Positions 1 through 64,000 of a stretch of 64,000 nucleotides of DNA are shown here, piece after piece (position 1 is the first letter of the stretch; every line of letters starts with the position of its first letter). The translations under genes were made by a program, and so were the position numbers. The notes under the pieces were generated by a model, which was not told where the DNA came from, made no database searches, and saw only the letters and a program-made list of their open reading frames with translations. Source of the DNA: Nitrosopumilus sp. (lineage in GTDB: Archaea; Thermoproteota; Nitrososphaeria; Nitrososphaerales; Nitrosopumilaceae); the NCBI GenBank assembly GCA_965205675.1, contig OZ242186.1, positions 288,001 to 352,000 of the forward strand, given 5' to 3'.

Positions 1-154
1 TTCCAATTTGGCTAGGAGTTAAACCGTCTTTAGAATATTTTATTATCAATTCTTCAATTTCTGCAGGACTTTGTGTGATCCAAGAAGGTGCACGAAGTGT
101 GGCTGGTCTAATAGAATGTGATTTTCCATGTCTATGTGTGTGCATTCGTCCCAT
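1..154 (-). CDS. rps15: 30S ribosomal protein S15 (uS15/S13e), 5' part; runs off the window
   Basis: Manual translation MGRMHTHRHGKSHSIRPATLRAPSWITQSPAEIEELIIKYSKDGLTPSQIG is the typical archaeal S15P/S13e N-terminus. Confidence 0.93.
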   Translation of the reverse strand, partial: MGRMHTHRHGKSHSIRPATLRAPSWITQSPAEIEELIIKYSKDGLTPSQIG

Positions 155-278
155 GATTTGGCTCATTATAGAACAAAATTAAATGTTATTTATACTGATC
201 TCGTACATCCTCTTAAAATTTGGGGTTTAGAATAAAAGTTAAATAAGTCTCTGGCGCCAAAACTAGCAGGTAAACCGT

Positions 279-611
279 ATGAATACAAAAGTACTATTAG
301 TAGCATCCTTACTTGCTATATTTACTATTGGAATGTATGCAGACAATATTGCAGCATTTGCCCAATACATGGGTAATGTAGGTAGTCAAGGAGAAACAGG
401 ATCATACACATTAGAAGAAGCACTTGAGATTCAAGCAAGAAGAATCGCAGCAGCTGAAGCAAACCCCTCTTCTGGTTCAGGAACTCCATATCTTGATGCA
501 GGTGGTGTAGTTGGCGCAGCAGTTATTGCAGGTGCTGTATTCGGTGGCATTGCAGGAGCTTTCTTCCTTAGAGGAAGATCTGGCAAATATGCCGCAATGG
601 GTAGAGGATAA
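279..611 (+). CDS. amoZ: Conserved AOA small membrane protein (signal peptide + C-terminal TM helix); probable accessory AMO subunit AmoZ
   Basis: N-terminal signal-like hydrophobic stretch, soluble middle, Gly/Ala-rich C-terminal TM; near the amo cluster. The symbol rests on remembered synteny and topology, not on a search. Confidence 0.6.
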   Translation: MNTKVLLVASLLAIFTIGMYADNIAAFAQYMGNVGSQGETGSYTLEEALEIQARRIAAAEANPSSGSGTPYLDAGGVVGAAVIAGAVFGGIAGAFFLRGRSGKYAAMGRG

Positions 612-797
612 GCAAACCTCACTTTTCTCTTATTTTATTATCTCTTCTTAGTGTAAACTGAATTTATTCAACGATTCTGTGAAGTTATCGGGAGCTAGTG
701 TTTTTTCTCTAGTTCTTTGATTCTTTTTTCTAGATTCAATAACATATGTCCATGAGCATTAATGTGTCCTCAAACATAGATATAGTATACTTGAAGT

Positions 798-929
798 ATG
801 AAAGTCAAAACTGCCATATCAATAGATTATGATTTGTTGTCATGGATTGAATCAGAAACAGAATCTGGCAGATTTGCCAATAAATCACATGGTATCTCTT
901 ACTGTGTAAGAGATCGTGAAATTAACTAA
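798..929 (+). CDS. Ribbon-helix-helix (CopG-like) small DNA-binding protein, 43 aa; not in ORF track
   Basis: MKVKTAISIDYDLLSWIESETESGRFANKSHGISYCVRDREIN has an alternating beta-strand, a helix and the G-x-F-x-N-K-S turn pattern of RHH proteins. Confidence 0.65.
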   Translation: MKVKTAISIDYDLLSWIESETESGRFANKSHGISYCVRDREIN

Positions 930-931
930 AA

Positions 932-1156
932 TTATTTTTTAGAGAGTAATTTATCAATCTTAGATTCTAAATTATCTAATTTTGTGCAATTTTGTAAAAC
1001 ATTGTCTTTTAGTATTCCAATATCTGACTTTATTCCAGAAATATCTTCCTTCATCTTTATTATTGTAATATTGTTATTCTGCATTTCTATATTTAAAGAG
1101 TTAAATTTTGTGTCAAAATGGTCTTTAATATCTTTTATTTCACTCATATTGATCAT
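932..1156 (-). CDS. Small coiled-coil hypothetical protein
   Basis: 74-aa ORF with heptad pattern (IKMKEDISGIKSDIGILK...LDNLESKIDKLL). Confidence 0.5.
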   Translation of the reverse strand: MINMSEIKDIKDHFDTKFNSLNIEMQNNNITIIKMKEDISGIKSDIGILKDNVLQNCTKLDNLESKIDKLLSKK

Positions 1157-1198
1157 ATATTCTAGTATATTATTTATCGTTTACTCAAATGGACTTAT

Positions 1199-2243
1199 TT
1201 TGTACTATACGGAAATTATGTCGCTTATCCATTTGTATCCTCTTCAGCCCAATTGGGGTTATCATCTCTGATCGTTTTTGTGGCAATTCTTGCTTTAAAT
1301 GCATCTAGTGGTCGTTCACCTGCATCAATATCTAGTGAAAAGTGTAGTCTGCGTTCATTGTAATATTTGACATATTCAGACAGACTATCATAGTGAAATA
1401 TCTCTTCTTCAATACTTCTGTGGAATCGTTCTAGCTTGCCATTTGTCTGTGGATGATATGGTCTGGAGTTTATCAACTCAATTCCCATGTCTAGCAATGC
1501 TTCTTCAAAAAGTGTTGGACTCCATGAACCTTTTGGTTTTTTTGATGTCTTCCAACAAAGCATAATCCGTTATCTGAAAGTATTGTAGCAGGGACACCAA
1601 ACTTTTTGACGGCTTTATACAAGACTCGTACTGCATTTTCTGATGTAGCTTGAGTGAATATTTGTGCTGCCATGATACACCTTGAAGAATCATCAAGATA
1701 TGTGACTAGATTCAGCCCTCTAAAGCGCGGGTCCTTCATCATATGCCAATCCACATGCCACATTGCATTGGAATACTTGCGTTCAAATCTTACCCATTTG
1801 CGTTTACGTGATTTTGCAGGGGATGGAATTGATAGATGATTCGCCTTCATTATCTGGTATACTTTATGGTAACTTATAATGTGACCTTTTTCTTTGAGTT
1901 CTTTTGTAAGACGTACTGCACCTATTGGTTGTTCTTTGTGTTTTTGTAATACTAGATTGGTTTGGGTCTCTGATGGTGCTGATGAATGTCTTCCAGGAGT
2001 TTTTTGTACATGTGGTACCACCTGTTTTACGAAATTCTGCCCAAATACGTTGAATATGTCTCTGTGTTACATTCGTTTCATATGCAATTGTAGCTGTTCT
2101 ACGACCTTGTTTACACTGTGCAATGATGTAACGTATTGATTTCTCAGTAAGATATTTCCTCATAATTTTAGATCGATATAGTCTATAGTATTCCTTTACA
2201 CAATGTCTAATCTTAGGACGACCTAATTTTCGTACAATAGACA
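1199..2243 (-). mobile_element. IS481-family element; transposase frameshifted into three ORFs
   Basis: ORFs 1864-2244, 1491-2021 and 1225-1563 give HTH + rve core (WHVDW, YLDDSSR, LSDNG, HPQTNGKLERFH). Imperfect TIRs; flanking direct repeat AATGGACTTAT(TT) at 1188 and 2244. Confidence 0.88.
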
Positions 2244-2279
2244 AATGGACTTATTTTTACGATTATTTTATCTCCAGCA

Positions 2280-2368
2280 GGTTTTAGTTCCCAACTTAGA
2301 CGGTCAAACAAGGTCACCTTTCAAGTAACTCGTTTAGGCGTTCATGGGTTCAAATCCCGTTAGACTCA
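2280..2368 (+). pseudogene. Degenerate tRNA-like sequence
   Basis: T-arm ATGGG-TTCAAAT-CCCGT, partial acceptor pairing (GGTTTTA/TAGACTC), 4/5-bp anticodon stem around CTTTCAA; D-arm irregular. Confidence 0.35.
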
Positions 2369-2482
2369 TCGATATATTTTCTACGAAAATCTACCTACAC
2401 TGTTTGAATCTCCTAGATCCCGATAACTTCACAGAATCTAATAAAGGAAATGTATATATCGCACAAATAGAGCCAAATTATT

Positions 2483-2752
2483 ATGATTCCTATCGTAGGT
2501 ACTTTCCTAAGCATCCTGTCTTCAATTACAGGACAACTAGGACCAAACTATGATCCATTATTTTATGATGTAATGATTTACATCTTCGGAACCATTATGT
2601 TCACAATATTCCTTCTTGGAATTATCTCATTCTGGTTACGTGTACACGGCTGGGCTTACAAAGACAACCGTGAGAGGTGGGTTGATGAATTAGACAGACA
2701 CTTTGAAAGAGAAGGTATCGGTCTCATTCCAGACAACGGCAAATATTGGTAA
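2483..2752 (+). CDS. amoY: Conserved AOA small membrane protein; probable accessory AMO subunit AmoY
   Basis: 89 aa, single strong TM helix, polar C-terminus, close to amoB. The symbol rests on remembered synteny. Confidence 0.6.
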   Translation: MIPIVGTFLSILSSITGQLGPNYDPLFYDVMIYIFGTIMFTIFLLGIISFWLRVHGWAYKDNRERWVDELDRHFEREGIGLIPDNGKYW

Positions 2753-2841
2753 AATTACCAACTTTCATCTTTTCATTATTTTTAATATCTTTTAGTGAAA
2801 ACTATGGATTATTCAAATCCTAATTTCTACAGTCTGCAATA

Positions 2842-3426
2842 TTATTTTTCTAATTCTGGTAGGAAATCTTGTTCTTTGGATGAATCATAATCCTTTGAAA
2901 TAAACACTGCTTTGTAGTGATATTTGTCCTGTATTGGGGTTTTTAGACCGTTCTTTGATAATTTATCATTTACATAAATTTCGGTTTTTGATTCTTCCAT
3001 ATCTCTAATTTTAAATTTGGAAATATACAAGAAATGTCCTATCTCGAATTCTGGGTTTTCTGTCCATTCTGCATATACTGTACCATCATTAGAAAGTGTG
3101 TAAATGGCTCGTTGACAATCTTCTGTTATTCCAATATTTGGTTGAATCTCGGCTCGTTGTCCATCTTTGATCATTTCAAAGGTAAATGATATTTTCCAAC
3201 TAGTATCTATATCGTCAATACAAGCATTATGTGCTTGTTGGCCTATTATGGGGTTTACTACCATACTAGTAAGCAATACTGCGATAGCACCTATGATGGC
3301 ACTTATGATAAGAAATTTTATGGTCTTACTTCTTTTGTAAGGATCCCCCATTCCTGGATATTTCATCGTGATGCCATTTCCATCAGATTCCTTAAAGTCT
3401 TTTCCCTTATTCATACATAATTTCAA
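2842..3426 (-). CDS. Membrane-anchored hypothetical protein (amo neighbourhood)
   Basis: Long ORF with one TM segment and a soluble Cys-containing domain; true start may be a downstream Met. Confidence 0.75.
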   Translation of the reverse strand: MKLCMNKGKDFKESDGNGITMKYPGMGDPYKRSKTIKFLIISAIIGAIAVLLTSMVVNPIIGQQAHNACIDDIDTSWKISFTFEMIKDGQRAEIQPNIGITEDCQRAIYTLSNDGTVYAEWTENPEFEIGHFLYISKFKIRDMEESKTEIYVNDKLSKNGLKTPIQDKYHYKAVFISKDYDSSKEQDFLPELEK

Positions 3427-3721
3427 TGGTATCTAATTGGTCTTGGTGGTCTGCAAGAACGTAGGTTATCTCATCAGAATCAATTTCAAGCCATTCTGAC
3501 TCTCCTTTGTATGGAAGATAGTCTTCAACAAACAAATCTCCTTTCCCTAATATTCTAACAATTATTTTTTCATTTTCTGGTTTTATCTCAAAAGGTAATT
3601 TCAGAACTTTGCCCCTTCTTTGATTTTGTATGTTTACTTTGTATTTGTCAGAACGAAATTCTACCTCTCCAGAAAAATAACTCTGAAAAATATCTAATTT
3701 TGTTATTTTAAAACTTAGCAT
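3407..3721 (-). CDS. Hypothetical protein downstream of amoB
   Basis: 104-aa ORF overlapping the next gene, operon-like. Confidence 0.75.
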   Translation of the reverse strand: MLSFKITKLDIFQSYFSGEVEFRSDKYKVNIQNQRRGKVLKLPFEIKPENEKIIVRILGKGDLFVEDYLPYKGESEWLEIDSDEITYVLADHQDQLDTIEIMYE

Positions 3722-3809
3722 ATTTTCAATATTATTTTCTAAGAGATAAGACTTCGTTTTCTTACGCTAAACGTAAAAAGTATCTAGAAAATGAAAAGGA
3801 AAGGGTTGT

Positions 3810-4379
3810 TTAGATTACTTGCCAGGGTCGTGTTGCAAACGTAATGACATAACCTACACCGATGATAATTGATTGATATGCGATGTTAGTATATGGAATT
3901 GGTTTGATAATTGGTTCGCCTTCAACAACTACTGTTTGACCTGGGCCTAGTCCTGGACCAACTTGTGCTACGTTGAGTTGGGTGTGTACGTGGTATACAC
4001 CTGCTTCAAGTGCTTTGGCTGATAGTGAATAATCGACTATTGAGTTACCTGGAATGTCAAAGACGTTTCCTGGTGGGTCTCTTGCCAACATCTCCCATCT
4101 GTTACCTGCGTTGGTTGACTCTGAGAAAATGGATAGCCATCCTCTAAGGTCTCTTTCTACTAAACTAACTAAAGTTCCTTGAAGTGTCAAGATTTCGCCA
4201 GTTTGTAGGGATTGCCTGTTGAAGGTTTCATCTTCAATTCTAATGAAACGACTCTGGAGTTGTGCTTGGACACCGTGTGCATCTGCAGTTGGAAGTACGG
4301 ATTCAACCCAGTTGAAACCTAATGTTCCTAGTGCTAATACTACAGCAAGTCCAAATACGAAAATTCTTTTTTCGACCAT
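3810..4379 (-). CDS. amoB: Ammonia monooxygenase subunit B
   Basis: Signal peptide then AHGVQAQLQSRF, GVYHVHTQLNV and C-terminal FATRPWQVI; likely start MVEKR at 4379. Confidence 0.98.
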   Translation of the reverse strand: MVEKRIFVFGLAVVLALGTLGFNWVESVLPTADAHGVQAQLQSRFIRIEDETFNRQSLQTGEILTLQGTLVSLVERDLRGWLSIFSESTNAGNRWEMLARDPPGNVFDIPGNSIVDYSLSAKALEAGVYHVHTQLNVAQVGPGLGPGQTVVVEGEPIIKPIPYTNIAYQSIIIGVGYVITFATRPWQVI

Positions 4380-4619
4380 AGTTATCCCTAAGTTTTGAAA
4401 ACAAAACACGTCGTTATATGTTTTACCTTGGTAAAGAAGATCGATATTATTTTTGTTGTTTATCTTTGATGTATAACACTAAAATGAATGGAAAAATATT
4501 CAAATTATTATATTATAAACTTAATAATGTAGAATTTTTATATTTATTATGTAATATTGTGTAATATATTAGAAGAAATTCATAACTTTTCAAACTCTTA
4601 CTTTATATTCCGAATTCAC

Positions 4620-5195
4620 ATGGTTACATACATGGCACAAATGCCCGCATTAATCCCAAAAGAAGTTGAGATCCAGAGACTAAAGAAAATCTGGCTCATC
4701 GTTATTGCAATGGGTTCAACTGCAGCATCAGTCGAAGTAGATAATTTCGTTGATGGTTCTTTACATCAAACCTCTATCAGAGATAGTGCTTTCACACCAG
4801 CACACTGGTGGCTATATTCCCACTTCATCACATTACCACTTGGATGGGGAGCAGCAGCAATCTATGATAGAAAAGTACCAATTCTTAGAGGTCCAAATAA
4901 CTCAATGAACACTGGATTGAAGATGACCATTCTTGGTTACCTTGCAACCATGTTTACAATTGGAGTCAATGAGATGTGGCACTTTTGGTTTGTAGAAGAA
5001 ATCTTTGCAGTTCCAAATCACTGGATGTTTAACATGGGAGTCGTAGTGGCTTTCATGGGTGCACTCGCATACGTAGTTAGAGTATATGCTCGACTCGTAG
5101 AACTTGGTGCAGAAACACCGGGTGAGAATCCTTACGTTGCAGAGATGTACAAGATGGCTTTAGAAGGCAAATTGTACAGCAGATCCATTCCTTAG
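4620..5195 (+). CDS. amoC: Ammonia monooxygenase subunit C
   Basis: MAQMPALIPKEVEIQRLKK, DGSLHQTSIRDSAFTPAH, NEMWHFWFVEEIFAVPNHW. Confidence 0.98.
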   Translation: MVTYMAQMPALIPKEVEIQRLKKIWLIVIAMGSTAASVEVDNFVDGSLHQTSIRDSAFTPAHWWLYSHFITLPLGWGAAAIYDRKVPILRGPNNSMNTGLKMTILGYLATMFTIGVNEMWHFWFVEEIFAVPNHWMFNMGVVVAFMGALAYVVRVYARLVELGAETPGENPYVAEMYKMALEGKLYSRSIP

Positions 5196-5309
5196 AAAAA
5201 GTGCATTAGCACATTTTTTCTTTTATTATTTTTGTCAAAGCCGTAGATCGTACTAGGCCCCACGGTTTAAGAAAGACTTAAAAGGATTCTGAATTAGAAT
5301 AATCTCATA

Positions 5310-5672
5310 ATGACTCTTCCTAAAGGATTCGGTTCTGGCGGTAGCGGTGGATCATCTAGCGCTGACGTAGAACGAATGATTGGTAGACGCGTTGAAAACA
5401 TGACTGGTATGATTACTATTTCATACTGGGCAGCATTACTAGCAACTTTTGGTGGTACTGCAGCAGGATACTTCTATTATCCTTGGGCATATCCAACTCC
5501 AAGTGGCCATTTTGCATTCATCGTACTTGCAATCATCGAGGCAATAGGTTACATCTTCTGTGTTAAAGTCATGGAAGAAGGTTCCAACAAAAACAGTAAT
5601 GGTATTGTTGCCGGCAGTATTGCTGCTTCAGTAGTATTCGTGATATTCATATCAATGTATGTTGGTAACTAG
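5310..5672 (+). CDS. amoX: AMO accessory subunit X
   Basis: 120-aa membrane protein between amoC and amoA, the conserved position of amoX in AOA. Confidence 0.92.
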   Translation: MTLPKGFGSGGSGGSSSADVERMIGRRVENMTGMITISYWAALLATFGGTAAGYFYYPWAYPTPSGHFAFIVLAIIEAIGYIFCVKVMEEGSNKNSNGIVAGSIAASVVFVIFISMYVGN

Positions 5673-5779
5673 AAGGAAAACCTCTTCAGACACTTCTTTT
5701 TCATTTTCCTTTTTAATTAGAATAAACGATCTCCATCACACTCTAAAATTTTATATACTGACCGTTTCTTCATCATGAT

Positions 5780-6430
5780 ATGGTCTGGTTAAGACGATGT
5801 ACACACTACTTATTCATAGTAGTAGTTGCAGTTAACTCAACACTGTTAACAATTAATGCAGGAGACTACATCTTCTACACTGACTGGGCTTGGACTTCGT
5901 ACACGGTATTCTCAATATCGCAAACGTTGATGCTTATTGTAGGTGCAACATATTACCTAACATTTACAGGCGTTCCAGGCACAGCAACGTACTACGCTCT
6001 AATTATGACAGTATACACATGGATAGCAAAAGGTGCATGGTTTGCACTCGGATATCCATATGACTTCATTGTAACTCCAGTTTGGTTGCCATCAGCAATG
6101 CTGTTGGACTTGGTTTACTGGGCAACAAAGAAGAACAAGCACTCCTTGATACTGTTTGGCGGCGTACTGGTAGGAATGTCCTTACCATTGTTTAACATGG
6201 TAAACCTGATAACAGTTGCAGACCCACTAGAAACGGCATTCAAATATCCAAGACCAACTTTGCCACCATATATGACACCAATCGAACCGCAAGTAGGTAA
6301 ATTCTATAACAGTCCAGTTGCTCTCGGTGCAGGTGCAGGTGCAGTATTGGCATGTACATTTGCAGCCTTAGGTTGTAAGCTGAACACTTGGACATACCGA
6401 TGGATGGCCGCTTGGTCAAAGTGGGACTAA
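5780..6430 (+). CDS. amoA: Ammonia monooxygenase subunit A
   Basis: MVWLRRCTHYLFIVVVAVNSTLLTINAGDYIFYTDWAW...YRWMAAWSKWD, 216 aa, canonical archaeal AmoA. Confidence 0.99.
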   Translation: MVWLRRCTHYLFIVVVAVNSTLLTINAGDYIFYTDWAWTSYTVFSISQTLMLIVGATYYLTFTGVPGTATYYALIMTVYTWIAKGAWFALGYPYDFIVTPVWLPSAMLLDLVYWATKKNKHSLILFGGVLVGMSLPLFNMVNLITVADPLETAFKYPRPTLPPYMTPIEPQVGKFYNSPVALGAGAGAVLACTFAALGCKLNTWTYRWMAAWSKWD

Positions 6431-6525
6431 AAATCCAACCTTTTCATTTTATTATTCTATCCTTAGAGTATTCTATACAAAAAATTTAGTTTATAAAAAT
6501 TCAAAAAAACCTCGTTTGATTCTTT

Positions 6526-7386
6526 CTAATAATTTTTAATCAATAATTCAAAATGCCCAGTTCTTTTTTTAGAGTTTGAATTAATGGAACGATTTACTTG
6601 GATTCTGTTAATCTTCCAGGGTTTTTTAGAAAAAATTTCTGCAACTTCTTTAGAATCTGAATTAGATAAAAGAACCTTACATCCTTTAGAATCTAACTTC
6701 ATACATAGTTTAGCTAATCTATTAAGATCATCGTATGTGAAACTCTTATTTGTATAACTTGTAAAATTAGCAGTTTGGCTAACTGGTTGATATGGAGGAT
6801 CAAAGTATACCAAATCTCCTTTTTTTGCATCTTGAAGTCCTGACTCAAAATCTCTACATTTGATTGCAACTTTACTTGATTGCAAAATAGCACTCACTGA
6901 GCGTAAATTCTCTTCATTTACAATATTTGGATTTGAGTACTTTCCTAATGGTACGTTGAATTTTCCTTTACTATTGACTCGGTATAATCCATTAAAACAA
7001 GTCCTATTCAAAAAGAGCAATCTGGATGTCTTTTCGATTTCATTTCGTGGGTTGGACTCTCTAATTGAATAATAATATGTTTTAGAATCTCTTTGATAAT
7101 TTCTTTCATGATTTTTTAGAGATGAAATTAATTCATCTATTCTATTTCGAATTGTAGTATATGTCAAAACTAGATCAGAGTTTAAATCTGAAATGCTACA
7201 TTTTTGAGCATTTCTTTCAGTAAGGATATGGAAGAGTAATGCACCTCCACCTAAAAATGGTTCATAATAGGTACCAAATGATTTAGGGATATTTCCATTT
7301 AGAATGGGAATTAGTTGACGTTTGCCTCCGGCCCATTTTACAAATGGTCTTGGAGTAGTTGCAATTTGTTTGTAAACTTGTTTCAA
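6526..7386 (-). CDS. dam: Dam-type (D12 class) DNA adenine methyltransferase, orphan
   Basis: KWAGGK, EPFLGGG, FNGLYRVN and DPPY motifs; no adjacent endonuclease. Confidence 0.93.
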   Translation of the reverse strand: MKQVYKQIATTPRPFVKWAGGKRQLIPILNGNIPKSFGTYYEPFLGGGALLFHILTERNAQKCSISDLNSDLVLTYTTIRNRIDELISSLKNHERNYQRDSKTYYYSIRESNPRNEIEKTSRLLFLNRTCFNGLYRVNSKGKFNVPLGKYSNPNIVNEENLRSVSAILQSSKVAIKCRDFESGLQDAKKGDLVYFDPPYQPVSQTANFTSYTNKSFTYDDLNRLAKLCMKLDSKGCKVLLSNSDSKEVAEIFSKKPWKINRIQVNRSINSNSKKRTGHFELLIKNY

Positions 7387-7576
7387 TGATTGCTATTGCA
7401 AAAATCATTAACTGTGCTTTAGATAAAATAATTTGATCTTAAACTAACTTTTTCCTAGTCTTAGAATAGCTTAAATACAAATTTCGTAAATTGTTCAAAA
7501 TTATCATTAATTCTCAAAATTAAAGAATAAGGAGGGTGATATCTATCCCAGAAAGAATCGTCTAAATCATGGAGCC

Positions 7577-7618
7577 TTGGTAATGTAAAGGTCACGGGTT
7601 CAGATCCCGTTTGAAGCT
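7577..7618 (+). repeat. 42-bp copy of the 3' half of tRNA-Thr(GGT), att-like, inverted relative to the tRNA gene
   Basis: TTGGTAATGTAAAGGTCACGGGTTCAGATCCCGTTTGAAGCT matches the reverse complement of 17145-17186 with 1 mismatch and starts at the anticodon loop. Confidence 0.9.
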
Positions 7619-7977
7619 CACATCCGTTCACCAATGAAAGATTTGACTCTAAAAGGAAATTTTATGGTGAATAATGGCACTGGATCTGAAATTCAAATTA
7701 TAGAACCAGATGATTTATGACGACATTTATCATTTAAACAAGATGCCATTATTTCGATAAACCAGAATATTTTGACATACAATCCTGATGAATGTGATGA
7801 AGTAACAGTAGATGAAAACGAACAATCTGGTAAGGTAAAACTAGAGACATCTTACATTAATCGTATGTTATCAAAAATTTGAATAATCTATTTAATCACT
7901 ACAAAAAACCCAATAAAATAATGGATGATTATTGTATTATACCCGATGAATAATTAACTCAATGGGGATAAAAACAC

Positions 7978-9981
7978 ATGGGAATTAAAGAAAAAATATT
8001 TGAAAATGAGGATGAATTACAAAAATTTCTAATCTTATTAGCAAATGCTAACAACGAGCCAATCAAAGGACGATTAAAACTACAAAAAATGGTAACTGTC
8101 TAGAGTTTTGAAGTAAAATCTCCAAGATATTCTAAAGAATAATCATGAAAGTTTAATCCTCGTAATCTGCATGTCTCCTTTACACTCATCAGTATCTTAT
8201 GAGAATCAGCACCATGAATGGTTCTATGACCATTTGTAATTTTTCGAATTATCACATTTGGTCTGATTGCCCTCTCTGCTGTGTTGTTATGCGAGTCAGT
8301 TCCAGTAATTAAGAATGTAAAAAGCATTTTTCTCTCACGTTTCAATCTTTTTACAAACCTGATACAGTTTTTCTCTGTGTATTTTTTTGATATGATGTGG
8401 TTAATTCTCCTTTCAAGATTCTTTTTTGCACGGATTCTTTCTGATTCTGATTTTATTTTTGCCACACCATGAGAGTCATAAATTATTTTCTTGAGATTCT
8501 TGGCAAATGGTGCAAATTCTGGTCCGGGATTCTTGTGATTAATGGTATCATTAACCTCTCTGAGATAATGGATGTGACATTTCTGGTGAGTGTTTCCAAC
8601 ATGGTTCCATGCAGGGTACGAATCACTTGTAATGTTGCCATTATACTCCTTGAGAATTCTCTTGGGAACATCCATTGAACGTGATTTGTCAATCTCGTAA
8701 ATTACAGTCCATTTACTCACAAATGCCCACAACCAGTGGTTCTGGCCATCTACCCTCCAACTTGTCTCATCACCATGTATGTTTAGATCTTCTTTTAACT
8801 CTGCAATCATTGTATCATATCTGCTCCCAAATGCTTTTGATACTGTTGATACTGCATGATTAATTGCAGATTCTGTAATGTGTAGTGAGAAGAGCATCTG
8901 CAAAAGATGAGATATTTTACCATATGATAATCCGATAGTTTTTAGTGATATGATTAGCACCATGAGCCTAATTCCAAACCTTTCATTTGACAGTACAGTG
9001 TGAATGTTACCTGAGATTTGTTTTTTGCAGTTTGTGCAGTATCGTCTAACTATCGTATATTTTGTCACAACTGCTTTTGCAGGAATGATGTCTTCTACTA
9101 TTCTGGTGTATGAATCAGTTGGTTCTGAGAGTAATTTGCCACATGTGTTGCACTCTTTTTGGTCAACTGTAATGGCATCATCAATGTGTGCCCGTCTGCT
9201 TCTGCTTTTTCTAGGATGTCTTGATGTTTTCTTCTTTTTTGCAGTTTCAATCTTGTTTGGTTTTGCTTTGATATTTCTTGCAACAAGTGTAGACACTGTT
9301 TGTTTTAGTTCTGCAATTTCTCTGTGTAGTGATTCAATATCTTTGCGTAACTGACGGTTTTCTTGCTCCAACCAGTGACATCTGTTGCGATAATATTCCA
9401 GCTCATCATATACTGACAATTGTATATTGTAATTTATCACTGATCAGAAAAGATATTGATGAAAAATATCAGATAAACAACTTCAAAACTCTAGACAGTT
9501 ACAAAAAATGATGTTTTTGCTATCGGATAAAATTGAAGAAATCAAGAATCAAAGTAGCTATGATGCAGACAATTATGGGCCATATAGCGAGGTAGTTGAC
9601 GAAGAAGCACGATATTTAGAACAAATTGGAGTACTTTCAAGCAGTCCCGGTGAAATCACTCTAACTAAAGATGGAAAAGAGATTGCCAATGAATTACTTA
9701 AAAAAGAAAATAAAAATGTCGTTAATGCATTAAATGAATATAAAAAATTCTTGAATGATTTAAGCAGCAAAGAATTACTTGCTTATGTTTATTCAGCTTA
9801 TCCTGACATGACTGAAGAATCTACCGAGTATGCAAATCTAAAACCCAATATGGAAAACTATATTCTATCCCTGGTAAAAAAACAGAAAATTAGTGCACAA
9901 CGAGCAGCTGAATTATTGAATAAATCACAAGAACACATAATTAAAAAAATGAAAGAAAAAGGCATAATGATGTTGGGATGA
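7978..9981 (+). pseudogene. SocA/Panacea (DUF4065)-like antitoxin with C-terminal HTH, split by IS66
   Basis: 7978-8091 (MGIKE...GRLKLQKM) joins 9511-9981 (MFLL...YGPYS...KISAQRAAELL) in frame once the IS and one TSD copy are removed; about 194 aa. Confidence 0.75.
8092..9502 (-). mobile_element. IS66-family (single-ORF, ISBst12-like) element, copy 1; intact 446-aa transposase 8100-9440
   Basis: TIR GTAACTGTCTAGAGTTTTGAAG; 8-bp TSD AAAAAATG (8084-8091/9503-9510); coiled coil, Zn ribbon, HGDETSW, QKCHIH, NNTAERAIRP. Confidence 0.95.
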
Positions 9982-9984
9982 ATT

Positions 9985-10140
9985 TTGAAAATATTGGATG
10001 CATCAACAATAATTGCAGTGTTTAATGAGATTGATTGTCCTGAATTAATTGACAAAATAATACAGCTAGGACATGACTTAGTACTACCATCTCATATACT
10101 GTATAGTGAATTATTGGATAAATCAACATTAAAAATAACT
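9985..10140 (+). pseudogene. PIN-domain toxin, 5' fragment truncated by IS
   Basis: TTG-start LKILDASTIIAVFNEIDCPELI...LVLPSHILYSEL has the PIN N-terminal acidic motif and is cut at the IS end at 10141. Confidence 0.6.
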
Positions 10141-10353
10141 GAGACTTGGGCATAATTAATTCTAATTTTCGAGTTAATTCTCAAATTATTCAAATAGAAA
10201 AAGCTAAGGATCTTATCATGTTTTGTTCATTGGAATGTCAAAACAAATGAAAATTCCTAGCAAGATTCTATCAGAATCATTTCTTATTGGTGTGTTATAT
10301 TTGGTGGGAATGTTGTCTCTGTATGAAGACGTACTCAGAGCCGGCAGACCATA

Positions 10354-11440
10354 TACCTCGGAGCATAATTCTTTGCAATTTTTCAAAACAAATAGCAATA
10401 CTTTTTGATCAGTAGTTAGAAATAATTTCATGGACATCACAAATGACGAGTTACTCCAGGCCTACAAAAAAGAAAAGTACGGTAAGAAAAAGGAAAGATT
10501 ACATGCAATATGTAAGATTAAAATCAATAAATCTACAATTGCTGAAACTGCCAACCAAATGTTTTGTACCTACAATTCTGTAAGGAATTGGCTTGATTCA
10601 TTTGAAAAATATGGATTGGAGGATCTCCCTCGTTCTGGCCGTCCGCCATTAATCTCACACAAAAAATTACAAAAAATAGAGCGTACATTTAAGAAAATTT
10701 CAGATGGAATGACTCCAAAGAAACTGATACAATTCATATTTTACAGAACACACATCACATATCATATCACTCATGTGCGTCGTTTGATGCACAAATGGAA
10801 TCTAAAACCAAAGGTTCCACAAAAGGTACATGTGCGAGCAGCATCCAAGGATGCATGCCGCAAGTGGAAAAACCGCATCATTTCACGCATAGAAAAGGCA
10901 AAAAAGAAAGGTTTTACAGTATTTATCCAAGACGAGTCTGTATTTGTAGACGATGTACGTCTTGGCAAAAAATACTGGACAGATGCACACCAAAGAATGA
11001 TTGTACGTTGGAGAGGATCACATCAAAGATTTTTGGTTTATGGAATGGTGACAGATGGCAATCAAAGTTTTTTTAGATCGTATGAAAAATTTAACTCCAT
11101 TGCATTTATGGATTATTTGGAGGCAGCTCGTAGAAAATTTGGAAAAATATTTGTTATCGTCGATAGAGCACCGCAACACAAAGCTAATGATGTAAAAAAA
11201 TATCTGCGTAAAAACAAAGATGTCAAACTGGCATATCTTCCGAGAGGTTCCCCGCATTTGAGTATGATTGAAGAGATTTGGAGGCAGTGCAAACATGTTA
11301 ATGTTGAATCAGAATTTTATGAATCTATTCATGAAATGAGGCATACAGTTATGGAATATTTTAGAACGCACAAATTTAATTTGAATATGTATCAGTATTT
11401 TGCAAGAACAGTAAATTGAAAAGACTTATGATCTGGGGTA
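10354..11440 (+). mobile_element. IS630-family element; single 329-aa transposase ORF 10430-11419
   Basis: HTH + DDE (QDES, VDRAPQH, IEEIW); imperfect TIRs TACCTCGGAGCATAA / TTATGATCTGGGGTA; TA duplication. Confidence 0.92.
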
Positions 11441-11473
11441 TACGTGTATCCAACATCCAGATGGTGTAATTAC

Positions 11474-12550
11474 TAGACCTCTTGCGTAATTACAAACAAA
11501 ATCTTATCTTTCATTGAATTTAATTTCAAATAATTTCTAATCTTATGGAATCACAACAAACTCTTGCTTCCATCTTGTCTTGAAATTCACAATTCCACAT
11601 ACGATGTCACTTATTGCATCATACCTGCACAATCTATTCCTAAATGTCTCAGAATTAATCCTAAACTTTTTGATTTGAGAGATAATATGTTCTACTTTTA
11701 TTCGGATTCTTGACTGCATCTTGTTCCATTCCTTTTGATGTATGGTCAGTTTTTTTCCTTTCTTTTTCTTGTATGGTAGAATGCTTGTCTGTTCTGGGAA
11801 ATCTTTTTCCACTCCCAAATACCCAAGGTCATAAAATATCATCACATCTTCGGGCAGTTCTGGATGTCTGATTTTCAGTATGGCATAATCATGTTACCTG
11901 GAGAATGTGGGGGTTTGTGGATTATCTCACCTTTCTGGTTTATGGTGATTTGGTTTTTTATTGTGTGTTTTTTCTTTTTGCCTGAATAGTGAGTCTTTCT
12001 TTTCTTTTTGTTCTGGGGTCTTGGGATTGGTTGTTCAGTACCATCAGTCATTGCAATTAATTCAGGAAAGAACAGTTGGAGTTGCTGTACATCATTTATC
12101 TTTTTAGAATCAGAGTATAGTTTTGCAGGAATAGGAACTGTTTTTCTTACTGCAGGCTCTAAATCTGATGTTTCTGTAGACGTTGCTCTGGTCTAATCCA
12201 AACAGATATCCTGTCAATTCACATGTCAGGTACATCCGATAGTAAACAAACAACATTACAAGCTGGTCTTCAAGACTCAAATCAAACTTTCGCCCAGCTC
12301 CGATACTTCTTTTTCTCTTTGCTTTGGATAGTCTCTTCTTTTCTTCTATACGGTGATTCTTTCTGACATCCTTTAGAATCACATCAAACTGTTGCCTAGT
12401 CACTCCAGTAAAAGAGAGAAGGGATTTTGGCTTTTTTGAGAGTTGCTTGTATGTTAACATGAAATGTGTTAAGTTGTTCTTAGCTTTGGATCTTGCTGTG
12501 AAGGAATTTGTGTAATATGGTAAAATATGTCTAATTACGCAAGAGGTCTA
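11474..12550 (-). mobile_element. IS5-family (ISL2-like, DDE_Tnp_4) element; frameshifted transposase
   Basis: TIR TAGACCTCTTGCGTAATTA at both ends; ORFs 12110-12460 (HTH_Tnp_4-like) and 11543-11845 (YDLGYLG, RIKVEH). Confidence 0.88.
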
Positions 12551-12716
12551 CTTATCATAAAATCTTGGATGAGAATACCAAGCAACAATACATTTCATTA
12601 TTTTCTTTCAATTAAAGGCATCAATGATAAATTGTTCAAGGTTTGTAAATTAACTCGGAATTCCAGACAGAAGAACTATTGACAGACGATTTCAATTTCT
12701 ACCCATTAGTGACATG

Positions 12717-13814
12717 TACTCTCTAACAAAATTTTATGATCTGTTGATCTGATTTATTTTACCAAATGCCATATTGATCAAAACATTACACATCAAACCA
12801 TGAATAATCAAAAATTAATTCAAGCATACAAAGATGAAAAGAACGTCAAGGTAAAAGAAAGGCTATTTTTGATAAAGCGAGTATTACTTGAGAACCAAAT
12901 TGCATCACATGTTGCAAAGAATCTTGGACGTGTACGTTCATGGGCATACAAATGGTTAGATAGATTTGCAGAATATGGAATTGCAGGACTGCAAGACTTG
13001 CCTAGAACTGGCAGACCAACTAGTATACCAAAAAAGAAACTAGTCAGCATTCAACTACAAATTGCAGAAAAACAATCCGGCTGGAGTGCAAAGCAAGTGA
13101 TGAATCTGATTTATCAAAAATCAGGTGTAAAATATCATGAGGTTCATGTGTACAGATTATTACACAAATGGGGATTTGTTCCAAAGGTTGCAGCAAAGAG
13201 ATTTGTAAATTCAGCTAGTGTTGAGGAAAAACTCTGGTTTAAAAAAACTCCAAAGAACAAATAGCCTCAAAAATAGCAAAAGGCTTTACAGTTCTTGCAC
13301 AAGATGAGTCCATCTTTACTGCTGATGCGATATTTAGAAAAAAGATGTGGGTAAAGAAAGGAACCCGTCCAATTATTCTAGTAAACGGGTCACATCAAAA
13401 AACAATCATTTTTGGTGCACTGACTCATGACGGCAGGCAATTATTCAGACAATATGAAAAATTTGATCAGTACTGTTTTTTGGATTATCTAAAGGAATTG
13501 CACAGAAAGTTTGGCAAGATTCTAGTCTATGTAGACCGAGCACCACAACACAGATCAAAACTAGTACAAAAATATCTTGATGAGAATGCAGATGATGTTC
13601 TATTGAATTGGTTTCCAAAAGGCTCACCACAGTTCAATGCAGTTGAGGAAGTATGGAAGCAAGGAAAATACAATTTGTTGGTGTCACAGTATCAACCATC
13701 TCTAAGTAATCTGAAAAATAACATCTCCAAATATTACAGAACCAGACGATTCAATTTAGACATTCTCAAGTATATGCAACGAGAGGATGGTTGACGAACT
13801 TATGTTAGGAAGTA
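12717..13814 (+). mobile_element. IS630-family element; two ORFs joined by a probable programmed -1 frameshift
   Basis: ORFs 12800-13264 and 13345-13794 in a -1 frame relation; slippery TTTAAAAAAAC near 13238-13248; TIRs TACTCTCTAACAAAA / TTATGTTAGGAAGTA. Confidence 0.9.
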
Positions 13815-14695
13815 TGATTAGTACCATGGGCAACAAATTCATCTCAGAGGGGTTGTGGAAGACAATTCAGCATCAGGGGATAGCTCAATGCTAAAAGCAG
13901 ATGGGTCCAGTATGGCACAAATCAGACATGAAGAATAATTGTTTACCAATATCAGGAATTGACACTGATTGTTCAATGGGGATTCTCCAAATCAAAGGGT
14001 CAGATATTTGGATACAAACTGCACATGAGTTGTAGTACTGGCAAACTGGTTGTTCCTTTATCTGCTGATGTCTCAACTGCAAATGTTTCTGATGGTAAAA
14101 TGTATTATACAATAGTTGAATCGCTTTCAGGACTGGTTGAGAATATCTTATGTGATCCAGCATATGATGATAAATCATTATATCAGTTTAGTGATGAGAG
14201 ACATTTGAGATTGATTTGTCCTATCAAAATATATCCATCAACACCACCAGAGCGAATCAAACTTGCAGATTTTTATAATTCTGTACAAGGTCAAGAGTTA
14301 TACTTACAAAGAAAAGTTTCAATTGAACCTTTATTTGAAATATTCAAAGATACGTTCAACATTAGAACTGTACATGTGAAAGGATTTGACAACGTGAAAT
14401 CATTTGTATTGGTTTGTGTGTTGGTGTATCAACTTGCAGTATATTACAATTGCATAACAAAAACAGAGAATCCAAGAATTGTGAAGAGAATGCTGTGTTG
14501 CTAGAGCGATATTGGAAATTATTTTTGTAATTGATTATGCCCAAGTTTCATATATCTATCACTAGGTGTATAGACGGGAAATGAATAATTATTGAAAAAC
14601 ATGGCTTTAGAAGATAGAATTTCAAATTCTGAATCCATGTCAAATTTTGTTGTATTATGAAATCTCATTTGTTTATTTTTTCAAGCCCAATATGA

Positions 14696-15244
14696 TTAAC
14701 TCATAAAATTTATAAATTTAGTATGAAGTTCAGGCATTTCCTGATGTAGCCATTGATATAGTCTGCCAAATTCTGTTGCTTCTTGAATTACATATTGTTC
14801 AATTTTATCAAATTGTTTTTCTTGATACCATGTAGGAATTGGACTGCCACTATGTTTTTTGCCAGTCATTTTATCTAAACCTGAATTACGAAATTCACCT
14901 TTATTCATTAGAACCAATATACCTTTAAGATCCAGACAAGGTCTAGACAAGACACTGATTGGAAATTTATTATATTTTGAAGATTTTTCTAAAAGAAATT
15001 TATGCTCAAAACCTAAATTGACACCAACTGGAATGAAATCAAAAATATTTGAGTTAACTATAGGAGAATCCACAATAAATTTTTGAAGCATTTCTGATTC
15101 ACCTAACTCCCACTCTTTCAATAGATGTAGTTCTCCTATCGGTTTTCCTGTACCTCGTTCTAATTCCTGATATTGAATTGTAATTATTTTATTAGTTACT
15201 TCATCAATTCCAGTTGTTTCAATGTCAAGATAATAAGATGCCGT
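14696..15244 (-). CDS. RNase H-fold 3'-5' exonuclease (DEDD/YprB-like); full frame starts at ACG
   Basis: Frame is open upstream of the track start: ACG-ASYYLDIETTG (ExoI), GVNLGFE (ExoII-like), YVIQE (ExoIII-like). Confidence 0.7.
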   Translation of the reverse strand, partial: TASYYLDIETTGIDEVTNKIITIQYQELERGTGKPIGELHLLKEWELGESEMLQKFIVDSPIVNSNIFDFIPVGVNLGFEHKFLLEKSSKYNKFPISVLSRPCLDLKGILVLMNKGEFRNSGLDKMTGKKHSGSPIPTWYQEKQFDKIEQYVIQEATEFGRLYQWLHQEMPELHTKFINFMS

Positions 15245-15386
15245 GCTAAATTATGATCTTAGAATTATTTTAATTTTTCAATTTAATTCCAATATCTTCA
15301 TAAGGTAAGTGAAGAATCTCATAACCTGAACAGTACTTGGGAAAGTAACTCAATTTAGATCACAAACTAACCATTATTTCATCAGT

Positions 15387-15516
15387 TATACTCAATAACA
15401 AAAATTCGTCACCCTATTTTGAACTCGATTTACGTACATTGTAGATTCAAGTTTAAATTTCAGGAATTAGCATAATTTGGAAGATTTTAGGTCATGAATA
15501 TTTGTTAGACAGTATA
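15387..15516. mobile_element. 130-bp MITE with IS630-type ends, copy 1
   Basis: TATACTCAATAACAAA...TTTGTTAGACAGTATA; near-identical copy at 53807-53936; ends resemble those of the IS630 at 12717. Confidence 0.85.
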
Positions 15517-15588
15517 TGGTTATAGTTATTTTTGAGATCATAATTGTTGGTTTCTTTAGTGGAATAAAACCCCAATACTATTTGGAAG

Positions 15589-16999
15589 GTAACTGTCTAG
15601 AGTTTTGAAGTAAAATCTCCAAGATATTCTAAAGAATAATCATGAAAGTTTAATCCTCGTAATCTGCATGTCTCCTTTATACTCATCAGTATCTTATGAG
15701 AATCAGCACCATGAATGGTTCTATGACCGTTTGTAATTTTACGAATTATCACATTTGGTCTGATTGCCCTCTCTGCTGTGTTATTGTGTGAATCAGTTCC
15801 AGTAATTAGGAATGTAAAAAGCATTTTTCTCTCACGTTTCAATCTTTTTACAAACCTGATACAGTTTTTCTCTGTGTATTTTTTTGATATGATGTGATTA
15901 ATTCTCCTTTCAAGATTCTTTTTTGCATGGATTCTTTCTGATTCTGATTTTATTTTTGCCACACCATGAGAGTCATAAATTATTTTCTTGAGATTCTTGG
16001 CAAATGGTGCAAATTCTGGTCCGGGATTCTTGTGATTAATGGTATCATTAACCTCTCTGAGATAATGGATGTGACATTTCTGGTGAGTGCTTCCAACATG
16101 GTTCCATGCAGGGTACGAATCACTTGTAATGTTGCCATCATATCCCTTGAGAATTCTCTTGGGAACATCCATTGAACGTGATTTGTCAATCTCGTAAATT
16201 ACAGTCCATTTACTCACAAATGCCCACAACCAGTGGTTCTGGCCATCTACCCTCCAACTTGTCTCATCACCATGTATGTTTAGATCTTCTTTTAACTCCA
16301 CAATCATTGTATCATATCTGCTCCCAAATGCTTTTGATACTATTGATACTGCATGATTAATTGCAGATTCTGTAATGTGCAGTGAGAAGAGCATCTGCAA
16401 AAGATGAGATATTTTACCATACGATAATCCGATAGTTTTCAGTGATATGATTAGCACCATGAGCCTAATTCCAAACCTTTCATTTGACAGTACAGTGTGA
16501 ATGTTACCCGAGATTTGTTTTTTGCAGTTTGTGCAGTATCGTCTAACTATCGTATATTTTGTCACAACTGCTTTTGCAGGAATGATGTCTTCTACTATTC
16601 TGGTGTATGAATCAGTTGGTTCTGAGAGTGATTTGCCACATGTGTTGCACTCTTTTTGGTCAACTGTAATGGCATCATCAATGTGTGTTTGTCTGCTTCT
16701 GCTTTTTCTAGGATGTCTTGATGTTTTCTTCTTTTTTGCAGTTTCAGTCTTGTTTGGTTTTGCTTTGATATTTCTTGCAACAAGTGTAGACACTGTTTGT
16801 TTTAGTTCTGCAATTTCTCTGTGTAGTGATTCAATATCTTTGCGTAACTGACGGTTTTCTTGCTCCAGCGAGTGACATCTGTTACGATAATATTCCAGCT
16901 CATCATATACTGACAATTGTATATTGTAATTTGTCACTGATCAGAAAAGATATAGATAAAAAATATTAAAGAAAGTACTTCAAAACTCTAGACAGTTAC
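15589..16999 (-). mobile_element. IS66-family element, copy 2; intact transposase 15597-16937
   Basis: Same 1411-bp length and TIRs as copy 1; own 8-bp TSD TTTGGAAG (15581-15588/17000-17007). Confidence 0.95.
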
Positions 17000-17144
17000 T
17001 TTGGAAGATGTCCGATAGTTACTTTCCCAAGTACTGTTCATAGGATTAAAGAAAAGATTTGCCAGTATCAGAGATTAGAACTCCCATCACTCAAACAGAA
17101 CCAAAATCTTACAGAATTTCATAATAATCTTACAGAAATTGAAA

Positions 17145-17218
17145 AGCTTCGAACGGGATCTGAACCCGTGACCTTTACATTACCAATGTAACGCTCTACC
17201 AGACTGAGCTACCGAAGC
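17145..17218 (-). tRNA. tRNA-Thr(GGT)
   Basis: GCTTCGGTAGCTCAGTCTGGTAGAGCG TTACA TTGGTAA TGTAA AGGTCACGGGTTCAGATCCCGTTCGAAGCT cloverleaf. Confidence 0.96.
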
Positions 17219-17309
17219 ACAAATTCACCCTGTAGAAAATCCTTATAATTCTTCATTCTAGGCGAATTTACTCTAAACTGTTAAATTTCACTCAGATTTT
17301 TATTCTTTT

Positions 17310-17431
17310 GGAGGAGTAATCAAGCCTGGCCAAAGTAAGTACATTGTGCTTTTGGACATGCAGGACTTAAGATCAAATAATGGGTGATCCTGTCTCTCAG
17401 GAGTTCGTGGGTTCAAATCCCACCTCCTCCA
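17310..17431 (+). tRNA. tRNA-Leu(TAA) with two introns (D-arm ~17336-17357; anticodon loop 37/38 ~17372-17386)
   Basis: Removing both inserts gives GGAGGAGTAATCAAGCCTGGCCAAAGATGCAGGACTTAAGATCCTGTCTCTCAGGAGTTCGTGGGTTCAAATCCCACCTCCTCCA, a normal type II tRNA. Confidence 0.88.
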
Positions 17432-17432
17432 C

Positions 17433-17819
17433 TTATCTTGGATTTTTGATTCCTCTAGCGTTTAGAACTTCATAAACATCTGGTAATGAGAATACAAAAC
17501 CAACATGGACACAATCTTTCTCATCACAGAGCTGACAAAACAATTCGCCTTTTTGAATTGCAACTTCTGCAATTCTATCTTTGATATTGTCTTTTAGAAC
17601 AACACGATCATCATCTACTGAAATCTTTTCAATCTTTGGAGCGTATCTTGCAAAGGTTTTGTCCTTTTGCATCATCTCCTCTAACATGTAAGTTACATAA
17701 CCTGCAAAACTATTGACACCCTTCATTGTTAGGTCATCTTTACTCTTTTGATAAACCTCGTGGAATTTATCATAAACAATTTCTGAAACAGTGATTGATT
17801 TGAATCCAGCTTTTGGCAA
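17433..17819 (-). CDS. Small protein with RHH-like N-terminus and C-terminal CxxC-x4-CxH Zn site; putative regulator
   Basis: KSITVSEIVYDKF...SFAGYVTYML resembles RHH; CQLCDEKDCVH is SWIM-like. Confidence 0.8.
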   Translation of the reverse strand: MPKAGFKSITVSEIVYDKFHEVYQKSKDDLTMKGVNSFAGYVTYMLEEMMQKDKTFARYAPKIEKISVDDDRVVLKDNIKDRIAEVAIQKGELFCQLCDEKDCVHVGFVFSLPDVYEVLNARGIKNPR

Positions 17820-17833
17820 TTTACTTTCCCTTA

Positions 17834-17851
17834 CCGTACTATACAGTACGG
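17834..17851. promoter_or_regulatory. 18-bp palindromic operator candidate CCGTACT-ATAC-AGTACGG
   Basis: Perfect 7-bp arms between a minus-strand TATA (TTATATA, 17855-17861) and the TTG start at 17819; 16/18 match at the radA start. Confidence 0.7.
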
Positions 17852-17935
17852 GAGTATATAATGTTTTATTTTAAAACAGCGTCTGCTGACTCGATGAAAA
17901 TTAGTCTTTATAGAATACCATAGTCCAAAAGCACT

Positions 17936-18829
17936 ATGGGAAAAGGCTATTCCACTGAAGAGATTAGGGAGAAACTAATTTCAATTTTAGCTGATGATGT
18001 CTCTGGAATGTCTGGTGTTGAAATTTCTGAAAAAATTGAAATCAATAGAGTCACCATGTCAAAGTATCTCAAAGTTTTTGCAGCAGAAGGATTGCTAAGA
18101 CAAAAAAATATAGGAAATGTTACTTTGTGGTTTTTAGAACCTGGACAAGAATCATTTAATTTCCCTGATGATTATTTCAAAATCGCATCACAATATCTTG
18201 AATATCTAGTTAAAGGTACTGAAGACCAAGTCTATTCTTTAATTCGTAACTGTTTGCATTCTGGAGGTATTGCTAATCGATTGGTACTAGAAGCAATTTT
18301 TCCATCCATTAAACATGTACAGAAATTGTATGATGATGGTAAAATTGGAACATCTGAACTAAATTTACTGATGAATACCATTTCACAATCTCTCCAAATT
18401 TTTAATCAAATTCAAGTTGTCTCTGATCCAAAAAAGAATATAGTAGTAATTGCATCTGATGCCCAAAGCCGATTATCTTCTGAAGCAGCTTCTGCTGTTT
18501 ATCATTCTGATGGTTGGAGGGTTTCTCATTTAGGTGATATGTCATCTGCAATCAATGTACTCTTTGATCTTGATTTTCAAAAATTAATTGGCAAGATATG
18601 GAAACAAAAACCTGGCATTTTGGTTGTAGTGATATTCGCTCAAACTGATGAAGGTTTAAACTTTTTTGCAGACTCTATAAACCCAATAAAAGAGAAATCT
18701 GGCAAACAAATGAAATTGGCTCTTTGTGGCAAGGTATCTAAAAAATCCAAAATTGTTTCTGATCTGATCTCTGAGAAAATTGAAGATATTTTACAATGGT
18801 CTCAAACGATATCTCAAAATTTGAAATAG
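17936..18829 (+). CDS. HTH transcriptional regulator with B12-binding-like C-terminal domain
   Basis: N-terminal wHTH (GMSGVEISEKIEINRVTMSKYL), four-helix cap and Rossmann-like domain (GWRVSHLG). Confidence 0.75.
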   Translation: MGKGYSTEEIREKLISILADDVSGMSGVEISEKIEINRVTMSKYLKVFAAEGLLRQKNIGNVTLWFLEPGQESFNFPDDYFKIASQYLEYLVKGTEDQVYSLIRNCLHSGGIANRLVLEAIFPSIKHVQKLYDDGKIGTSELNLLMNTISQSLQIFNQIQVVSDPKKNIVVIASDAQSRLSSEAASAVYHSDGWRVSHLGDMSSAINVLFDLDFQKLIGKIWKQKPGILVVVIFAQTDEGLNFFADSINPIKEKSGKQMKLALCGKVSKKSKIVSDLISEKIEDILQWSQTISQNLK

Positions 18830-18833
18830 GAAA

Positions 18834-18908
18834 TGGGCCCGATGAGATTCGAACTCATGACCTTTCGATTATCAGTCGAACGCTCCAGCCAAGCTGAGCT
18901 ACGAGCCC
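18834..18908 (-). tRNA. tRNA-Ile(GAT)
   Basis: GGGCTCGTAGCTCAGCTTGGCTGGAGCG TTCGA CTGATAA TCGAA AGGTCATGAGTTCGAATCTCATCGGGCCCA. Confidence 0.97.
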
Positions 18909-18941
18909 ACGAACAAATCTCTAGGCTAGACTCATTTAAGT

Positions 18942-19496
18942 TTAATTTTCTTTCCACTTGATTGAGCATCCAATTGATGGGTCAAAATCTTTTTCAATTT
19001 TTTCTCCGGCTATTAATCTCTCCATATTGAGGATCATTGTTTTTTCTGTTGTCTTATCATCTGGTTTCATAGCGTTGTCTATCTTCCCATGATAAACTAG
19101 TTGTTTTTGCGCATTAAACAAGAATGGATCTGGAGTACACATTGCTCCGTATTTCTTTGCAATCTCTTGTGTCTCATCTACTAGATAATCAAAACCAAAT
19201 CCTTTCTCTTTGGCAATTTGTTTCATTGTATCAAAATTATCTTCTGGATAATTAGTAGAATCATTACTGTTAATTCCAATTATTGCAATGTCTTTACCGC
19301 ATTTCTCGTATAATTCATTGAATGCATCCACTTTTGCTTTAACATATGGACAATGGTTACACATGAAAATTACTAAAATCCCCTTGTAACTATTATAATC
19401 ATTTAATGAATGCATTTTGTCATCGACTCCCAGTAATTTGAAATCTGGTGCAATATCTCCTGTTTTTAGTTTGATTTGTGATTCTAAAAGTACCAT
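18942..19496 (-). CDS. Thioredoxin-fold AhpC/TSA family protein
   Basis: APDFKL, CNHCPYV, GINSND, TPDPF, GCSIKW motifs. Confidence 0.92.
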   Translation of the reverse strand: MVLLESQIKLKTGDIAPDFKLLGVDDKMHSLNDYNSYKGILVIFMCNHCPYVKAKVDAFNELYEKCGKDIAIIGINSNDSTNYPEDNFDTMKQIAKEKGFGFDYLVDETQEIAKKYGAMCTPDPFLFNAQKQLVYHGKIDNAMKPDDKTTEKTMILNMERLIAGEKIEKDFDPSIGCSIKWKEN

Positions 19497-19576
19497 ATTG
19501 AAAAGATTGTCTTTTCAAATAAAATTCTTGTCAAGAAGACAACAATTAAAATCCACATTTTATCCATCTTCCGTGT

Positions 19577-19650
19577 GGGCCGGTAGTATAGCCTGGTAGT
19601 ATACCCGCCTTGCACGCGGGGGGTCACGGATTCAAATTCCGTCCGGTCCA
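19577..19650 (+). tRNA. tRNA-Ala(TGC)
   Basis: GGGCCGG...CCCGC CTTGCAC GCGGG...CCGGTCCA with a G3:U70 pair. Confidence 0.96.
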
Positions 19651-19726
19651 CTTTTAACCTCCTCGATCAGTGCTGAAATTCATACTTCCGGATGGATTTA
19701 AATAGGATAAGTTTCGGTTTTCTCTT

Positions 19727-19828
19727 ATGGCAAGTGTAGTCGATGGATGGCCTGTATGGATTCCACTCATTGTTGGTTTAGCTCCGGGTTTAATTTACTG
19801 GTTAGCAATTACCGCAAAGAGAAAATAA
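19727..19828 (+). CDS. 33-aa single-TM microprotein; not in ORF track
   Basis: MASVVDGWPVWIPLIVGLAPGLIYWLAITAKRK; TTTAAATA box about 23 nt upstream; T-rich terminator downstream. Confidence 0.7.
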   Translation: MASVVDGWPVWIPLIVGLAPGLIYWLAITAKRK

Positions 19829-19955
19829 AATTTACATCTATTTTAATTTCTTTTTATTATTTCATCTAGTGTAAACTGGGTTTAACGTTGTTACCTTTCT
19901 TGTTGACTATTTGATATGTGACACGAAATTAATCCCTATTATCTAAAGGAAAATT

Positions 19956-21032
19956 ATGATAAAGGCAGTTTCATGTATATTTTTGATATTACTACTAGTT
20001 TCATTCTCTCAGACATCTTCAGCAGAAACTATTGATAATACTCCTACACTAATTGTGGATCTTGATAAAGAAAATATTCATGTTTACAAGGATTCTGAAG
20101 GATTCACAGTTGTAGTCGGCCTAGTTGAAAACAAGGATTCTCTTACTTCTGTAACTAATGTGCAAATTCAGGCAAACTTTTTCACTCAATATGGAACTAC
20201 CCCCGTTGAAGTAACTTTAGGAAGTACTGCTCTTGAGGTTATTCCACCAAATGGGAAATCCCCATTTTTAATCCGTTCAGAATCTACAACTTTTAACATC
20301 TCTGAAGCATCTGTCTCTCTTCTAAGTTTTGACTCTTCAATAGAAAAACAAAAAGAATTTCTTGTATATTCTAGTGACATATTTTTAGATAACACTTTAG
20401 AATTTTCTGGGGTTTTAAAAAATGGAGGTGCTCCAAATACTAACACCACAGTATACTTGGCATTTTATGATAATTTTGAACCTCCAAGAATACTTGATGT
20501 TTCTACTATTGAACTAGGTGAGGTTGATCCGAATGTAGATGTTAATTTTGAGTTTAATGAAACAATTGATCATCAAGCTGTAGGATTTTGGCTTTTTGCT
20601 GAATCCAATGTTTTCTATTCTGATTTTGTTGATGTAAAAATTCCACAATCCTCAGTTCCGACTAAAAAAGTAACAATCTCTAATGTATCTGTAAAAGACT
20701 CTAACGGAGAAACATTATCTGAACTTGATGTTGGCTCTACTTTTTATATAAATAGTAAAACCTCAATAGAATTTTCTACTGATACTGCATCTGAAACTGC
20801 ATACACTTACTATGTCCAAATAAAAAAATCACCTGATCATCGTGATGACTCACCCATTGTAGAATACATTGGAAAGTTTGATGGTAGATTTATTGGAAAT
20901 AGTGTAGAAACTCAAACCATTGATTGGATTCCACAACAATCTGGATTCTTTTTCATTGAAACCTTTGTCTGGGATAGAAATCATATTCCAATTGCTGAGC
21001 AGGGTCCATATACTCTGATAATAGTAAAATAA
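19956..21032 (+). CDS. Exported beta-rich hypothetical protein (FxLYD-like repeats)
   Basis: Signal peptide; two G-x-V-x-N...F-Y/F-D modules. Confidence 0.8.
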   Translation: MIKAVSCIFLILLLVSFSQTSSAETIDNTPTLIVDLDKENIHVYKDSEGFTVVVGLVENKDSLTSVTNVQIQANFFTQYGTTPVEVTLGSTALEVIPPNGKSPFLIRSESTTFNISEASVSLLSFDSSIEKQKEFLVYSSDIFLDNTLEFSGVLKNGGAPNTNTTVYLAFYDNFEPPRILDVSTIELGEVDPNVDVNFEFNETIDHQAVGFWLFAESNVFYSDFVDVKIPQSSVPTKKVTISNVSVKDSNGETLSELDVGSTFYINSKTSIEFSTDTASETAYTYYVQIKKSPDHRDDSPIVEYIGKFDGRFIGNSVETQTIDWIPQQSGFFFIETFVWDRNHIPIAEQGPYTLIIVK

Positions 21033-21071
21033 AACCCTTCTCTGTTATTTCAAAATTTCCTCACCGTTTAA

Positions 21072-21785
21072 ATGCAGAGAGAAATGTGTCAACTTGTGAT
21101 ATCAAGTAAATTTTTCATTATTTCTATAATTTCTCTAATTCTCATATCTTCTACTGGAGAATCTGTTTTAGGTTATGGTGGACCGCCAGAACAAAGTAAT
21201 GCCAATAATTACACTGTGGAGATAATTTCTGATAATACTTCATATACACTTGGCGATACTGTAACCTTTTCTGGCAGTGTTAACAAATATGATGAAGATA
21301 GAAATCTACGAATTTCAATTTTTGGTTCTGATAATGATCTAATTGTGACTCAAAAAACTCCTGTAGGCGCAGATGGTACATTTTCACATAATGTTATACT
21401 AGATGAAAAATTCATTGATGGTGAATTTATTGTTAAAGCTCAATATGGAAACTCTAAAGCAACAGTCAAAATTATTTCTTTTCAAATAAATTCAAATGAT
21501 TCAGTTTCTGAAAACAATGCAATTCCTGACTGGATTAAGAATAATGCTGGATGGTGGGCAGATGGACAAATTGATGATAATTCATTTGTTGAAGGTATTC
21601 AATTCTTGATCAAAGAAGGATTTATGCAAATTCCAATAACTGAACAAGGTTCAGTTTCTGAAAACAATGCAATTCCTGACTGGATTAAGAATAATGCTGG
21701 ATGGTGGGCAGATGGACAAATTGATGATAATTCATTTGTTGAAGGTATTCAATTCTTGATCAAAGAAGGATTTATGAAATTATGA
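21072..21785 (+). CDS. Secreted AOA protein with duplicated IPDWIKNNAGWW C-terminal module
   Basis: Signal peptide, Ig-like domain, two identical thaumarchaeal WIKNNAGWW repeats. Confidence 0.85.
   Translation: MQREMCQLVISSKFFIISIISLILISSTGESVLGYGGPPEQSNANNYTVEIISDNTSYTLGDTVTFSGSVNKYDEDRNLRISIFGSDNDLIVTQKTPVGADGTFSHNVILDEKFIDGEFIVKAQYGNSKATVKIISFQINSNDSVSENNAIPDWIKNNAGWWADGQIDDNSFVEGIQFLIKEGFMQIPITEQGSVSENNAIPDWIKNNAGWWADGQIDDNSFVEGIQFLIKEGFMKL
21500..21776 (+). repeat. Exact 127-bp direct repeat at 150-bp period within the CDS
   Basis: 21500-21626 equals 21650-21776 by inspection. Confidence 0.9.
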
Positions 21786-21871
21786 AAATAAAATCCATTT
21801 TCACCAATAATTATACTCAAAATACATAAAAAAACTAGTAGATTTATTTTCAAAGAAAACCAACTATTTGT

Positions 21872-22348
21872 ATGTCCAAATATTCTCTTGTCGCAATGGG
21901 TGGAACTTTTGATATCATCCATAAAGGACATCTAACTTTACTTTCAAATGCATTTGATATTTCTGATAAAGTAATAATAGGAATTACTAGTGATGAACTT
22001 GCTGCAAAAAGAGGCAAAGTTCCCACAAACAATTATGATAACCGTTTTGAGAATTTAATATCAATTATTTCAAAAGAATTCCCTAATACTTTTTCTGAGA
22101 TTAGTAAATTGGATAATGATTTTGGACCAGCTGTTTTAGAAAAAAAAGTTGAGGCACTAGTTGTCAGTGATGAAACAAGTAATCAAGGAATTATACTTAA
22201 TGAATTAAGAGCAAAAAAAAATCTGCCTCCTATTGAAATTATTGTTGTTCCAATGTTTTTGGCAAAAGATGGAACAAGAATATCTACGACTAGGATTAAA
22301 AATTCAGAAATTGATGTTGATGGAAACTTGCTATCAATTGACAAGTAG
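21872..22348 (+). CDS. coaD: Phosphopantetheine adenylyltransferase (archaeal type)
   Basis: GGTFDIIHKGH, LVVSDET and ISTTRI motifs. Confidence 0.9.
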   Translation: MSKYSLVAMGGTFDIIHKGHLTLLSNAFDISDKVIIGITSDELAAKRGKVPTNNYDNRFENLISIISKEFPNTFSEISKLDNDFGPAVLEKKVEALVVSDETSNQGIILNELRAKKNLPPIEIIVVPMFLAKDGTRISTTRIKNSEIDVDGNLLSIDK

Positions 22349-22399
22349 CTTATCGAACTTTGAGTAATTGGAATAAAACAGAATTCTCAGATTGAGCTC

Positions 22400-22729
22400 A
22401 TGGCAATCATTAATCGCATGATGAAAAAAATTGATACTGATGTAGCAAATCTCAAACAAGGATTACATCCACAAAATCTTTCATATTGGTATGATAAAAT
22501 TATCCGAGAAACTATTGAAATGGCCCCGCCATGGCTTCAAGATAAAATCAAAGTTCATCAAGATCCTGTACTCTCAATGAAATTCAATTTAGATATTTCA
22601 AAACGTGCTGTAAGATATTTTATGATTGTAGTTGATAATAATTTAGACGACATGCCATATTCTACAAAACTCTATTTTCTCAAAGTACAAGAAATAATGT
22701 CCATCGAAATGGATAAATCTCTAGTTTAG
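22400..22729 (+). CDS. Hypothetical protein
   Basis: 109-aa ORF with ordinary composition. Confidence 0.75.
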   Translation: MAIINRMMKKIDTDVANLKQGLHPQNLSYWYDKIIRETIEMAPPWLQDKIKVHQDPVLSMKFNLDISKRAVRYFMIVVDNNLDDMPYSTKLYFLKVQEIMSIEMDKSLV

Positions 22730-22802
22730 CACGATTTTTTATTCTAGGCACAAATTAAAGCTCTAACTATCTATATCCAATTGTTTTAGAATTTTCTATA
22801 AT

Positions 22803-23873
22803 ATGGAACTATACAAATCAAAATATTCAGATGGAAAAACCGATGGAAGACATTCAAGACGAGACAATAAATCATCTCGTTCTTTTAGAAATTCCAGAGA
22901 TGATAGAGATGAGTCTACAGCTGTAACTTGTTCTGATTGCGGTACTGAATGTACAGTTCCATTTGTTCCAAGAACTAACAAACCTGTTTACTGTAATGAT
23001 TGTTTCAGAGACAACAAACCACAAGATTCCAGAGATGATAGACATTCAAGAAATGATAGACATTCAAGAAATGATAGACATTCAAGAAATGATAGATATT
23101 CAAGATATTCCAGAGATGATAGAGATGAGTCTACAACTGTAACTTGTTCTGATTGCGGTACTGAATGTACAGTTCCATTTGTTCCAAGAACTAACAAACC
23201 TGTTTACTGTAATGATTGTTTCAGAGACAACAAACCACAAGATTCCAGAAATGATAGATATTCAAGAAATGATAGACATTCAAGATATTCCAGAGATGAT
23301 AGAGATGAGTCTACAACTGTAACTTGTTCTGATTGCGGTACTGAATGTACAGTTCCATTTGTTCCAAGAACTAACAAACCTGTTTACTGTAATGATTGTT
23401 TCAGAGACAACAAACCACAAGATTCCAGAGATGATAGATATTCAAGAAATAATAGAGGTTCTAGATCATCTAGACGAGAATCAAGTAGAGATGATTCCAG
23501 ATCTAGAAAACCTCGAAATGACAAATTTTTAAGAAAACAAGAAAGTTTCTTTTCTAATGGCTCAGATAAGTTTTATGAAACAATAAAAGAAAAATTATAT
23601 GAAATTCTAGGTGGAAAAATTTGTTCTAATTGTGGTTTCAAAGATGAAAGGGCATTAGGTATAAGCCCAATATCTGAAAATGTCACTTCTGATAATTCCG
23701 GACGTGGTGGTGATGCTGCCTCATGGGGAAAATACATTTCAGAACCAGATCTTGCTAGAGAAGAACTACAGGTATTTTGCTTAAATTGTAACCAAATTAG
23801 AGAGTCGATACCAAAACGAACTACAGATAAATCAAGACCAAAATCAAAAAAGAACAAATATTTTCCTAGATGA
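22803..23873 (+). CDS. CxxC-x17-CxxC repeat protein with R/S/D-rich linkers and a C-terminal HNH-like Zn domain
   Basis: Three CSDCG...PVYCNDCF modules; SRNDRH repeats; C-terminal CSNCG...CLNCN. Confidence 0.88.
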   Translation: MELYKSKYSDGKTDGRHSRRDNKSSRSFRNSRDDRDESTAVTCSDCGTECTVPFVPRTNKPVYCNDCFRDNKPQDSRDDRHSRNDRHSRNDRHSRNDRYSRYSRDDRDESTTVTCSDCGTECTVPFVPRTNKPVYCNDCFRDNKPQDSRNDRYSRNDRHSRYSRDDRDESTTVTCSDCGTECTVPFVPRTNKPVYCNDCFRDNKPQDSRDDRYSRNNRGSRSSRRESSRDDSRSRKPRNDKFLRKQESFFSNGSDKFYETIKEKLYEILGGKICSNCGFKDERALGISPISENVTSDNSGRGGDAASWGKYISEPDLAREELQVFCLNCNQIRESIPKRTTDKSRPKSKKNKYFPR

Positions 23874-23932
23874 GTAAAATCATCTTTGAGAATTTGTTAA
23901 CACTTTAATTATAATTATTTTAAAATTAATTC

Positions 23933-24016
23933 ATGAATGGTGATTTCAAAGCATTAGGAATTTCTCTAATTGCTATGGTTGGAATTGTAACTGCATATGC
24001 TGTACTTGGTCTCTAA
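23933..24016 (+). CDS. 27-aa hydrophobic microprotein candidate; not in ORF track
   Basis: MNGDFKALGISLIAMVGIVTAYAVLGL fills the intergenic gap; TATA-like sequence upstream. Confidence 0.5.
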   Translation: MNGDFKALGISLIAMVGIVTAYAVLGL

Positions 24017-24017
24017 A

Positions 24018-24299
24018 CTATTCTTTGACTATTTCTACAACATGTCCGATAATTTTAGTTGAAATTATCATATGTCCTTTATCTAATACTGATTGAATAA
24101 AATCTGCAAATTTTTCTACTGTTTCTTCATTTTCAAGTAGTATGCTATGTGCAGATTTATCCTTTAGTGAAATTACTAGTTCATTTTTAACTACATTTAG
24201 AATTCCCGTAATGTATGTCTCTTTTCCGTCTTTTATGAAAATCAGACTAGCTAGCTTTTGTGCTTCATATTTGTCATCACAGATTATGTTGATTTTCAT
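24018..24299 (-). CDS. Hypothetical protein coupled to trpS
   Basis: 4-bp overlap with the trpS stop. Confidence 0.75.
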   Translation of the reverse strand: MKINIICDDKYEAQKLASLIFIKDGKETYITGILNVVKNELVISLKDKSAHSILLENEETVEKFADFIQSVLDKGHMIISTKIIGHVVEIVKE

Positions 24300-25408
24300 T
24301 TATTCTCAAAAAGAAATTGTTCTATCTGATTTTTTGCCTTTTCTCTCTTTTCTTGATGAACTGCAAGAAATTGATTAATTTTTTCAATTAAAATTGCTTT
24401 TAGTTCTCCTGAAAGTAATTTCCCAGATTTGTAGTCTTCATAAATTGCTTTTAGTTTATCATCATCTGGTTCAAAAAATATTCTTAGATATTGATATGAT
24501 ACATCAATATCTGGTTTTCCACCTAATTTTCTGTGTTGTTCAATATCTTGCTGTCCTCCTGAAAATGCATACTTGTTAATTTTCTTTTTTACTTCTTCTG
24601 GAGAATCAGTTGTGTATATTGTGCCTTTTTGATCCGATGCAGACATTTTTCCTCCTGGTCCTTCTAAACTAGGAATCATAATATTGTGAATCAAAGCTGG
24701 TTTTTGTTTTCCAATTTTTGGTGCAATATCTCTTGTTAATCTAAAATGTGGATCTTGATCAACTCCTAATGGAATCAACACTGGCTTGTCTTCAATAAAA
24801 CATGGCGCTGATTGTAATGATGTATAAAAAATCATTCCCAGATTTGTTTCATTTGTAAAACCAAATGTAGCTTTTGTATTAGAAAAATTAATTTTCTTTG
24901 CTACTTGAGCTGCAATTGGATAAAGTGTTTGAATATTTCTAGTATTGATTATAATTTTTGTTTTTTCAGGGTCGAAACCTAATGCGATAAAATCTAATGC
25001 ATTCTCATATGCAAATTTCTTTGTTTCTTCTAAAGTCAGTTCAGATTTGGAATAAAATTTCTCATCATCTGTAAGTTGAAAGTACATGGTAACATCAAAT
25101 TTTTCTTGTAACCATTTTGCAAACATCCATGGAACTAAATGCCCTATGTGAGTATGACCTGATGGACCTCTCCCAGTGTATAGAAAGAATTTGTTTCCTT
25201 TTTCATACTCATCAAGTATTCTAGTCATTTCTCTATGAGAGAAGAAAATACTCCTTCTGAGCATAAAATGGTCTTCTCTTGTAATTTTCTTGATTCTTTG
25301 AAGTAATTCTGAAGAAATCTTTTCAGTCCCAAATTGCTTGATTAGTTTATCATAGTCAATATCGCCCTCTACATGCCAAGGAGTTACAATAAAGTCATCA
25401 GCTGACAT
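24296..25408 (-). CDS. trpS: Tryptophan-tRNA ligase
   Basis: YTGRGPS, HIGH, DQDPHFR, KMSAS. Confidence 0.97.
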   Translation of the reverse strand: MSADDFIVTPWHVEGDIDYDKLIKQFGTEKISSELLQRIKKITREDHFMLRRSIFFSHREMTRILDEYEKGNKFFLYTGRGPSGHTHIGHLVPWMFAKWLQEKFDVTMYFQLTDDEKFYSKSELTLEETKKFAYENALDFIALGFDPEKTKIIINTRNIQTLYPIAAQVAKKINFSNTKATFGFTNETNLGMIFYTSLQSAPCFIEDKPVLIPLGVDQDPHFRLTRDIAPKIGKQKPALIHNIMIPSLEGPGGKMSASDQKGTIYTTDSPEEVKKKINKYAFSGGQQDIEQHRKLGGKPDIDVSYQYLRIFFEPDDDKLKAIYEDYKSGKLLSGELKAILIEKINQFLAVHQEKREKAKNQIEQFLFENK

Positions 25409-25459
25409 TCCTCTTGACTTAGGTTAAGGTTTAAAAAGTCTTTTTCGGATTCTCTGCTG

Positions 25460-26848
25460 TTGTCGCAAGTTTTTCATGAAATTGAAAAAAAAATTATTAA
25501 CTCTTTACGATATAATCCAATACAGACTCCTGAAACACTAGAAACATCTACACAACTTTCACCTGATCAAATCCGACGAGGAATTGAATGGCTTAAACTA
25601 AAAGACTTGGCAATTGTTGTTGAATCAAAATCAAGTGTTATGAGTTTAGGTAAAAATGGTCTTGAATCATTTCAAAAAGGATTGCCTGAAAGAAGATTGT
25701 TAGATTTACTAAAGAATGGACCACAAAAATTATCTGTTCTACAAAAAGAATTAGGATTTGTATTTGGACCTTCTATGGGACTAGCTAGAAAAAATAATTG
25801 GGTAGAGTCCTCATCTGATGAAATTTCTATAAAGAATCCTCCATCAGAACTTCCTGGGGAAAAAACTCTAAAATTAATTGGAAATGAAAAATTATCTAAA
25901 GATAAAATTGACAACGATGATTTATCTGGACTTTTGACAAGACCTGATTTTATCATTGAAGATATTATTAAAACAAAAGAAATTTCTTTATCTAATGCAG
26001 CAAAATCTATTCAGATCTCAGATTCAATTGGTGGAATTGACGTTGAAGCTAAGGTTCCCGATGTGTTTGTTGCAAGAACTCATCCTCTAAAAGACACTAT
26101 AGACGAGATTCGTGAAATCTTTGTCACACTTGGATTTTCTGAAATATTTGGCAACATGACTCAATCAAGCTTTTGGAATTTTGATTCATTATTTACTCCA
26201 CAAGATCATCCTGCAAGAGAATTACAAGATACATTTTATCTTGATAAAATAAATGCCAAAAAAATTGGAACTCCTGAACAAATAAGAAAAGTTTCTGAAT
26301 CTCACAAAAAGAATTGGAGATACAAATGGGATATTAACGAAGCAAGAAAAATGGTTCTTAGAACTCATACTACTTGTGTTACCATCAAACATTTAGCTGA
26401 AAACAAACCTGATGAGGCACGAATATTTTCTTTGGGTCGCGTATTTAGAAATGAAAAAGTAAGTTACAAACATCTTGTCGAATTTAATCAAATTGAGGGG
26501 GTTATTGTTGGTAAAGATGCTTCTTTGAGAAATCTAATGGGAATTCAACGAGAGTTTTACAAACGAATTGGAATTACAAAAATAAAATTTTGGCCAACAT
26601 TTTTCCCATACACTGAGCCTTCACTTCAAACTATGGTTTACAATGAAAAATTAGGAAAATGGATTGAATTGTTTGGAATGGGCATTTTTAGATCTGAAGT
26701 AACAAAACCCCTTGGCATCACCCAACCTGTTTTAGCTTGGGGTGGAGGTATTGAAAGAATTGCCATGCTAAAATATGAGTTAGATGATGTCAGAGAATTT
26801 TACAATAACAATTTTGGATGGTTGAGGAATGCTACAAAATGCCAGTAG
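25460..26848 (+). CDS. pheS: Phenylalanine-tRNA ligase alpha subunit
   Basis: WNFDSLFTPQDHPARE, LRTHTT, FPYTEPS. Confidence 0.97.
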   Translation: MSQVFHEIEKKIINSLRYNPIQTPETLETSTQLSPDQIRRGIEWLKLKDLAIVVESKSSVMSLGKNGLESFQKGLPERRLLDLLKNGPQKLSVLQKELGFVFGPSMGLARKNNWVESSSDEISIKNPPSELPGEKTLKLIGNEKLSKDKIDNDDLSGLLTRPDFIIEDIIKTKEISLSNAAKSIQISDSIGGIDVEAKVPDVFVARTHPLKDTIDEIREIFVTLGFSEIFGNMTQSSFWNFDSLFTPQDHPARELQDTFYLDKINAKKIGTPEQIRKVSESHKKNWRYKWDINEARKMVLRTHTTCVTIKHLAENKPDEARIFSLGRVFRNEKVSYKHLVEFNQIEGVIVGKDASLRNLMGIQREFYKRIGITKIKFWPTFFPYTEPSLQTMVYNEKLGKWIELFGMGIFRSEVTKPLGITQPVLAWGGGIERIAMLKYELDDVREFYNNNFGWLRNATKCQ

Positions 26849-28479
26849 TTGAATTATCCTACAAGCGTCTCCAAAAATTAGTTGGAAAAGTATCTAAAAA
26901 ACAAATTTCTGACTCTTTACCATTTCTTGGACTGGATATAGAATCGCAAGACAATGATCAAATTAGGATAGAATACAGTCCAAACAGACCTGATTATTCA
27001 ACTGATTTTGGAATCGCATTAGGTTTGCAAGGATTACTTGGAATCAAAACTGGTACAGTAAAATTTGGTGTAAAAAAATCCAACAAGTACCAAATCACTG
27101 TTAAACCAACTGTCTCTCAGATTAGACCATTTGTAACTGGTATTATTGCAAAAAATGGCAAAATTGATGATAAGACAATCAAACAACTAATGACAATGCA
27201 AGAAGATCTTCATTTTGGAATCGGAAGAAAAAGAAAAAAATCTTCAATTGGAATACATGATTTAGATGCCATCTCATTTCCACTAGTTTATACAACAACT
27301 AACAGAAATCATAAATTCATTCCTTTAAATTCTGAAAATGAAATATCTATCTCAGAAATACTAACAAACACTGATGTCGGAAAAGATTATGGTTCTCTAC
27401 TCGGAGAATCTTCTCAAGTACCACTAATTTTAGATGAAAATCAAAATACTGTATCTTTTCCTCCGATAATTAATGCTGCAATTACTACAGTTACTACAAA
27501 AACAAAAAACCTCTTCGTTGAGGTAACTGGTATCAATAAAGCAGATGTTGAAGATATGCTTGCAGTCGTGGCAACTATTTTACAGAGTGCAGGATTTTGT
27601 TTAGAATCTGTAAAAATTACAGGCTCAAAAAATACTTCGCCAAAACTAGCACAGAGAAAAATGACTGTTACTTCTTCATTGATTAATCAAATTTTGGGTT
27701 TGAATCTTACTACATCTAAAATAATTTCATCTCTAAAAAAATCTAGATTGGATGCATCATCTCAAGGCTCTAGTATTATTTGTACAATTCCTGCATATCG
27801 ATTTGATATTTTTGGACCTATGGATTTAATAGAAGAAATTGCTTTAGGATATGGAATCCAAAATCTAGAACCTACAGTATCCTCTTCTCAAACTATAGGT
27901 AAAACAAATCCTGTTTCTCTAAAACTCAAATCCTTAGATCAAACTATGATAGGACTTGGATTTTTAGAAGCTTTGAATTCTAGTTTGAGTAGTAAACGTG
28001 TATTATATGATATGACTAATCGATATCCAACGAAAATTATCTCTGTACTTGATTCAAAAAGTCAAGAACATACTATTTTACGTGACTCTATACTTCCTGG
28101 ATTATTAGAAAATCTTTCACGAAACATACATGAGACATACCCTCAAAAAATATTTGAAACTGGAACTGTTTTTACTTTTGAGAATCCAATATCTGAAAAA
28201 ATTAATTTTTCCGGTACTAGTGCGCACAAAGATGCCAATTTCACAGAAATAAAATCAATAATTCAATCTGCATTAAAAATTGGATTTGGAATTAACATAG
28301 AAACAAAAACTGCAACTAATCCTACATTTGAGGATGGTCATTGTGCATCAATTATTCTAAACAATACACCAATTGGAATTATTGGAAAAATTGATTCAAA
28401 GATTATCAAAAATTACAAAATTCGTGTCCCTGTAGTTGGATTTGAGTTCTCCTTATCTGAATCCATTCTTAAAAATTAA
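26839..28479 (+). CDS. pheT: Phenylalanine-tRNA ligase beta subunit
   Basis: PNRPD, SIGIHDLD, FPPIIN, DLIEEIALGYG; likely start MPVVEL. Confidence 0.96.
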   Translation: MPVVELSYKRLQKLVGKVSKKQISDSLPFLGLDIESQDNDQIRIEYSPNRPDYSTDFGIALGLQGLLGIKTGTVKFGVKKSNKYQITVKPTVSQIRPFVTGIIAKNGKIDDKTIKQLMTMQEDLHFGIGRKRKKSSIGIHDLDAISFPLVYTTTNRNHKFIPLNSENEISISEILTNTDVGKDYGSLLGESSQVPLILDENQNTVSFPPIINAAITTVTTKTKNLFVEVTGINKADVEDMLAVVATILQSAGFCLESVKITGSKNTSPKLAQRKMTVTSSLINQILGLNLTTSKIISSLKKSRLDASSQGSSIICTIPAYRFDIFGPMDLIEEIALGYGIQNLEPTVSSSQTIGKTNPVSLKLKSLDQTMIGLGFLEALNSSLSSKRVLYDMTNRYPTKIISVLDSKSQEHTILRDSILPGLLENLSRNIHETYPQKIFETGTVFTFENPISEKINFSGTSAHKDANFTEIKSIIQSALKIGFGINIETKTATNPTFEDGHCASIILNNTPIGIIGKIDSKIIKNYKIRVPVVGFEFSLSESILKN

Positions 28480-28549
28480 AATTAATTTATTCAAAAACGA
28501 TTTCCTCTTCAATGTTTTTTAGTAGGAATAATCCCTTATTTAATCGCCC

Positions 28550-28713
28550 AAGAGCAGGCATGCAGACGGATTAGGATGAGTCGATCGTAATGATACCAGT
28601 GATTTCTAATTCACCCAGGTGTGCTACATTACGGGTAACCCCGGTTTCAGAACGCGAGGAGGCGTATGGCTATGTACCAATGATCTTGTGCGAGTCAGAA
28701 CCGGGGAACACTT
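28550..28713 (+). ncRNA. Putative double-hairpin box H/ACA guide RNA
   Basis: GC-rich non-coding island; two stem-pocket-stem hairpins, each followed by ACA (28626-28628, 28708-28710); K-turn signature GA-GG...CC-AAT-GA in hairpin 2. Confidence 0.65.
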
Positions 28714-28759
28714 CTTTTCCAAAAACCATTAAAAACTAATAATAACACCAAAGTATGTA

Positions 28760-29179
28760 ATGGTAAACTATTGGTTAGCCAAACAAGAACCAGATGGTCC
28801 CCGAGGATATAATTTTGAACAACTCAAAAAAGATAAAATTACAGTATGGGATGGTGTTCATAACAATCTAGCATTAAAACACATGCGAGAAATGAAGTCC
28901 GGTGATCTTGTACTGTTTTATCATACAGGTAATGAACGACAAGCTGTAGGAATCATGCAAGTAACTTCAAAACCCTATTCTAATCCAAAAGAAGATCTTG
29001 AGCGCTTTATTGTAGTTGATGTAAAATACAAAAAATCACTGAAACGTCCAGTAACACTTGATGAAATAAAAAAAGAGAAAAAATTCAAAGATTGGGAATT
29101 GACACGAATTTCAAGACTATCTGTTATGCCAGTACCTAAGACAATTTGGGATGCTATTTTGAAAATGTCTCAAAACTAG
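28760..29179 (+). CDS. EVE-domain protein
   Basis: YWLAKQEP, WDGVHN, GDLVLFYHTG, RLSVMPV. Confidence 0.93.
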   Translation: MVNYWLAKQEPDGPRGYNFEQLKKDKITVWDGVHNNLALKHMREMKSGDLVLFYHTGNERQAVGIMQVTSKPYSNPKEDLERFIVVDVKYKKSLKRPVTLDEIKKEKKFKDWELTRISRLSVMPVPKTIWDAILKMSQN

Positions 29180-29454
29180 TAAGTTGATTTATTGATAAAA
29201 TGAATGTAAACAATAGGGTTTTAGGTATATTGATGGATAATGGAAACTTGTCTAGACTGTGATCCTTTGTTAGGTTTTGTTTTGCAAAACTTCAAAGGAA
29301 TATCAAAACAGATCAAACAATAAACAGGATAGTTCAAAATATCATATCCAAGGAAACCATACATGAAGAAATTCTTAGAATGATAGTTCAAGTGTCAAGA
29401 GATCATTTTAATGTTGTAGAACAAAGTCCACTCAAAACCATCCCAAAAATGGCA

Positions 29455-30648
29455 CTACGCATGGGGGACTACAGTAATTGGACTAATTTTATCCATCTGC
29501 TCTATGACTGTCTCTCCAATGATTTTACCTATTCTGGTGCCTTCCTCATTATCCTGTCTATAATGCACTCCAACATCTAATCTGGATTTTGAAATCTCCT
29601 CTGCCAAATTTGTCAGATATTCCTCATAGTCTGGATACATATCAGACAAAACTACAGATGCTGTAGCTGCAATACCTGCATGTCCTGATGGATATGCGGG
29701 AAAGTTTGGAGATTGAATCACTTGATCAATATCAGAAATTCGTTTTTCAGGCCTTTCAGTCCAGTACGTATACTTGCTATTCCAGATGGCCACTGCAGAG
29801 TCATACATTGCAGCATTGGTGTAGGCATAAGTAAATGCAGTTTGATGCACATCAGAATTCTCAGCAATCACTATTGGTGCAATGATCTCATTTAGGATAA
29901 ACCCTACATCCTCTCCATAGTATCTGCCCTTATCTGCATCTGTGGCAGTTCTAGAATTTGACACATCATAAACTTCTTGGACTTGGGCCAAATCTTCAGA
30001 TGAATTACATTCGTGTGGAGATCTGGCCAAATAATCATCTACATTAGTAATAAAAAATGTCTGCCATTCGCCAGCATGTGGCGTAGCAGGATTTATGCCA
30101 GTCCATTTGCATGGGCCTACAGGAATTGAACCAGTATATGACAAGTCCAGATCATCGTTTTGTACTACTTTGAGGAACTGCGTTGCAGATTCTTTGCCAA
30201 TCATAGCTCCTTTCATTATTTCTGTGCTATCATGTCTTGAAATTTTTGAAATTTGTTTGTCATAAAAGAGAGCAATTCGATTTTCATGTTGTGGAAATAA
30301 CACAGTCAAAACTTTAGATGCAGCACCTGAAACTATTGCATCATTAGAGATATTGTTGTTATTCTTTGCATCCAACAATGCGTTGTAAATTGCAATATGT
30401 GTTATCGTATAAACATACTTTGTTTTTGTAGGAGAATATGTGTGGCCAAAAAATAACAACATGTCGTTTTCAATTATTAACTTGGTGAATTTATTCCAAT
30501 TTACAACTGAATTGTTATCGTCAGCAATGTGTGGAAAATAAGCAAAAGCATCATAATTGCTCAAAATGGATGTTCCCAGAATTGCCACAAACAAAATGCC
30601 AAGTATTTTCTTGTTTGCATTGGATGATATAATGAAGTTGTGGGACAT
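29455..30648 (-). CDS. Secreted vanadium-dependent haloperoxidase/PAP2-family protein
   Basis: Signal peptide; K-x6-RP (KYTYWTERP), PAYPSGHA and SR-x5-H-x3-D (SRLDVGVHYRQD) all intact. Confidence 0.85.
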   Translation of the reverse strand: MSHNFIISSNANKKILGILFVAILGTSILSNYDAFAYFPHIADDNNSVVNWNKFTKLIIENDMLLFFGHTYSPTKTKYVYTITHIAIYNALLDAKNNNNISNDAIVSGAASKVLTVLFPQHENRIALFYDKQISKISRHDSTEIMKGAMIGKESATQFLKVVQNDDLDLSYTGSIPVGPCKWTGINPATPHAGEWQTFFITNVDDYLARSPHECNSSEDLAQVQEVYDVSNSRTATDADKGRYYGEDVGFILNEIIAPIVIAENSDVHQTAFTYAYTNAAMYDSAVAIWNSKYTYWTERPEKRISDIDQVIQSPNFPAYPSGHAGIAATASVVLSDMYPDYEEYLTNLAEEISKSRLDVGVHYRQDNEEGTRIGKIIGETVIEQMDKISPITVVPHA

Positions 30649-30666
30649 GATGTGATTTTTATTTAA

Positions 30667-31179
30667 TTATTTCAAGAATTCATATATTTCATAAATTGCA
30701 AACTCTGCTGGTATTTGTTCATGCTGTGCATAAAATACAATGTCTGTGATATCTTTGATTGTTTTTTGCTCCAAATTAGACTTATCTAAAGTAGACAAAT
30801 AACTATCTAATTGTATAACTATATCCATTATGTGGCCTGAAGAATAATTAGTTTGATCAAGAATTATTTGGATTTCTGATTTTATTGTTTCATCCAAAGA
30901 AACATACTCATTCATCATCATAGCCTTATCCATCATTTCCTTGTCTTGTTTTACCATCATTTCCTTGTCTTGCTCCATTTTCAAATGTTCTAATTTTTTA
31001 GATTGTGGTGGCTCTATCTCAGAACATAACTTGTCGCCACAAATACCACTTGATGAGCCATATGACTTGGATGGGTTACCTTTACTTTTTAAGGCATCAA
31101 CATCATCGATAAACCCCATTCCGATTATGCTGATAAATAGCAATACGCCAAATCCCAAAATCGTCAGTTTCGAGTTCAA
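30667..31179 (-). CDS. Secreted protein with CGDKLC motif and Met-rich repeat
   Basis: Signal peptide, GICGDKLCSE, KMEQDKEMMVKQDKEMMDKAMMM. Confidence 0.75.
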   Translation of the reverse strand: MNSKLTILGFGVLLFISIIGMGFIDDVDALKSKGNPSKSYGSSSGICGDKLCSEIEPPQSKKLEHLKMEQDKEMMVKQDKEMMDKAMMMNEYVSLDETIKSEIQIILDQTNYSSGHIMDIVIQLDSYLSTLDKSNLEQKTIKDITDIVFYAQHEQIPAEFAIYEIYEFLK

Positions 31180-31344
31180 TATTTTTCAATCCACATAGTT
31201 TGATTTAAAAGATCTTATCAAAACATTATCAATGTAATTCTAATCACATCCTAGTTAAAGAATAAAATAAAGCGATAAATCCCAAGCAAAAATCCCGTAT
31301 AACTTAGCATAAAGTTTTATAGTACTAAATTGTTAGATTGGTAA

Positions 31345-32553
31345 TTGATTATTAAAAACAATATCATAAAGATTACAAGTTTATCGTTGGCAATAACCAT
31401 GCTGGCAGTTTTTAGCAGTCCTGTTGCATTTTCAGAATCTAACACTGGTGCAGATGATGATGTAGCTCCTGCACCACCATCAATTGGCGCAGATATCCCA
31501 TTAACATATTTTGGACCTGCCCCCTCTGATGTGCAAAAAGAGCTCATTGGACCGTATCAATTGTTAAAGTCCGGCGTCATTGATCTTGATGAAGGATCCA
31601 TTACATTACCACTATATCAGGGACAAACAAAGATTGGACCCAGTTTACAAGAAACAGTTTGGTATGTGTTAACCGATACAACAGACAAAGGCAACGCAGA
31701 AGCACTTGGAATTAATCATTCACCAAAACTAACTTACTCTGAAATTTCAAATGCTGTAAGATATGCAAAGATAGAATCAGACGCTACTCTTACTTTCACC
31801 AGAGGTCTAGTTGATTTTAGTCCAGAAAGAGGCCTAACTCCAGGTGAGTTGCCAAATGCATTTCCCCCAAGAGAATTTCAGCCCGGATCTGTTGGTGATG
31901 AACATTATTCTCCACTTGTGTTGATAACCAATGCCGGCAGACATGTGTATAATGCGCCAATGATGGCAGTGGGTTTAGCGAGTGACATCTCAGCATGTGA
32001 TGGAAATCCAGATTATACCAAAGTACATGATAAAGTATTAAGAATTTGCCCTGAAGAGGGAACTGTAACATTATCGCTAACTCCGGGATTTAGTTTTGCT
32101 CGTCCTGTTTTATATCTGAGTACCGAATCAAACCATCCGTTGGCATCTACACTTGAGGGAGCTACATTCACACCTGCACTTCAATCAATTACAGTAGGAC
32201 GCGATGACTCTGCATTTTCAGCAGTAGAGAGAATATTTGTTATTGGGAATGGTCCTACAGGAAAAGAAAATCCACAAAGACAGGGACTTAATAGTGCAAT
32301 CATTGATGGTAGATCCCCACTAAACGTACTTGGTGGAATTCCAACTATTGCAACTGACTATTCTCCACTATGGGATGTCAATCTAGGATTCTGGACACAA
32401 GAGGCTAAAGACAATGGATACGATGCCAGAGTATCTGAAGAGTTTCAAATTTTAGGTCTAGTGGATCAAGGATGGATTACTGGTCCTGATGGTGCACCCT
32501 TTGGGAGTACAGGAATAATTGTGAACTGTCCAATTGCATTTAGATTCTTGTAA
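31345..32553 (+). CDS. Secreted hypothetical protein (repeated YSPL motif, terminal NCP)
   Basis: 402-aa ORF with signal peptide; higher GC than its surroundings. Confidence 0.85.
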   Translation: MIIKNNIIKITSLSLAITMLAVFSSPVAFSESNTGADDDVAPAPPSIGADIPLTYFGPAPSDVQKELIGPYQLLKSGVIDLDEGSITLPLYQGQTKIGPSLQETVWYVLTDTTDKGNAEALGINHSPKLTYSEISNAVRYAKIESDATLTFTRGLVDFSPERGLTPGELPNAFPPREFQPGSVGDEHYSPLVLITNAGRHVYNAPMMAVGLASDISACDGNPDYTKVHDKVLRICPEEGTVTLSLTPGFSFARPVLYLSTESNHPLASTLEGATFTPALQSITVGRDDSAFSAVERIFVIGNGPTGKENPQRQGLNSAIIDGRSPLNVLGGIPTIATDYSPLWDVNLGFWTQEAKDNGYDARVSEEFQILGLVDQGWITGPDGAPFGSTGIIVNCPIAFRFL

Positions 32554-32559
32554 CTGTTT

Positions 32560-32800
32560 TTCTGTAATTAGCAAAAGGTAATACATACTCCTTTTGAACA
32601 GGTTTTACAAGCATTTTTACCAACATTTCAAAGATATTTTCATCTCTGTTGTTGAATCGAAACTCTATCTCTTTGAGACACAGATGAAAATACTGTTTGG
32701 GAACTTTCATCCGTAATGACACATTCAAGTCTTGGCATAAACCCCAAAATCCTTCTATTCTATTAATGTGAGCATCGCCTTTGACATACTTTTATCCATT
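32560..32800 (-). pseudogene. IS1595-family transposase C-terminal remnant
   Basis: HINRIEGFWG and FHLCLKEIEFRFNNR motifs. Confidence 0.75.
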
Positions 32801-32816
32801 ACATGTTTAGTTTCTC

Positions 32817-34151
32817 TTGCATATTCCAAACATCAATATCTCACTTTGGCTTCTTACTACGTTTTCCTTGGATATTGCCAAAACTTTTAATCTGTCAATA
32901 TACGTGGTAAGATTAGTGAAAAAATCTCTTTCTATACTGTTGGTTGTTTTATTTGGTGTTGTAGCATCAGCTATCTCATTGAGCATTTTCTTTGATGAAT
33001 CCTCGCAAGAAGATCCAACTGCTCTCTTAGATGAAATGACCATCGGATTAATACTCCCACTAACAGGGGATTTGTCCACTCATGGCGAAGAAAGCAAAGT
33101 TGCAGCAAAACTAGCTGTATCTAATTTTAACAAATATTTGCAAGAAGTTGATAAACCATGGAGACTCAAAGTAATGTTAGAAGACACTGCTACCAATCCT
33201 GTCACATCACTGGATAAGCTGACTTCTCTTCATGCTCAGGGGGTTGACCTAGTGGTTGGTCCCCAGTCCTCTGCTGAGCTTCGATTAATGAAGGGGTATG
33301 CTGATTCTAACGGGATGATCCTGATTAGTCCCTCATCCACATCTCCATCACTTGCAATTTCTGATGATAATATCTTTAGACTCATTCCAGATGACACAAA
33401 GCAGGGACCTGCACTTGCAAAACTAGTTGAACATTCCTCAGTTAAAGTTCTAGTTCCAGTATGGCGTGCTGATACATGGGGTGACGGCTTGCATGATGCT
33501 ATCACTGATTCTTTTGTTAAACGTGGTGGAATCGTAGATGATGGCATTAGATATAATCCAGAGTCGCCAGAATTCTCAGCATCCACTTCTTTGCTGGCAG
33601 AAAAAGTTCAAAAATATGTTGATGAGTATGGGGAGGACAACGTAGGTGTTATAATAATTAGTTTTGCCGAGATCTTGCAGTTTATCCAGTCCGCATCCAA
33701 TCATGATGTGTTAGATGATGTAAGATGGTTTGGTTCAGATGGGAACACAAAGGAAGAAAGATTGATTGCAGATCCCATAGGATTAAAATTCGCAAATGAC
33801 GTATCATTTACAACTACTCAAGTGGCAACAAATGAGAACGAAATCCACAAGGCAGTATCTGACTATGTTTTAGAGGATCTTGGACGTACACCAAATTCTT
33901 ATGCATACTCATCATATGATGCAGTATATGTTGCAGGATTGTCTATTCTCCAGTCCCAAAACACAGGTAATACCATTAAAGATACAATTCCTAATGTTGC
34001 TGCAAACTATTCTGGTGCAATCGGATCTGCAAAACTAAATGAGGCAGGAGATCTGGATCAGGCAGACTATGATATATGGGGAATTATGGGAGAAGAATGG
34101 ATATTACTTGGGAAATATACTCAAAGCGATGATTCCATAACGCTTGGTTGA
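32817..34151 (+). CDS. LivJ-like (type 1 periplasmic-binding fold) ABC substrate-binding protein, paralog 1
   Basis: IGLILPLTGDLS, VVGPQSS, ISPSSTSPSL, IFRLIPDD, YSSYDAV; true start probably GTG near 32905-32916. Confidence 0.9.
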   Translation: MHIPNINISLWLLTTFSLDIAKTFNLSIYVVRLVKKSLSILLVVLFGVVASAISLSIFFDESSQEDPTALLDEMTIGLILPLTGDLSTHGEESKVAAKLAVSNFNKYLQEVDKPWRLKVMLEDTATNPVTSLDKLTSLHAQGVDLVVGPQSSAELRLMKGYADSNGMILISPSSTSPSLAISDDNIFRLIPDDTKQGPALAKLVEHSSVKVLVPVWRADTWGDGLHDAITDSFVKRGGIVDDGIRYNPESPEFSASTSLLAEKVQKYVDEYGEDNVGVIIISFAEILQFIQSASNHDVLDDVRWFGSDGNTKEERLIADPIGLKFANDVSFTTTQVATNENEIHKAVSDYVLEDLGRTPNSYAYSSYDAVYVAGLSILQSQNTGNTIKDTIPNVAANYSGAIGSAKLNEAGDLDQADYDIWGIMGEEWILLGKYTQSDDSITLG

Positions 34152-34411
34152 TCTTCAGATAATTTGTCTTTATGACAAACAGGTTTTTCTGATAAAATGA
34201 TTGAGAATACAAGGAAAATACACTTGTATGATATTTTATAAATAAATTTTACAAATGTGAGATAATATTCTTGGTGTTATAAAGAATGACTGAACAATCC
34301 ATCTGAGCAGCTGAATTTGGTGTGTTGACATTGGTTCTTTGATTCGTGTGTTATATGACAATTAAAAAATCAGGCAAAGATTAAAGAATAAAAATTCTGT
34401 AATGTATCACA

Positions 34412-35239
34412 ATGGATATCTCATCGACTTCTGCATTGGTTCTCTTATGGGCAGATGGTGCAGTACACTCAAGTCATATTGCCAAAAAATTCCTCCATGC
34501 ATTAGATCTGCAATCAGGTAAAGACCTCTTGGAGAAATGCAACAGATTTTGGCCATACTATTCTATGGTAATCCAAAGCAGAAAGTCATGCATTGCTAAG
34601 CTGGCAAAAAATGCTGTTCTGCAAAATAAAATTAAACAGATAATAATTCTTGGCGCAGGATATGATGCGCTATCCCTGGAGATATGTTCATGGTCTAAAT
34701 CATGCAAAGTCTTCGAGATTGATGTTGCAAACATGGAAACAAAAAATGCCTTGATTCGTTCCGTGAATTCGTCTCTTACTGATCAAATCAAATGTATTAC
34801 ACTTGATATCAGCAAGCCAGATCAAATAACAAAAAGTCTTGACAAACACGGGTGGAACAAAGAGATGCCATCTTTGATTGTTATTGAAGGGTTATCCTAC
34901 TATACATCAAAAAGCAATCTCTATGATATTGTTGATAAATTTAAGACAACAAACCAGAGCAACCACATTATTTTAGAATATCTGTTATACAATGATTTCA
35001 TTCCAAAGAAATGGCAGGCAATATCGCAATACCCGTTTAACTTAATTGCCAAATATTGCAATCTTGACTGTATTACAAGATATCATATATGTGAGATTGC
35101 CACACGCCTAAAAGAAATGGGAGGTACAATCTCACAGCATTACACTTCAAGTGAAATGGCAAAAAATCAAACTTTGCAAAACAGTATTTTTGGGTCTGGG
35201 AATGCCGGATGGATTGAGATCTGCAAAATCATAATCTAG
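34412..35239 (+). CDS. Class I SAM methyltransferase (leucine carboxyl methyltransferase-like)
   Basis: QIIILGAGYD, FEID, IEGLSYY. Confidence 0.85.
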   Translation: MDISSTSALVLLWADGAVHSSHIAKKFLHALDLQSGKDLLEKCNRFWPYYSMVIQSRKSCIAKLAKNAVLQNKIKQIIILGAGYDALSLEICSWSKSCKVFEIDVANMETKNALIRSVNSSLTDQIKCITLDISKPDQITKSLDKHGWNKEMPSLIVIEGLSYYTSKSNLYDIVDKFKTTNQSNHIILEYLLYNDFIPKKWQAISQYPFNLIAKYCNLDCITRYHICEIATRLKEMGGTISQHYTSSEMAKNQTLQNSIFGSGNAGWIEICKIII

Positions 35240-35381
35240 CATTTCACAGATAATCTGTATGGCATGGATTTTTTGCATTAAATTTACCTTTTAATTGTAT
35301 TACTTTGTCTACAAATTCTATTATTAGATCAAAATGATTGTCAATTATTCACCACCAAGACATAATCAAGCAATAATGAGA

Positions 35382-35521
35382 AGACCTCTTGCGTAATTAT
35401 AGAGATTTTTTCTCAAATTTTGTATTTTAACAGAATTCATACCTGAAAATTCAAATTTCTCAACCAATTTGAAAAATCCTGTAGCAAAATTCACGCCTAG
35501 AAATAATTACGCAAGACGTCT
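35382..35521. mobile_element. 140-bp MITE with ISL2-like ends, copy 1
   Basis: AGACCTCTTGCGTAATTA...TAATTACGCAAGACGTCT; second copy at 55992-56133. Confidence 0.88.
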
Positions 35522-35522
35522 A

Positions 35523-35892
35523 CTGCATCAATTTAGCAACAAGAAAAATCTGAGACTAATTACTCCAATAAAACAACCCGCATACGCCACCAGAGAGAAT
35601 AAAACTCGTAGAGTTTTACAATTCTGTAATTGGTCAAGAGCTGTATGCATATAGAAAAGTCTCAATTGAACCTCTATTTGAGTATCTCAAAGATATTTTT
35701 GACATCAGAGTATTGTCTGTAAAGGGATTGCACAATGTCAAATCATTTGTGTTGGTTTGTGTTCTTGTGTATCAGTTGACAGTTTACTACAACTGTGCAA
35801 TTGGTGCAGAAAATCCAAGAATTGTAAAGAGAATGCTTTGCTGTTAGGAAATCACTGAGAATTATTTTTGTAAATAGTTATGTCCAAGTCTC
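35523..35892 (+). pseudogene. 3' fragment of the same IS family as 10141-14549
   Basis: RKVSIEPLF...NPRIVKRMLCC and right TIR TTATGTCCAAGTCTC. Confidence 0.85.
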
Positions 35893-36039
35893 AATAAATT
35901 GTGTTTTTTTGAAACTCTTTACACAAGAATTCTAGTGTTATTGATTTGTTACAGATTATTTTAGATAACTCAATTAGATTGATTATTTTTCTCAATAATT
36001 ATCTAAAATTAGTTGGTGGTAGTAGGTTTACAATTACTG

Positions 36040-36319
36040 ATCAAAAGACGATCTTGTAAACCTATCATAACCTAGTGGGATTCACAGAAAGGAAATGAAG
36101 AGAAACTTTCCAGTTGAATTGTATTACCATCGAAATAAATTTGAAACAATATTTTTTGTAACAAAGCAGATAATGTCAGGAGATATTTCATCAAGAAATA
36201 AAACTACACAAGACAATGAAATGTTGTTGAGATTAATTGCATGCACTGCTTCTAGAATTAGAAAATTAGAATGTGTTTTTTTGATATGGTTTTTACAAAG
36301 TCCGCCAGAAATTCTTTGA
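36040..36319 (+). pseudogene. IS5-family transposase C-terminal remnant
   Basis: YYHRNKFETIF...ISSR...QDNE resembles the Y-R-E-K region of IS5 transposases. Confidence 0.55.
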
Positions 36320-36375
36320 GCATATGTTTTGGTATTTCGATATTGATATTTATCACCATGTCGGACATATTGTGA

Positions 36376-36591
36376 TTAGATTCTCTTTACAATTTGAATT
36401 GTTTGCAACTGTCTTCTGTTTTTGGTGTTACGTGGTCTAGTTCTTAGTACAAAATTACAACAAGGACAATGCTTGCCATCCCACCAAATAAAAATATCAC
36501 ATACTGAACACATCTTTTGTCCCTGTATGTATCGATTAATTCCATGAACTCTTTTTGCTTTATGTTGAGTACAGGTTCCTTTGCATACCAT
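36376..36591 (-). CDS. Small Cys-rich zinc-finger protein
   Basis: CKGTC, CSVC, CPCC, LRTRPR. Confidence 0.75.
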   Translation of the reverse strand: MVCKGTCTQHKAKRVHGINRYIQGQKMCSVCDIFIWWDGKHCPCCNFVLRTRPRNTKNRRQLQTIQIVKRI

Positions 36592-36940
36592 AATGGAATT
36601 ATACTAAAAAATACGATTTATGAATCTTAGAAAATTATTCTATTTGATCAGAATAACCCAAAACCCCTCTTGGCGTAATGATGATCAACAAATCAAATGT
36701 AACGCTAGATTTCAAAATGATATCAAAATGACAAGACACGCTTGTAGCAGTTGATGTGTTCACCCGCGATCTCTGTGAACGCTCTTTTTGATAGTTTGAG
36801 GGTTTGATTGATTGATGATTAAATAATTAGGAAACAAAGTTTCTTTACTCTATTAAGGGACGAATTGATTTTGGGATATACAACAACAAAGTTTCTTTAC
36901 CGAAAATTATTTATATTCAAACGGGTTTGGGTTTGTAGCA

Positions 36941-39136
36941 TTGAAACCTCAAATTGTACTGTCCTCCGTTTTACTCTTTTCTGTACTTGCACTTGCCATT
37001 CCCAGTCATGATGTATATGGGCAGGTAACATCTATTGATTTGGCTATTCTCAATGTATTTTATGATCCTGGTTCAAAGGACTTGATAATAGTTTTTAATG
37101 AGGGAATTGACCCTGCCAGTGTAGTTCTCAACGGATTCTTCTTCCCGGCATCTGCACTTCCAGAGGGTGGTAACACAGGCGTGAGTAATCTAAGGAACTC
37201 GTCTCATGATACTAGTGGTAATACGATTACCGTATCCCTCACATCTGAGTTATCTAATAGATTAGATAGGGCCATCAGCGATTCACGTATCACTACACCC
37301 CTGTTACGTAATAATGCTGACGCCGCATGTGCTACTGCTGAACGGGGAGGGGAATGCCTTCCAGTTAGTGGGTTTACTGGTGTTCCATTGACTGTTTTAC
37401 AGCCAAATACTGTACCTCCACCTGTCATAGATTCTTATATTGATTTAGACCGAACAGATCGTATTCTGACTGTTTCAGGTAATGGACTAACAGGCCATTC
37501 CATTGAGCTGTTTGACCGTGGCACGTCTGTTGGTGATACCACCGTAGACGGTAATGGCTTTTGGGAGATATCTGTGCCAATAGGAACCTCACCTATTTTT
37601 GTTACTCACACATTTACTGCAACTGCCACCAATTCAGGTGTTACATCTGCACTCTCTAATCAAGCAAGTATAGGCGTAGATGGTTTGCAGTTATCTGCTA
37701 CTAGTGTATTATACAATCATATTGTTGATGATGATGGTGAAGATCTTAGCGGGGAACTGATAGTTACTTTTAATGATGATATTGTCCCTGATACTGTAAA
37801 TCTCTCCAACTTCCAGATAATTGATTTTCTAAGAACCACAGCCCCGTTCGAGTTGCGTCTAATAGGAACAGATGATACCCCGCCATTTGCATCTACTTTT
37901 GTTGTTGATGGTAATACAATTACCATAACCCTCGTAGACAGAACTCTGTGGAGTAGAATAAATGTTTCTTTCACGGGAAATGATATTAGTAATAATGAAC
38001 CATACGACCCACCTATGTTAAGACTTCATGCTGGTGCCGTAGGGTCTGCGTTAAGTTCTTCCAACTTGGAAGGTGATCTTACAATTACTATTCCTCCTGA
38101 TACAGAACAACCTCCTAGAGGAAGCTCCAGCAATGACTGGCAAAAGAAACCTACCTTTGGAAAGTCATGGGGCTCATCTAGTGTACAGCAAGTACAGGAT
38201 GGTTTTACATTCAATGGATATATTCTAGATATAACTGACAACTGGCATACGGACTTTGTACTAACTGAATCAATAATTGGCGATACCAACCATGTTGATA
38301 TCAAGGTGTACACAAACGAGATACTGCAATATGTGGCTTTATCTTTGGGAGTGCCACAAGTTGGTGATGCCACCAATGCCGAAACTGACATTATTGTAAA
38401 TCTGCAAAGAGATTACAACGTGGAGCAGAATAGTGACAGTGATTATACAATTACTGAGATACTCCATGAACAGACAGAGCCTCTAGTCGATGAGGATCTC
38501 ACCCAAGCTACAATATCCCAGGTAAAATGTACTGATTCATCTGCTGATGAGCGTTGTTATACCATCGGAATAGACTTTACAATATCTGCCCCTCTAAGTT
38601 CAAATGTTCTTGCAATCTCTGCTGTTGATAATGAGAGACGCAGTACCATCACATACATCAACGACGGTGTTGCCTTTACTGGAGATTCCTTGCTAGAGCC
38701 TGTCCGACACGAGTTGTTTGTAAAAGAGTCATCTCAGAAAAAGGGCACAATGTTGGAACTAGTCCAGCTGGATAGAAGATATGCCTTATACGAGGACCAG
38801 TTTGGAAATCAATGGACTCATAATAGTTTTATGACCTGGAATAAGATAACGCCAGAGGACTTTGAGCGATTCGAGGATGCTCCTACATCACACATGACCC
38901 GAATGCATTCTGCATGGAATGGCATTGTAGAGTATGAGACAAATCGAGCTGCTGACATATTTGATAGCAGTGAGATTCAGGGCACACTTGATGATCCATA
39001 CACTATTGCTGACTATACAATAACACGTGATGACCGCATAGGTGAGGATACATTAACATCCCTTAAACACTCTGAAATCAAAGCCTTGGAGCTCTTGTCC
39101 TCAGACGTACAGTATTATCACTCTGCTAAACCCTAA
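36941..39136 (+). CDS. Large secreted/surface protein with Ig-like repeats
   Basis: Signal peptide; two V-x-Y...L-x-x-x-F-N modules; Big-like domain (VDGNGFW...HTFTATAT); PTFG C-terminal domain; elevated GC. Confidence 0.85.
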   Translation: MKPQIVLSSVLLFSVLALAIPSHDVYGQVTSIDLAILNVFYDPGSKDLIIVFNEGIDPASVVLNGFFFPASALPEGGNTGVSNLRNSSHDTSGNTITVSLTSELSNRLDRAISDSRITTPLLRNNADAACATAERGGECLPVSGFTGVPLTVLQPNTVPPPVIDSYIDLDRTDRILTVSGNGLTGHSIELFDRGTSVGDTTVDGNGFWEISVPIGTSPIFVTHTFTATATNSGVTSALSNQASIGVDGLQLSATSVLYNHIVDDDGEDLSGELIVTFNDDIVPDTVNLSNFQIIDFLRTTAPFELRLIGTDDTPPFASTFVVDGNTITITLVDRTLWSRINVSFTGNDISNNEPYDPPMLRLHAGAVGSALSSSNLEGDLTITIPPDTEQPPRGSSSNDWQKKPTFGKSWGSSSVQQVQDGFTFNGYILDITDNWHTDFVLTESIIGDTNHVDIKVYTNEILQYVALSLGVPQVGDATNAETDIIVNLQRDYNVEQNSDSDYTITEILHEQTEPLVDEDLTQATISQVKCTDSSADERCYTIGIDFTISAPLSSNVLAISAVDNERRSTITYINDGVAFTGDSLLEPVRHELFVKESSQKKGTMLELVQLDRRYALYEDQFGNQWTHNSFMTWNKITPEDFERFEDAPTSHMTRMHSAWNGIVEYETNRAADIFDSSEIQGTLDDPYTIADYTITRDDRIGEDTLTSLKHSEIKALELLSSDVQYYHSAKP

Positions 39137-39368
39137 TAATCTTATTTCGTGTTAAAATCCTCATTCTCAGAAAATGTTTTTTTTCTTATACAACCGTGAT
39201 TCCTGAAAGATAATTTTTCAAATTAATTTAAGGATTTGAATTTTTAGGCATGGTTTTTGCTAAAACGTAGAATTCTATAAATCCCTCCAATTACACAATA
39301 GGTCTTATGATTATCTCTCTCTTTGATAATTCAAAGATTTAATTATCACACGTTTTTATAAAATTTCG

Positions 39369-40649
39369 ATGAATTCTAAAAAGATAGGAATCAGTATTGC
39401 AGCAATTATTTTAATTATTACCAGTATCACTTATCTGGTATCATCAAGTTCAGATGTGGAGACGGATGTTCTTCCAGCAGATGTCATAAACGCGCCAGAT
39501 AAAGAAACATCATCAGAGTTAACAGGCAAAGTCACCATCGGATTAATTCTTCCGTTGACTGGAGACCTGGCAACCCATGGAACAGAAAACCATGAGGGCT
39601 CAAAATTTGGAGTATCAGAGTTTAACAAGCATCTGCAAGATATTGATGCCCCATGGCATCTGAAAATGGTCTCAGAGGACTCTGCAACCAATCCTGTAAT
39701 TGCACTGGAGAAACTAACTGCACTGCATGCAAAGGGAATCGAGATTATAGTGGGGCCTGAAACCAGCTCCAACATCCGAAACATGAAAGGCTATTCGGAT
39801 TCCAATAACATGTTGTTGGTCAGCTGTTGCTCGTCTGCTCCTTCACTGGCCATTCCAAATGACAGTGTATTTCGTCTAAATCCTGATGACTCTAATCAAG
39901 GGCCTGCAATTGCCAAACTAATGCAGCATGAGGGAATCAAGGTAATGGTTCCCGTATGGAGGGGAGACACGTGGGGTGATGGTCTGGGAGAGGCTGCATC
40001 AAACTCATTTGTACAAAGAGGAGGAATAGTAAGTGAGAATATTCGCTACAATCCCGAATCCCCAGAGTTTTCTGCATCCACTTCGCTGCTGGCACAAAAA
40101 GTACAAAAATACGCAGATGAGCATGGGGCAGAGAATGTAGGCGTCATGTTTTTGGGATTTGCTGAAGTGTTACAGTTCATGCAGTCTGCATCAGGACATG
40201 AGATACTAGAGAAGGTAAGATGGTTCGGACCAGGTGCAATTACAAAGGAGCATAATTTGATAGATGATCCAATAGGACTGGAATTCTCAACTAGTGTGCA
40301 ATTTACAACAGTACAGTTTGCACCTGCTGAAAATCCAACATATGAGAAGGTACAAACACATCTAACTGAGACTCTGGGTACCAATCCCAACACGTTTGTG
40401 CATTCCTCATATGATGCCGTATGGCTAATTGGGCTGGCAATGCTTGAAACTCAGAGCACAGATGTCAGTGCAATAAAAGATGCGATTCCGGGAATTGCTG
40501 AGAATTACATAGGGGCAATCGGATCTGCAAAACTAAACGAGGCAGGAGATCTGGCCCAGGCAGATTACAAAGTATGGGGAATCCGCGGGGGAGAATGGAT
40601 TGAACTGGGAAAATATACAATGATTGATGATGCTATTGCGTTTAACTGA
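39369..40649 (+). CDS. LivJ-like ABC substrate-binding protein, paralog 2
   Basis: Clear paralog of 32817-34151 (IGLILPLTGDL, IRYNPESPEFSASTSLLA, IGSAKLNEAGDL). Confidence 0.9.
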   Translation: MNSKKIGISIAAIILIITSITYLVSSSSDVETDVLPADVINAPDKETSSELTGKVTIGLILPLTGDLATHGTENHEGSKFGVSEFNKHLQDIDAPWHLKMVSEDSATNPVIALEKLTALHAKGIEIIVGPETSSNIRNMKGYSDSNNMLLVSCCSSAPSLAIPNDSVFRLNPDDSNQGPAIAKLMQHEGIKVMVPVWRGDTWGDGLGEAASNSFVQRGGIVSENIRYNPESPEFSASTSLLAQKVQKYADEHGAENVGVMFLGFAEVLQFMQSASGHEILEKVRWFGPGAITKEHNLIDDPIGLEFSTSVQFTTVQFAPAENPTYEKVQTHLTETLGTNPNTFVHSSYDAVWLIGLAMLETQSTDVSAIKDAIPGIAENYIGAIGSAKLNEAGDLAQADYKVWGIRGGEWIELGKYTMIDDAIAFN

Positions 40650-41001
40650 TTCCTAAATATATAATCTCTGGGGAATAAATAGCATATACAAATATTACAG
40701 AACAAAAAGAATCCATTTGAACATTCTAAAGTATATGTAACAATAAGATGGTTGTTGAATTTGTATTAGAAAGTATATGCAATGTTTACAATGATCAACG
40801 ATGTAGTGTCAAAATATTTCAGAATAACAAAGTTCAAACTTGATGTCACAAATTATATTTTTAGAATTGAAAAGTTGGAATTATCAAACTGTTTGAGATC
40901 TCTTTTGCAAAAGATAGCAAATCCGATTGTCTGTTGTTGCTAATCGTGTAATGATTCTCTAGGGGTGATATTCACCCAATCATCTAAAATTATTTTAAAA
41001 A

Positions 41002-42276
41002 TTATGGCCAAATACCTTTTTGGTTAAAGGCTTCTAATACTCTTTCAATCGCTAGAACCATAGTTGCTTTTCTCATATCTATTTTGTGCTTTTTACTAAG
41101 TGCATATGCGTCTCTAAATCCTTTAGTGATATTAGATTCCATCTTGTTTGCAACCTCATCAAATGTCCAATAATACCCAATGTTGTTTTGAACCCACTCC
41201 AGGTATGATATACATACACCACCAGAATTTGCTAGAATATCAGGAATTACCAGAATTTTCTTTTTAAGAATAATTGGATCTGCTTCGGGTAGTGTTGGAC
41301 CATTAGCAGCTTCTGCAATAATTTTACATTGTAGTTTATTTGCAATTTTTGCATTAATTTGATTCTCAAGCGCACCTGGAACTAGTATATCACATTTCGT
41401 AGTAAGTAATTCTTCAGTTGAGATTTTTCTGCTTCCTGGAAATCCAAGAACCGATCCTTTCTTTTGTTTATGAGCTAAAATTGCAGATACTTTGGCACTT
41501 TTTGGAATTGAAATTGAACCTTTAGAATCACTGACACCAATTATTTTTGCACCCATTTTTTCAAGATATTCGCCAGCAAAAGTTGAAGCATTTCCAAATC
41601 CTTGTAAAACTACTTTTGCACCTTTTAAACTAATTTTCAATGTTTTAGCAGCTTCTCTTACGGTATATGCTGCACCTAATCCCGTTGCAACATTTCGTGC
41701 AAGTGAACCTCCCATTGAAATCGGCTTACCAGTAATAACGCCAGGAGAATATTTGTTACCGTTTAGTTTACTAAATGTATCCATAATCTGTGTCATCTCT
41801 CTACCAGTGGTGTAAACATCAGGGGCAGGAATATCTTTTTCAGGACCAATAATCTCAGAAATTTTATATGCAAATCCTCTGGTAAGTCTTTCTAATTCAC
41901 CATTACTCAGTTTTTCAGTTTTTGGATTAACGTAAATTGCACCTTTACCTCCACCAAGAGGCACATTCACAATAGCACATTTCCATGTCATCCATGAAGA
42001 TAAAGCCATAACTTCGCGTTCCATGTATTCTACTCCGCCCTCGGGATTGAAATAACGAATACCCCCTTTGTATGGACCTCTATCATTGTTATGTTGACTC
42101 CTAAAACCTGTAAAAATTCTAATTTTCCCATTATCCATCTTGACGGGGATTTTAACTCTCAAAACTTTGTTTGGCATTGCCAAATATTCTCGTAACTCTT
42201 TATCCTTAATTCCCAGAATGTCACATGCATCATTAACTTGTTTTGTTGCATTGGCAAATGGATCAGACTTAACCAA
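41002..42276 (-). CDS. gdhA: Glutamate dehydrogenase
   Basis: GPYKGGIR, GGGKG, IPAPD, QGFGN, EAANGP. Confidence 0.96.
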   Translation of the reverse strand: MVKSDPFANATKQVNDACDILGIKDKELREYLAMPNKVLRVKIPVKMDNGKIRIFTGFRSQHNNDRGPYKGGIRYFNPEGGVEYMEREVMALSSWMTWKCAIVNVPLGGGKGAIYVNPKTEKLSNGELERLTRGFAYKISEIIGPEKDIPAPDVYTTGREMTQIMDTFSKLNGNKYSPGVITGKPISMGGSLARNVATGLGAAYTVREAAKTLKISLKGAKVVLQGFGNASTFAGEYLEKMGAKIIGVSDSKGSISIPKSAKVSAILAHKQKKGSVLGFPGSRKISTEELLTTKCDILVPGALENQINAKIANKLQCKIIAEAANGPTLPEADPIILKKKILVIPDILANSGGVCISYLEWVQNNIGYYWTFDEVANKMESNITKGFRDAYALSKKHKIDMRKATMVLAIERVLEAFNQKGIWP

Positions 42277-42348
42277 GATGATCGTATTGTAAAGTATCAG
42301 ATTATATAAGTTTGGTTGAAAATTTCTGATCGCAATTTAAGGAATCAG

Positions 42349-42732
42349 CTAAAGGTAAACTTTGGTATAGTTCATTTTTCTATCTAATCTTTCGATGGCC
42401 TCATCAAGTGCACCAATATTAATTTCAAGGAAATTAGACAAGTGAAATATTGCACCATATTTCTTACCAATTTTTGAGACCATGTTGTTTTTTTCTAGGA
42501 CTTTCATATGGTGTTGGATTGCTTTATAATCAAGATCAAGTTGTTTTGCTAATTGATGGGTATTGTATGGTTGCTCTAGAAGATGAATGATTATTCGCAA
42601 TCTAGTAAACCCGCCTCTTGTACTTGTAAATAAATACAATAGTAACTTTCTAGTCTGTTTGTCGATTTTTCTCTGTTCTGAGACTTGTTTTGATCTAATG
42701 ATCTTTTTGAATTCTAATAGTTGATTAGTCAT
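42349..42732 (-). CDS. ArsR-like winged-helix regulator
   Basis: TRGGFTRLRII...NTHQLAKQLDLDYKAIQHHMKVL. Confidence 0.88.
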   Translation of the reverse strand: MTNQLLEFKKIIRSKQVSEQRKIDKQTRKLLLYLFTSTRGGFTRLRIIIHLLEQPYNTHQLAKQLDLDYKAIQHHMKVLEKNNMVSKIGKKYGAIFHLSNFLEINIGALDEAIERLDRKMNYTKVYL

Positions 42733-42843
42733 ATTTCCTGAATTAATTAAAACCCATTTTGCTTAAAACCATATTTCCATATCTCACCCATATTCAGGCA
42801 TGACAATTACCCTTAAATTGACTGAGAATGAACTCGTGATATC

Positions 42844-43566
42844 ATGATGGCATCACGTGGTTACGATATGACTCCTACCATGTATTCACCAGATGGAAGA
42901 ATTTACCAAGTTGAATATGCTATTGAGACAGTAAAAAGAGGAACTCTAGCATTAGGTATTGCAACTAAACAAGGAGTTGTTATGGCAGTTGAAGAAAAGC
43001 CTAGAACCTTACAAACCAGTAACATCACACAGAAAATTTTCCAAGTAGATTATCATATTGGTGTAGCAGCAGCAGGATACATTCCAGATGCACGAGTTCA
43101 AGTAGATGGTGCAAGATTTTTCTCACAAGGAAATAGAATGACTTATGATGAATCTGTAGAAGTAGCAACAGTTGCCAAACATCTAGCAGATCAAGCTCAT
43201 CAATTTACACAATATGGGGGAGTACGCCCAAATGGTGTATCCATGATCATTGCAGGTATTGATCAGAAAGGAGAATCAATCTATGTTACTGATCCTAGTG
43301 GAACATATGTACAATTTGCAGCAGTTGCAATTGGCGCAGGTTCTGATGATGTTAATATATTTTTAGAGAAACATTACAAAGATGATTTGGGTTTGGATGA
43401 TGCAGCATCACTGGCTATAGCTGCAATTAATCTTAAAGCAGAAGCAAAAGATGTAGTCAATAACATAAAAATGGCAAAAGTTACATCTGAAGCAAAACTT
43501 TTTCAGAAAGTTTCTGAATCCGATTTACAAAATTATTCTCAAGACGCATTAAAGTTTGTACCGTAA
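42844..43566 (+). CDS. psmA: Proteasome alpha subunit
   Basis: GYDMTPTMYSPDGRIYQVEYA signature. Confidence 0.97.
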   Translation: MMASRGYDMTPTMYSPDGRIYQVEYAIETVKRGTLALGIATKQGVVMAVEEKPRTLQTSNITQKIFQVDYHIGVAAAGYIPDARVQVDGARFFSQGNRMTYDESVEVATVAKHLADQAHQFTQYGGVRPNGVSMIIAGIDQKGESIYVTDPSGTYVQFAAVAIGAGSDDVNIFLEKHYKDDLGLDDAASLAIAAINLKAEAKDVVNNIKMAKVTSEAKLFQKVSESDLQNYSQDALKFVP

Positions 43567-43619
43567 TAGAATTTTTGATTTGAAAACTATTCAAACAAGT
43601 ATATTGAGACGATAGATCA

Positions 43620-44309
43620 ATGGGTCTGGGGAGTTATTGGGGGGAAGTAATGGAAGTGCTTCGAGAAATCATTCCAATTTATGACAAAGTTAATTCTATT
43701 ATTTCATTAGGCAAAGATAAAGAACATAGAATTAGAGGAATCTCTAACAGAGTACACCCAGGTAACAAAATCCTAGATGCAGGTTCAGGTTTTGGCAACA
43801 TGTCAAAAACAGCAATGACATTGACAGAAGATAAAATCTCAATGACATTGTATGATCCACTTGTACCCATGTTAAAAAATACAGGCACATTTTTTGAGAA
43901 AACACCAGATATGGCAAATGGTGTTTTTGAACATATTCCATTTCAAGATGAAGAATTTGACGCTGTGTTATGTGGTTATTCTTTAAGGGATGCAATTAAT
44001 TTAAGAATTGCAATCTCTGAAATTCACAGAGTCTTAAAAAAAGATGGAAGATTCGTTATAGTGGATTTAGGAAAACCAGATAAGGCATTCTTTCGAGCAG
44101 GTGTTTCATTTTATCTTAGATGTATTTTACCTATTCTTGCATTTGTAGCAGGGGGAAGATTAGGATTAAAGTTTGGTACATTATATGGAACCTATAAACG
44201 ATGGCCAAAAAATAAAAAACTAGAAGAACTGATACTAGAAAAATTCTCCAGAGTAGAATTTGAGAAAGATCTTATGGGCGGGGCAATAATAGTTGCTGCA
44301 TACAAATGA
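43620..44309 (+). CDS. UbiE/MenG-like class I SAM methyltransferase
   Basis: YDKVN, ILDAGSGFG, PFQDEEFD, EIHRVLK. Confidence 0.88.
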   Translation: MGLGSYWGEVMEVLREIIPIYDKVNSIISLGKDKEHRIRGISNRVHPGNKILDAGSGFGNMSKTAMTLTEDKISMTLYDPLVPMLKNTGTFFEKTPDMANGVFEHIPFQDEEFDAVLCGYSLRDAINLRIAISEIHRVLKKDGRFVIVDLGKPDKAFFRAGVSFYLRCILPILAFVAGGRLGLKFGTLYGTYKRWPKNKKLEELILEKFSRVEFEKDLMGGAIIVAAYK

Positions 44310-45460
44310 ACAAAGTTCTGATACTAGTCAATATTACGGGTTTGATCATAGGAATTTCATATGGATTACACGGTCCAATCTTGCCAGTGTTTGCAAAAAA
44401 TATCATTGGTGCAACATACTTGGAACTTGGTATAATCGGACTAGCAAATTTTATTCCATACATGTTCATTCCACTTTTTGTAGGAATTTTACTAGACAGA
44501 ATCAACAACGGATACTTGCTTGCAGTTGGTGCTGTAATTAATTCTGCATCAATCTACCTTTTGTCAGTCGCACAATCAGTTCCAGAAATTATGGGATTTA
44601 GAATAATAACAGGTCTAGCGCATGCATTTTTTTGGCCTCCATGTGAGGCAATTATTTCAAATGAAAGTTCTGAGAAGAATAGAGTAAAACACATCTCATG
44701 GTTTACAATGTTTTTTGTAATTGGATTTATGATTGGGCCATTATTAGGCACAGTGTTACTTGAAGGTCTAGATATTACATACAGAATTTTATTCCAAATC
44801 GCGGCATTTATTCTCGCAGCAGCAATAATTTCTGCACTCTTAGTCTCAAAAAAGAGAATAAAAAAGCATCAAGATCGATTTTCATTTTCGTCAATTACAG
44901 AAATGAGAAAATTTCCAGAAGTCATAATATTATTAATTTTTTGTACATCATCATTTGGAATGATTCTTACAATATATCCAGCATTTCTTAATGGCAATGG
45001 AATGTCTGCTGCAGACATTTTGTTATTATATTTTGCTTTTGGCGTATCTCGAGTTGTATCTTTGGCATTAGCTGGGAAACTTGCAAAAAAAACCAGTCAA
45101 ACTTTGATTGCAGCAACTATGGCAGTTTCAGCAGGACTAGCTATATCAATAATTGCAGATTCAATCATTGTTTTTGGAATAGCACTGGTTCTAATGGGAT
45201 TTGGGTTTAGTATATTCTTCCCATTAACTTTGGAGATAATTTTGAGTAAAACACGAAAAAATATTTCAGGGAAGATCATTGGAGCATATGAAACAGTTTT
45301 CGGTATGGGGTGGGCAATAGGTCCAGCTGTAGGCGGGCCAATCACTCAATCATTTGGAAATGAGACACCATATGTGATATTTTGTGTAATAGGTATTGGA
45401 GTAACATTATTTGCAATAATCTTTAGAAATAAGCTGGAACTAGAAAGAATTCAAAATTAG
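44306..45460 (+). CDS. MFS transporter
   Basis: About 12 TM helices; GILLDR and FRIITG MFS motifs. Confidence 0.92.
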   Translation: MNKVLILVNITGLIIGISYGLHGPILPVFAKNIIGATYLELGIIGLANFIPYMFIPLFVGILLDRINNGYLLAVGAVINSASIYLLSVAQSVPEIMGFRIITGLAHAFFWPPCEAIISNESSEKNRVKHISWFTMFFVIGFMIGPLLGTVLLEGLDITYRILFQIAAFILAAAIISALLVSKKRIKKHQDRFSFSSITEMRKFPEVIILLIFCTSSFGMILTIYPAFLNGNGMSAADILLLYFAFGVSRVVSLALAGKLAKKTSQTLIAATMAVSAGLAISIIADSIIVFGIALVLMGFGFSIFFPLTLEIILSKTRKNISGKIIGAYETVFGMGWAIGPAVGGPITQSFGNETPYVIFCVIGIGVTLFAIIFRNKLELERIQN

Positions 45461-45766
45461 ATTGATATAGTGCTACGTTTTTTGACACACACATCAAGTA
45501 CATCATCAACTGTTGTAACAAATATCTTGCCATTGTATTTGGTACTATAGCGAGAAGCATAAGTTCGTGAGTTATTTTTTAGGTGTTTCAATTTGTTTAT
45601 TCGTATTTACCTATAGGCAAGATCAACTGATTTCTAGTTTTCTGAAATTATTTAGTTCACGAACTTTTGATCGTCGCTATAATAGCTCCCACCACCTAAC
45701 TTTTTTGGTTACAGTTACAACAGTATTTCGCAAATCCGACTGAATAATCACATCTATCTTTTTCAT
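45457..45766 (-). pseudogene. P-II family (GlnB/GlnK-like) pseudogene
   Basis: MKKIDVIIQS start and NGKIFVTTVDDVLD end, separated by frameshifts and stops. Confidence 0.6.
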
Positions 45767-45897
45767 AGAATTAATTTATACATAATTTTTTTAAACCATT
45801 ATGAGGTTTCCCACAGATGGGATTCAATGATGAAATCCATAATTTAGGCATGAATTTTGAACATTACGTTTAATTTCAATTTAAATAATAATAAAAC

Positions 45898-46245
45898 ATG
45901 GTTGGTAACCTGCTAAATATTGGTGGAAGTGAATGGATAATAATTATTTTTGTAGCACTAGTTTTAATTTTAGGTACAGGTAAACTTCCAGGTGCTGCTA
46001 AAAAAATGGGAAGAGCAGTCAACGAATATAATAAAGCCAAAAATGAAATTCAAGAACAAATGAAAGAGGTGACAGATGAAGCACCTAAAATTTCAGGACC
46101 AGTAGAAACTGAGCGAGAAAAATTAGAAATGATTGCAAAGTCAGCTGGAATAAAAGTTGGTAAGAAAACAGATGATGAGTTAAGAGAAAGTATTGCATCA
46201 AAAATAGGTCAGAAACGAACAGATGAATCCAAAGATGAAGAATAG
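45898..46245 (+). CDS. tatA: Twin-arginine translocase TatA/TatE subunit
   Basis: GGSEWIII...LGTGKLPGAAKKMGRAVNEY. Confidence 0.88.
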   Translation: MVGNLLNIGGSEWIIIIFVALVLILGTGKLPGAAKKMGRAVNEYNKAKNEIQEQMKEVTDEAPKISGPVETEREKLEMIAKSAGIKVGKKTDDELRESIASKIGQKRTDESKDEE

Positions 46246-47000
46246 GTTGCTTTGATTTTTTTAATTCTATATGTATCAGTGTCTAGATGTTTTTTAGTAA
46301 ATTTGTAATAGTCTGGAACTATTTCAAAATCGAGAAATTCTCTTTTGAGAGATTTATTCATTACTGCAACTTGATCAGAATCAAGGAAAGGATCAAATAC
46401 CAAATCATTTTTTTTGTTTGAATATCCTATTAATTTTTTAATTATTTCAAATGAAAAGCTTTGTTGGTGTTTTTTTTATCATCTGCTCAGCATTCGCTTT
46501 TGATATTTCAGACATTGTCTTTGTAATAAAGACTACGATTTTTTTTGAATTTAATAAAAGGGAATTTTTTTCGTTTCTTATCATCTTTACAAACATAACG
46601 ACAATGATAATGAGAAGTAACAACTTTTCTCTTGATAACGACTCCAAACTAATATTTCCAAATTACATGATTAATGATTGTAAATCCAACATCATCTAAA
46701 GTACATAAAATATATTTAAGATTATTTCATCCTAAAAAAATATACACGCTTTCAGAACCTTTTAAAATTTTAAAAACTTCACTAGTCCATCCAAATGTAA
46801 AATCATAGTAATCTTCAGGTTCAACTTTATTATACTCAGATAACACCTTAGATAAAGTCCTACTATAGTTTGCTTTTTTGTCTTGAAATATATTACAAAT
46901 GGAGAATTAGTTATTACAAATTCAATTTTATTTTTAGGAATTAAATTCATTCCTTTAATACAATTTTAATTGTAAATTTTGTTAATTTTTATTTTTAAAT
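46209..47000 (-). pseudogene. N4/N6 DNA methyltransferase pseudogene
   Basis: Fragments VITNSPF (motif IV remnant) and DLVFDPFLDS...FEI (eroded motif I); multiple stops. Confidence 0.7.
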
Positions 47001-47085
47001 CCAAGACCTTTTCTAGATTAATAATGTCGTGGACCATAATATTTGTCAAACAATAAATCATCAAAGATTTCTTATCAAATAGATC

Positions 47086-49599
47086 TTGAAGTTCTCATGT
47101 CCTAAATGCAAATCAAGAATAATAATTCAAAAAACATTCAATAAAAAAATGCATGTTTCTTGTGAAAAATGTGGAATTGAAGATCTGTTAGAATTCTCAA
47201 AAAATGTAGATGAAGTATTTTTAGAATTTCTTTCAAGATTTGATAAAGGATTAGTTACAGAAGACGGAATATCTAGAGGTCTCAAAGACGAAGGGATCAT
47301 CAGAGAAGAAAATGAAATCAAAAAAATGATAGGAAAAAATCACCCAGGTAAAATTACTGAGGAAATTTTATTTTCGAAAAAAGACTATATTTCACAATAC
47401 AAAGTACTGAGCAATCCTGAGCCTGAAATGGGCTGTAAAGTAGAAGAATTGGGATTAGATGAATCAATTACTAGTCATCTAGCAGAATTAAAAATTGAAC
47501 AGTTTTATAAATTTCAAGAAGAATCAATTAGAGAAATTACCTTTGGTGAAAACGTTATAATTGAAGCACCTACTGCATCTGGAAAAACTGAAGCATTTTT
47601 GATTCCAGTAATCCAAAGAATAAAAAAAGAATCTAATAAGAGTAGTAATGTTTTTGCAATTTTTGTATATCCTACAAAAGCATTATCCCGTGATCAATAT
47701 CCAAAAATTCAAAAATTTGTAGAAAAAATAAACATTAAAGTTAAAGTCTTTGATGGAGATACAAAACAAGAAGAAAGACGGAAAATAATTGAACACCCAC
47801 CACATATTCTAATTACAAATTTTGATGTGTTACATTATCATATGTGGCATCAAACAAAATTCTCATCATTATTAACATCCATTAGAATTATCATTACAGA
47901 TGAAGCTCATGTATATTCTGGAATTTTTGGATCAAACGTACATTACATCATAAAACGACTCAAAAGAATTTGTAATAATAAATTACAATTTGTGGCAGCA
48001 TCAGCTACACTTGATGATGCAAAAGAATTTTGTGAGAAACTATTTGGAGAAAATATGCAAAAAATTCAAGGTTCAGGCAGAAAAGGACAAACAGATTTTG
48101 CAATGTTATTTCCATCACTTCGAACACAAAGAGCACTAATGGTAGAATTGACAAAGAAATTAACTCAAAAAAATCACAAAACAATGGTTTTTAATAATTC
48201 ACATCTAAACTCAGAACTATTAGCAATTCAAGCAAAAAAACAAAAAGTCAACATTAAAGTTCACAGAGCAGGATTAATGGCAAATTATAGAACATCAGTT
48301 GAAAGGCAATTCAAAGAAGACCAATTACAAGCAATTTCATGCACTCCTACGCTTGAATTAGGCATAGATGTGGGCAATGTAGATTGTGTAATATCATCTA
48401 CCATCCCAGTAAACAGACTAATTCAAAGAATAGGAAGAGCAGCTAGAAAAGGTCAAAGGGGATATGCATTTTTAGCATTAGGAAACGATCCAATATCTCA
48501 ATATTACAAAAACCACCCTGATGATTATTTTGAAGATGTAGAAAAAACATACATTGATCCTAAAAATCCATTTGTTGAGGAGTTTCAAGTGTTAGCTATG
48601 GCATGTGATAGGCCAATATCAAAATATGAATTAAAAGAACATCAAGAAATCATTGAGCATCACATAATCAAAGAAAATCTAAAAGAGTTCAATAATAGAA
48701 TTATTCCAAATATTGACAAAATTAATTCTATGCTAAACGAATACAGCATAAGAGGGATTGGAAAATCAATAGATATCTTCTTAGCTGGAAAAAAAGTTGG
48801 GGACAGAGTATTACCAATTGCATTAGAAGAATTACACAAAGATGCAATCTATTTTTTAGCTGGAACTCGATACAAAGTCAAAGAATTTGATTATCCAGAA
48901 AAAAGCTATGCAAAACTTGAAAGAATTCCTAGAGACTATCCTTACTATACAAAATCATTAACAGAAGAATGGCCAATTATTGAAACAGTTTTTGAAAGAA
49001 GGAATGTACATGGTGTAGAAGTAGCATTTTGTAAATTACATATTAAAAAAAAGATATACGGTTATGCCAATATTGAACTAGGACAAGAAATTACACAAGG
49101 GGAAAAAATTGAATTAGATACTCCATTAGAATATGATTTTGTAACAAAAGGCATAGTATTTCATGCGCCACGACCTCTAAAAATTATCGAAGAATCTGAA
49201 GATAAAGAATATGCGGAAGCCAGTGGATATCATGCAACAGAACATGTGATGATCGAAGGCAGTAATATGATAACGGGTGGCGTGTCACAGGATTTGGGAG
49301 GTATTTCACTAGGTACTTCAGGCTTGATTTTTGTTTATGATGGAGCAATAGGAGGCAGTGGTGCAAGCAAAGCTCTCTATGATAGATTTGAGAATGCTCT
49401 AGAACGAAGTATGTCTATTGTAAAGGAATGTCCCTGCAAAAATGAATCTGGGTGTCCAAGATGTACATTCTCATACAGGTGTGGTAACAATAACGAATAT
49501 CTTCACAAGCATTCTGCTTTGGAGATTTTAGAGAGAATTAATTCAGGAGAGAAAACAGAATTGATTGATCCTATAGAAGGAGATAGGCCTCTAGTATAA
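47086..49599 (+). CDS. DEAH helicase with C-terminal DUF1998 Zn domain (Hrq1/SftH-like)
   Basis: PTASGKT, DEAH, SAT, LELGIDVG, QRIGRAAR, CPC-x3-GCPRC. Confidence 0.93.
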   Translation: MKFSCPKCKSRIIIQKTFNKKMHVSCEKCGIEDLLEFSKNVDEVFLEFLSRFDKGLVTEDGISRGLKDEGIIREENEIKKMIGKNHPGKITEEILFSKKDYISQYKVLSNPEPEMGCKVEELGLDESITSHLAELKIEQFYKFQEESIREITFGENVIIEAPTASGKTEAFLIPVIQRIKKESNKSSNVFAIFVYPTKALSRDQYPKIQKFVEKINIKVKVFDGDTKQEERRKIIEHPPHILITNFDVLHYHMWHQTKFSSLLTSIRIIITDEAHVYSGIFGSNVHYIIKRLKRICNNKLQFVAASATLDDAKEFCEKLFGENMQKIQGSGRKGQTDFAMLFPSLRTQRALMVELTKKLTQKNHKTMVFNNSHLNSELLAIQAKKQKVNIKVHRAGLMANYRTSVERQFKEDQLQAISCTPTLELGIDVGNVDCVISSTIPVNRLIQRIGRAARKGQRGYAFLALGNDPISQYYKNHPDDYFEDVEKTYIDPKNPFVEEFQVLAMACDRPISKYELKEHQEIIEHHIIKENLKEFNNRIIPNIDKINSMLNEYSIRGIGKSIDIFLAGKKVGDRVLPIALEELHKDAIYFLAGTRYKVKEFDYPEKSYAKLERIPRDYPYYTKSLTEEWPIIETVFERRNVHGVEVAFCKLHIKKKIYGYANIELGQEITQGEKIELDTPLEYDFVTKGIVFHAPRPLKIIEESEDKEYAEASGYHATEHVMIEGSNMITGGVSQDLGGISLGTSGLIFVYDGAIGGSGASKALYDRFENALERSMSIVKECPCKNESGCPRCTFSYRCGNNNEYLHKHSALEILERINSGEKTELIDPIEGDRPLV

Positions 49600-49641
49600 T
49601 AAATCAAAATGGGATAAATATAACAAGAATTTATAATCAAT

Positions 49642-50472
49642 ATGGAAAAAGTAGCTCTTGTTACAGGTAGCTCTTCAGGGATTGGATTAGAAACAGCATT
49701 ATCATTAGCAAGAAGTGGATATCACACATTTGCTAGCATGAGAAATCTGCAAAAAGAAGGAGAATTGAAGCATGCTGCAAAAAAAGAAAATCTTTCAATC
49801 AAAGTAATAGAGTTAGACGTAGACAAAGAAGAATCAATCACATCTGCAATTAAAGAAATCATGTCAGAAAGTGGTAGATTAGATGTACTAGTTAACAATG
49901 CAGGATATGGTCAATTTGGATGCACCGAAGATGTAACAATGGATGAATTTAGAAAACAATTTGAAACAAATTTTTTCAGTATTGTAAAGATTATTCAAGA
50001 AATTGCACCAATAATGCGAAAACAAAATTTAGGTAAAATTATCAATGTAAGCTCAATTGTGGGACGAATGGGACTCCCAGGATCTCCAGCTTATATTAGT
50101 TCAAAATTTGCATTGGAGGGATTGGGAGAATGTTTAAGATATGAATTGGGTCAATTCGGAATTGGCATTACTATGATTGAACCAGGTGTAATCAAAACTA
50201 ATTTTTTCAATTCAATGAAAGTTCCAGAATCAAAGACAGATCCAAAATACAAAACATTAACTGATAATATTTTAGCAGGATTGAAAATGATGGTGGAGAT
50301 GGGAACCGCACCTTCACAAGTTGCAGATGTCATCATGAAGGCAATCCATGATGATGAGATGTTACCGCGATATGTAGTAGGTACAGATGCGGCAATGTTT
50401 ATGGAGGCAAAAAAGACGAAAACAGACCTAGAATTTGAGAAATACATGAGTAAAGAGCTATTTCCTAGTTAA
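49642..50472 (+). CDS. SDR family oxidoreductase
   Basis: TGSSSGIG, NNAG, YISSK. Confidence 0.93.
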   Translation: MEKVALVTGSSSGIGLETALSLARSGYHTFASMRNLQKEGELKHAAKKENLSIKVIELDVDKEESITSAIKEIMSESGRLDVLVNNAGYGQFGCTEDVTMDEFRKQFETNFFSIVKIIQEIAPIMRKQNLGKIINVSSIVGRMGLPGSPAYISSKFALEGLGECLRYELGQFGIGITMIEPGVIKTNFFNSMKVPESKTDPKYKTLTDNILAGLKMMVEMGTAPSQVADVIMKAIHDDEMLPRYVVGTDAAMFMEAKKTKTDLEFEKYMSKELFPS

Positions 50473-50546
50473 TGCCATCTACGCTAAATTGATATACAGA
50501 TAGAACAGAGTTTTCGTCAAAGTCCACAATTTTGAGATGAAATGAA

Positions 50547-52217
50547 ATGAAATGGAAAACACTACAACACAACGGAATCTTATTTCCTCCTGTATATGAG
50601 GCTCAAGGAATTAAAATAAAGATCAAAGGAGATACTGTAAATCTTGATGTAACTCAAGAAGAAATGGTGTATCAATGGGCCAAAAAGAAAGATACACCGT
50701 ATGCCCAAGACAAAGTATTTCAAAAAAACTTTACAGTAGATTTTGTTAAAACTTTGGACTCAAAATTTAAAAAAATATCATATGAAGATATTGATTTTTC
50801 AAATGCCTACAAGATAGTTGACAAAGAAAAAGATCTCAAAGAAATGATGAGTAAGGAAGAGAGGAAATCACTTGCTGCAAAAAGAAAAGGATTGCGAGAA
50901 GAACTAAAAGCAAAGTTTGGAATCGCCATCATGTCAGGAAAGGATGGTAAAACAGTTGAGGTAGAAGTCGGAAACTATATGGCTGAACCGCCTGGAATAT
51001 TTATTGGACGAGGAGAACATCCACTAAGAGGCAAATGGAAACCGCCAGTAACTGCAAAAGATGTTACATTAAACCTTGGAAAAGAAGCCAAAATACCAGA
51101 AGGTGAATGGGGAAAGATAATTCATGATCAAAATTCTATGTGGTTAGCTAGTTGGATGGATTTTCTTACACAAAAAAGAAAATATGTATGGCTTGCAGAT
51201 ACTGCAGGATTAAAACAAGACAGAGACAAAGAAAAATACGAAAAAGCAGTAAAGCTTGCAAAAGAAATTGAGAAGATTAAAGATAGAATTGTCAGAGATA
51301 TGAAAAATGAAAAGAAGAGAAAGATTGCTACTGCATGTTATCTAATTTACAGAACTGCTATGAGAGTAGGAGACGAAAAAGATCCAGATGAGGCAGATAC
51401 AGTAGGTGCGACGACTCTGAGAAAAGAACATATCAAAATTACATCCAATACAATTGAATTTGATTTTCTAGGTAAGGATAGTGTAAGATGGCAAGAAACA
51501 ATAAAAGCTGAAGGCCATGATAAACAATTTCATAAAAATCTAAAGAAACTAGTAGAAAATAAAAAACCAAAAGATGAGATATTTGAAGGGATTACCTCAA
51601 GACACGTTAATGCGTATTATTCTGAAATTGTCAAAGGATTAACAGCCAAGGTATTTAGAACATATCTGGCAACAACTGTAGTCAAAAACTACCTGGTAGA
51701 GCATGACAACATGAAAGGTAAAACCGGAATTGAGAAACTGTATCATGCAAAATTGGCAAATCTTGAAGCTGCCATGATGTGTAATCACAAAAGAACAATC
51801 CCTAAAACATTTGAGCAATCATTGCAAAAGAAAAGAGATACTTTGAAGAAAGTTGAAAAAGAACAAGCTTGGAAAAAAACCCAAGAAACTCTCAAAAAAG
51901 TAGAATCAAATGAACCTAAAACAGATACTCAAAAGAAAACTAAAACTAGAAGAATTAAGACATTAAACGAACAAATCAAAAAGCAAAAATCAAAACACAA
52001 GGAAAGATTAGAAAAATTAGAATTGCAAATTGACTTGTCTGAGAAAACTAAAGACTATAACATTGGTACATCTTTGAGAAATTACATTGATCCACGTGTG
52101 TTTAAAGCATGGACTGATGAGGTGGGTGTAGAATGGGAGAAATTATACACATCGGCATTACAAAAGAAATTCCTATGGGTTAAAAATAAAAAAATTCAAT
52201 GGAACAGTATAAAATAA
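50547..52217 (+). CDS. DNA topoisomerase IB (eukaryote-like)
   Basis: KWKTLQHNG, GRGEHP, RVGDEKD, FLGKDS, AKVFRTY, CNH, GTSLRNYIDPR. Confidence 0.96.
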   Translation: MKWKTLQHNGILFPPVYEAQGIKIKIKGDTVNLDVTQEEMVYQWAKKKDTPYAQDKVFQKNFTVDFVKTLDSKFKKISYEDIDFSNAYKIVDKEKDLKEMMSKEERKSLAAKRKGLREELKAKFGIAIMSGKDGKTVEVEVGNYMAEPPGIFIGRGEHPLRGKWKPPVTAKDVTLNLGKEAKIPEGEWGKIIHDQNSMWLASWMDFLTQKRKYVWLADTAGLKQDRDKEKYEKAVKLAKEIEKIKDRIVRDMKNEKKRKIATACYLIYRTAMRVGDEKDPDEADTVGATTLRKEHIKITSNTIEFDFLGKDSVRWQETIKAEGHDKQFHKNLKKLVENKKPKDEIFEGITSRHVNAYYSEIVKGLTAKVFRTYLATTVVKNYLVEHDNMKGKTGIEKLYHAKLANLEAAMMCNHKRTIPKTFEQSLQKKRDTLKKVEKEQAWKKTQETLKKVESNEPKTDTQKKTKTRRIKTLNEQIKKQKSKHKERLEKLELQIDLSEKTKDYNIGTSLRNYIDPRVFKAWTDEVGVEWEKLYTSALQKKFLWVKNKKIQWNSIK

Positions 52218-52260
52218 AATTAGAATCATTTAATTTCCTAAGTTTTTAATCTCATATCAT

Positions 52261-52375
52261 GCCGGGGTAGCTCAGCCTGGTTAGAGTGCCAGTTCAATTG
52301 GTAAACTCTAACGGTTCTCCAACTAAGGCAATACTCATAATCTGGAGGTCGCGAGTTCGAAACTCGCCCCCGGCA
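52261..52375 (+). tRNA. tRNA-Met(CAT), elongator type, with a 40-nt intron at position 30/31 (52293-52332)
   Basis: Spliced anticodon arm CCAGA-CTCATAA-TCTGG; BHB-like GAG-TGCC-AGT / GGCA-ATA-CTC. Confidence 0.9.
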
Positions 52376-52689
52376 CACACCTATCAAATTGAGATTTAAA
52401 GTGAACATGGATGTTTTGTAATTAATTTTTGTTTCAAAATAATGTGTAGTTATAAAAATTAAAAAAAGTGTACGGATCAAATGGCGGTGTATGGTTTAAA
52501 AATAAGAAATTATGTCATAACTGCATTTTGTATATTTGCATCCATAATAATTGGAGGTAGGTATCCATTTGTACAACTTCAAATATTGCAACTTGATACA
52601 TACAAACTTTGTTTCCCAATTCCACTTTACATGTTTACTCTATAAACAAATCATTATCTAGTCCTGATTCATCTCCTGCCCCATTGCAT

Positions 52690-52900
52690 CATCAAATTGT
52701 ATATCATTACCTTGAATTTTATCTCTCTTGCCACATTACACCAAACTCTGGCTGAAATATTCTCTCCAAGAATTCTTATCCATGTGGAGAATGTAATTTC
52801 TGCAGACCAACGTCTACCATAACCTATATGATATTCATATCACTAGACAATCACATAGAACAATTGTTGCATTATTGGTAAAATCTGTACGAAAAATATG
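52690..52900 (-). pseudogene. IS5-like transposase C-terminal remnant
   Basis: Minus-strand YGRRWSAEITFS..RILGENISAR...REI pattern. Confidence 0.55.
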
Positions 52901-52959
52901 TGCAATTCATCCTCTTGTATTTTTAGAGTTTAGTTTTATGAATGATGTAAAAAAATTAT

Positions 52960-53186
52960 TTAAAAGCACAAGGATGAAAGTTGCAAAAAAGGAATTTAAT
53001 TGGGAATAAAAGCACTTACAAGATATCCAGTATTATGATGTTGTAAGAGTTGTAAATAATTCTAAAAATAGGATTAATTTAGTTGTAATTAGAGTCTGCA
53101 GAAGTGTCACAAAGGAAATTTTTTTTGGATAGTGTTTCAAATCATGTTTTGCATAAATCAAAAAACCAGTATTAATTGTAAAATAA
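52960..53186 (+). pseudogene. Universal stress protein remnant
   Basis: C-terminal SVSNHVLHKSKKPVLIVK preceded by a frameshift. Confidence 0.65.
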
Positions 53187-53250
53187 CATTATCTTTGATT
53201 TAATAATAAAATAGATAAAAATAATATAGAAAAAGTTTAAACTCCCAATA

Positions 53251-53475
53251 TTGATGAGTGAACCGCCTGAATCTACTTCAGAGGATGAAATTTGTCCAAT
53301 ATGTGGTAAACCAAAAAGCAAACATGATTCTAATGAGATTAGAAAATGCTCTGAAAAACTAGTTGAAATGGGAATAAAGCGTTATTGTGGTTTATGTGGA
53401 CTAACCAAACCCGCATCTGGAATGCATGACAGATGTGAAAAATGTGGTGAAAAGTATTCTTTTTCAAATGCATGA
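53251..53475 (+). CDS. Small zinc-finger protein
   Basis: CPICG-x5-H, CGLC, CEKC. Confidence 0.65.
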   Translation: MMSEPPESTSEDEICPICGKPKSKHDSNEIRKCSEKLVEMGIKRYCGLCGLTKPASGMHDRCEKCGEKYSFSNA

Positions 53476-53806
53476 TAAAATATTGAATAATGCTTGTGAT
53501 TTTGTATTACTTTATTCATTCCATATTTTGAACATTTGTAATTTCTCATAAATTCTTCTTCAAATTCATTCATCTGTTAATTCAAAATCAAATTAAAAAG
53601 AATAATGGTCATTTTTCTATAAGAGTATATGATTGACACTTGAAAATGAATCTCTTAACCACACATGATCAAGAGTTATTGATGAACAACCAGATGAAGA
53701 ATCTGATGTGGAATAAGGAATGAATTGATTTTGAGATATGGTTGTCTGAATGGTTTTTAACAACAGATCCCTATAGTGGATAGGCAAATAACTTAGAATT
53801 TTTGCC

Positions 53807-53936
53807 TATACTCAATAACAAAAACTCGTCACCCTATTCTGAACTCGATTTACGTACATTGTAGATTCAAGTTTAAATTTCAGGAATTAGCATAATTTGA
53901 AAAATTTTAGGTCATGAATATTTGTTAGACAGTATA
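53807..53936. mobile_element. 130-bp MITE with IS630-type ends, copy 2
   Basis: Near-identical to 15387-15516; TA at both ends. Confidence 0.85.
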
Positions 53937-54112
53937 GTTGTTAGAATTTATTTTTATTATTTGTCTAGATCATTAAAGTCAAGATTACAATAAAGAATCA
54001 ACAAGTATGTTTTAATTTATTTTTAAATAACATGATACTTTTATCTAACATAATTAAACTAGCATATTGTGAACAAACGCTTTGGGATGATAATTATAAC
54101 ATTAGGGATCAT

Positions 54113-55433
54113 CAGTAGATGGGAAAGTAACTCAAGTTACACATTCTAGAAAATAATTATTTTTGTTATTTCTAAAATAATGAATAATTATCTTTACAAA
54201 GAAATATTTGAGAATTTCAATTGATATTATTGGTTTGTGATTTTGTACATTAGTTTCTTCTGAGATAATCAAATTAGCAATTATCCATGCATTGTACAAA
54301 ATCAATGAATAGTAAAAATACAACAATCTTATGGATTGGTTTGAACTGGTGGTTTTTGGTCTGAACCTTCCCACACATGCATAGCCTGTTTCAATCCCCC
54401 AACGTTTCTTGTAGTCAGTTGGAATGTTTTGTATGTTATATGATTATTTCTTTTGGTGAAATATTTGTTGCAAACACAACATACTGATCAATAATATCTG
54501 ATTTTTTTCTTGCATTTTTGTTTGGCAGAATAACTAGATTAAATGATTCTACATGTCCTGATGATGATTTTATTGTGTATGGCGAGATTGACTTTCTATC
54601 TCCATTAACGTATTGTACAATTGCATCTTTGATTCGAGAATTCTTTTATGCAGGCATTAGAAATTTCAGATTCTTTTGTTTTATTTCTGAAATTGTTCCA
54701 GCTGTGAAAAACTCCCTATCCACTAGCAATAGTTTAATCTTGATTCCATTATTGATGCCATCAGAGAGTAATTTACGCACAAAATCGGCATTTGATTTGT
54801 TGTCATACAAAGGATAACAACCTAGTTGAGCCCTGATTCTTTTTTCAACGCACTGCATGGTGCAGTAACTCTCAAAATGAGTAGTACTGTTTTTTGATTT
54901 TGATTTTATTAAAGAATGGTTTGGCAATTTGTCATATCTTGGGATTAGATGTTTGTCAATTGCTACAGTAACTGGTTGTTCCAATACTCCCAATTCTTGT
55001 AATTTTGATACTGTACTATCTAGTGACTGATGTAATTGAATTTGCATTGTTTTTTGTGATATTTTTGATATGATTTTTCTCAACCATGAAACCAGTTGGA
55101 GAAGCATTATCTGATTCCATTGCCAGTCTCTTTAATCCAGATTCAGAATATGAATTTCCCAAACACAATGACATGATAGAATTATGTGCATCTGCATTAT
55201 GGAACCGTGAGTTATTTTTACTAGAGCACGGAAACAACAAGATATTGTACATTATTTTAGTGATAATCTCAAATGCTTTAGATAGTATCACGCCTTGGTG
55301 TGTCATGGCATCAAATGAAGTACAATGCATATTTGATGGAGTGACATACTTCCATCAAGCTTTTTCTATCTGAATAGATTGATTGAATAATTGATAGTTT
55401 TTGATCTAAATTGAGTTACTTTCCCATCTACTG
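54113..55433 (-). mobile_element. ISH3-family element; transposase pseudogenised
   Basis: TIR CAGTAGATGGGAAAGTAACTCAA; 5-bp TSD ATCAT; fragments VAIDKH, LLLVDREF, YKKRWGIETGY. Confidence 0.9.
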
Positions 55434-55517
55434 ATCATAGTATCTTTTGCAGTAATGGGATCTCCCGCATTAGTTGGCTTTGATACTATGAGATAGTAAT
55501 TATCAAATATGTAAAAT

Positions 55518-55946
55518 CTAAGAATAGTATTCTTTGAATCCTTTATCCGTCGGATGCAATTCTGTTTTAGGACCAAACATTCCTTGTTTATGAACAACTT
55601 TTAGCATTTTATTATTTTCTAAATCTTCCAAGATAAAATCAAGTTCTTTATTATCTAATCCAGTGTTTTTTTGAATACTTTCAAAAGTTTTTGAACCTCT
55701 GTTAAGTGCACCTAAAACAAGATTATTGTTTGTTTGTGGTTTAGAATGATCTATTTTATGTTCAAAAGATGGGGATTGAGGTTCAGGAGCAGGTTTAGTA
55801 AAAGATGGTTCAAATTGTTGTTTTTGAGAAGATTGAGAGAAATTTTTCCCTATCCCTCTTTTTGCCAAAAGCCGTGGAATGATTCTTGCCAGAGGTATTG
55901 CCATGAAAATTATGATGTAAATCCATGAAAAATTAGGATCTGCCAT
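55518..55946 (-). CDS. Membrane-anchored protein with C-terminal winged helix
   Basis: N-terminal TM, Pro/Gln linker, wHTH-like tail (LHPTDKG). Confidence 0.75.
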   Translation of the reverse strand: MADPNFSWIYIIIFMAIPLARIIPRLLAKRGIGKNFSQSSQKQQFEPSFTKPAPEPQSPSFEHKIDHSKPQTNNNLVLGALNRGSKTFESIQKNTGLDNKELDFILEDLENNKMLKVVHKQGMFGPKTELHPTDKGFKEYYS

Positions 55947-55991
55947 TAATTTTCATATACATCAATATCATAAATTTGTTAAGGGACACAA

Positions 55992-56133
55992 TAGACCACT
56001 TGCGTAATTATAGAAATTTTTTCTCAAATTTTGTATTTTAACAGAATTCATACCTGAAAATTCAAATTTCTCAACCAATTTGAAAAATCCTGCAACAAAA
56101 TTCATGCCTAGAAATAATTACGCAAGACGTCTA
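55992..56133. mobile_element. MITE with ISL2-like ends, copy 2
   Basis: Near-identical to 35382-35521. Confidence 0.88.
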
Positions 56134-56183
56134 ATATCTGATGGTATTTTGGTGTAGTATATTGATATAATAATAGGGAATAA

Positions 56184-57059
56184 GTGTTAAAAATAGTGTC
56201 AAAATATCAATCCCCTAAAGTTAATGTAAACATGAGTGCAGCTAAAGGAATTCTAGTAGCAATAGCCATTCTTATAATTATTGGAGTAGTGGTATCGGCT
56301 TCAGTTAAAATAGTCGATGCAGGTAATAGGGGGGTACTATTGCATTGGAATGCAGTTGATCTTACCGCGCCTCCACTGGACGAAGGAATACATTTTCTAA
56401 TTCCTTTCCAAGATGATATTGTACAGATGGAAGTTCGTACTTTAAAGTATGATAAAGATACTAGAAGTGCATCAAAAGATCTTCAATCAGTAGAAACAAC
56501 AGTTACAGTAAACTATCATCCAGATCAAGAACAAGTCCATGTATTATTCAAAGAAATCGGATTAGATTATGAAAACAGGGTTATTCAACCTGCCATTGAA
56601 GAAACAGTAAAACAAGTAACTGCAAATTATAATGCTGAAGAACTTATTACAAAAAGACCCCAAGTCAAGTCAGACATTGAAAATGCAATCAGAGATAGAT
56701 TAAATCAATTTGACGTAATAACAGAGGTAATCTCAATCACAGATTTTGAATTCTCAGTATTATTCAACAAGGCAATTGAATCCAAAGTAGAAGCAGAACA
56801 GAATGCACTAAGGGCAGAAAACGACCTGAGAAGAATACAAGTTGAAGCTCAACAACATGAAGCCACAGCAGAAGGTATAGCAAATGCAAACATTGCAGAA
56901 GCTAAAGGTGAAGCCGAAGCAATTGCAATTATTAATAATGCATTGGCAAACAATCCAAATTATTTAGAATGGCTAAAAACACAAACATGGGATGGCAAAC
57001 TACCTCTAGTTGTGGGAGAGGGTGGAACACCATTCATTCAGATACCAGTAACCCCATAA
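56184..57059 (+). CDS. SPFH/prohibitin family protein
   Basis: TM anchor, SKDLQ, AEELITKR, AE-rich coiled coil, WDGKLP. Confidence 0.93.
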   Translation: MLKIVSKYQSPKVNVNMSAAKGILVAIAILIIIGVVVSASVKIVDAGNRGVLLHWNAVDLTAPPLDEGIHFLIPFQDDIVQMEVRTLKYDKDTRSASKDLQSVETTVTVNYHPDQEQVHVLFKEIGLDYENRVIQPAIEETVKQVTANYNAEELITKRPQVKSDIENAIRDRLNQFDVITEVISITDFEFSVLFNKAIESKVEAEQNALRAENDLRRIQVEAQQHEATAEGIANANIAEAKGEAEAIAIINNALANNPNYLEWLKTQTWDGKLPLVVGEGGTPFIQIPVTP

Positions 57060-57077
57060 ACAGCTTAGAAAAAATTA

Positions 57078-57374
57078 TTATTTATCACGAGTATTTTCTC
57101 TAACTGCATCATACATTGCAAGGAATTGATCAGGCTCATTTTGACGATAATTTTTCTCAAGATTTTGAATTTCTTGGTGTGAGATTTTTTCCCCTTTATT
57201 TTCATAATATTCTTTGATAATTTGAGAAGGAGTTTTTTTAATATTATATCTCCGAAGGGATTGATTAACAGATCTTTTACAATACAAATCATAAACTAGG
57301 AATCTATAAGCCAAATATCCAAATAATCCAATGACAGTGACAATTAGAATAGGAATTATGATGATTGATGCCAT
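57078..57374 (-). CDS. Small membrane hypothetical protein
   Basis: N-terminal TM helix, 98 aa. Confidence 0.7.
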   Translation of the reverse strand: MASIIIIPILIVTVIGLFGYLAYRFLVYDLYCKRSVNQSLRRYNIKKTPSQIIKEYYENKGEKISHQEIQNLEKNYRQNEPDQFLAMYDAVRENTRDK

Positions 57375-57730
57375 GATTAATAATATAATATTTTGATATT
57401 TGTTTGTTCTTCTTTAGGATTGTAAAAGCAATAATGTTGTAAAACATAAAAATGTGATCTAATTGAAGATGCATATACAAAAATAACATGATAAATTATT
57501 AAATAATATTACAAGTATTAATAACAAGTTTGGAGAATCTTGAGGATTTAAAATGATAAATCCAAACGGACTTTTTATCAAGAGGAATTCTTTGAATGAA
57601 TGTAATTCTAATTTAAAACCACATTTACACATTTTAAAAATTCAAGATTAGATTCTAATATTTTTAGATAAAAAACCGATAATTTTTGAATCAACAATTT
57701 CTTTGATAATAGATATCAAGATAATCTTAA

Positions 57731-58954
57731 ATGGAGTATTTTGAGATTTTATGCAAATTGGGAGAATTTCAAGAATTTGCAGAAGCTCTATTTGGGCAAC
57801 TATCAGTAGAAATTAACGAAGAAAAAGAGATTATAGAATTAGCAGTCAAAGCTAAAGATAATATTACAAATAAAATACAATTTCAAGAACTAGATGATAT
57901 TGCCAATGAAATATTACCAGATTTTAAAAACAAAATAGAAGAATTTACAGGAATTAAAGTCCCAGAGAATATTTCATTAAAATTTCCAGAATTAGAGGAG
58001 TTAAAGAGAATTAAAGGAAACAAAGTATTTGCAGATAATGAATCAAAAGAATTTGTCACAGAATTATTTAATGCAGTTGCAAAAGAAAATTTAAAAAAAA
58101 TTGCAGAGCTTATGCAGCAAGATACTGCAAAATACTTGGTATATTCTACATATGCAATTCAGTATATTTCAAAAATTACAACAACGTACGGGGATTATCT
58201 TGATTCAGAAATTTATTTAAATAAATTCATTTTGTCAAGATATCCGCAAATAATTTTACATAAACAAGGCCAACCATATGAATTAAAATTTGAAAATGTA
58301 AATTCAGGATATCTAGGGGCAATAAAGATGACTGTTCTTGAAGAATTAGTTCATTCATCACAAGAAAACTTACAACAAATAAACAAAAATGCAGCAATGA
58401 AAGTAAATAAAATAAATGAAGAATTGGCAAAAATTATTTTATCCCTAGATACTGAAACTGTAAACAAATTATCAGAATATTGCCAATTACAAACAGTGCC
58501 TGATGATTTCCCATTTGCAAAAAAGGCCAATTTATTTTTCTTTTTGAATCCAGATCATTTCTTAATTGAACAGATTGGACCGGATGTAATGACATTTACA
58601 CATGTAGAGATAGATCCAAAAATTGGAGAATTAATTCCAGAATTATTGGATATTTATAAAAAATGGTTAATTCCAATACAACAACATCATGCTGCATTTA
58701 CAGCAATGGAAGGAATGGCAGCATTTGTAATTGAAAATATTTTAAAAGATGATCAAGATTTTCAGAATTATCTTTTAACGTTTATGGGCACAGATTTTTC
58801 GTCATATCAAGTTAGAAAGAGTATGGGCAAGGATTTTACAAAGATAGTGTATGAAAAATTGGGCAAGAATACATTTAAGAAAATGATAGAAATTCCACCA
58901 AATACACGAGAATTAAAAGATCCCCAACTATACCTTAAAAAACTGAGTATGTAA
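57731..58954 (+). CDS. Hypothetical protein with zincin-like motifs
   Basis: EELVH (HExxH variant) and downstream MEGMA. Confidence 0.75.
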   Translation: MEYFEILCKLGEFQEFAEALFGQLSVEINEEKEIIELAVKAKDNITNKIQFQELDDIANEILPDFKNKIEEFTGIKVPENISLKFPELEELKRIKGNKVFADNESKEFVTELFNAVAKENLKKIAELMQQDTAKYLVYSTYAIQYISKITTTYGDYLDSEIYLNKFILSRYPQIILHKQGQPYELKFENVNSGYLGAIKMTVLEELVHSSQENLQQINKNAAMKVNKINEELAKIILSLDTETVNKLSEYCQLQTVPDDFPFAKKANLFFFLNPDHFLIEQIGPDVMTFTHVEIDPKIGELIPELLDIYKKWLIPIQQHHAAFTAMEGMAAFVIENILKDDQDFQNYLLTFMGTDFSSYQVRKSMGKDFTKIVYEKLGKNTFKKMIEIPPNTRELKDPQLYLKKLSM

Positions 58955-58957
58955 TAA

Positions 58958-59782
58958 TTGGAAGAAAAATTTGATCCACTAGTTGCAGAATGGCTTGTAT
59001 TTGTAAATAATCCAAATTTTAATCTAGTTGAAAAGTGTTTAAAGTTTACACAAATTTTAGAATATCCAGATCTTGATGTGGAAAAATATATTCAAAAAAT
59101 AAATAATATTGGAAAATCTCTAAAAGAATCAATTAGTGATGTCAAAAATCCCACATATTTGATTTCAATGTTAAATGAACATCTCTTTGAAAATTTAGGA
59201 TTTAGTGGAGATGATGATGATTACTATAATCCAAAAAATAATTTTTTAAATGAAGTAATTGATAAAAAAACAGGACTGCCAATTACCATCTCAATTCTAT
59301 ATGTTGAAATTGCAAAGTTTATTGGATTAGATCTAAAAATAGTAGGATTCCCTAGTCATATATTGGTAAAATACAATGAAGAAATGATACTTGATCCATT
59401 TTATGATGGACGCTTATTAGATGTAGAGGATTTACAAGATATTCTTGATGCTAACTATGGGGGACAATTAGAATTTCAACCAGAATTCCTGGATGAAGTA
59501 AAACCCGAACAAATTCTTGTTAGATTGACAAGGAATTTAAAAAATTCATATGTTCAATCGTTTGTTTACGAAAAAGCATTACGATGTGTAAACATGGTTT
59601 TATCTATTGAGCCAGAATCCCCAGAAGACATAAGAGATAAAGGGATTTTGGAAGAAAGATTACAAAATTTTAAAATTGCTTTAAAATATTTGAATAAATA
59701 TTTGGAGATTAATCCAAATGCTGAAGATGTAGATTTTATCTTAGAATTGATTAGAAGTATAAAGACAAAAATTAATCAATAA
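58958..59782 (+). CDS. SirB1-like protein (transglutaminase-like + TPR)
   Basis: GFSGDDDDYY, GLPITISILY, GFPSH, DPF, C-terminal TPR. Confidence 0.9.
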   Translation: MEEKFDPLVAEWLVFVNNPNFNLVEKCLKFTQILEYPDLDVEKYIQKINNIGKSLKESISDVKNPTYLISMLNEHLFENLGFSGDDDDYYNPKNNFLNEVIDKKTGLPITISILYVEIAKFIGLDLKIVGFPSHILVKYNEEMILDPFYDGRLLDVEDLQDILDANYGGQLEFQPEFLDEVKPEQILVRLTRNLKNSYVQSFVYEKALRCVNMVLSIEPESPEDIRDKGILEERLQNFKIALKYLNKYLEINPNAEDVDFILELIRSIKTKINQ

Positions 59783-59942
59783 TGGAATCTACATCCGTTC
59801 CTTTTTTAATCATTGAGATTTCATGACGAGCAATTTTATTTCTTAGTGCTTGTTTGAGAATATCCACTTCGCTTCTTAGCAATGCAATTTCGTCTTCAAG
59901 TTTTGCAACTCTCTCATAGATTGTTTCAGCTTCTGAGCTCAT
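59772..59942 (-). CDS. 56-aa coiled-coil small protein; not in ORF track
   Basis: MSSEAETIYERVAKLEDEIALLRSEVDILKQALRNKIARHEISMIKKGTDVDSIID; TTTTTAAA box upstream. Confidence 0.65.
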   Translation of the reverse strand: MSSEAETIYERVAKLEDEIALLRSEVDILKQALRNKIARHEISMIKKGTDVDSIID

Positions 59943-60096
59943 GATTATGTATCTGTAAAAAATTGTTTTAAAAAGTTATGGGTAAAGATTTTGATGCATA
60001 GTCTCGATTTTTCACCTATAATTTAAGGCCAAATTATGTCTTAATATCTGGTTTGAAATCCAAATTCGTGGTACACTAGCTTCATATTTTATATAT

Positions 60097-60504
60097 TAGA
60101 CCTCTTGCGTAATTGCAGACAAAACCTCTCCTTTCATTGAATTTAATTTCAAATAATTTCCGACCTGTCAATTCACATGTCAGGTACATCTGATAGTAAA
60201 CAAACAACATTACAAGCTGGTCTTCAAGACTCAAATCAAACTTTCTCCCAGGCCCTGATGTCTCTTTTTCTCTTTGTTCTGGATAGTCTTTTCTTTTCCT
60301 CTGTTTGGTGATTCTTTCTGACATCCTTTAGAATCACATCAAAGTACTGCCTGGTTACTCCAGTAAAAGAGAGAAATGATCTTGGCTTTTTTGAGAGTTG
60401 CTTGTATGTTAACATGAAATGGAGTTATTGTTCTTATCTTTGGATCTTGTTGTGAATGAATTTGTGTAATATGGTAAAATCTGTCTAATTATGCAAGAGG
60501 TCTA
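60097..60504 (-). mobile_element. Internally deleted ISL2-like element
   Basis: Both TIRs and the 5' transposase sequence of 11474-12550 kept; about 670 bp deleted. Confidence 0.88.
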
Positions 60505-60526
60505 ATAAAAAAAGAAAAAGATTACT

Positions 60527-61078
60527 CTACTCCCGTAGTTTTATAGAAAATTTTTTTTTTATGTCATCATCTGTTGGGTGATCATCAACTAGATCTATTG
60601 AATTGCTAATTACTTCGGGATAATTACAAGGCATTCGATTGTTTGTTTCTCCATCAAAATGCCAGAGTAAAATATAGGCTTCATCATCAATTATATCAAC
60701 ACCTAAAAATTTGTAAAATCCTAGATATGAAAAATCCTCATCTTCAACACAACGAAATACTAGAGTCTGATTTTTTTGTAAATTTTGTTGGTAATTAAAA
60801 TCAGGAATTGCAGGATAGGGTCCATTGGGGCCACCGATAAAATATATAGTTAATGAATTATCTTCTTCTATGTATTCAAATTTGTCTATAGGTATAGGTT
60901 CTTTATTTTCATCTCCAATTTTAATAGAATCAATATGAGCAGTTGGTTCATCATCCAAAAAATTTACATTTTTTATTGGAACCACATAAGTAGAATAATT
61001 GTAAACAGATTCATAGCTTAATGCTAATGATATCCCAGCTGCTAAAATTATAGCTAATACTAAAAGCCAATTATTCAT
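60527..61078 (-). CDS. Membrane-anchored/exported acidic hypothetical protein
   Basis: Likely start MNNWLL followed by a hydrophobic segment. Confidence 0.7.
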   Translation of the reverse strand: MNNWLLVLAIILAAGISLALSYESVYNYSTYVVPIKNVNFLDDEPTAHIDSIKIGDENKEPIPIDKFEYIEEDNSLTIYFIGGPNGPYPAIPDFNYQQNLQKNQTLVFRCVEDEDFSYLGFYKFLGVDIIDDEAYILLWHFDGETNNRMPCNYPEVISNSIDLVDDHPTDDDIKKKFSIKLRE

Positions 61079-61091
61079 AATAAAAAAAGGG

Positions 61092-61313
61092 TTAGTTGAC
61101 CCAATAATAACTGCCTGTGGATTCTGCCTTGATTCCAAGAATCCAGTCAGCACTAGCAGTCATGTGTTTTGTTGTGTATGCACATGAATTGTAATCTGTG
61201 TCACTTACAGCATTTGATGTACTCAAACTCAGGCCTAAGTATGGTGTAGTTTTCACATAATTAATTACAGTTTCAGATCTACTATGGTAATGTACAAAAC
61301 CATCAACCGACAA
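61092..61313 (-). pseudogene. Possible 3' remnant of a secreted-protein gene
   Basis: Coding-like 73-aa frame with no convincing start, abutting the radA promoter. Confidence 0.35.
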
Positions 61314-61381
61314 TCAATACAGAGAAGATCCACCTAAGACCCAACAGAACCCTCAAACAATAGCCTTATAAAGTACTAGTA

Positions 61382-61399
61382 CCGTACTATACGGTATGG
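61382..61399. promoter_or_regulatory. Operator candidate CCGTACTATACGGTATGG overlapping the radA start
   Basis: 16/18 identical to 17834-17851; just downstream of TATA box TTATAAAG (61366-61373). Confidence 0.7.
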
Positions 61400-62595
61400 T
61401 AGAAGATTTAAGATTAGATAGTTTAGAGGGCGTAGGTCCTGTAACTACAAGAAAATTATCCGATGCAGGTGTCCACAACGTCATGGACCTCATCGTTAGA
61501 GGTCCTGTTGAAATTGCAGACATTACTGGAATGGAAAAGGATACTGCTGAGAAAATTGTCAATAAAGCCCGACAGCATTTAGTTGAAGGTGGATTAATTG
61601 CTAAAGATTTTGTTAGTGCAAGTGAAATTTACAAGTATAGACAAAGTATTGGTAAAATTACAACTGGTACTAATTGTCTTGACACTCTCTTTGATGGGGG
61701 TATTGAGACTCAAGCATTAACTGAAGTTTATGGAGAATTTGGTTGTGGTAAAACGCAATTTGCACACACCATGTCTGTAATGGTTCAAAAAAGTAAAGAA
61801 GAAGGTGGACTTGGAGGTTCTGTTTTATACATTGATACAGAAAACACTTTCAGACCAGAAAGAATTGTATCTATTGCTCAAGCACATGACATGGATCCTG
61901 AAAAAGTTTTAGATAATATCATAGTAGCCCGTGCATACAATAGTGCACACCAAGTACTAATTTTAGAAGAAGCTGGTCCTGTAATTGAAGAAAACAATGT
62001 TAAACTAATTGTTGCAGATTCTGCAGTAGGTCTATTCCGTGCTGAATATCTTGGCAGAGGAACATTATCTGTAAGACAACAAAAACTAAATCATTTTGTT
62101 CACTTGTTGTCTAGAATTGCAGAAACGTACAACTGTGCTGCAATTGCAACTAACCAAGTTATGGCATCCCCTGATGTCTTCTTTGGCGATCCAACTCGTC
62201 CAATTGGAGGAAATGTAGTTGCACATACAAGTACCTATAGAATTTACTTTAAGAAATCAGGTAAGAAACGAATTGCAAGAATGGTAGATAGTCCTCATCA
62301 TCCTGAAGAGGAGGTAATCTTTGCTCTAGGTGAAGCAGGAATTGTAGATCCTGAAGAAGTCGAGAAAAAGACCAAAAAAACTACCAAGAAAGCAGATGTT
62401 AAAAAAACTACCAAGAAAGCTAAGGAATCTGAGGTAGAGGCTACAGTAGAAACACCTGAGGTAGAGGCTACAGTAGAAACACCTGAGGTAGAGGCTACAG
62501 TAGAAACACCTGAGGTAGAGGCTACAGTAGAAACACCTGAGGTAGAGGCTACAGTAGAAATCGAATCTGATGATCTCGATCCTGTAGAAGAGTAA
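61396..62595 (+). CDS. radA: DNA repair and recombination protein RadA with repetitive acidic tail
   Basis: HhH N-terminal domain, GEFGCGKTQ, YIDTENTFRPER, ARAYNS, PIGGNVVAH. Confidence 0.98.
   Translation: MVEDLRLDSLEGVGPVTTRKLSDAGVHNVMDLIVRGPVEIADITGMEKDTAEKIVNKARQHLVEGGLIAKDFVSASEIYKYRQSIGKITTGTNCLDTLFDGGIETQALTEVYGEFGCGKTQFAHTMSVMVQKSKEEGGLGGSVLYIDTENTFRPERIVSIAQAHDMDPEKVLDNIIVARAYNSAHQVLILEEAGPVIEENNVKLIVADSAVGLFRAEYLGRGTLSVRQQKLNHFVHLLSRIAETYNCAAIATNQVMASPDVFFGDPTRPIGGNVVAHTSTYRIYFKKSGKKRIARMVDSPHHPEEEVIFALGEAGIVDPEEVEKKTKKTTKKADVKKTTKKAKESEVEATVETPEVEATVETPEVEATVETPEVEATVETPEVEATVEIESDDLDPVEE
62429..62560 (+). repeat. 27-bp perfect tandem repeat, about 4.9 copies (EVEATVETP)
   Basis: CTGAGGTAGAGGCTACAGTAGAAACAC repeated without spacers. 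Confidence 0.95.
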
Positions 62596-62684
62596 TCACT
62601 TTTTCTCCCATCTTTTCATTATTTTTGATTTTATGAGTCCTCATAAAATTATAAAATATCCCGTTTTGAATCTGTTAATACATC

Positions 62685-63740
62685 ATGACAGATCTTTATC
62701 GATTACTTCCAGAAGAGATGGAACAACTTGTAACAGATATGGGCTATCCTAGATATAGAGCAGATCAAATTTTACTTCCTCTTTATTACAAATTTCCAAA
62801 AGATCTCAATGATATTCCACAACTCCCTAAAAAATTAAGAGAGGAATTAATTACAACAGGATATACAATTGGCTCTGCAAAAGAAACTCATCGTGTTGTA
62901 AGTGATGATGGAGATACTACAAAACTATTGCTTAATCTTGATAACAATCAAGCTGTAGAAACTGTTCTAATGCAGTATGACCCATCTAAGATTGGTGGCC
63001 ATCCACGTTCTACAATTTGTGTATCTACTCAAATTGGTTGTACAATGGGATGTGTGTTTTGTGCAACTGGTCAAATGGGATTTAAAACAAATCTAAAAGC
63101 CGAACATATTGTGTCTCAAGTAATTCATTTTGCAAAAATATTACAAAAACGAGGAGAACATGTAACAAATTTAGTTTTTATGGGAATGGGAGAACCTATG
63201 GCAAATTATGATGAAATGATTCGAGCTGTTAAAATTTTAACACATGATAGAGGATTTGGATTAGGTCAAAGACACATCACAATTTCTACTATTGGACTTA
63301 AATCTGGAATTGAAAAACTTGCAGAAGAAAATCTACAAATTGGCTTGGCAATTTCTCTTCATGCCCCAAACAATGAATTGAGAAAAAAACTAGTTCCTAC
63401 TGCTACTCCTAATTCTGTAGAGGAGATAATTGAAATTGGAAGAGATTATTTTAAAAAAACTGGACGTCGTGTTACATTTGAATATGCACTTATGGCTGGA
63501 GTTAATGATTCACCTGAAATTGCCACAGAATTAGCTAGTCTTTTGAAGGGAAATGGTTCTCATGTGAATTTAATCCCAATAAATCCAACTGCAGGTGATT
63601 TCCAACGTCCATCAGAAGATAATGTACATGAGTTTGAACAAATTTTATCCAAGGCAGGGGTGAATTGTACAATTAGAATTGAAAAAGGAACTGAAATTTC
63701 AGCTGCTTGTGGCCAGCTCAGAACCGATCTTATTGACTAA
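62685..63740 (+). CDS. rlmN: 23S rRNA (A2503-C2) radical-SAM methyltransferase RlmN
   Basis: CVSTQIGCTMGCVFCATG, MGMGEP, ISLHAP, AACGQL. Confidence 0.95.
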   Translation: MTDLYRLLPEEMEQLVTDMGYPRYRADQILLPLYYKFPKDLNDIPQLPKKLREELITTGYTIGSAKETHRVVSDDGDTTKLLLNLDNNQAVETVLMQYDPSKIGGHPRSTICVSTQIGCTMGCVFCATGQMGFKTNLKAEHIVSQVIHFAKILQKRGEHVTNLVFMGMGEPMANYDEMIRAVKILTHDRGFGLGQRHITISTIGLKSGIEKLAEENLQIGLAISLHAPNNELRKKLVPTATPNSVEEIIEIGRDYFKKTGRRVTFEYALMAGVNDSPEIATELASLLKGNGSHVNLIPINPTAGDFQRPSEDNVHEFEQILSKAGVNCTIRIEKGTEISAACGQLRTDLID

Positions 63741-63795
63741 AATTTACCGAGTATGTACTAAGTCTTAAAATAGGGCTTTCCAAGGTTTTACACTC

Positions 63796-64000
63796 ATGGC
63801 AACTAAGAAATCCCATGGTCGTTCACATGGATTTAAGCATAAATCAAGATCTGTAATGAAGAAAAAGGCTCCTAGAGGAGTCTCATTTTTGTTACGTGAA
63901 TACCAAGAAGGTCAACAAGCACTTGTCATTATCGATCCAAGACAGCACAAAGGATTACCACATAGACGATACCACGGTAAAGTAGGTCTCATTACTAATG
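63796..64000 (+). CDS. rpl21e: 50S ribosomal protein L21e, 5' part; runs off the window
   Basis: MATKKSHGRSHGFKHKSR...IDPRQHKGLPHRRYHGKVG. Confidence 0.92.
   Translation, partial: MATKKSHGRSHGFKHKSRSVMKKKAPRGVSFLLREYQEGQQALVIIDPRQHKGLPHRRYHGKVGLITN

Follow-up and report, generated by a model that had tools for sequence, protein, structure and literature searches.

A Nitrosopumilaceae-wide double-dyad element on the promoters of radA and a few small regulator genes, with an RHH protein as candidate binder

Ammonia-oxidising archaea are among the most abundant microbes of the ocean and soils. To our knowledge, the lineage is without LexA, has no genetic system and is a group in which almost nothing is known of gene regulation. 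How the gene of the central recombinase, radA, is controlled in such organisms is the question raised by two loci in the stretch of Nitrosopumilus sp. DNA studied here. The genome is a single contig of 2.01 Mb with 33.7% G+C, and the window, meaning the whole stretch of 64,000 nucleotides that was analyzed, corresponds to its bases 288001-352000. A first-pass annotation of the window had reported an 18-bp palindrome in the promoter of a gene for a 128-aa protein and a second, imperfect copy over the start of radA. It had suggested that the protein may be an autoregulated repressor of radA in an SOS-like circuit.

The promoter element and its sites in the genome

Both copies of the palindrome are present, the first between a TATA-like box and the TTG start codon of the 128-aa gene and the second, with two mismatches, over the radA start (Table 1); 100 dinucleotide shuffles gave 0 matches to the palindrome. 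The 13-mer TACCGTACTATAC is the same at both loci and occurs four times in the genome, in all four cases directly 3′ of a TATA-like box. Aligning these four sites with a fifth, palindromic site revealed the underlying structure, TACNGTA-N3-TACNGTA, which consists of two 7-bp dyads with centers 10 bp apart, the whole being its own reverse complement. This unit, referred to below as the operator, lies two bases to the left of the palindrome at both loci. An alternative reading of the same bases as a period-5 GTA array was replaced, as the double dyad alone gave a clean genome-wide signal. The exact form is found six times in the present genome and in none of five third-order Markov simulations. 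Sites with one mismatch are at chance level (four in the genome versus 4-5 simulated), and only the exact form therefore carries signal.

Table 1. Features of the window and of the rest of the genome (window positions unless marked otherwise)
Feature	Position	Strand	Remarks
446-aa transposase-like ORF	15597-16937	-	
tRNA-like gene	17310-17434	+	
128-aa gene	17433-17819	-	TTG start at 17819; ORF list
Operator of the 128-aa gene (site 2)	17832-17848		exact match in genome scan for TACNGTA-N3-TACNGTA
18-bp palindrome CCGTACTATACAGTACGG	17834-17851		CCGTACT-ATAC-AGTACGG; outer CC/GG unique to the present genome
TATA-like box TTATATAC of the 128-aa gene	17854-17861	-	by sequence reading; putative promoter role
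Palindrome CCATAGT-N8-ACTATGG	17919-17940		over the start of the HTH/B12-like gene
HTH/B12-like gene, 297 aa	17936-18829	+	winged-helix and weak B12-binding_2-like; divergent from the 128-aa gene
TATA-like box TTATAAAG of radA	61366-61373	+	by sequence reading
Operator of radA (site 1)	61380-61396		TACCGTA-CTA-TACGGTA; exact match in genome scan
Two-mismatch copy of the 18-bp palindrome	61382-61399		overlaps the radA ATG (61396)
radA, 399 aa	61396-62595	+	NCBIfam PRK04301 498 bits (cut-off 259); Pfam Rad51 293 bits
27-bp repeats in radA	62429-62560		4.9 perfect copies (TRF)
Single-unit candidate	genome 396780		
136-aa paralogue of the 128-aa protein	genome about 427860-428270 (L066:1361-1771)		
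Gene B, 114 aa, winged helix (site 3)	genome 897600-897941	-	ATG abuts operator as in radA
Single-unit candidate	genome 986750	+	
Single-unit candidate	genome 1162451		
Site 6, mobile-element island	genome 1251162-1251178 (L064:2963-2979)		after a TATA-like stretch; no clear ORF downstream
35-aa C2H2 ORF (site 4)			C-x2-C-x13-H-x3-H; followed by a 504-aa coiled-coil gene
trpE, then trpG (site 5)			TrpE-arch 486 bits (cut-off 512); sole chorismate-binding enzyme of the genome
822-aa DEAD/DEAH helicase	L003:3492-5960	-	

In every case, the element begins 0-6 nt 3′ of a TATA-like box and ends at the start codon or at most about 12 nt before it. At the 128-aa gene (TACCGTA-CTA-TACAGTA, or TACTGTA-TAG-TACGGTA in gene orientation), the TATA box lies 5 nt before the operator and the TTG 12 nt after it, and at radA the final A of the operator is the A of the ATG. 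Since archaeal TATA boxes are centered near -26, the element would, judging from its position in the sequence, span the initiation site. Known archaeal repressors that sit at the initiation site block polymerase recruitment, and we propose that the double dyad is a repressor operator placed between the TATA box and the transcription and translation start.

The remaining sites extend the picture well outside the view of the first-pass annotation. Gene B lies about 590 kb from the 128-aa gene. The 35-aa C2H2 ORF is divergent from a Na+/H+-exchanger gene, and trpE is divergent from a small ORF with a CxxC..CxH motif ('znf'). A gene for an 822-aa DEAD/DEAH helicase ends beside the znf/trpE operator region and is without an operator of its own; it carries the MrfA zinc-binding domain (Pfam MZB, 32.8 bits) and may be a repair helicase. 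The sixth site may drive a small RNA or be a relic; its surroundings are gene-poor, with a 557-aa integrase-like ORF alongside. In this genome, the regulon consists of a single recombinase, tryptophan synthesis and three or four small proteins that bind nucleic acids. As radA is the only repair gene among the six sites, the suggested SOS-like circuit is not supported.

Scans for one-mismatch and single-unit sites in the genome gave no convincing further targets. The single-unit scan near TATA boxes returned three extra candidates (Table 1). At one of them (genome 986750), a single TACAGTA is followed by TGG-ATG as at radA, before a 100-aa ORF (MDDYEIAILLQAY...) that, from its sequence context, could be a weak target. 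A look-alike 13-mer, TACCGTACTTTTC, is part of an IS-type repeat and irrelevant to the operator. The repeat, at least 100 nt long, is present in 15 copies, from which the IS family looks active; a transposase-like ORF is also found in the window. As a separate observation on radA, the repeats at its 3′ end encode (ATVETPEVE)n, and the length of the RadA C-terminal tail differs between relatives (open frames of 330-431 aa).

Conservation across the family

The family set comprised 121 genomes from 27 genera, with the unpublished G077, G092 and G093 included in the tallies, and conservation was scored as an exact operator within 60 nt upstream at the 30 best orthologous loci per gene. The 121 genomes hold 356 exact sites, compared with 40 for a reversed-pattern control. 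Outside the family (80 genomes from 13 other families of the order), 8 sites were found against 13 in the control, which is background. The operator is exact at 29 of 30 loci for radA (a gene present in 113 of the 121 genomes) and at 30 of 30 for B (present in 101). The 128-aa gene, which is present in 116 genomes and in all 27 genera, has the exact form at one locus of 30 and a single mismatch at the other 29, always at position 5 of the TATA-side unit. Its TATA-like box is kept as TTATATA or TTAAATA across the 30 orthologous upstream regions, and that of radA is conserved in 29 of 30. Throughout, TAC and GTA are invariant while N and the spacer vary (10 distinct 17-mers at radA and nine at B), the pattern expected of a protein-contacted site.

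The search pattern proposed by the first-pass annotation, CCGTACN6GTAYGG, recurs upstream of radA at 27 of 30 loci. At the 128-aa gene it is found at one locus of 30, that of the present genome, and this rules out its register as the conserved unit. A second palindrome, CCATAGT-N8-ACTATGG, over the start of the HTH/B12-like gene was not kept in relatives and was taken as chance.

Five complete genomes from five genera have 3-4 exact sites each, versus 0-1 for the reversed control, located at radA in five of five, at B in four, at trpE in four and at the C2H2 gene in four located cases. The operator in these relatives was thus found at radA, B, the C2H2 gene and trpE, and not upstream of several repair genes. 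In more diverged orthologues, B retains an exact operator in 12 of 15, the other three promoters having a 4-bp spacer, a single unit and an unresolved start, and of 19 diverged genomes, 14 have the start-side unit intact at the promoter of the 128-aa gene. In the genera without B (g13, g18 and most of g2), radA keeps the first dyad only. Single genomes carry the operator at other places as well, including one beside an RFC-like gene and, in G061 (L180) and G100 (L177), upstream of ORFs with N-termini like the TFB zinc ribbon, all of these labels being assigned by eye. If the latter are truly TFB-like, a basal-factor paralogue belongs to the regulon in some lineages.

These data show a Nitrosopumilaceae-wide element on the promoters of radA and a few small regulator genes. 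That the element is a chance resemblance or the remnant of a repeat family could be argued from the related 13-mer in the 15-copy IS-type repeat. The IS copies share 9 bases only and are without the second unit, the observed counts were not reached in any of the 5 simulations or 100 shuffles, and the conservation of orthologous sites across 27 genera already refutes this reading, to which we assign a negligible probability.

A more substantial alternative is that the element is a core-promoter or initiator sequence marking a class of promoters read by a TFB or TBP paralogue, of which ammonia-oxidising archaea have many. Its fixed distance from the TATA box, its overlap with the presumed initiation site and the TFB-like ORFs with operators in G061 and G100 would fit such a role. 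On the other hand, perfect two-fold symmetry with 10-bp phasing is a hallmark of dimeric binders and not of asymmetric initiation complexes, the BRE, where TFB is known to make contact, is located upstream of the TATA box, and the spacing between element and TATA box in fact ranges from 0 to 6 nt. We consider a promoter-class element very improbable and pursue the operator reading below.

Candidate binders of the operator

The RHH-like N-terminus and the CxxC-x4-CxH site that had been read in the 128-aa protein are both present in the alignment, the model and the structure comparison. The protein has an N-terminal RHH (residues about 2-60) and a C-terminal beta/alpha domain of roughly 70 residues with the motif C95-x2-C98(C or D)-x4-C103-x-H105. 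Among 58 aligned sequences, C95 and C103 are invariant, H105 is kept in at least 90% and position 98 is C or D. The N-terminus MPKxGFKSITVxExVY is conserved, with the strand MPKxGFKSITV kept in the 58 sequences down to 25% identity. The family is large, as 559 representatives (50% identity) match the protein at E<=0.001. Pfam and NCBIfam hold no family for it and no RHH model matched at E<=1, and 0 of the 58 members matched any Pfam family at E<=0.01. Public names of near-identical proteins are 'hypothetical protein' and, twice, 'predicted CopG family antitoxin'.

The AlphaFold2 model (pLDDT 90.6) has helices at residues 13-32, 38-58, 104-110 and 113-121 and strands at 63-68, 72-77, 82-89 and 92-95. 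With residues 2-60, VIA-align placed about 40 RHH structures in the top 44 rows (Z 4.0-6.7, rmsd 1.6-3.8), led by ParB of pCXC100 (3no7; Z 6.7, rmsd 1.9, 51 aligned) and including TraM, NikR, PutA, CopA, AmrZ, omega, Arc and SvtR. Since every structural Z is below 8, the assignment of the modeled N-terminus to the RHH fold is moderate, that is, good but short of certain. Foldseek with the whole model found nothing in the PDB at E<=0.001, and a profile search against PDB sequences gave only rows with E of at least 0.23, the sole RHH row being 3no7 (E 2.1). In one ESM Atlas neighbour cluster, RHH_1 is annotated on 11% of members, which we treat as a lead only. For the C-terminal domain, VIA-align returned no convincing match, the best covering rows being unrelated proteins (Z 3.8-3.9). 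A two-copy complex prediction scored 0.17 against a mark of 0.42 and weighs neither for nor against a dimer.

The family also has a 136-aa paralogue in this genome (23% identity; Table 1), adjoining a 355-aa integrase-like gene and a 53-aa RHH-like ORF. The promoter of this paralogue carries a different operator-like array of three TTACAAC/GTTGTAA heptads about 11 bp apart.

The best candidate for the binder is the 128-aa RHH protein, an assignment from sequence that we hold tentatively and rate a little short of an even chance. One RHH dimer would bind each 7-bp dyad, reading it through a two-stranded beta ribbon, and two dimers would sit 10 bp apart on the same face of the DNA as a tetramer, where they would block recruitment of RNA polymerase. 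By analogy with known RHH-DNA structures, a unit that is itself a dyad would be better matched to a beta ribbon of two-fold symmetry than to one recognition helix. The protein would regulate its own gene through a deliberately weaker copy of the operator with one fixed mismatch, and its C-terminal Cys/His domain could be a zinc site or a sensor whose metal or redox input sets the affinity for DNA. The regulon, specific to Nitrosopumilaceae, would comprise radA, trpE(G), the C2H2 and 504-aa coiled-coil genes, B and the 128-aa gene.

Several observations favor the RHH protein. All 30 close orthologues have the element on their own promoter to within one mismatch. In two other families, where B is absent, orthologues with 54-65% identity have retained TACGG or GTAC repeats in the interval from TATA box to start, with 10-bp spacing in one family; radA in these two families has no such repeats. 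Two B-less genomes, G110 and G061, retain 4 and 5 exact operators, respectively, at orthologous promoters. In G033, also B-less, the radA operator and that of the 128-aa gene share the changed unit TATGGTA, and at radA the change is a symmetric pair (TACCATA-TTA-TATGGTA). In this genome (L153, C42:3300-4000), about 236 bp separate radA from the divergently oriented 128-aa gene next to it. The RHH protein is present in the B-less genomes of g13, g18 and g2 and in G110, G061 and G033, in G110 only as a 57-aa RHH-only frame.

Other observations count against it. The exact operator tracks B, with at least two sites in 99 of 101 B-positive versus 5 of 20 B-negative genomes. The RHH family occurs in 56 of 80 genomes outside Nitrosopumilaceae, where the exact operator is at background, and g13, g18 and most of g2 keep the RHH N-terminal strand, yet their radA has one dyad. 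The operator of the RHH gene is imperfect while that of B is perfect, Pfam RHH models give no score and all structural Z values are below 8. In G110, the reversed control is high (3) and the 128-aa gene is rearranged. The rearrangement (L136, C1:607300-608300) is a tandem partial duplication that includes the promoter; copy 1 stops after 57 codons, with the RHH only, and copy 2 has a 4-nt deletion past the start and a TAA. The radA operator of this B-less genome has decayed.

The correlation with B raises the alternative that B itself is the binder and the RHH protein merely one of its targets. Each 7-bp unit would then receive one recognition helix of a B dimer, and B would control its own gene and act as a repressor of radA, trpE, the C2H2 gene and the 128-aa gene. 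Public names for B are 'hypothetical', 'DUF4364 family', 'predicted transcriptional regulator' and 'ArnR1-like winged helix', and its Pfam matches are all below cut-off (DUF4364 19 bits, HTH_45 15 bits). Its predicted structure is of high confidence at residues 40-110 (pLDDT 87-94) and of low confidence in the first 38 residues, an extension, and shows a three-helix bundle with a beta-hairpin wing. Foldseek matched it to 4hw0 (E 7e-4, TMt 0.62) and 4rs8 (TMt 0.73), followed by many PadR, MarR and ArsR rows. The C-terminal 75 residues can thus be modeled confidently as a winged helix like that of Sso10a-2, AspA, TubR and PadR, and its resemblance to these dimeric DNA binders (Foldseek E 7e-4 and weaker) speaks for this reading.

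So does the operator on the promoter of B, exact in all 30 close and in 12 of 15 diverged orthologues. B is also confined to the family as the exact operator is (19 of 20 sampled genomes inside, against 3 weak matches in 80 outside), and in genus g2 both B and a full radA operator are present in G001 but absent from G028, G052, G071 and G089. However, relatedness among the genomes makes them non-independent, so that few events may underlie the correlation, and a palindromic half-site has no reason under a model of one helix per unit. G110 (one contig, 99% complete) is without B even at E<=1 and has no remnant at the syntenic place; even so, its C2H2 and znf promoters have retained exact operators, in which N and the spacer differ from those of relatives. 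G061, also without B, has its exact sites at radA, znf and three further promoters, with 0 in the control. As regulons turn over while factors persist, sites kept without a factor weigh more heavily than a factor kept without sites. Overall, we regard B as sole binder as rather unlikely.

Neither the RHH protein nor B alone fits all genomes, which leaves room for another factor or a shared site. Here the binder would be the C2H2, znf or HTH/B12-like protein, or RHH and B acting jointly or in competition. In G110 and G061, too, the operator is found at the C2H2 and znf genes, although a single 35-aa finger is unlikely to bind a double dyad with high specificity. The HTH/B12-like protein had been named earlier as an alternative binder; its gene does lie divergently next to the RHH gene, an arrangement that is conserved (at a distance within 3 kb in 27 of the 34 genomes that were compared manually), but it is without an operator of its own and is present in 117 of 121 genomes regardless of operators, including operator-less ones. 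A different or shared binder seems unlikely to us.

Returning to the RHH protein, the suggestion that it is an autoregulated repressor of radA is supported as far as the conserved operator-like element at both promoters, the RHH fold and the conserved Cys/His site are concerned. The part that names it as the binder is weakened, as the phyletic distribution of the exact operator is followed more closely by B.

Relation to known systems and physiological meaning

Compared with LexA and the SOS response, the likeness is that a recombinase gene and the gene of a candidate regulator share one operator. The difference is that there is no LexA-type fold and only one repair gene; Pfam and NCBIfam scans of the 128-aa protein and B gave no LexA/S24 self-cleavage domain. 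A further comparison is with the RHH repressors MetJ, Arc, CopG and omega of bacteria, plasmids and phages. The 128-aa protein likewise has an N-terminal strand and two helices, its operator repeats a short unit at intervals of about a helical turn or less, and an operator in its own promoter implies autoregulation. Met boxes are a small palindrome repeated in tandem, as with the TACNGTA unit, and unit spacing is 8 bp for MetJ and 7 bp for omega, versus 10 bp here. Unlike these repressors, the protein has an extra C-terminal Cys/His domain and no Pfam RHH score, and its gene is a chromosomal core gene of an archaeal family and not a plasmid or toxin-antitoxin gene.

NikR shares the arrangement of an N-terminal RHH (1q5v; Z 5.7, rmsd 1.7, 46 aligned) followed by a domain with metal-type ligands, and by analogy the 128-aa protein may work like NikR, with metal occupancy tuning its binding to DNA. 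Its C-terminal domain differs in having four strands and then two helices and not the ACT-like fold; no Pfam match to NikR_C and no ACT-like domain was found in the protein. NikR half-sites are two turns apart, whereas here they are adjacent. For B, the known relatives are PadR, AspA and Sso10a, with which residues 40-114 share the fold and whose dimers bind palindromes. B differs from them by its 38-residue N-terminal extension and its sub-threshold Pfam matches.

Among archaeal chromosomal RHH proteins, aCcr1, a cell-cycle repressor of Sulfolobales, acts on a small set of promoters through the 7-nt box AGTATTA (PMC9976892). The likeness extends to the chromosomal RHH and the 7-nt box. According to the same text, aCcr1 differs in being RHH-only, in belonging to another order and in its cell-division targets; its box is not described there as a double dyad, and radA is absent from that text (PMC9976892). 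In the main texts covered by our literature search, the operator, the protein family and radA regulation in these archaea are not described. RHH repressors with tandem short operators are already known; the novelty lies in the domain architecture, lineage and regulon. The RNA sequencing runs, which are kept as contigs, contain a fraction of just 0.05-0.07 of the sampled words.

In a broader proposal, the RHH protein would have evolved in ammonia-oxidising archaea as a master repressor that senses metal or redox state and, bound to the double dyad as a dimer of dimers, ties homologous recombination (radA), tryptophan synthesis (trpEG) and a cascade of three small DNA-binding proteins to a single signal. 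This is possible, although on the doubtful side. If true, Nitrosopumilaceae would have their first defined transcription factor-operator regulon, with the protein standing in functionally for the missing LexA. The pairing of radA with trpE and small zinc-finger genes is unexpected and may point to a physiological cue, for instance cell cycle, redox or metal. An exact, testable operator is now in hand, together with targets conserved in 27 genera and two candidate regulators that are small and soluble; a single binding experiment could establish the first regulon of the group, and such an identification would show how radA is controlled without LexA.

The Cys/His site and the HTH/B12-like neighbour are hints to the signal, to be taken as leads only. 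The neighbour has a Pfam match to B12-binding_2 just under the threshold (22.6 bits, cut-off 23) and matches to several HTH families, and its near-invariant promoter, on the strand of the 128-aa gene, reads GGTATTGTATAAAGACTAATTTT. On the other side of the 128-aa gene lies a tRNA-like gene missed by ARAGORN, its 3′ end reaching the stop codon of that gene, which is on the opposite strand. The sole Rfam match, in the tRNA clan, is sub-threshold (tmRNA model, 24.6 bits against a gathering cut-off of 47). With acceptor-stem halves GGAGGAG...CTCCTCC on either side of about 125 nt, the sequence suggests an intron-containing, long-arm tRNA.
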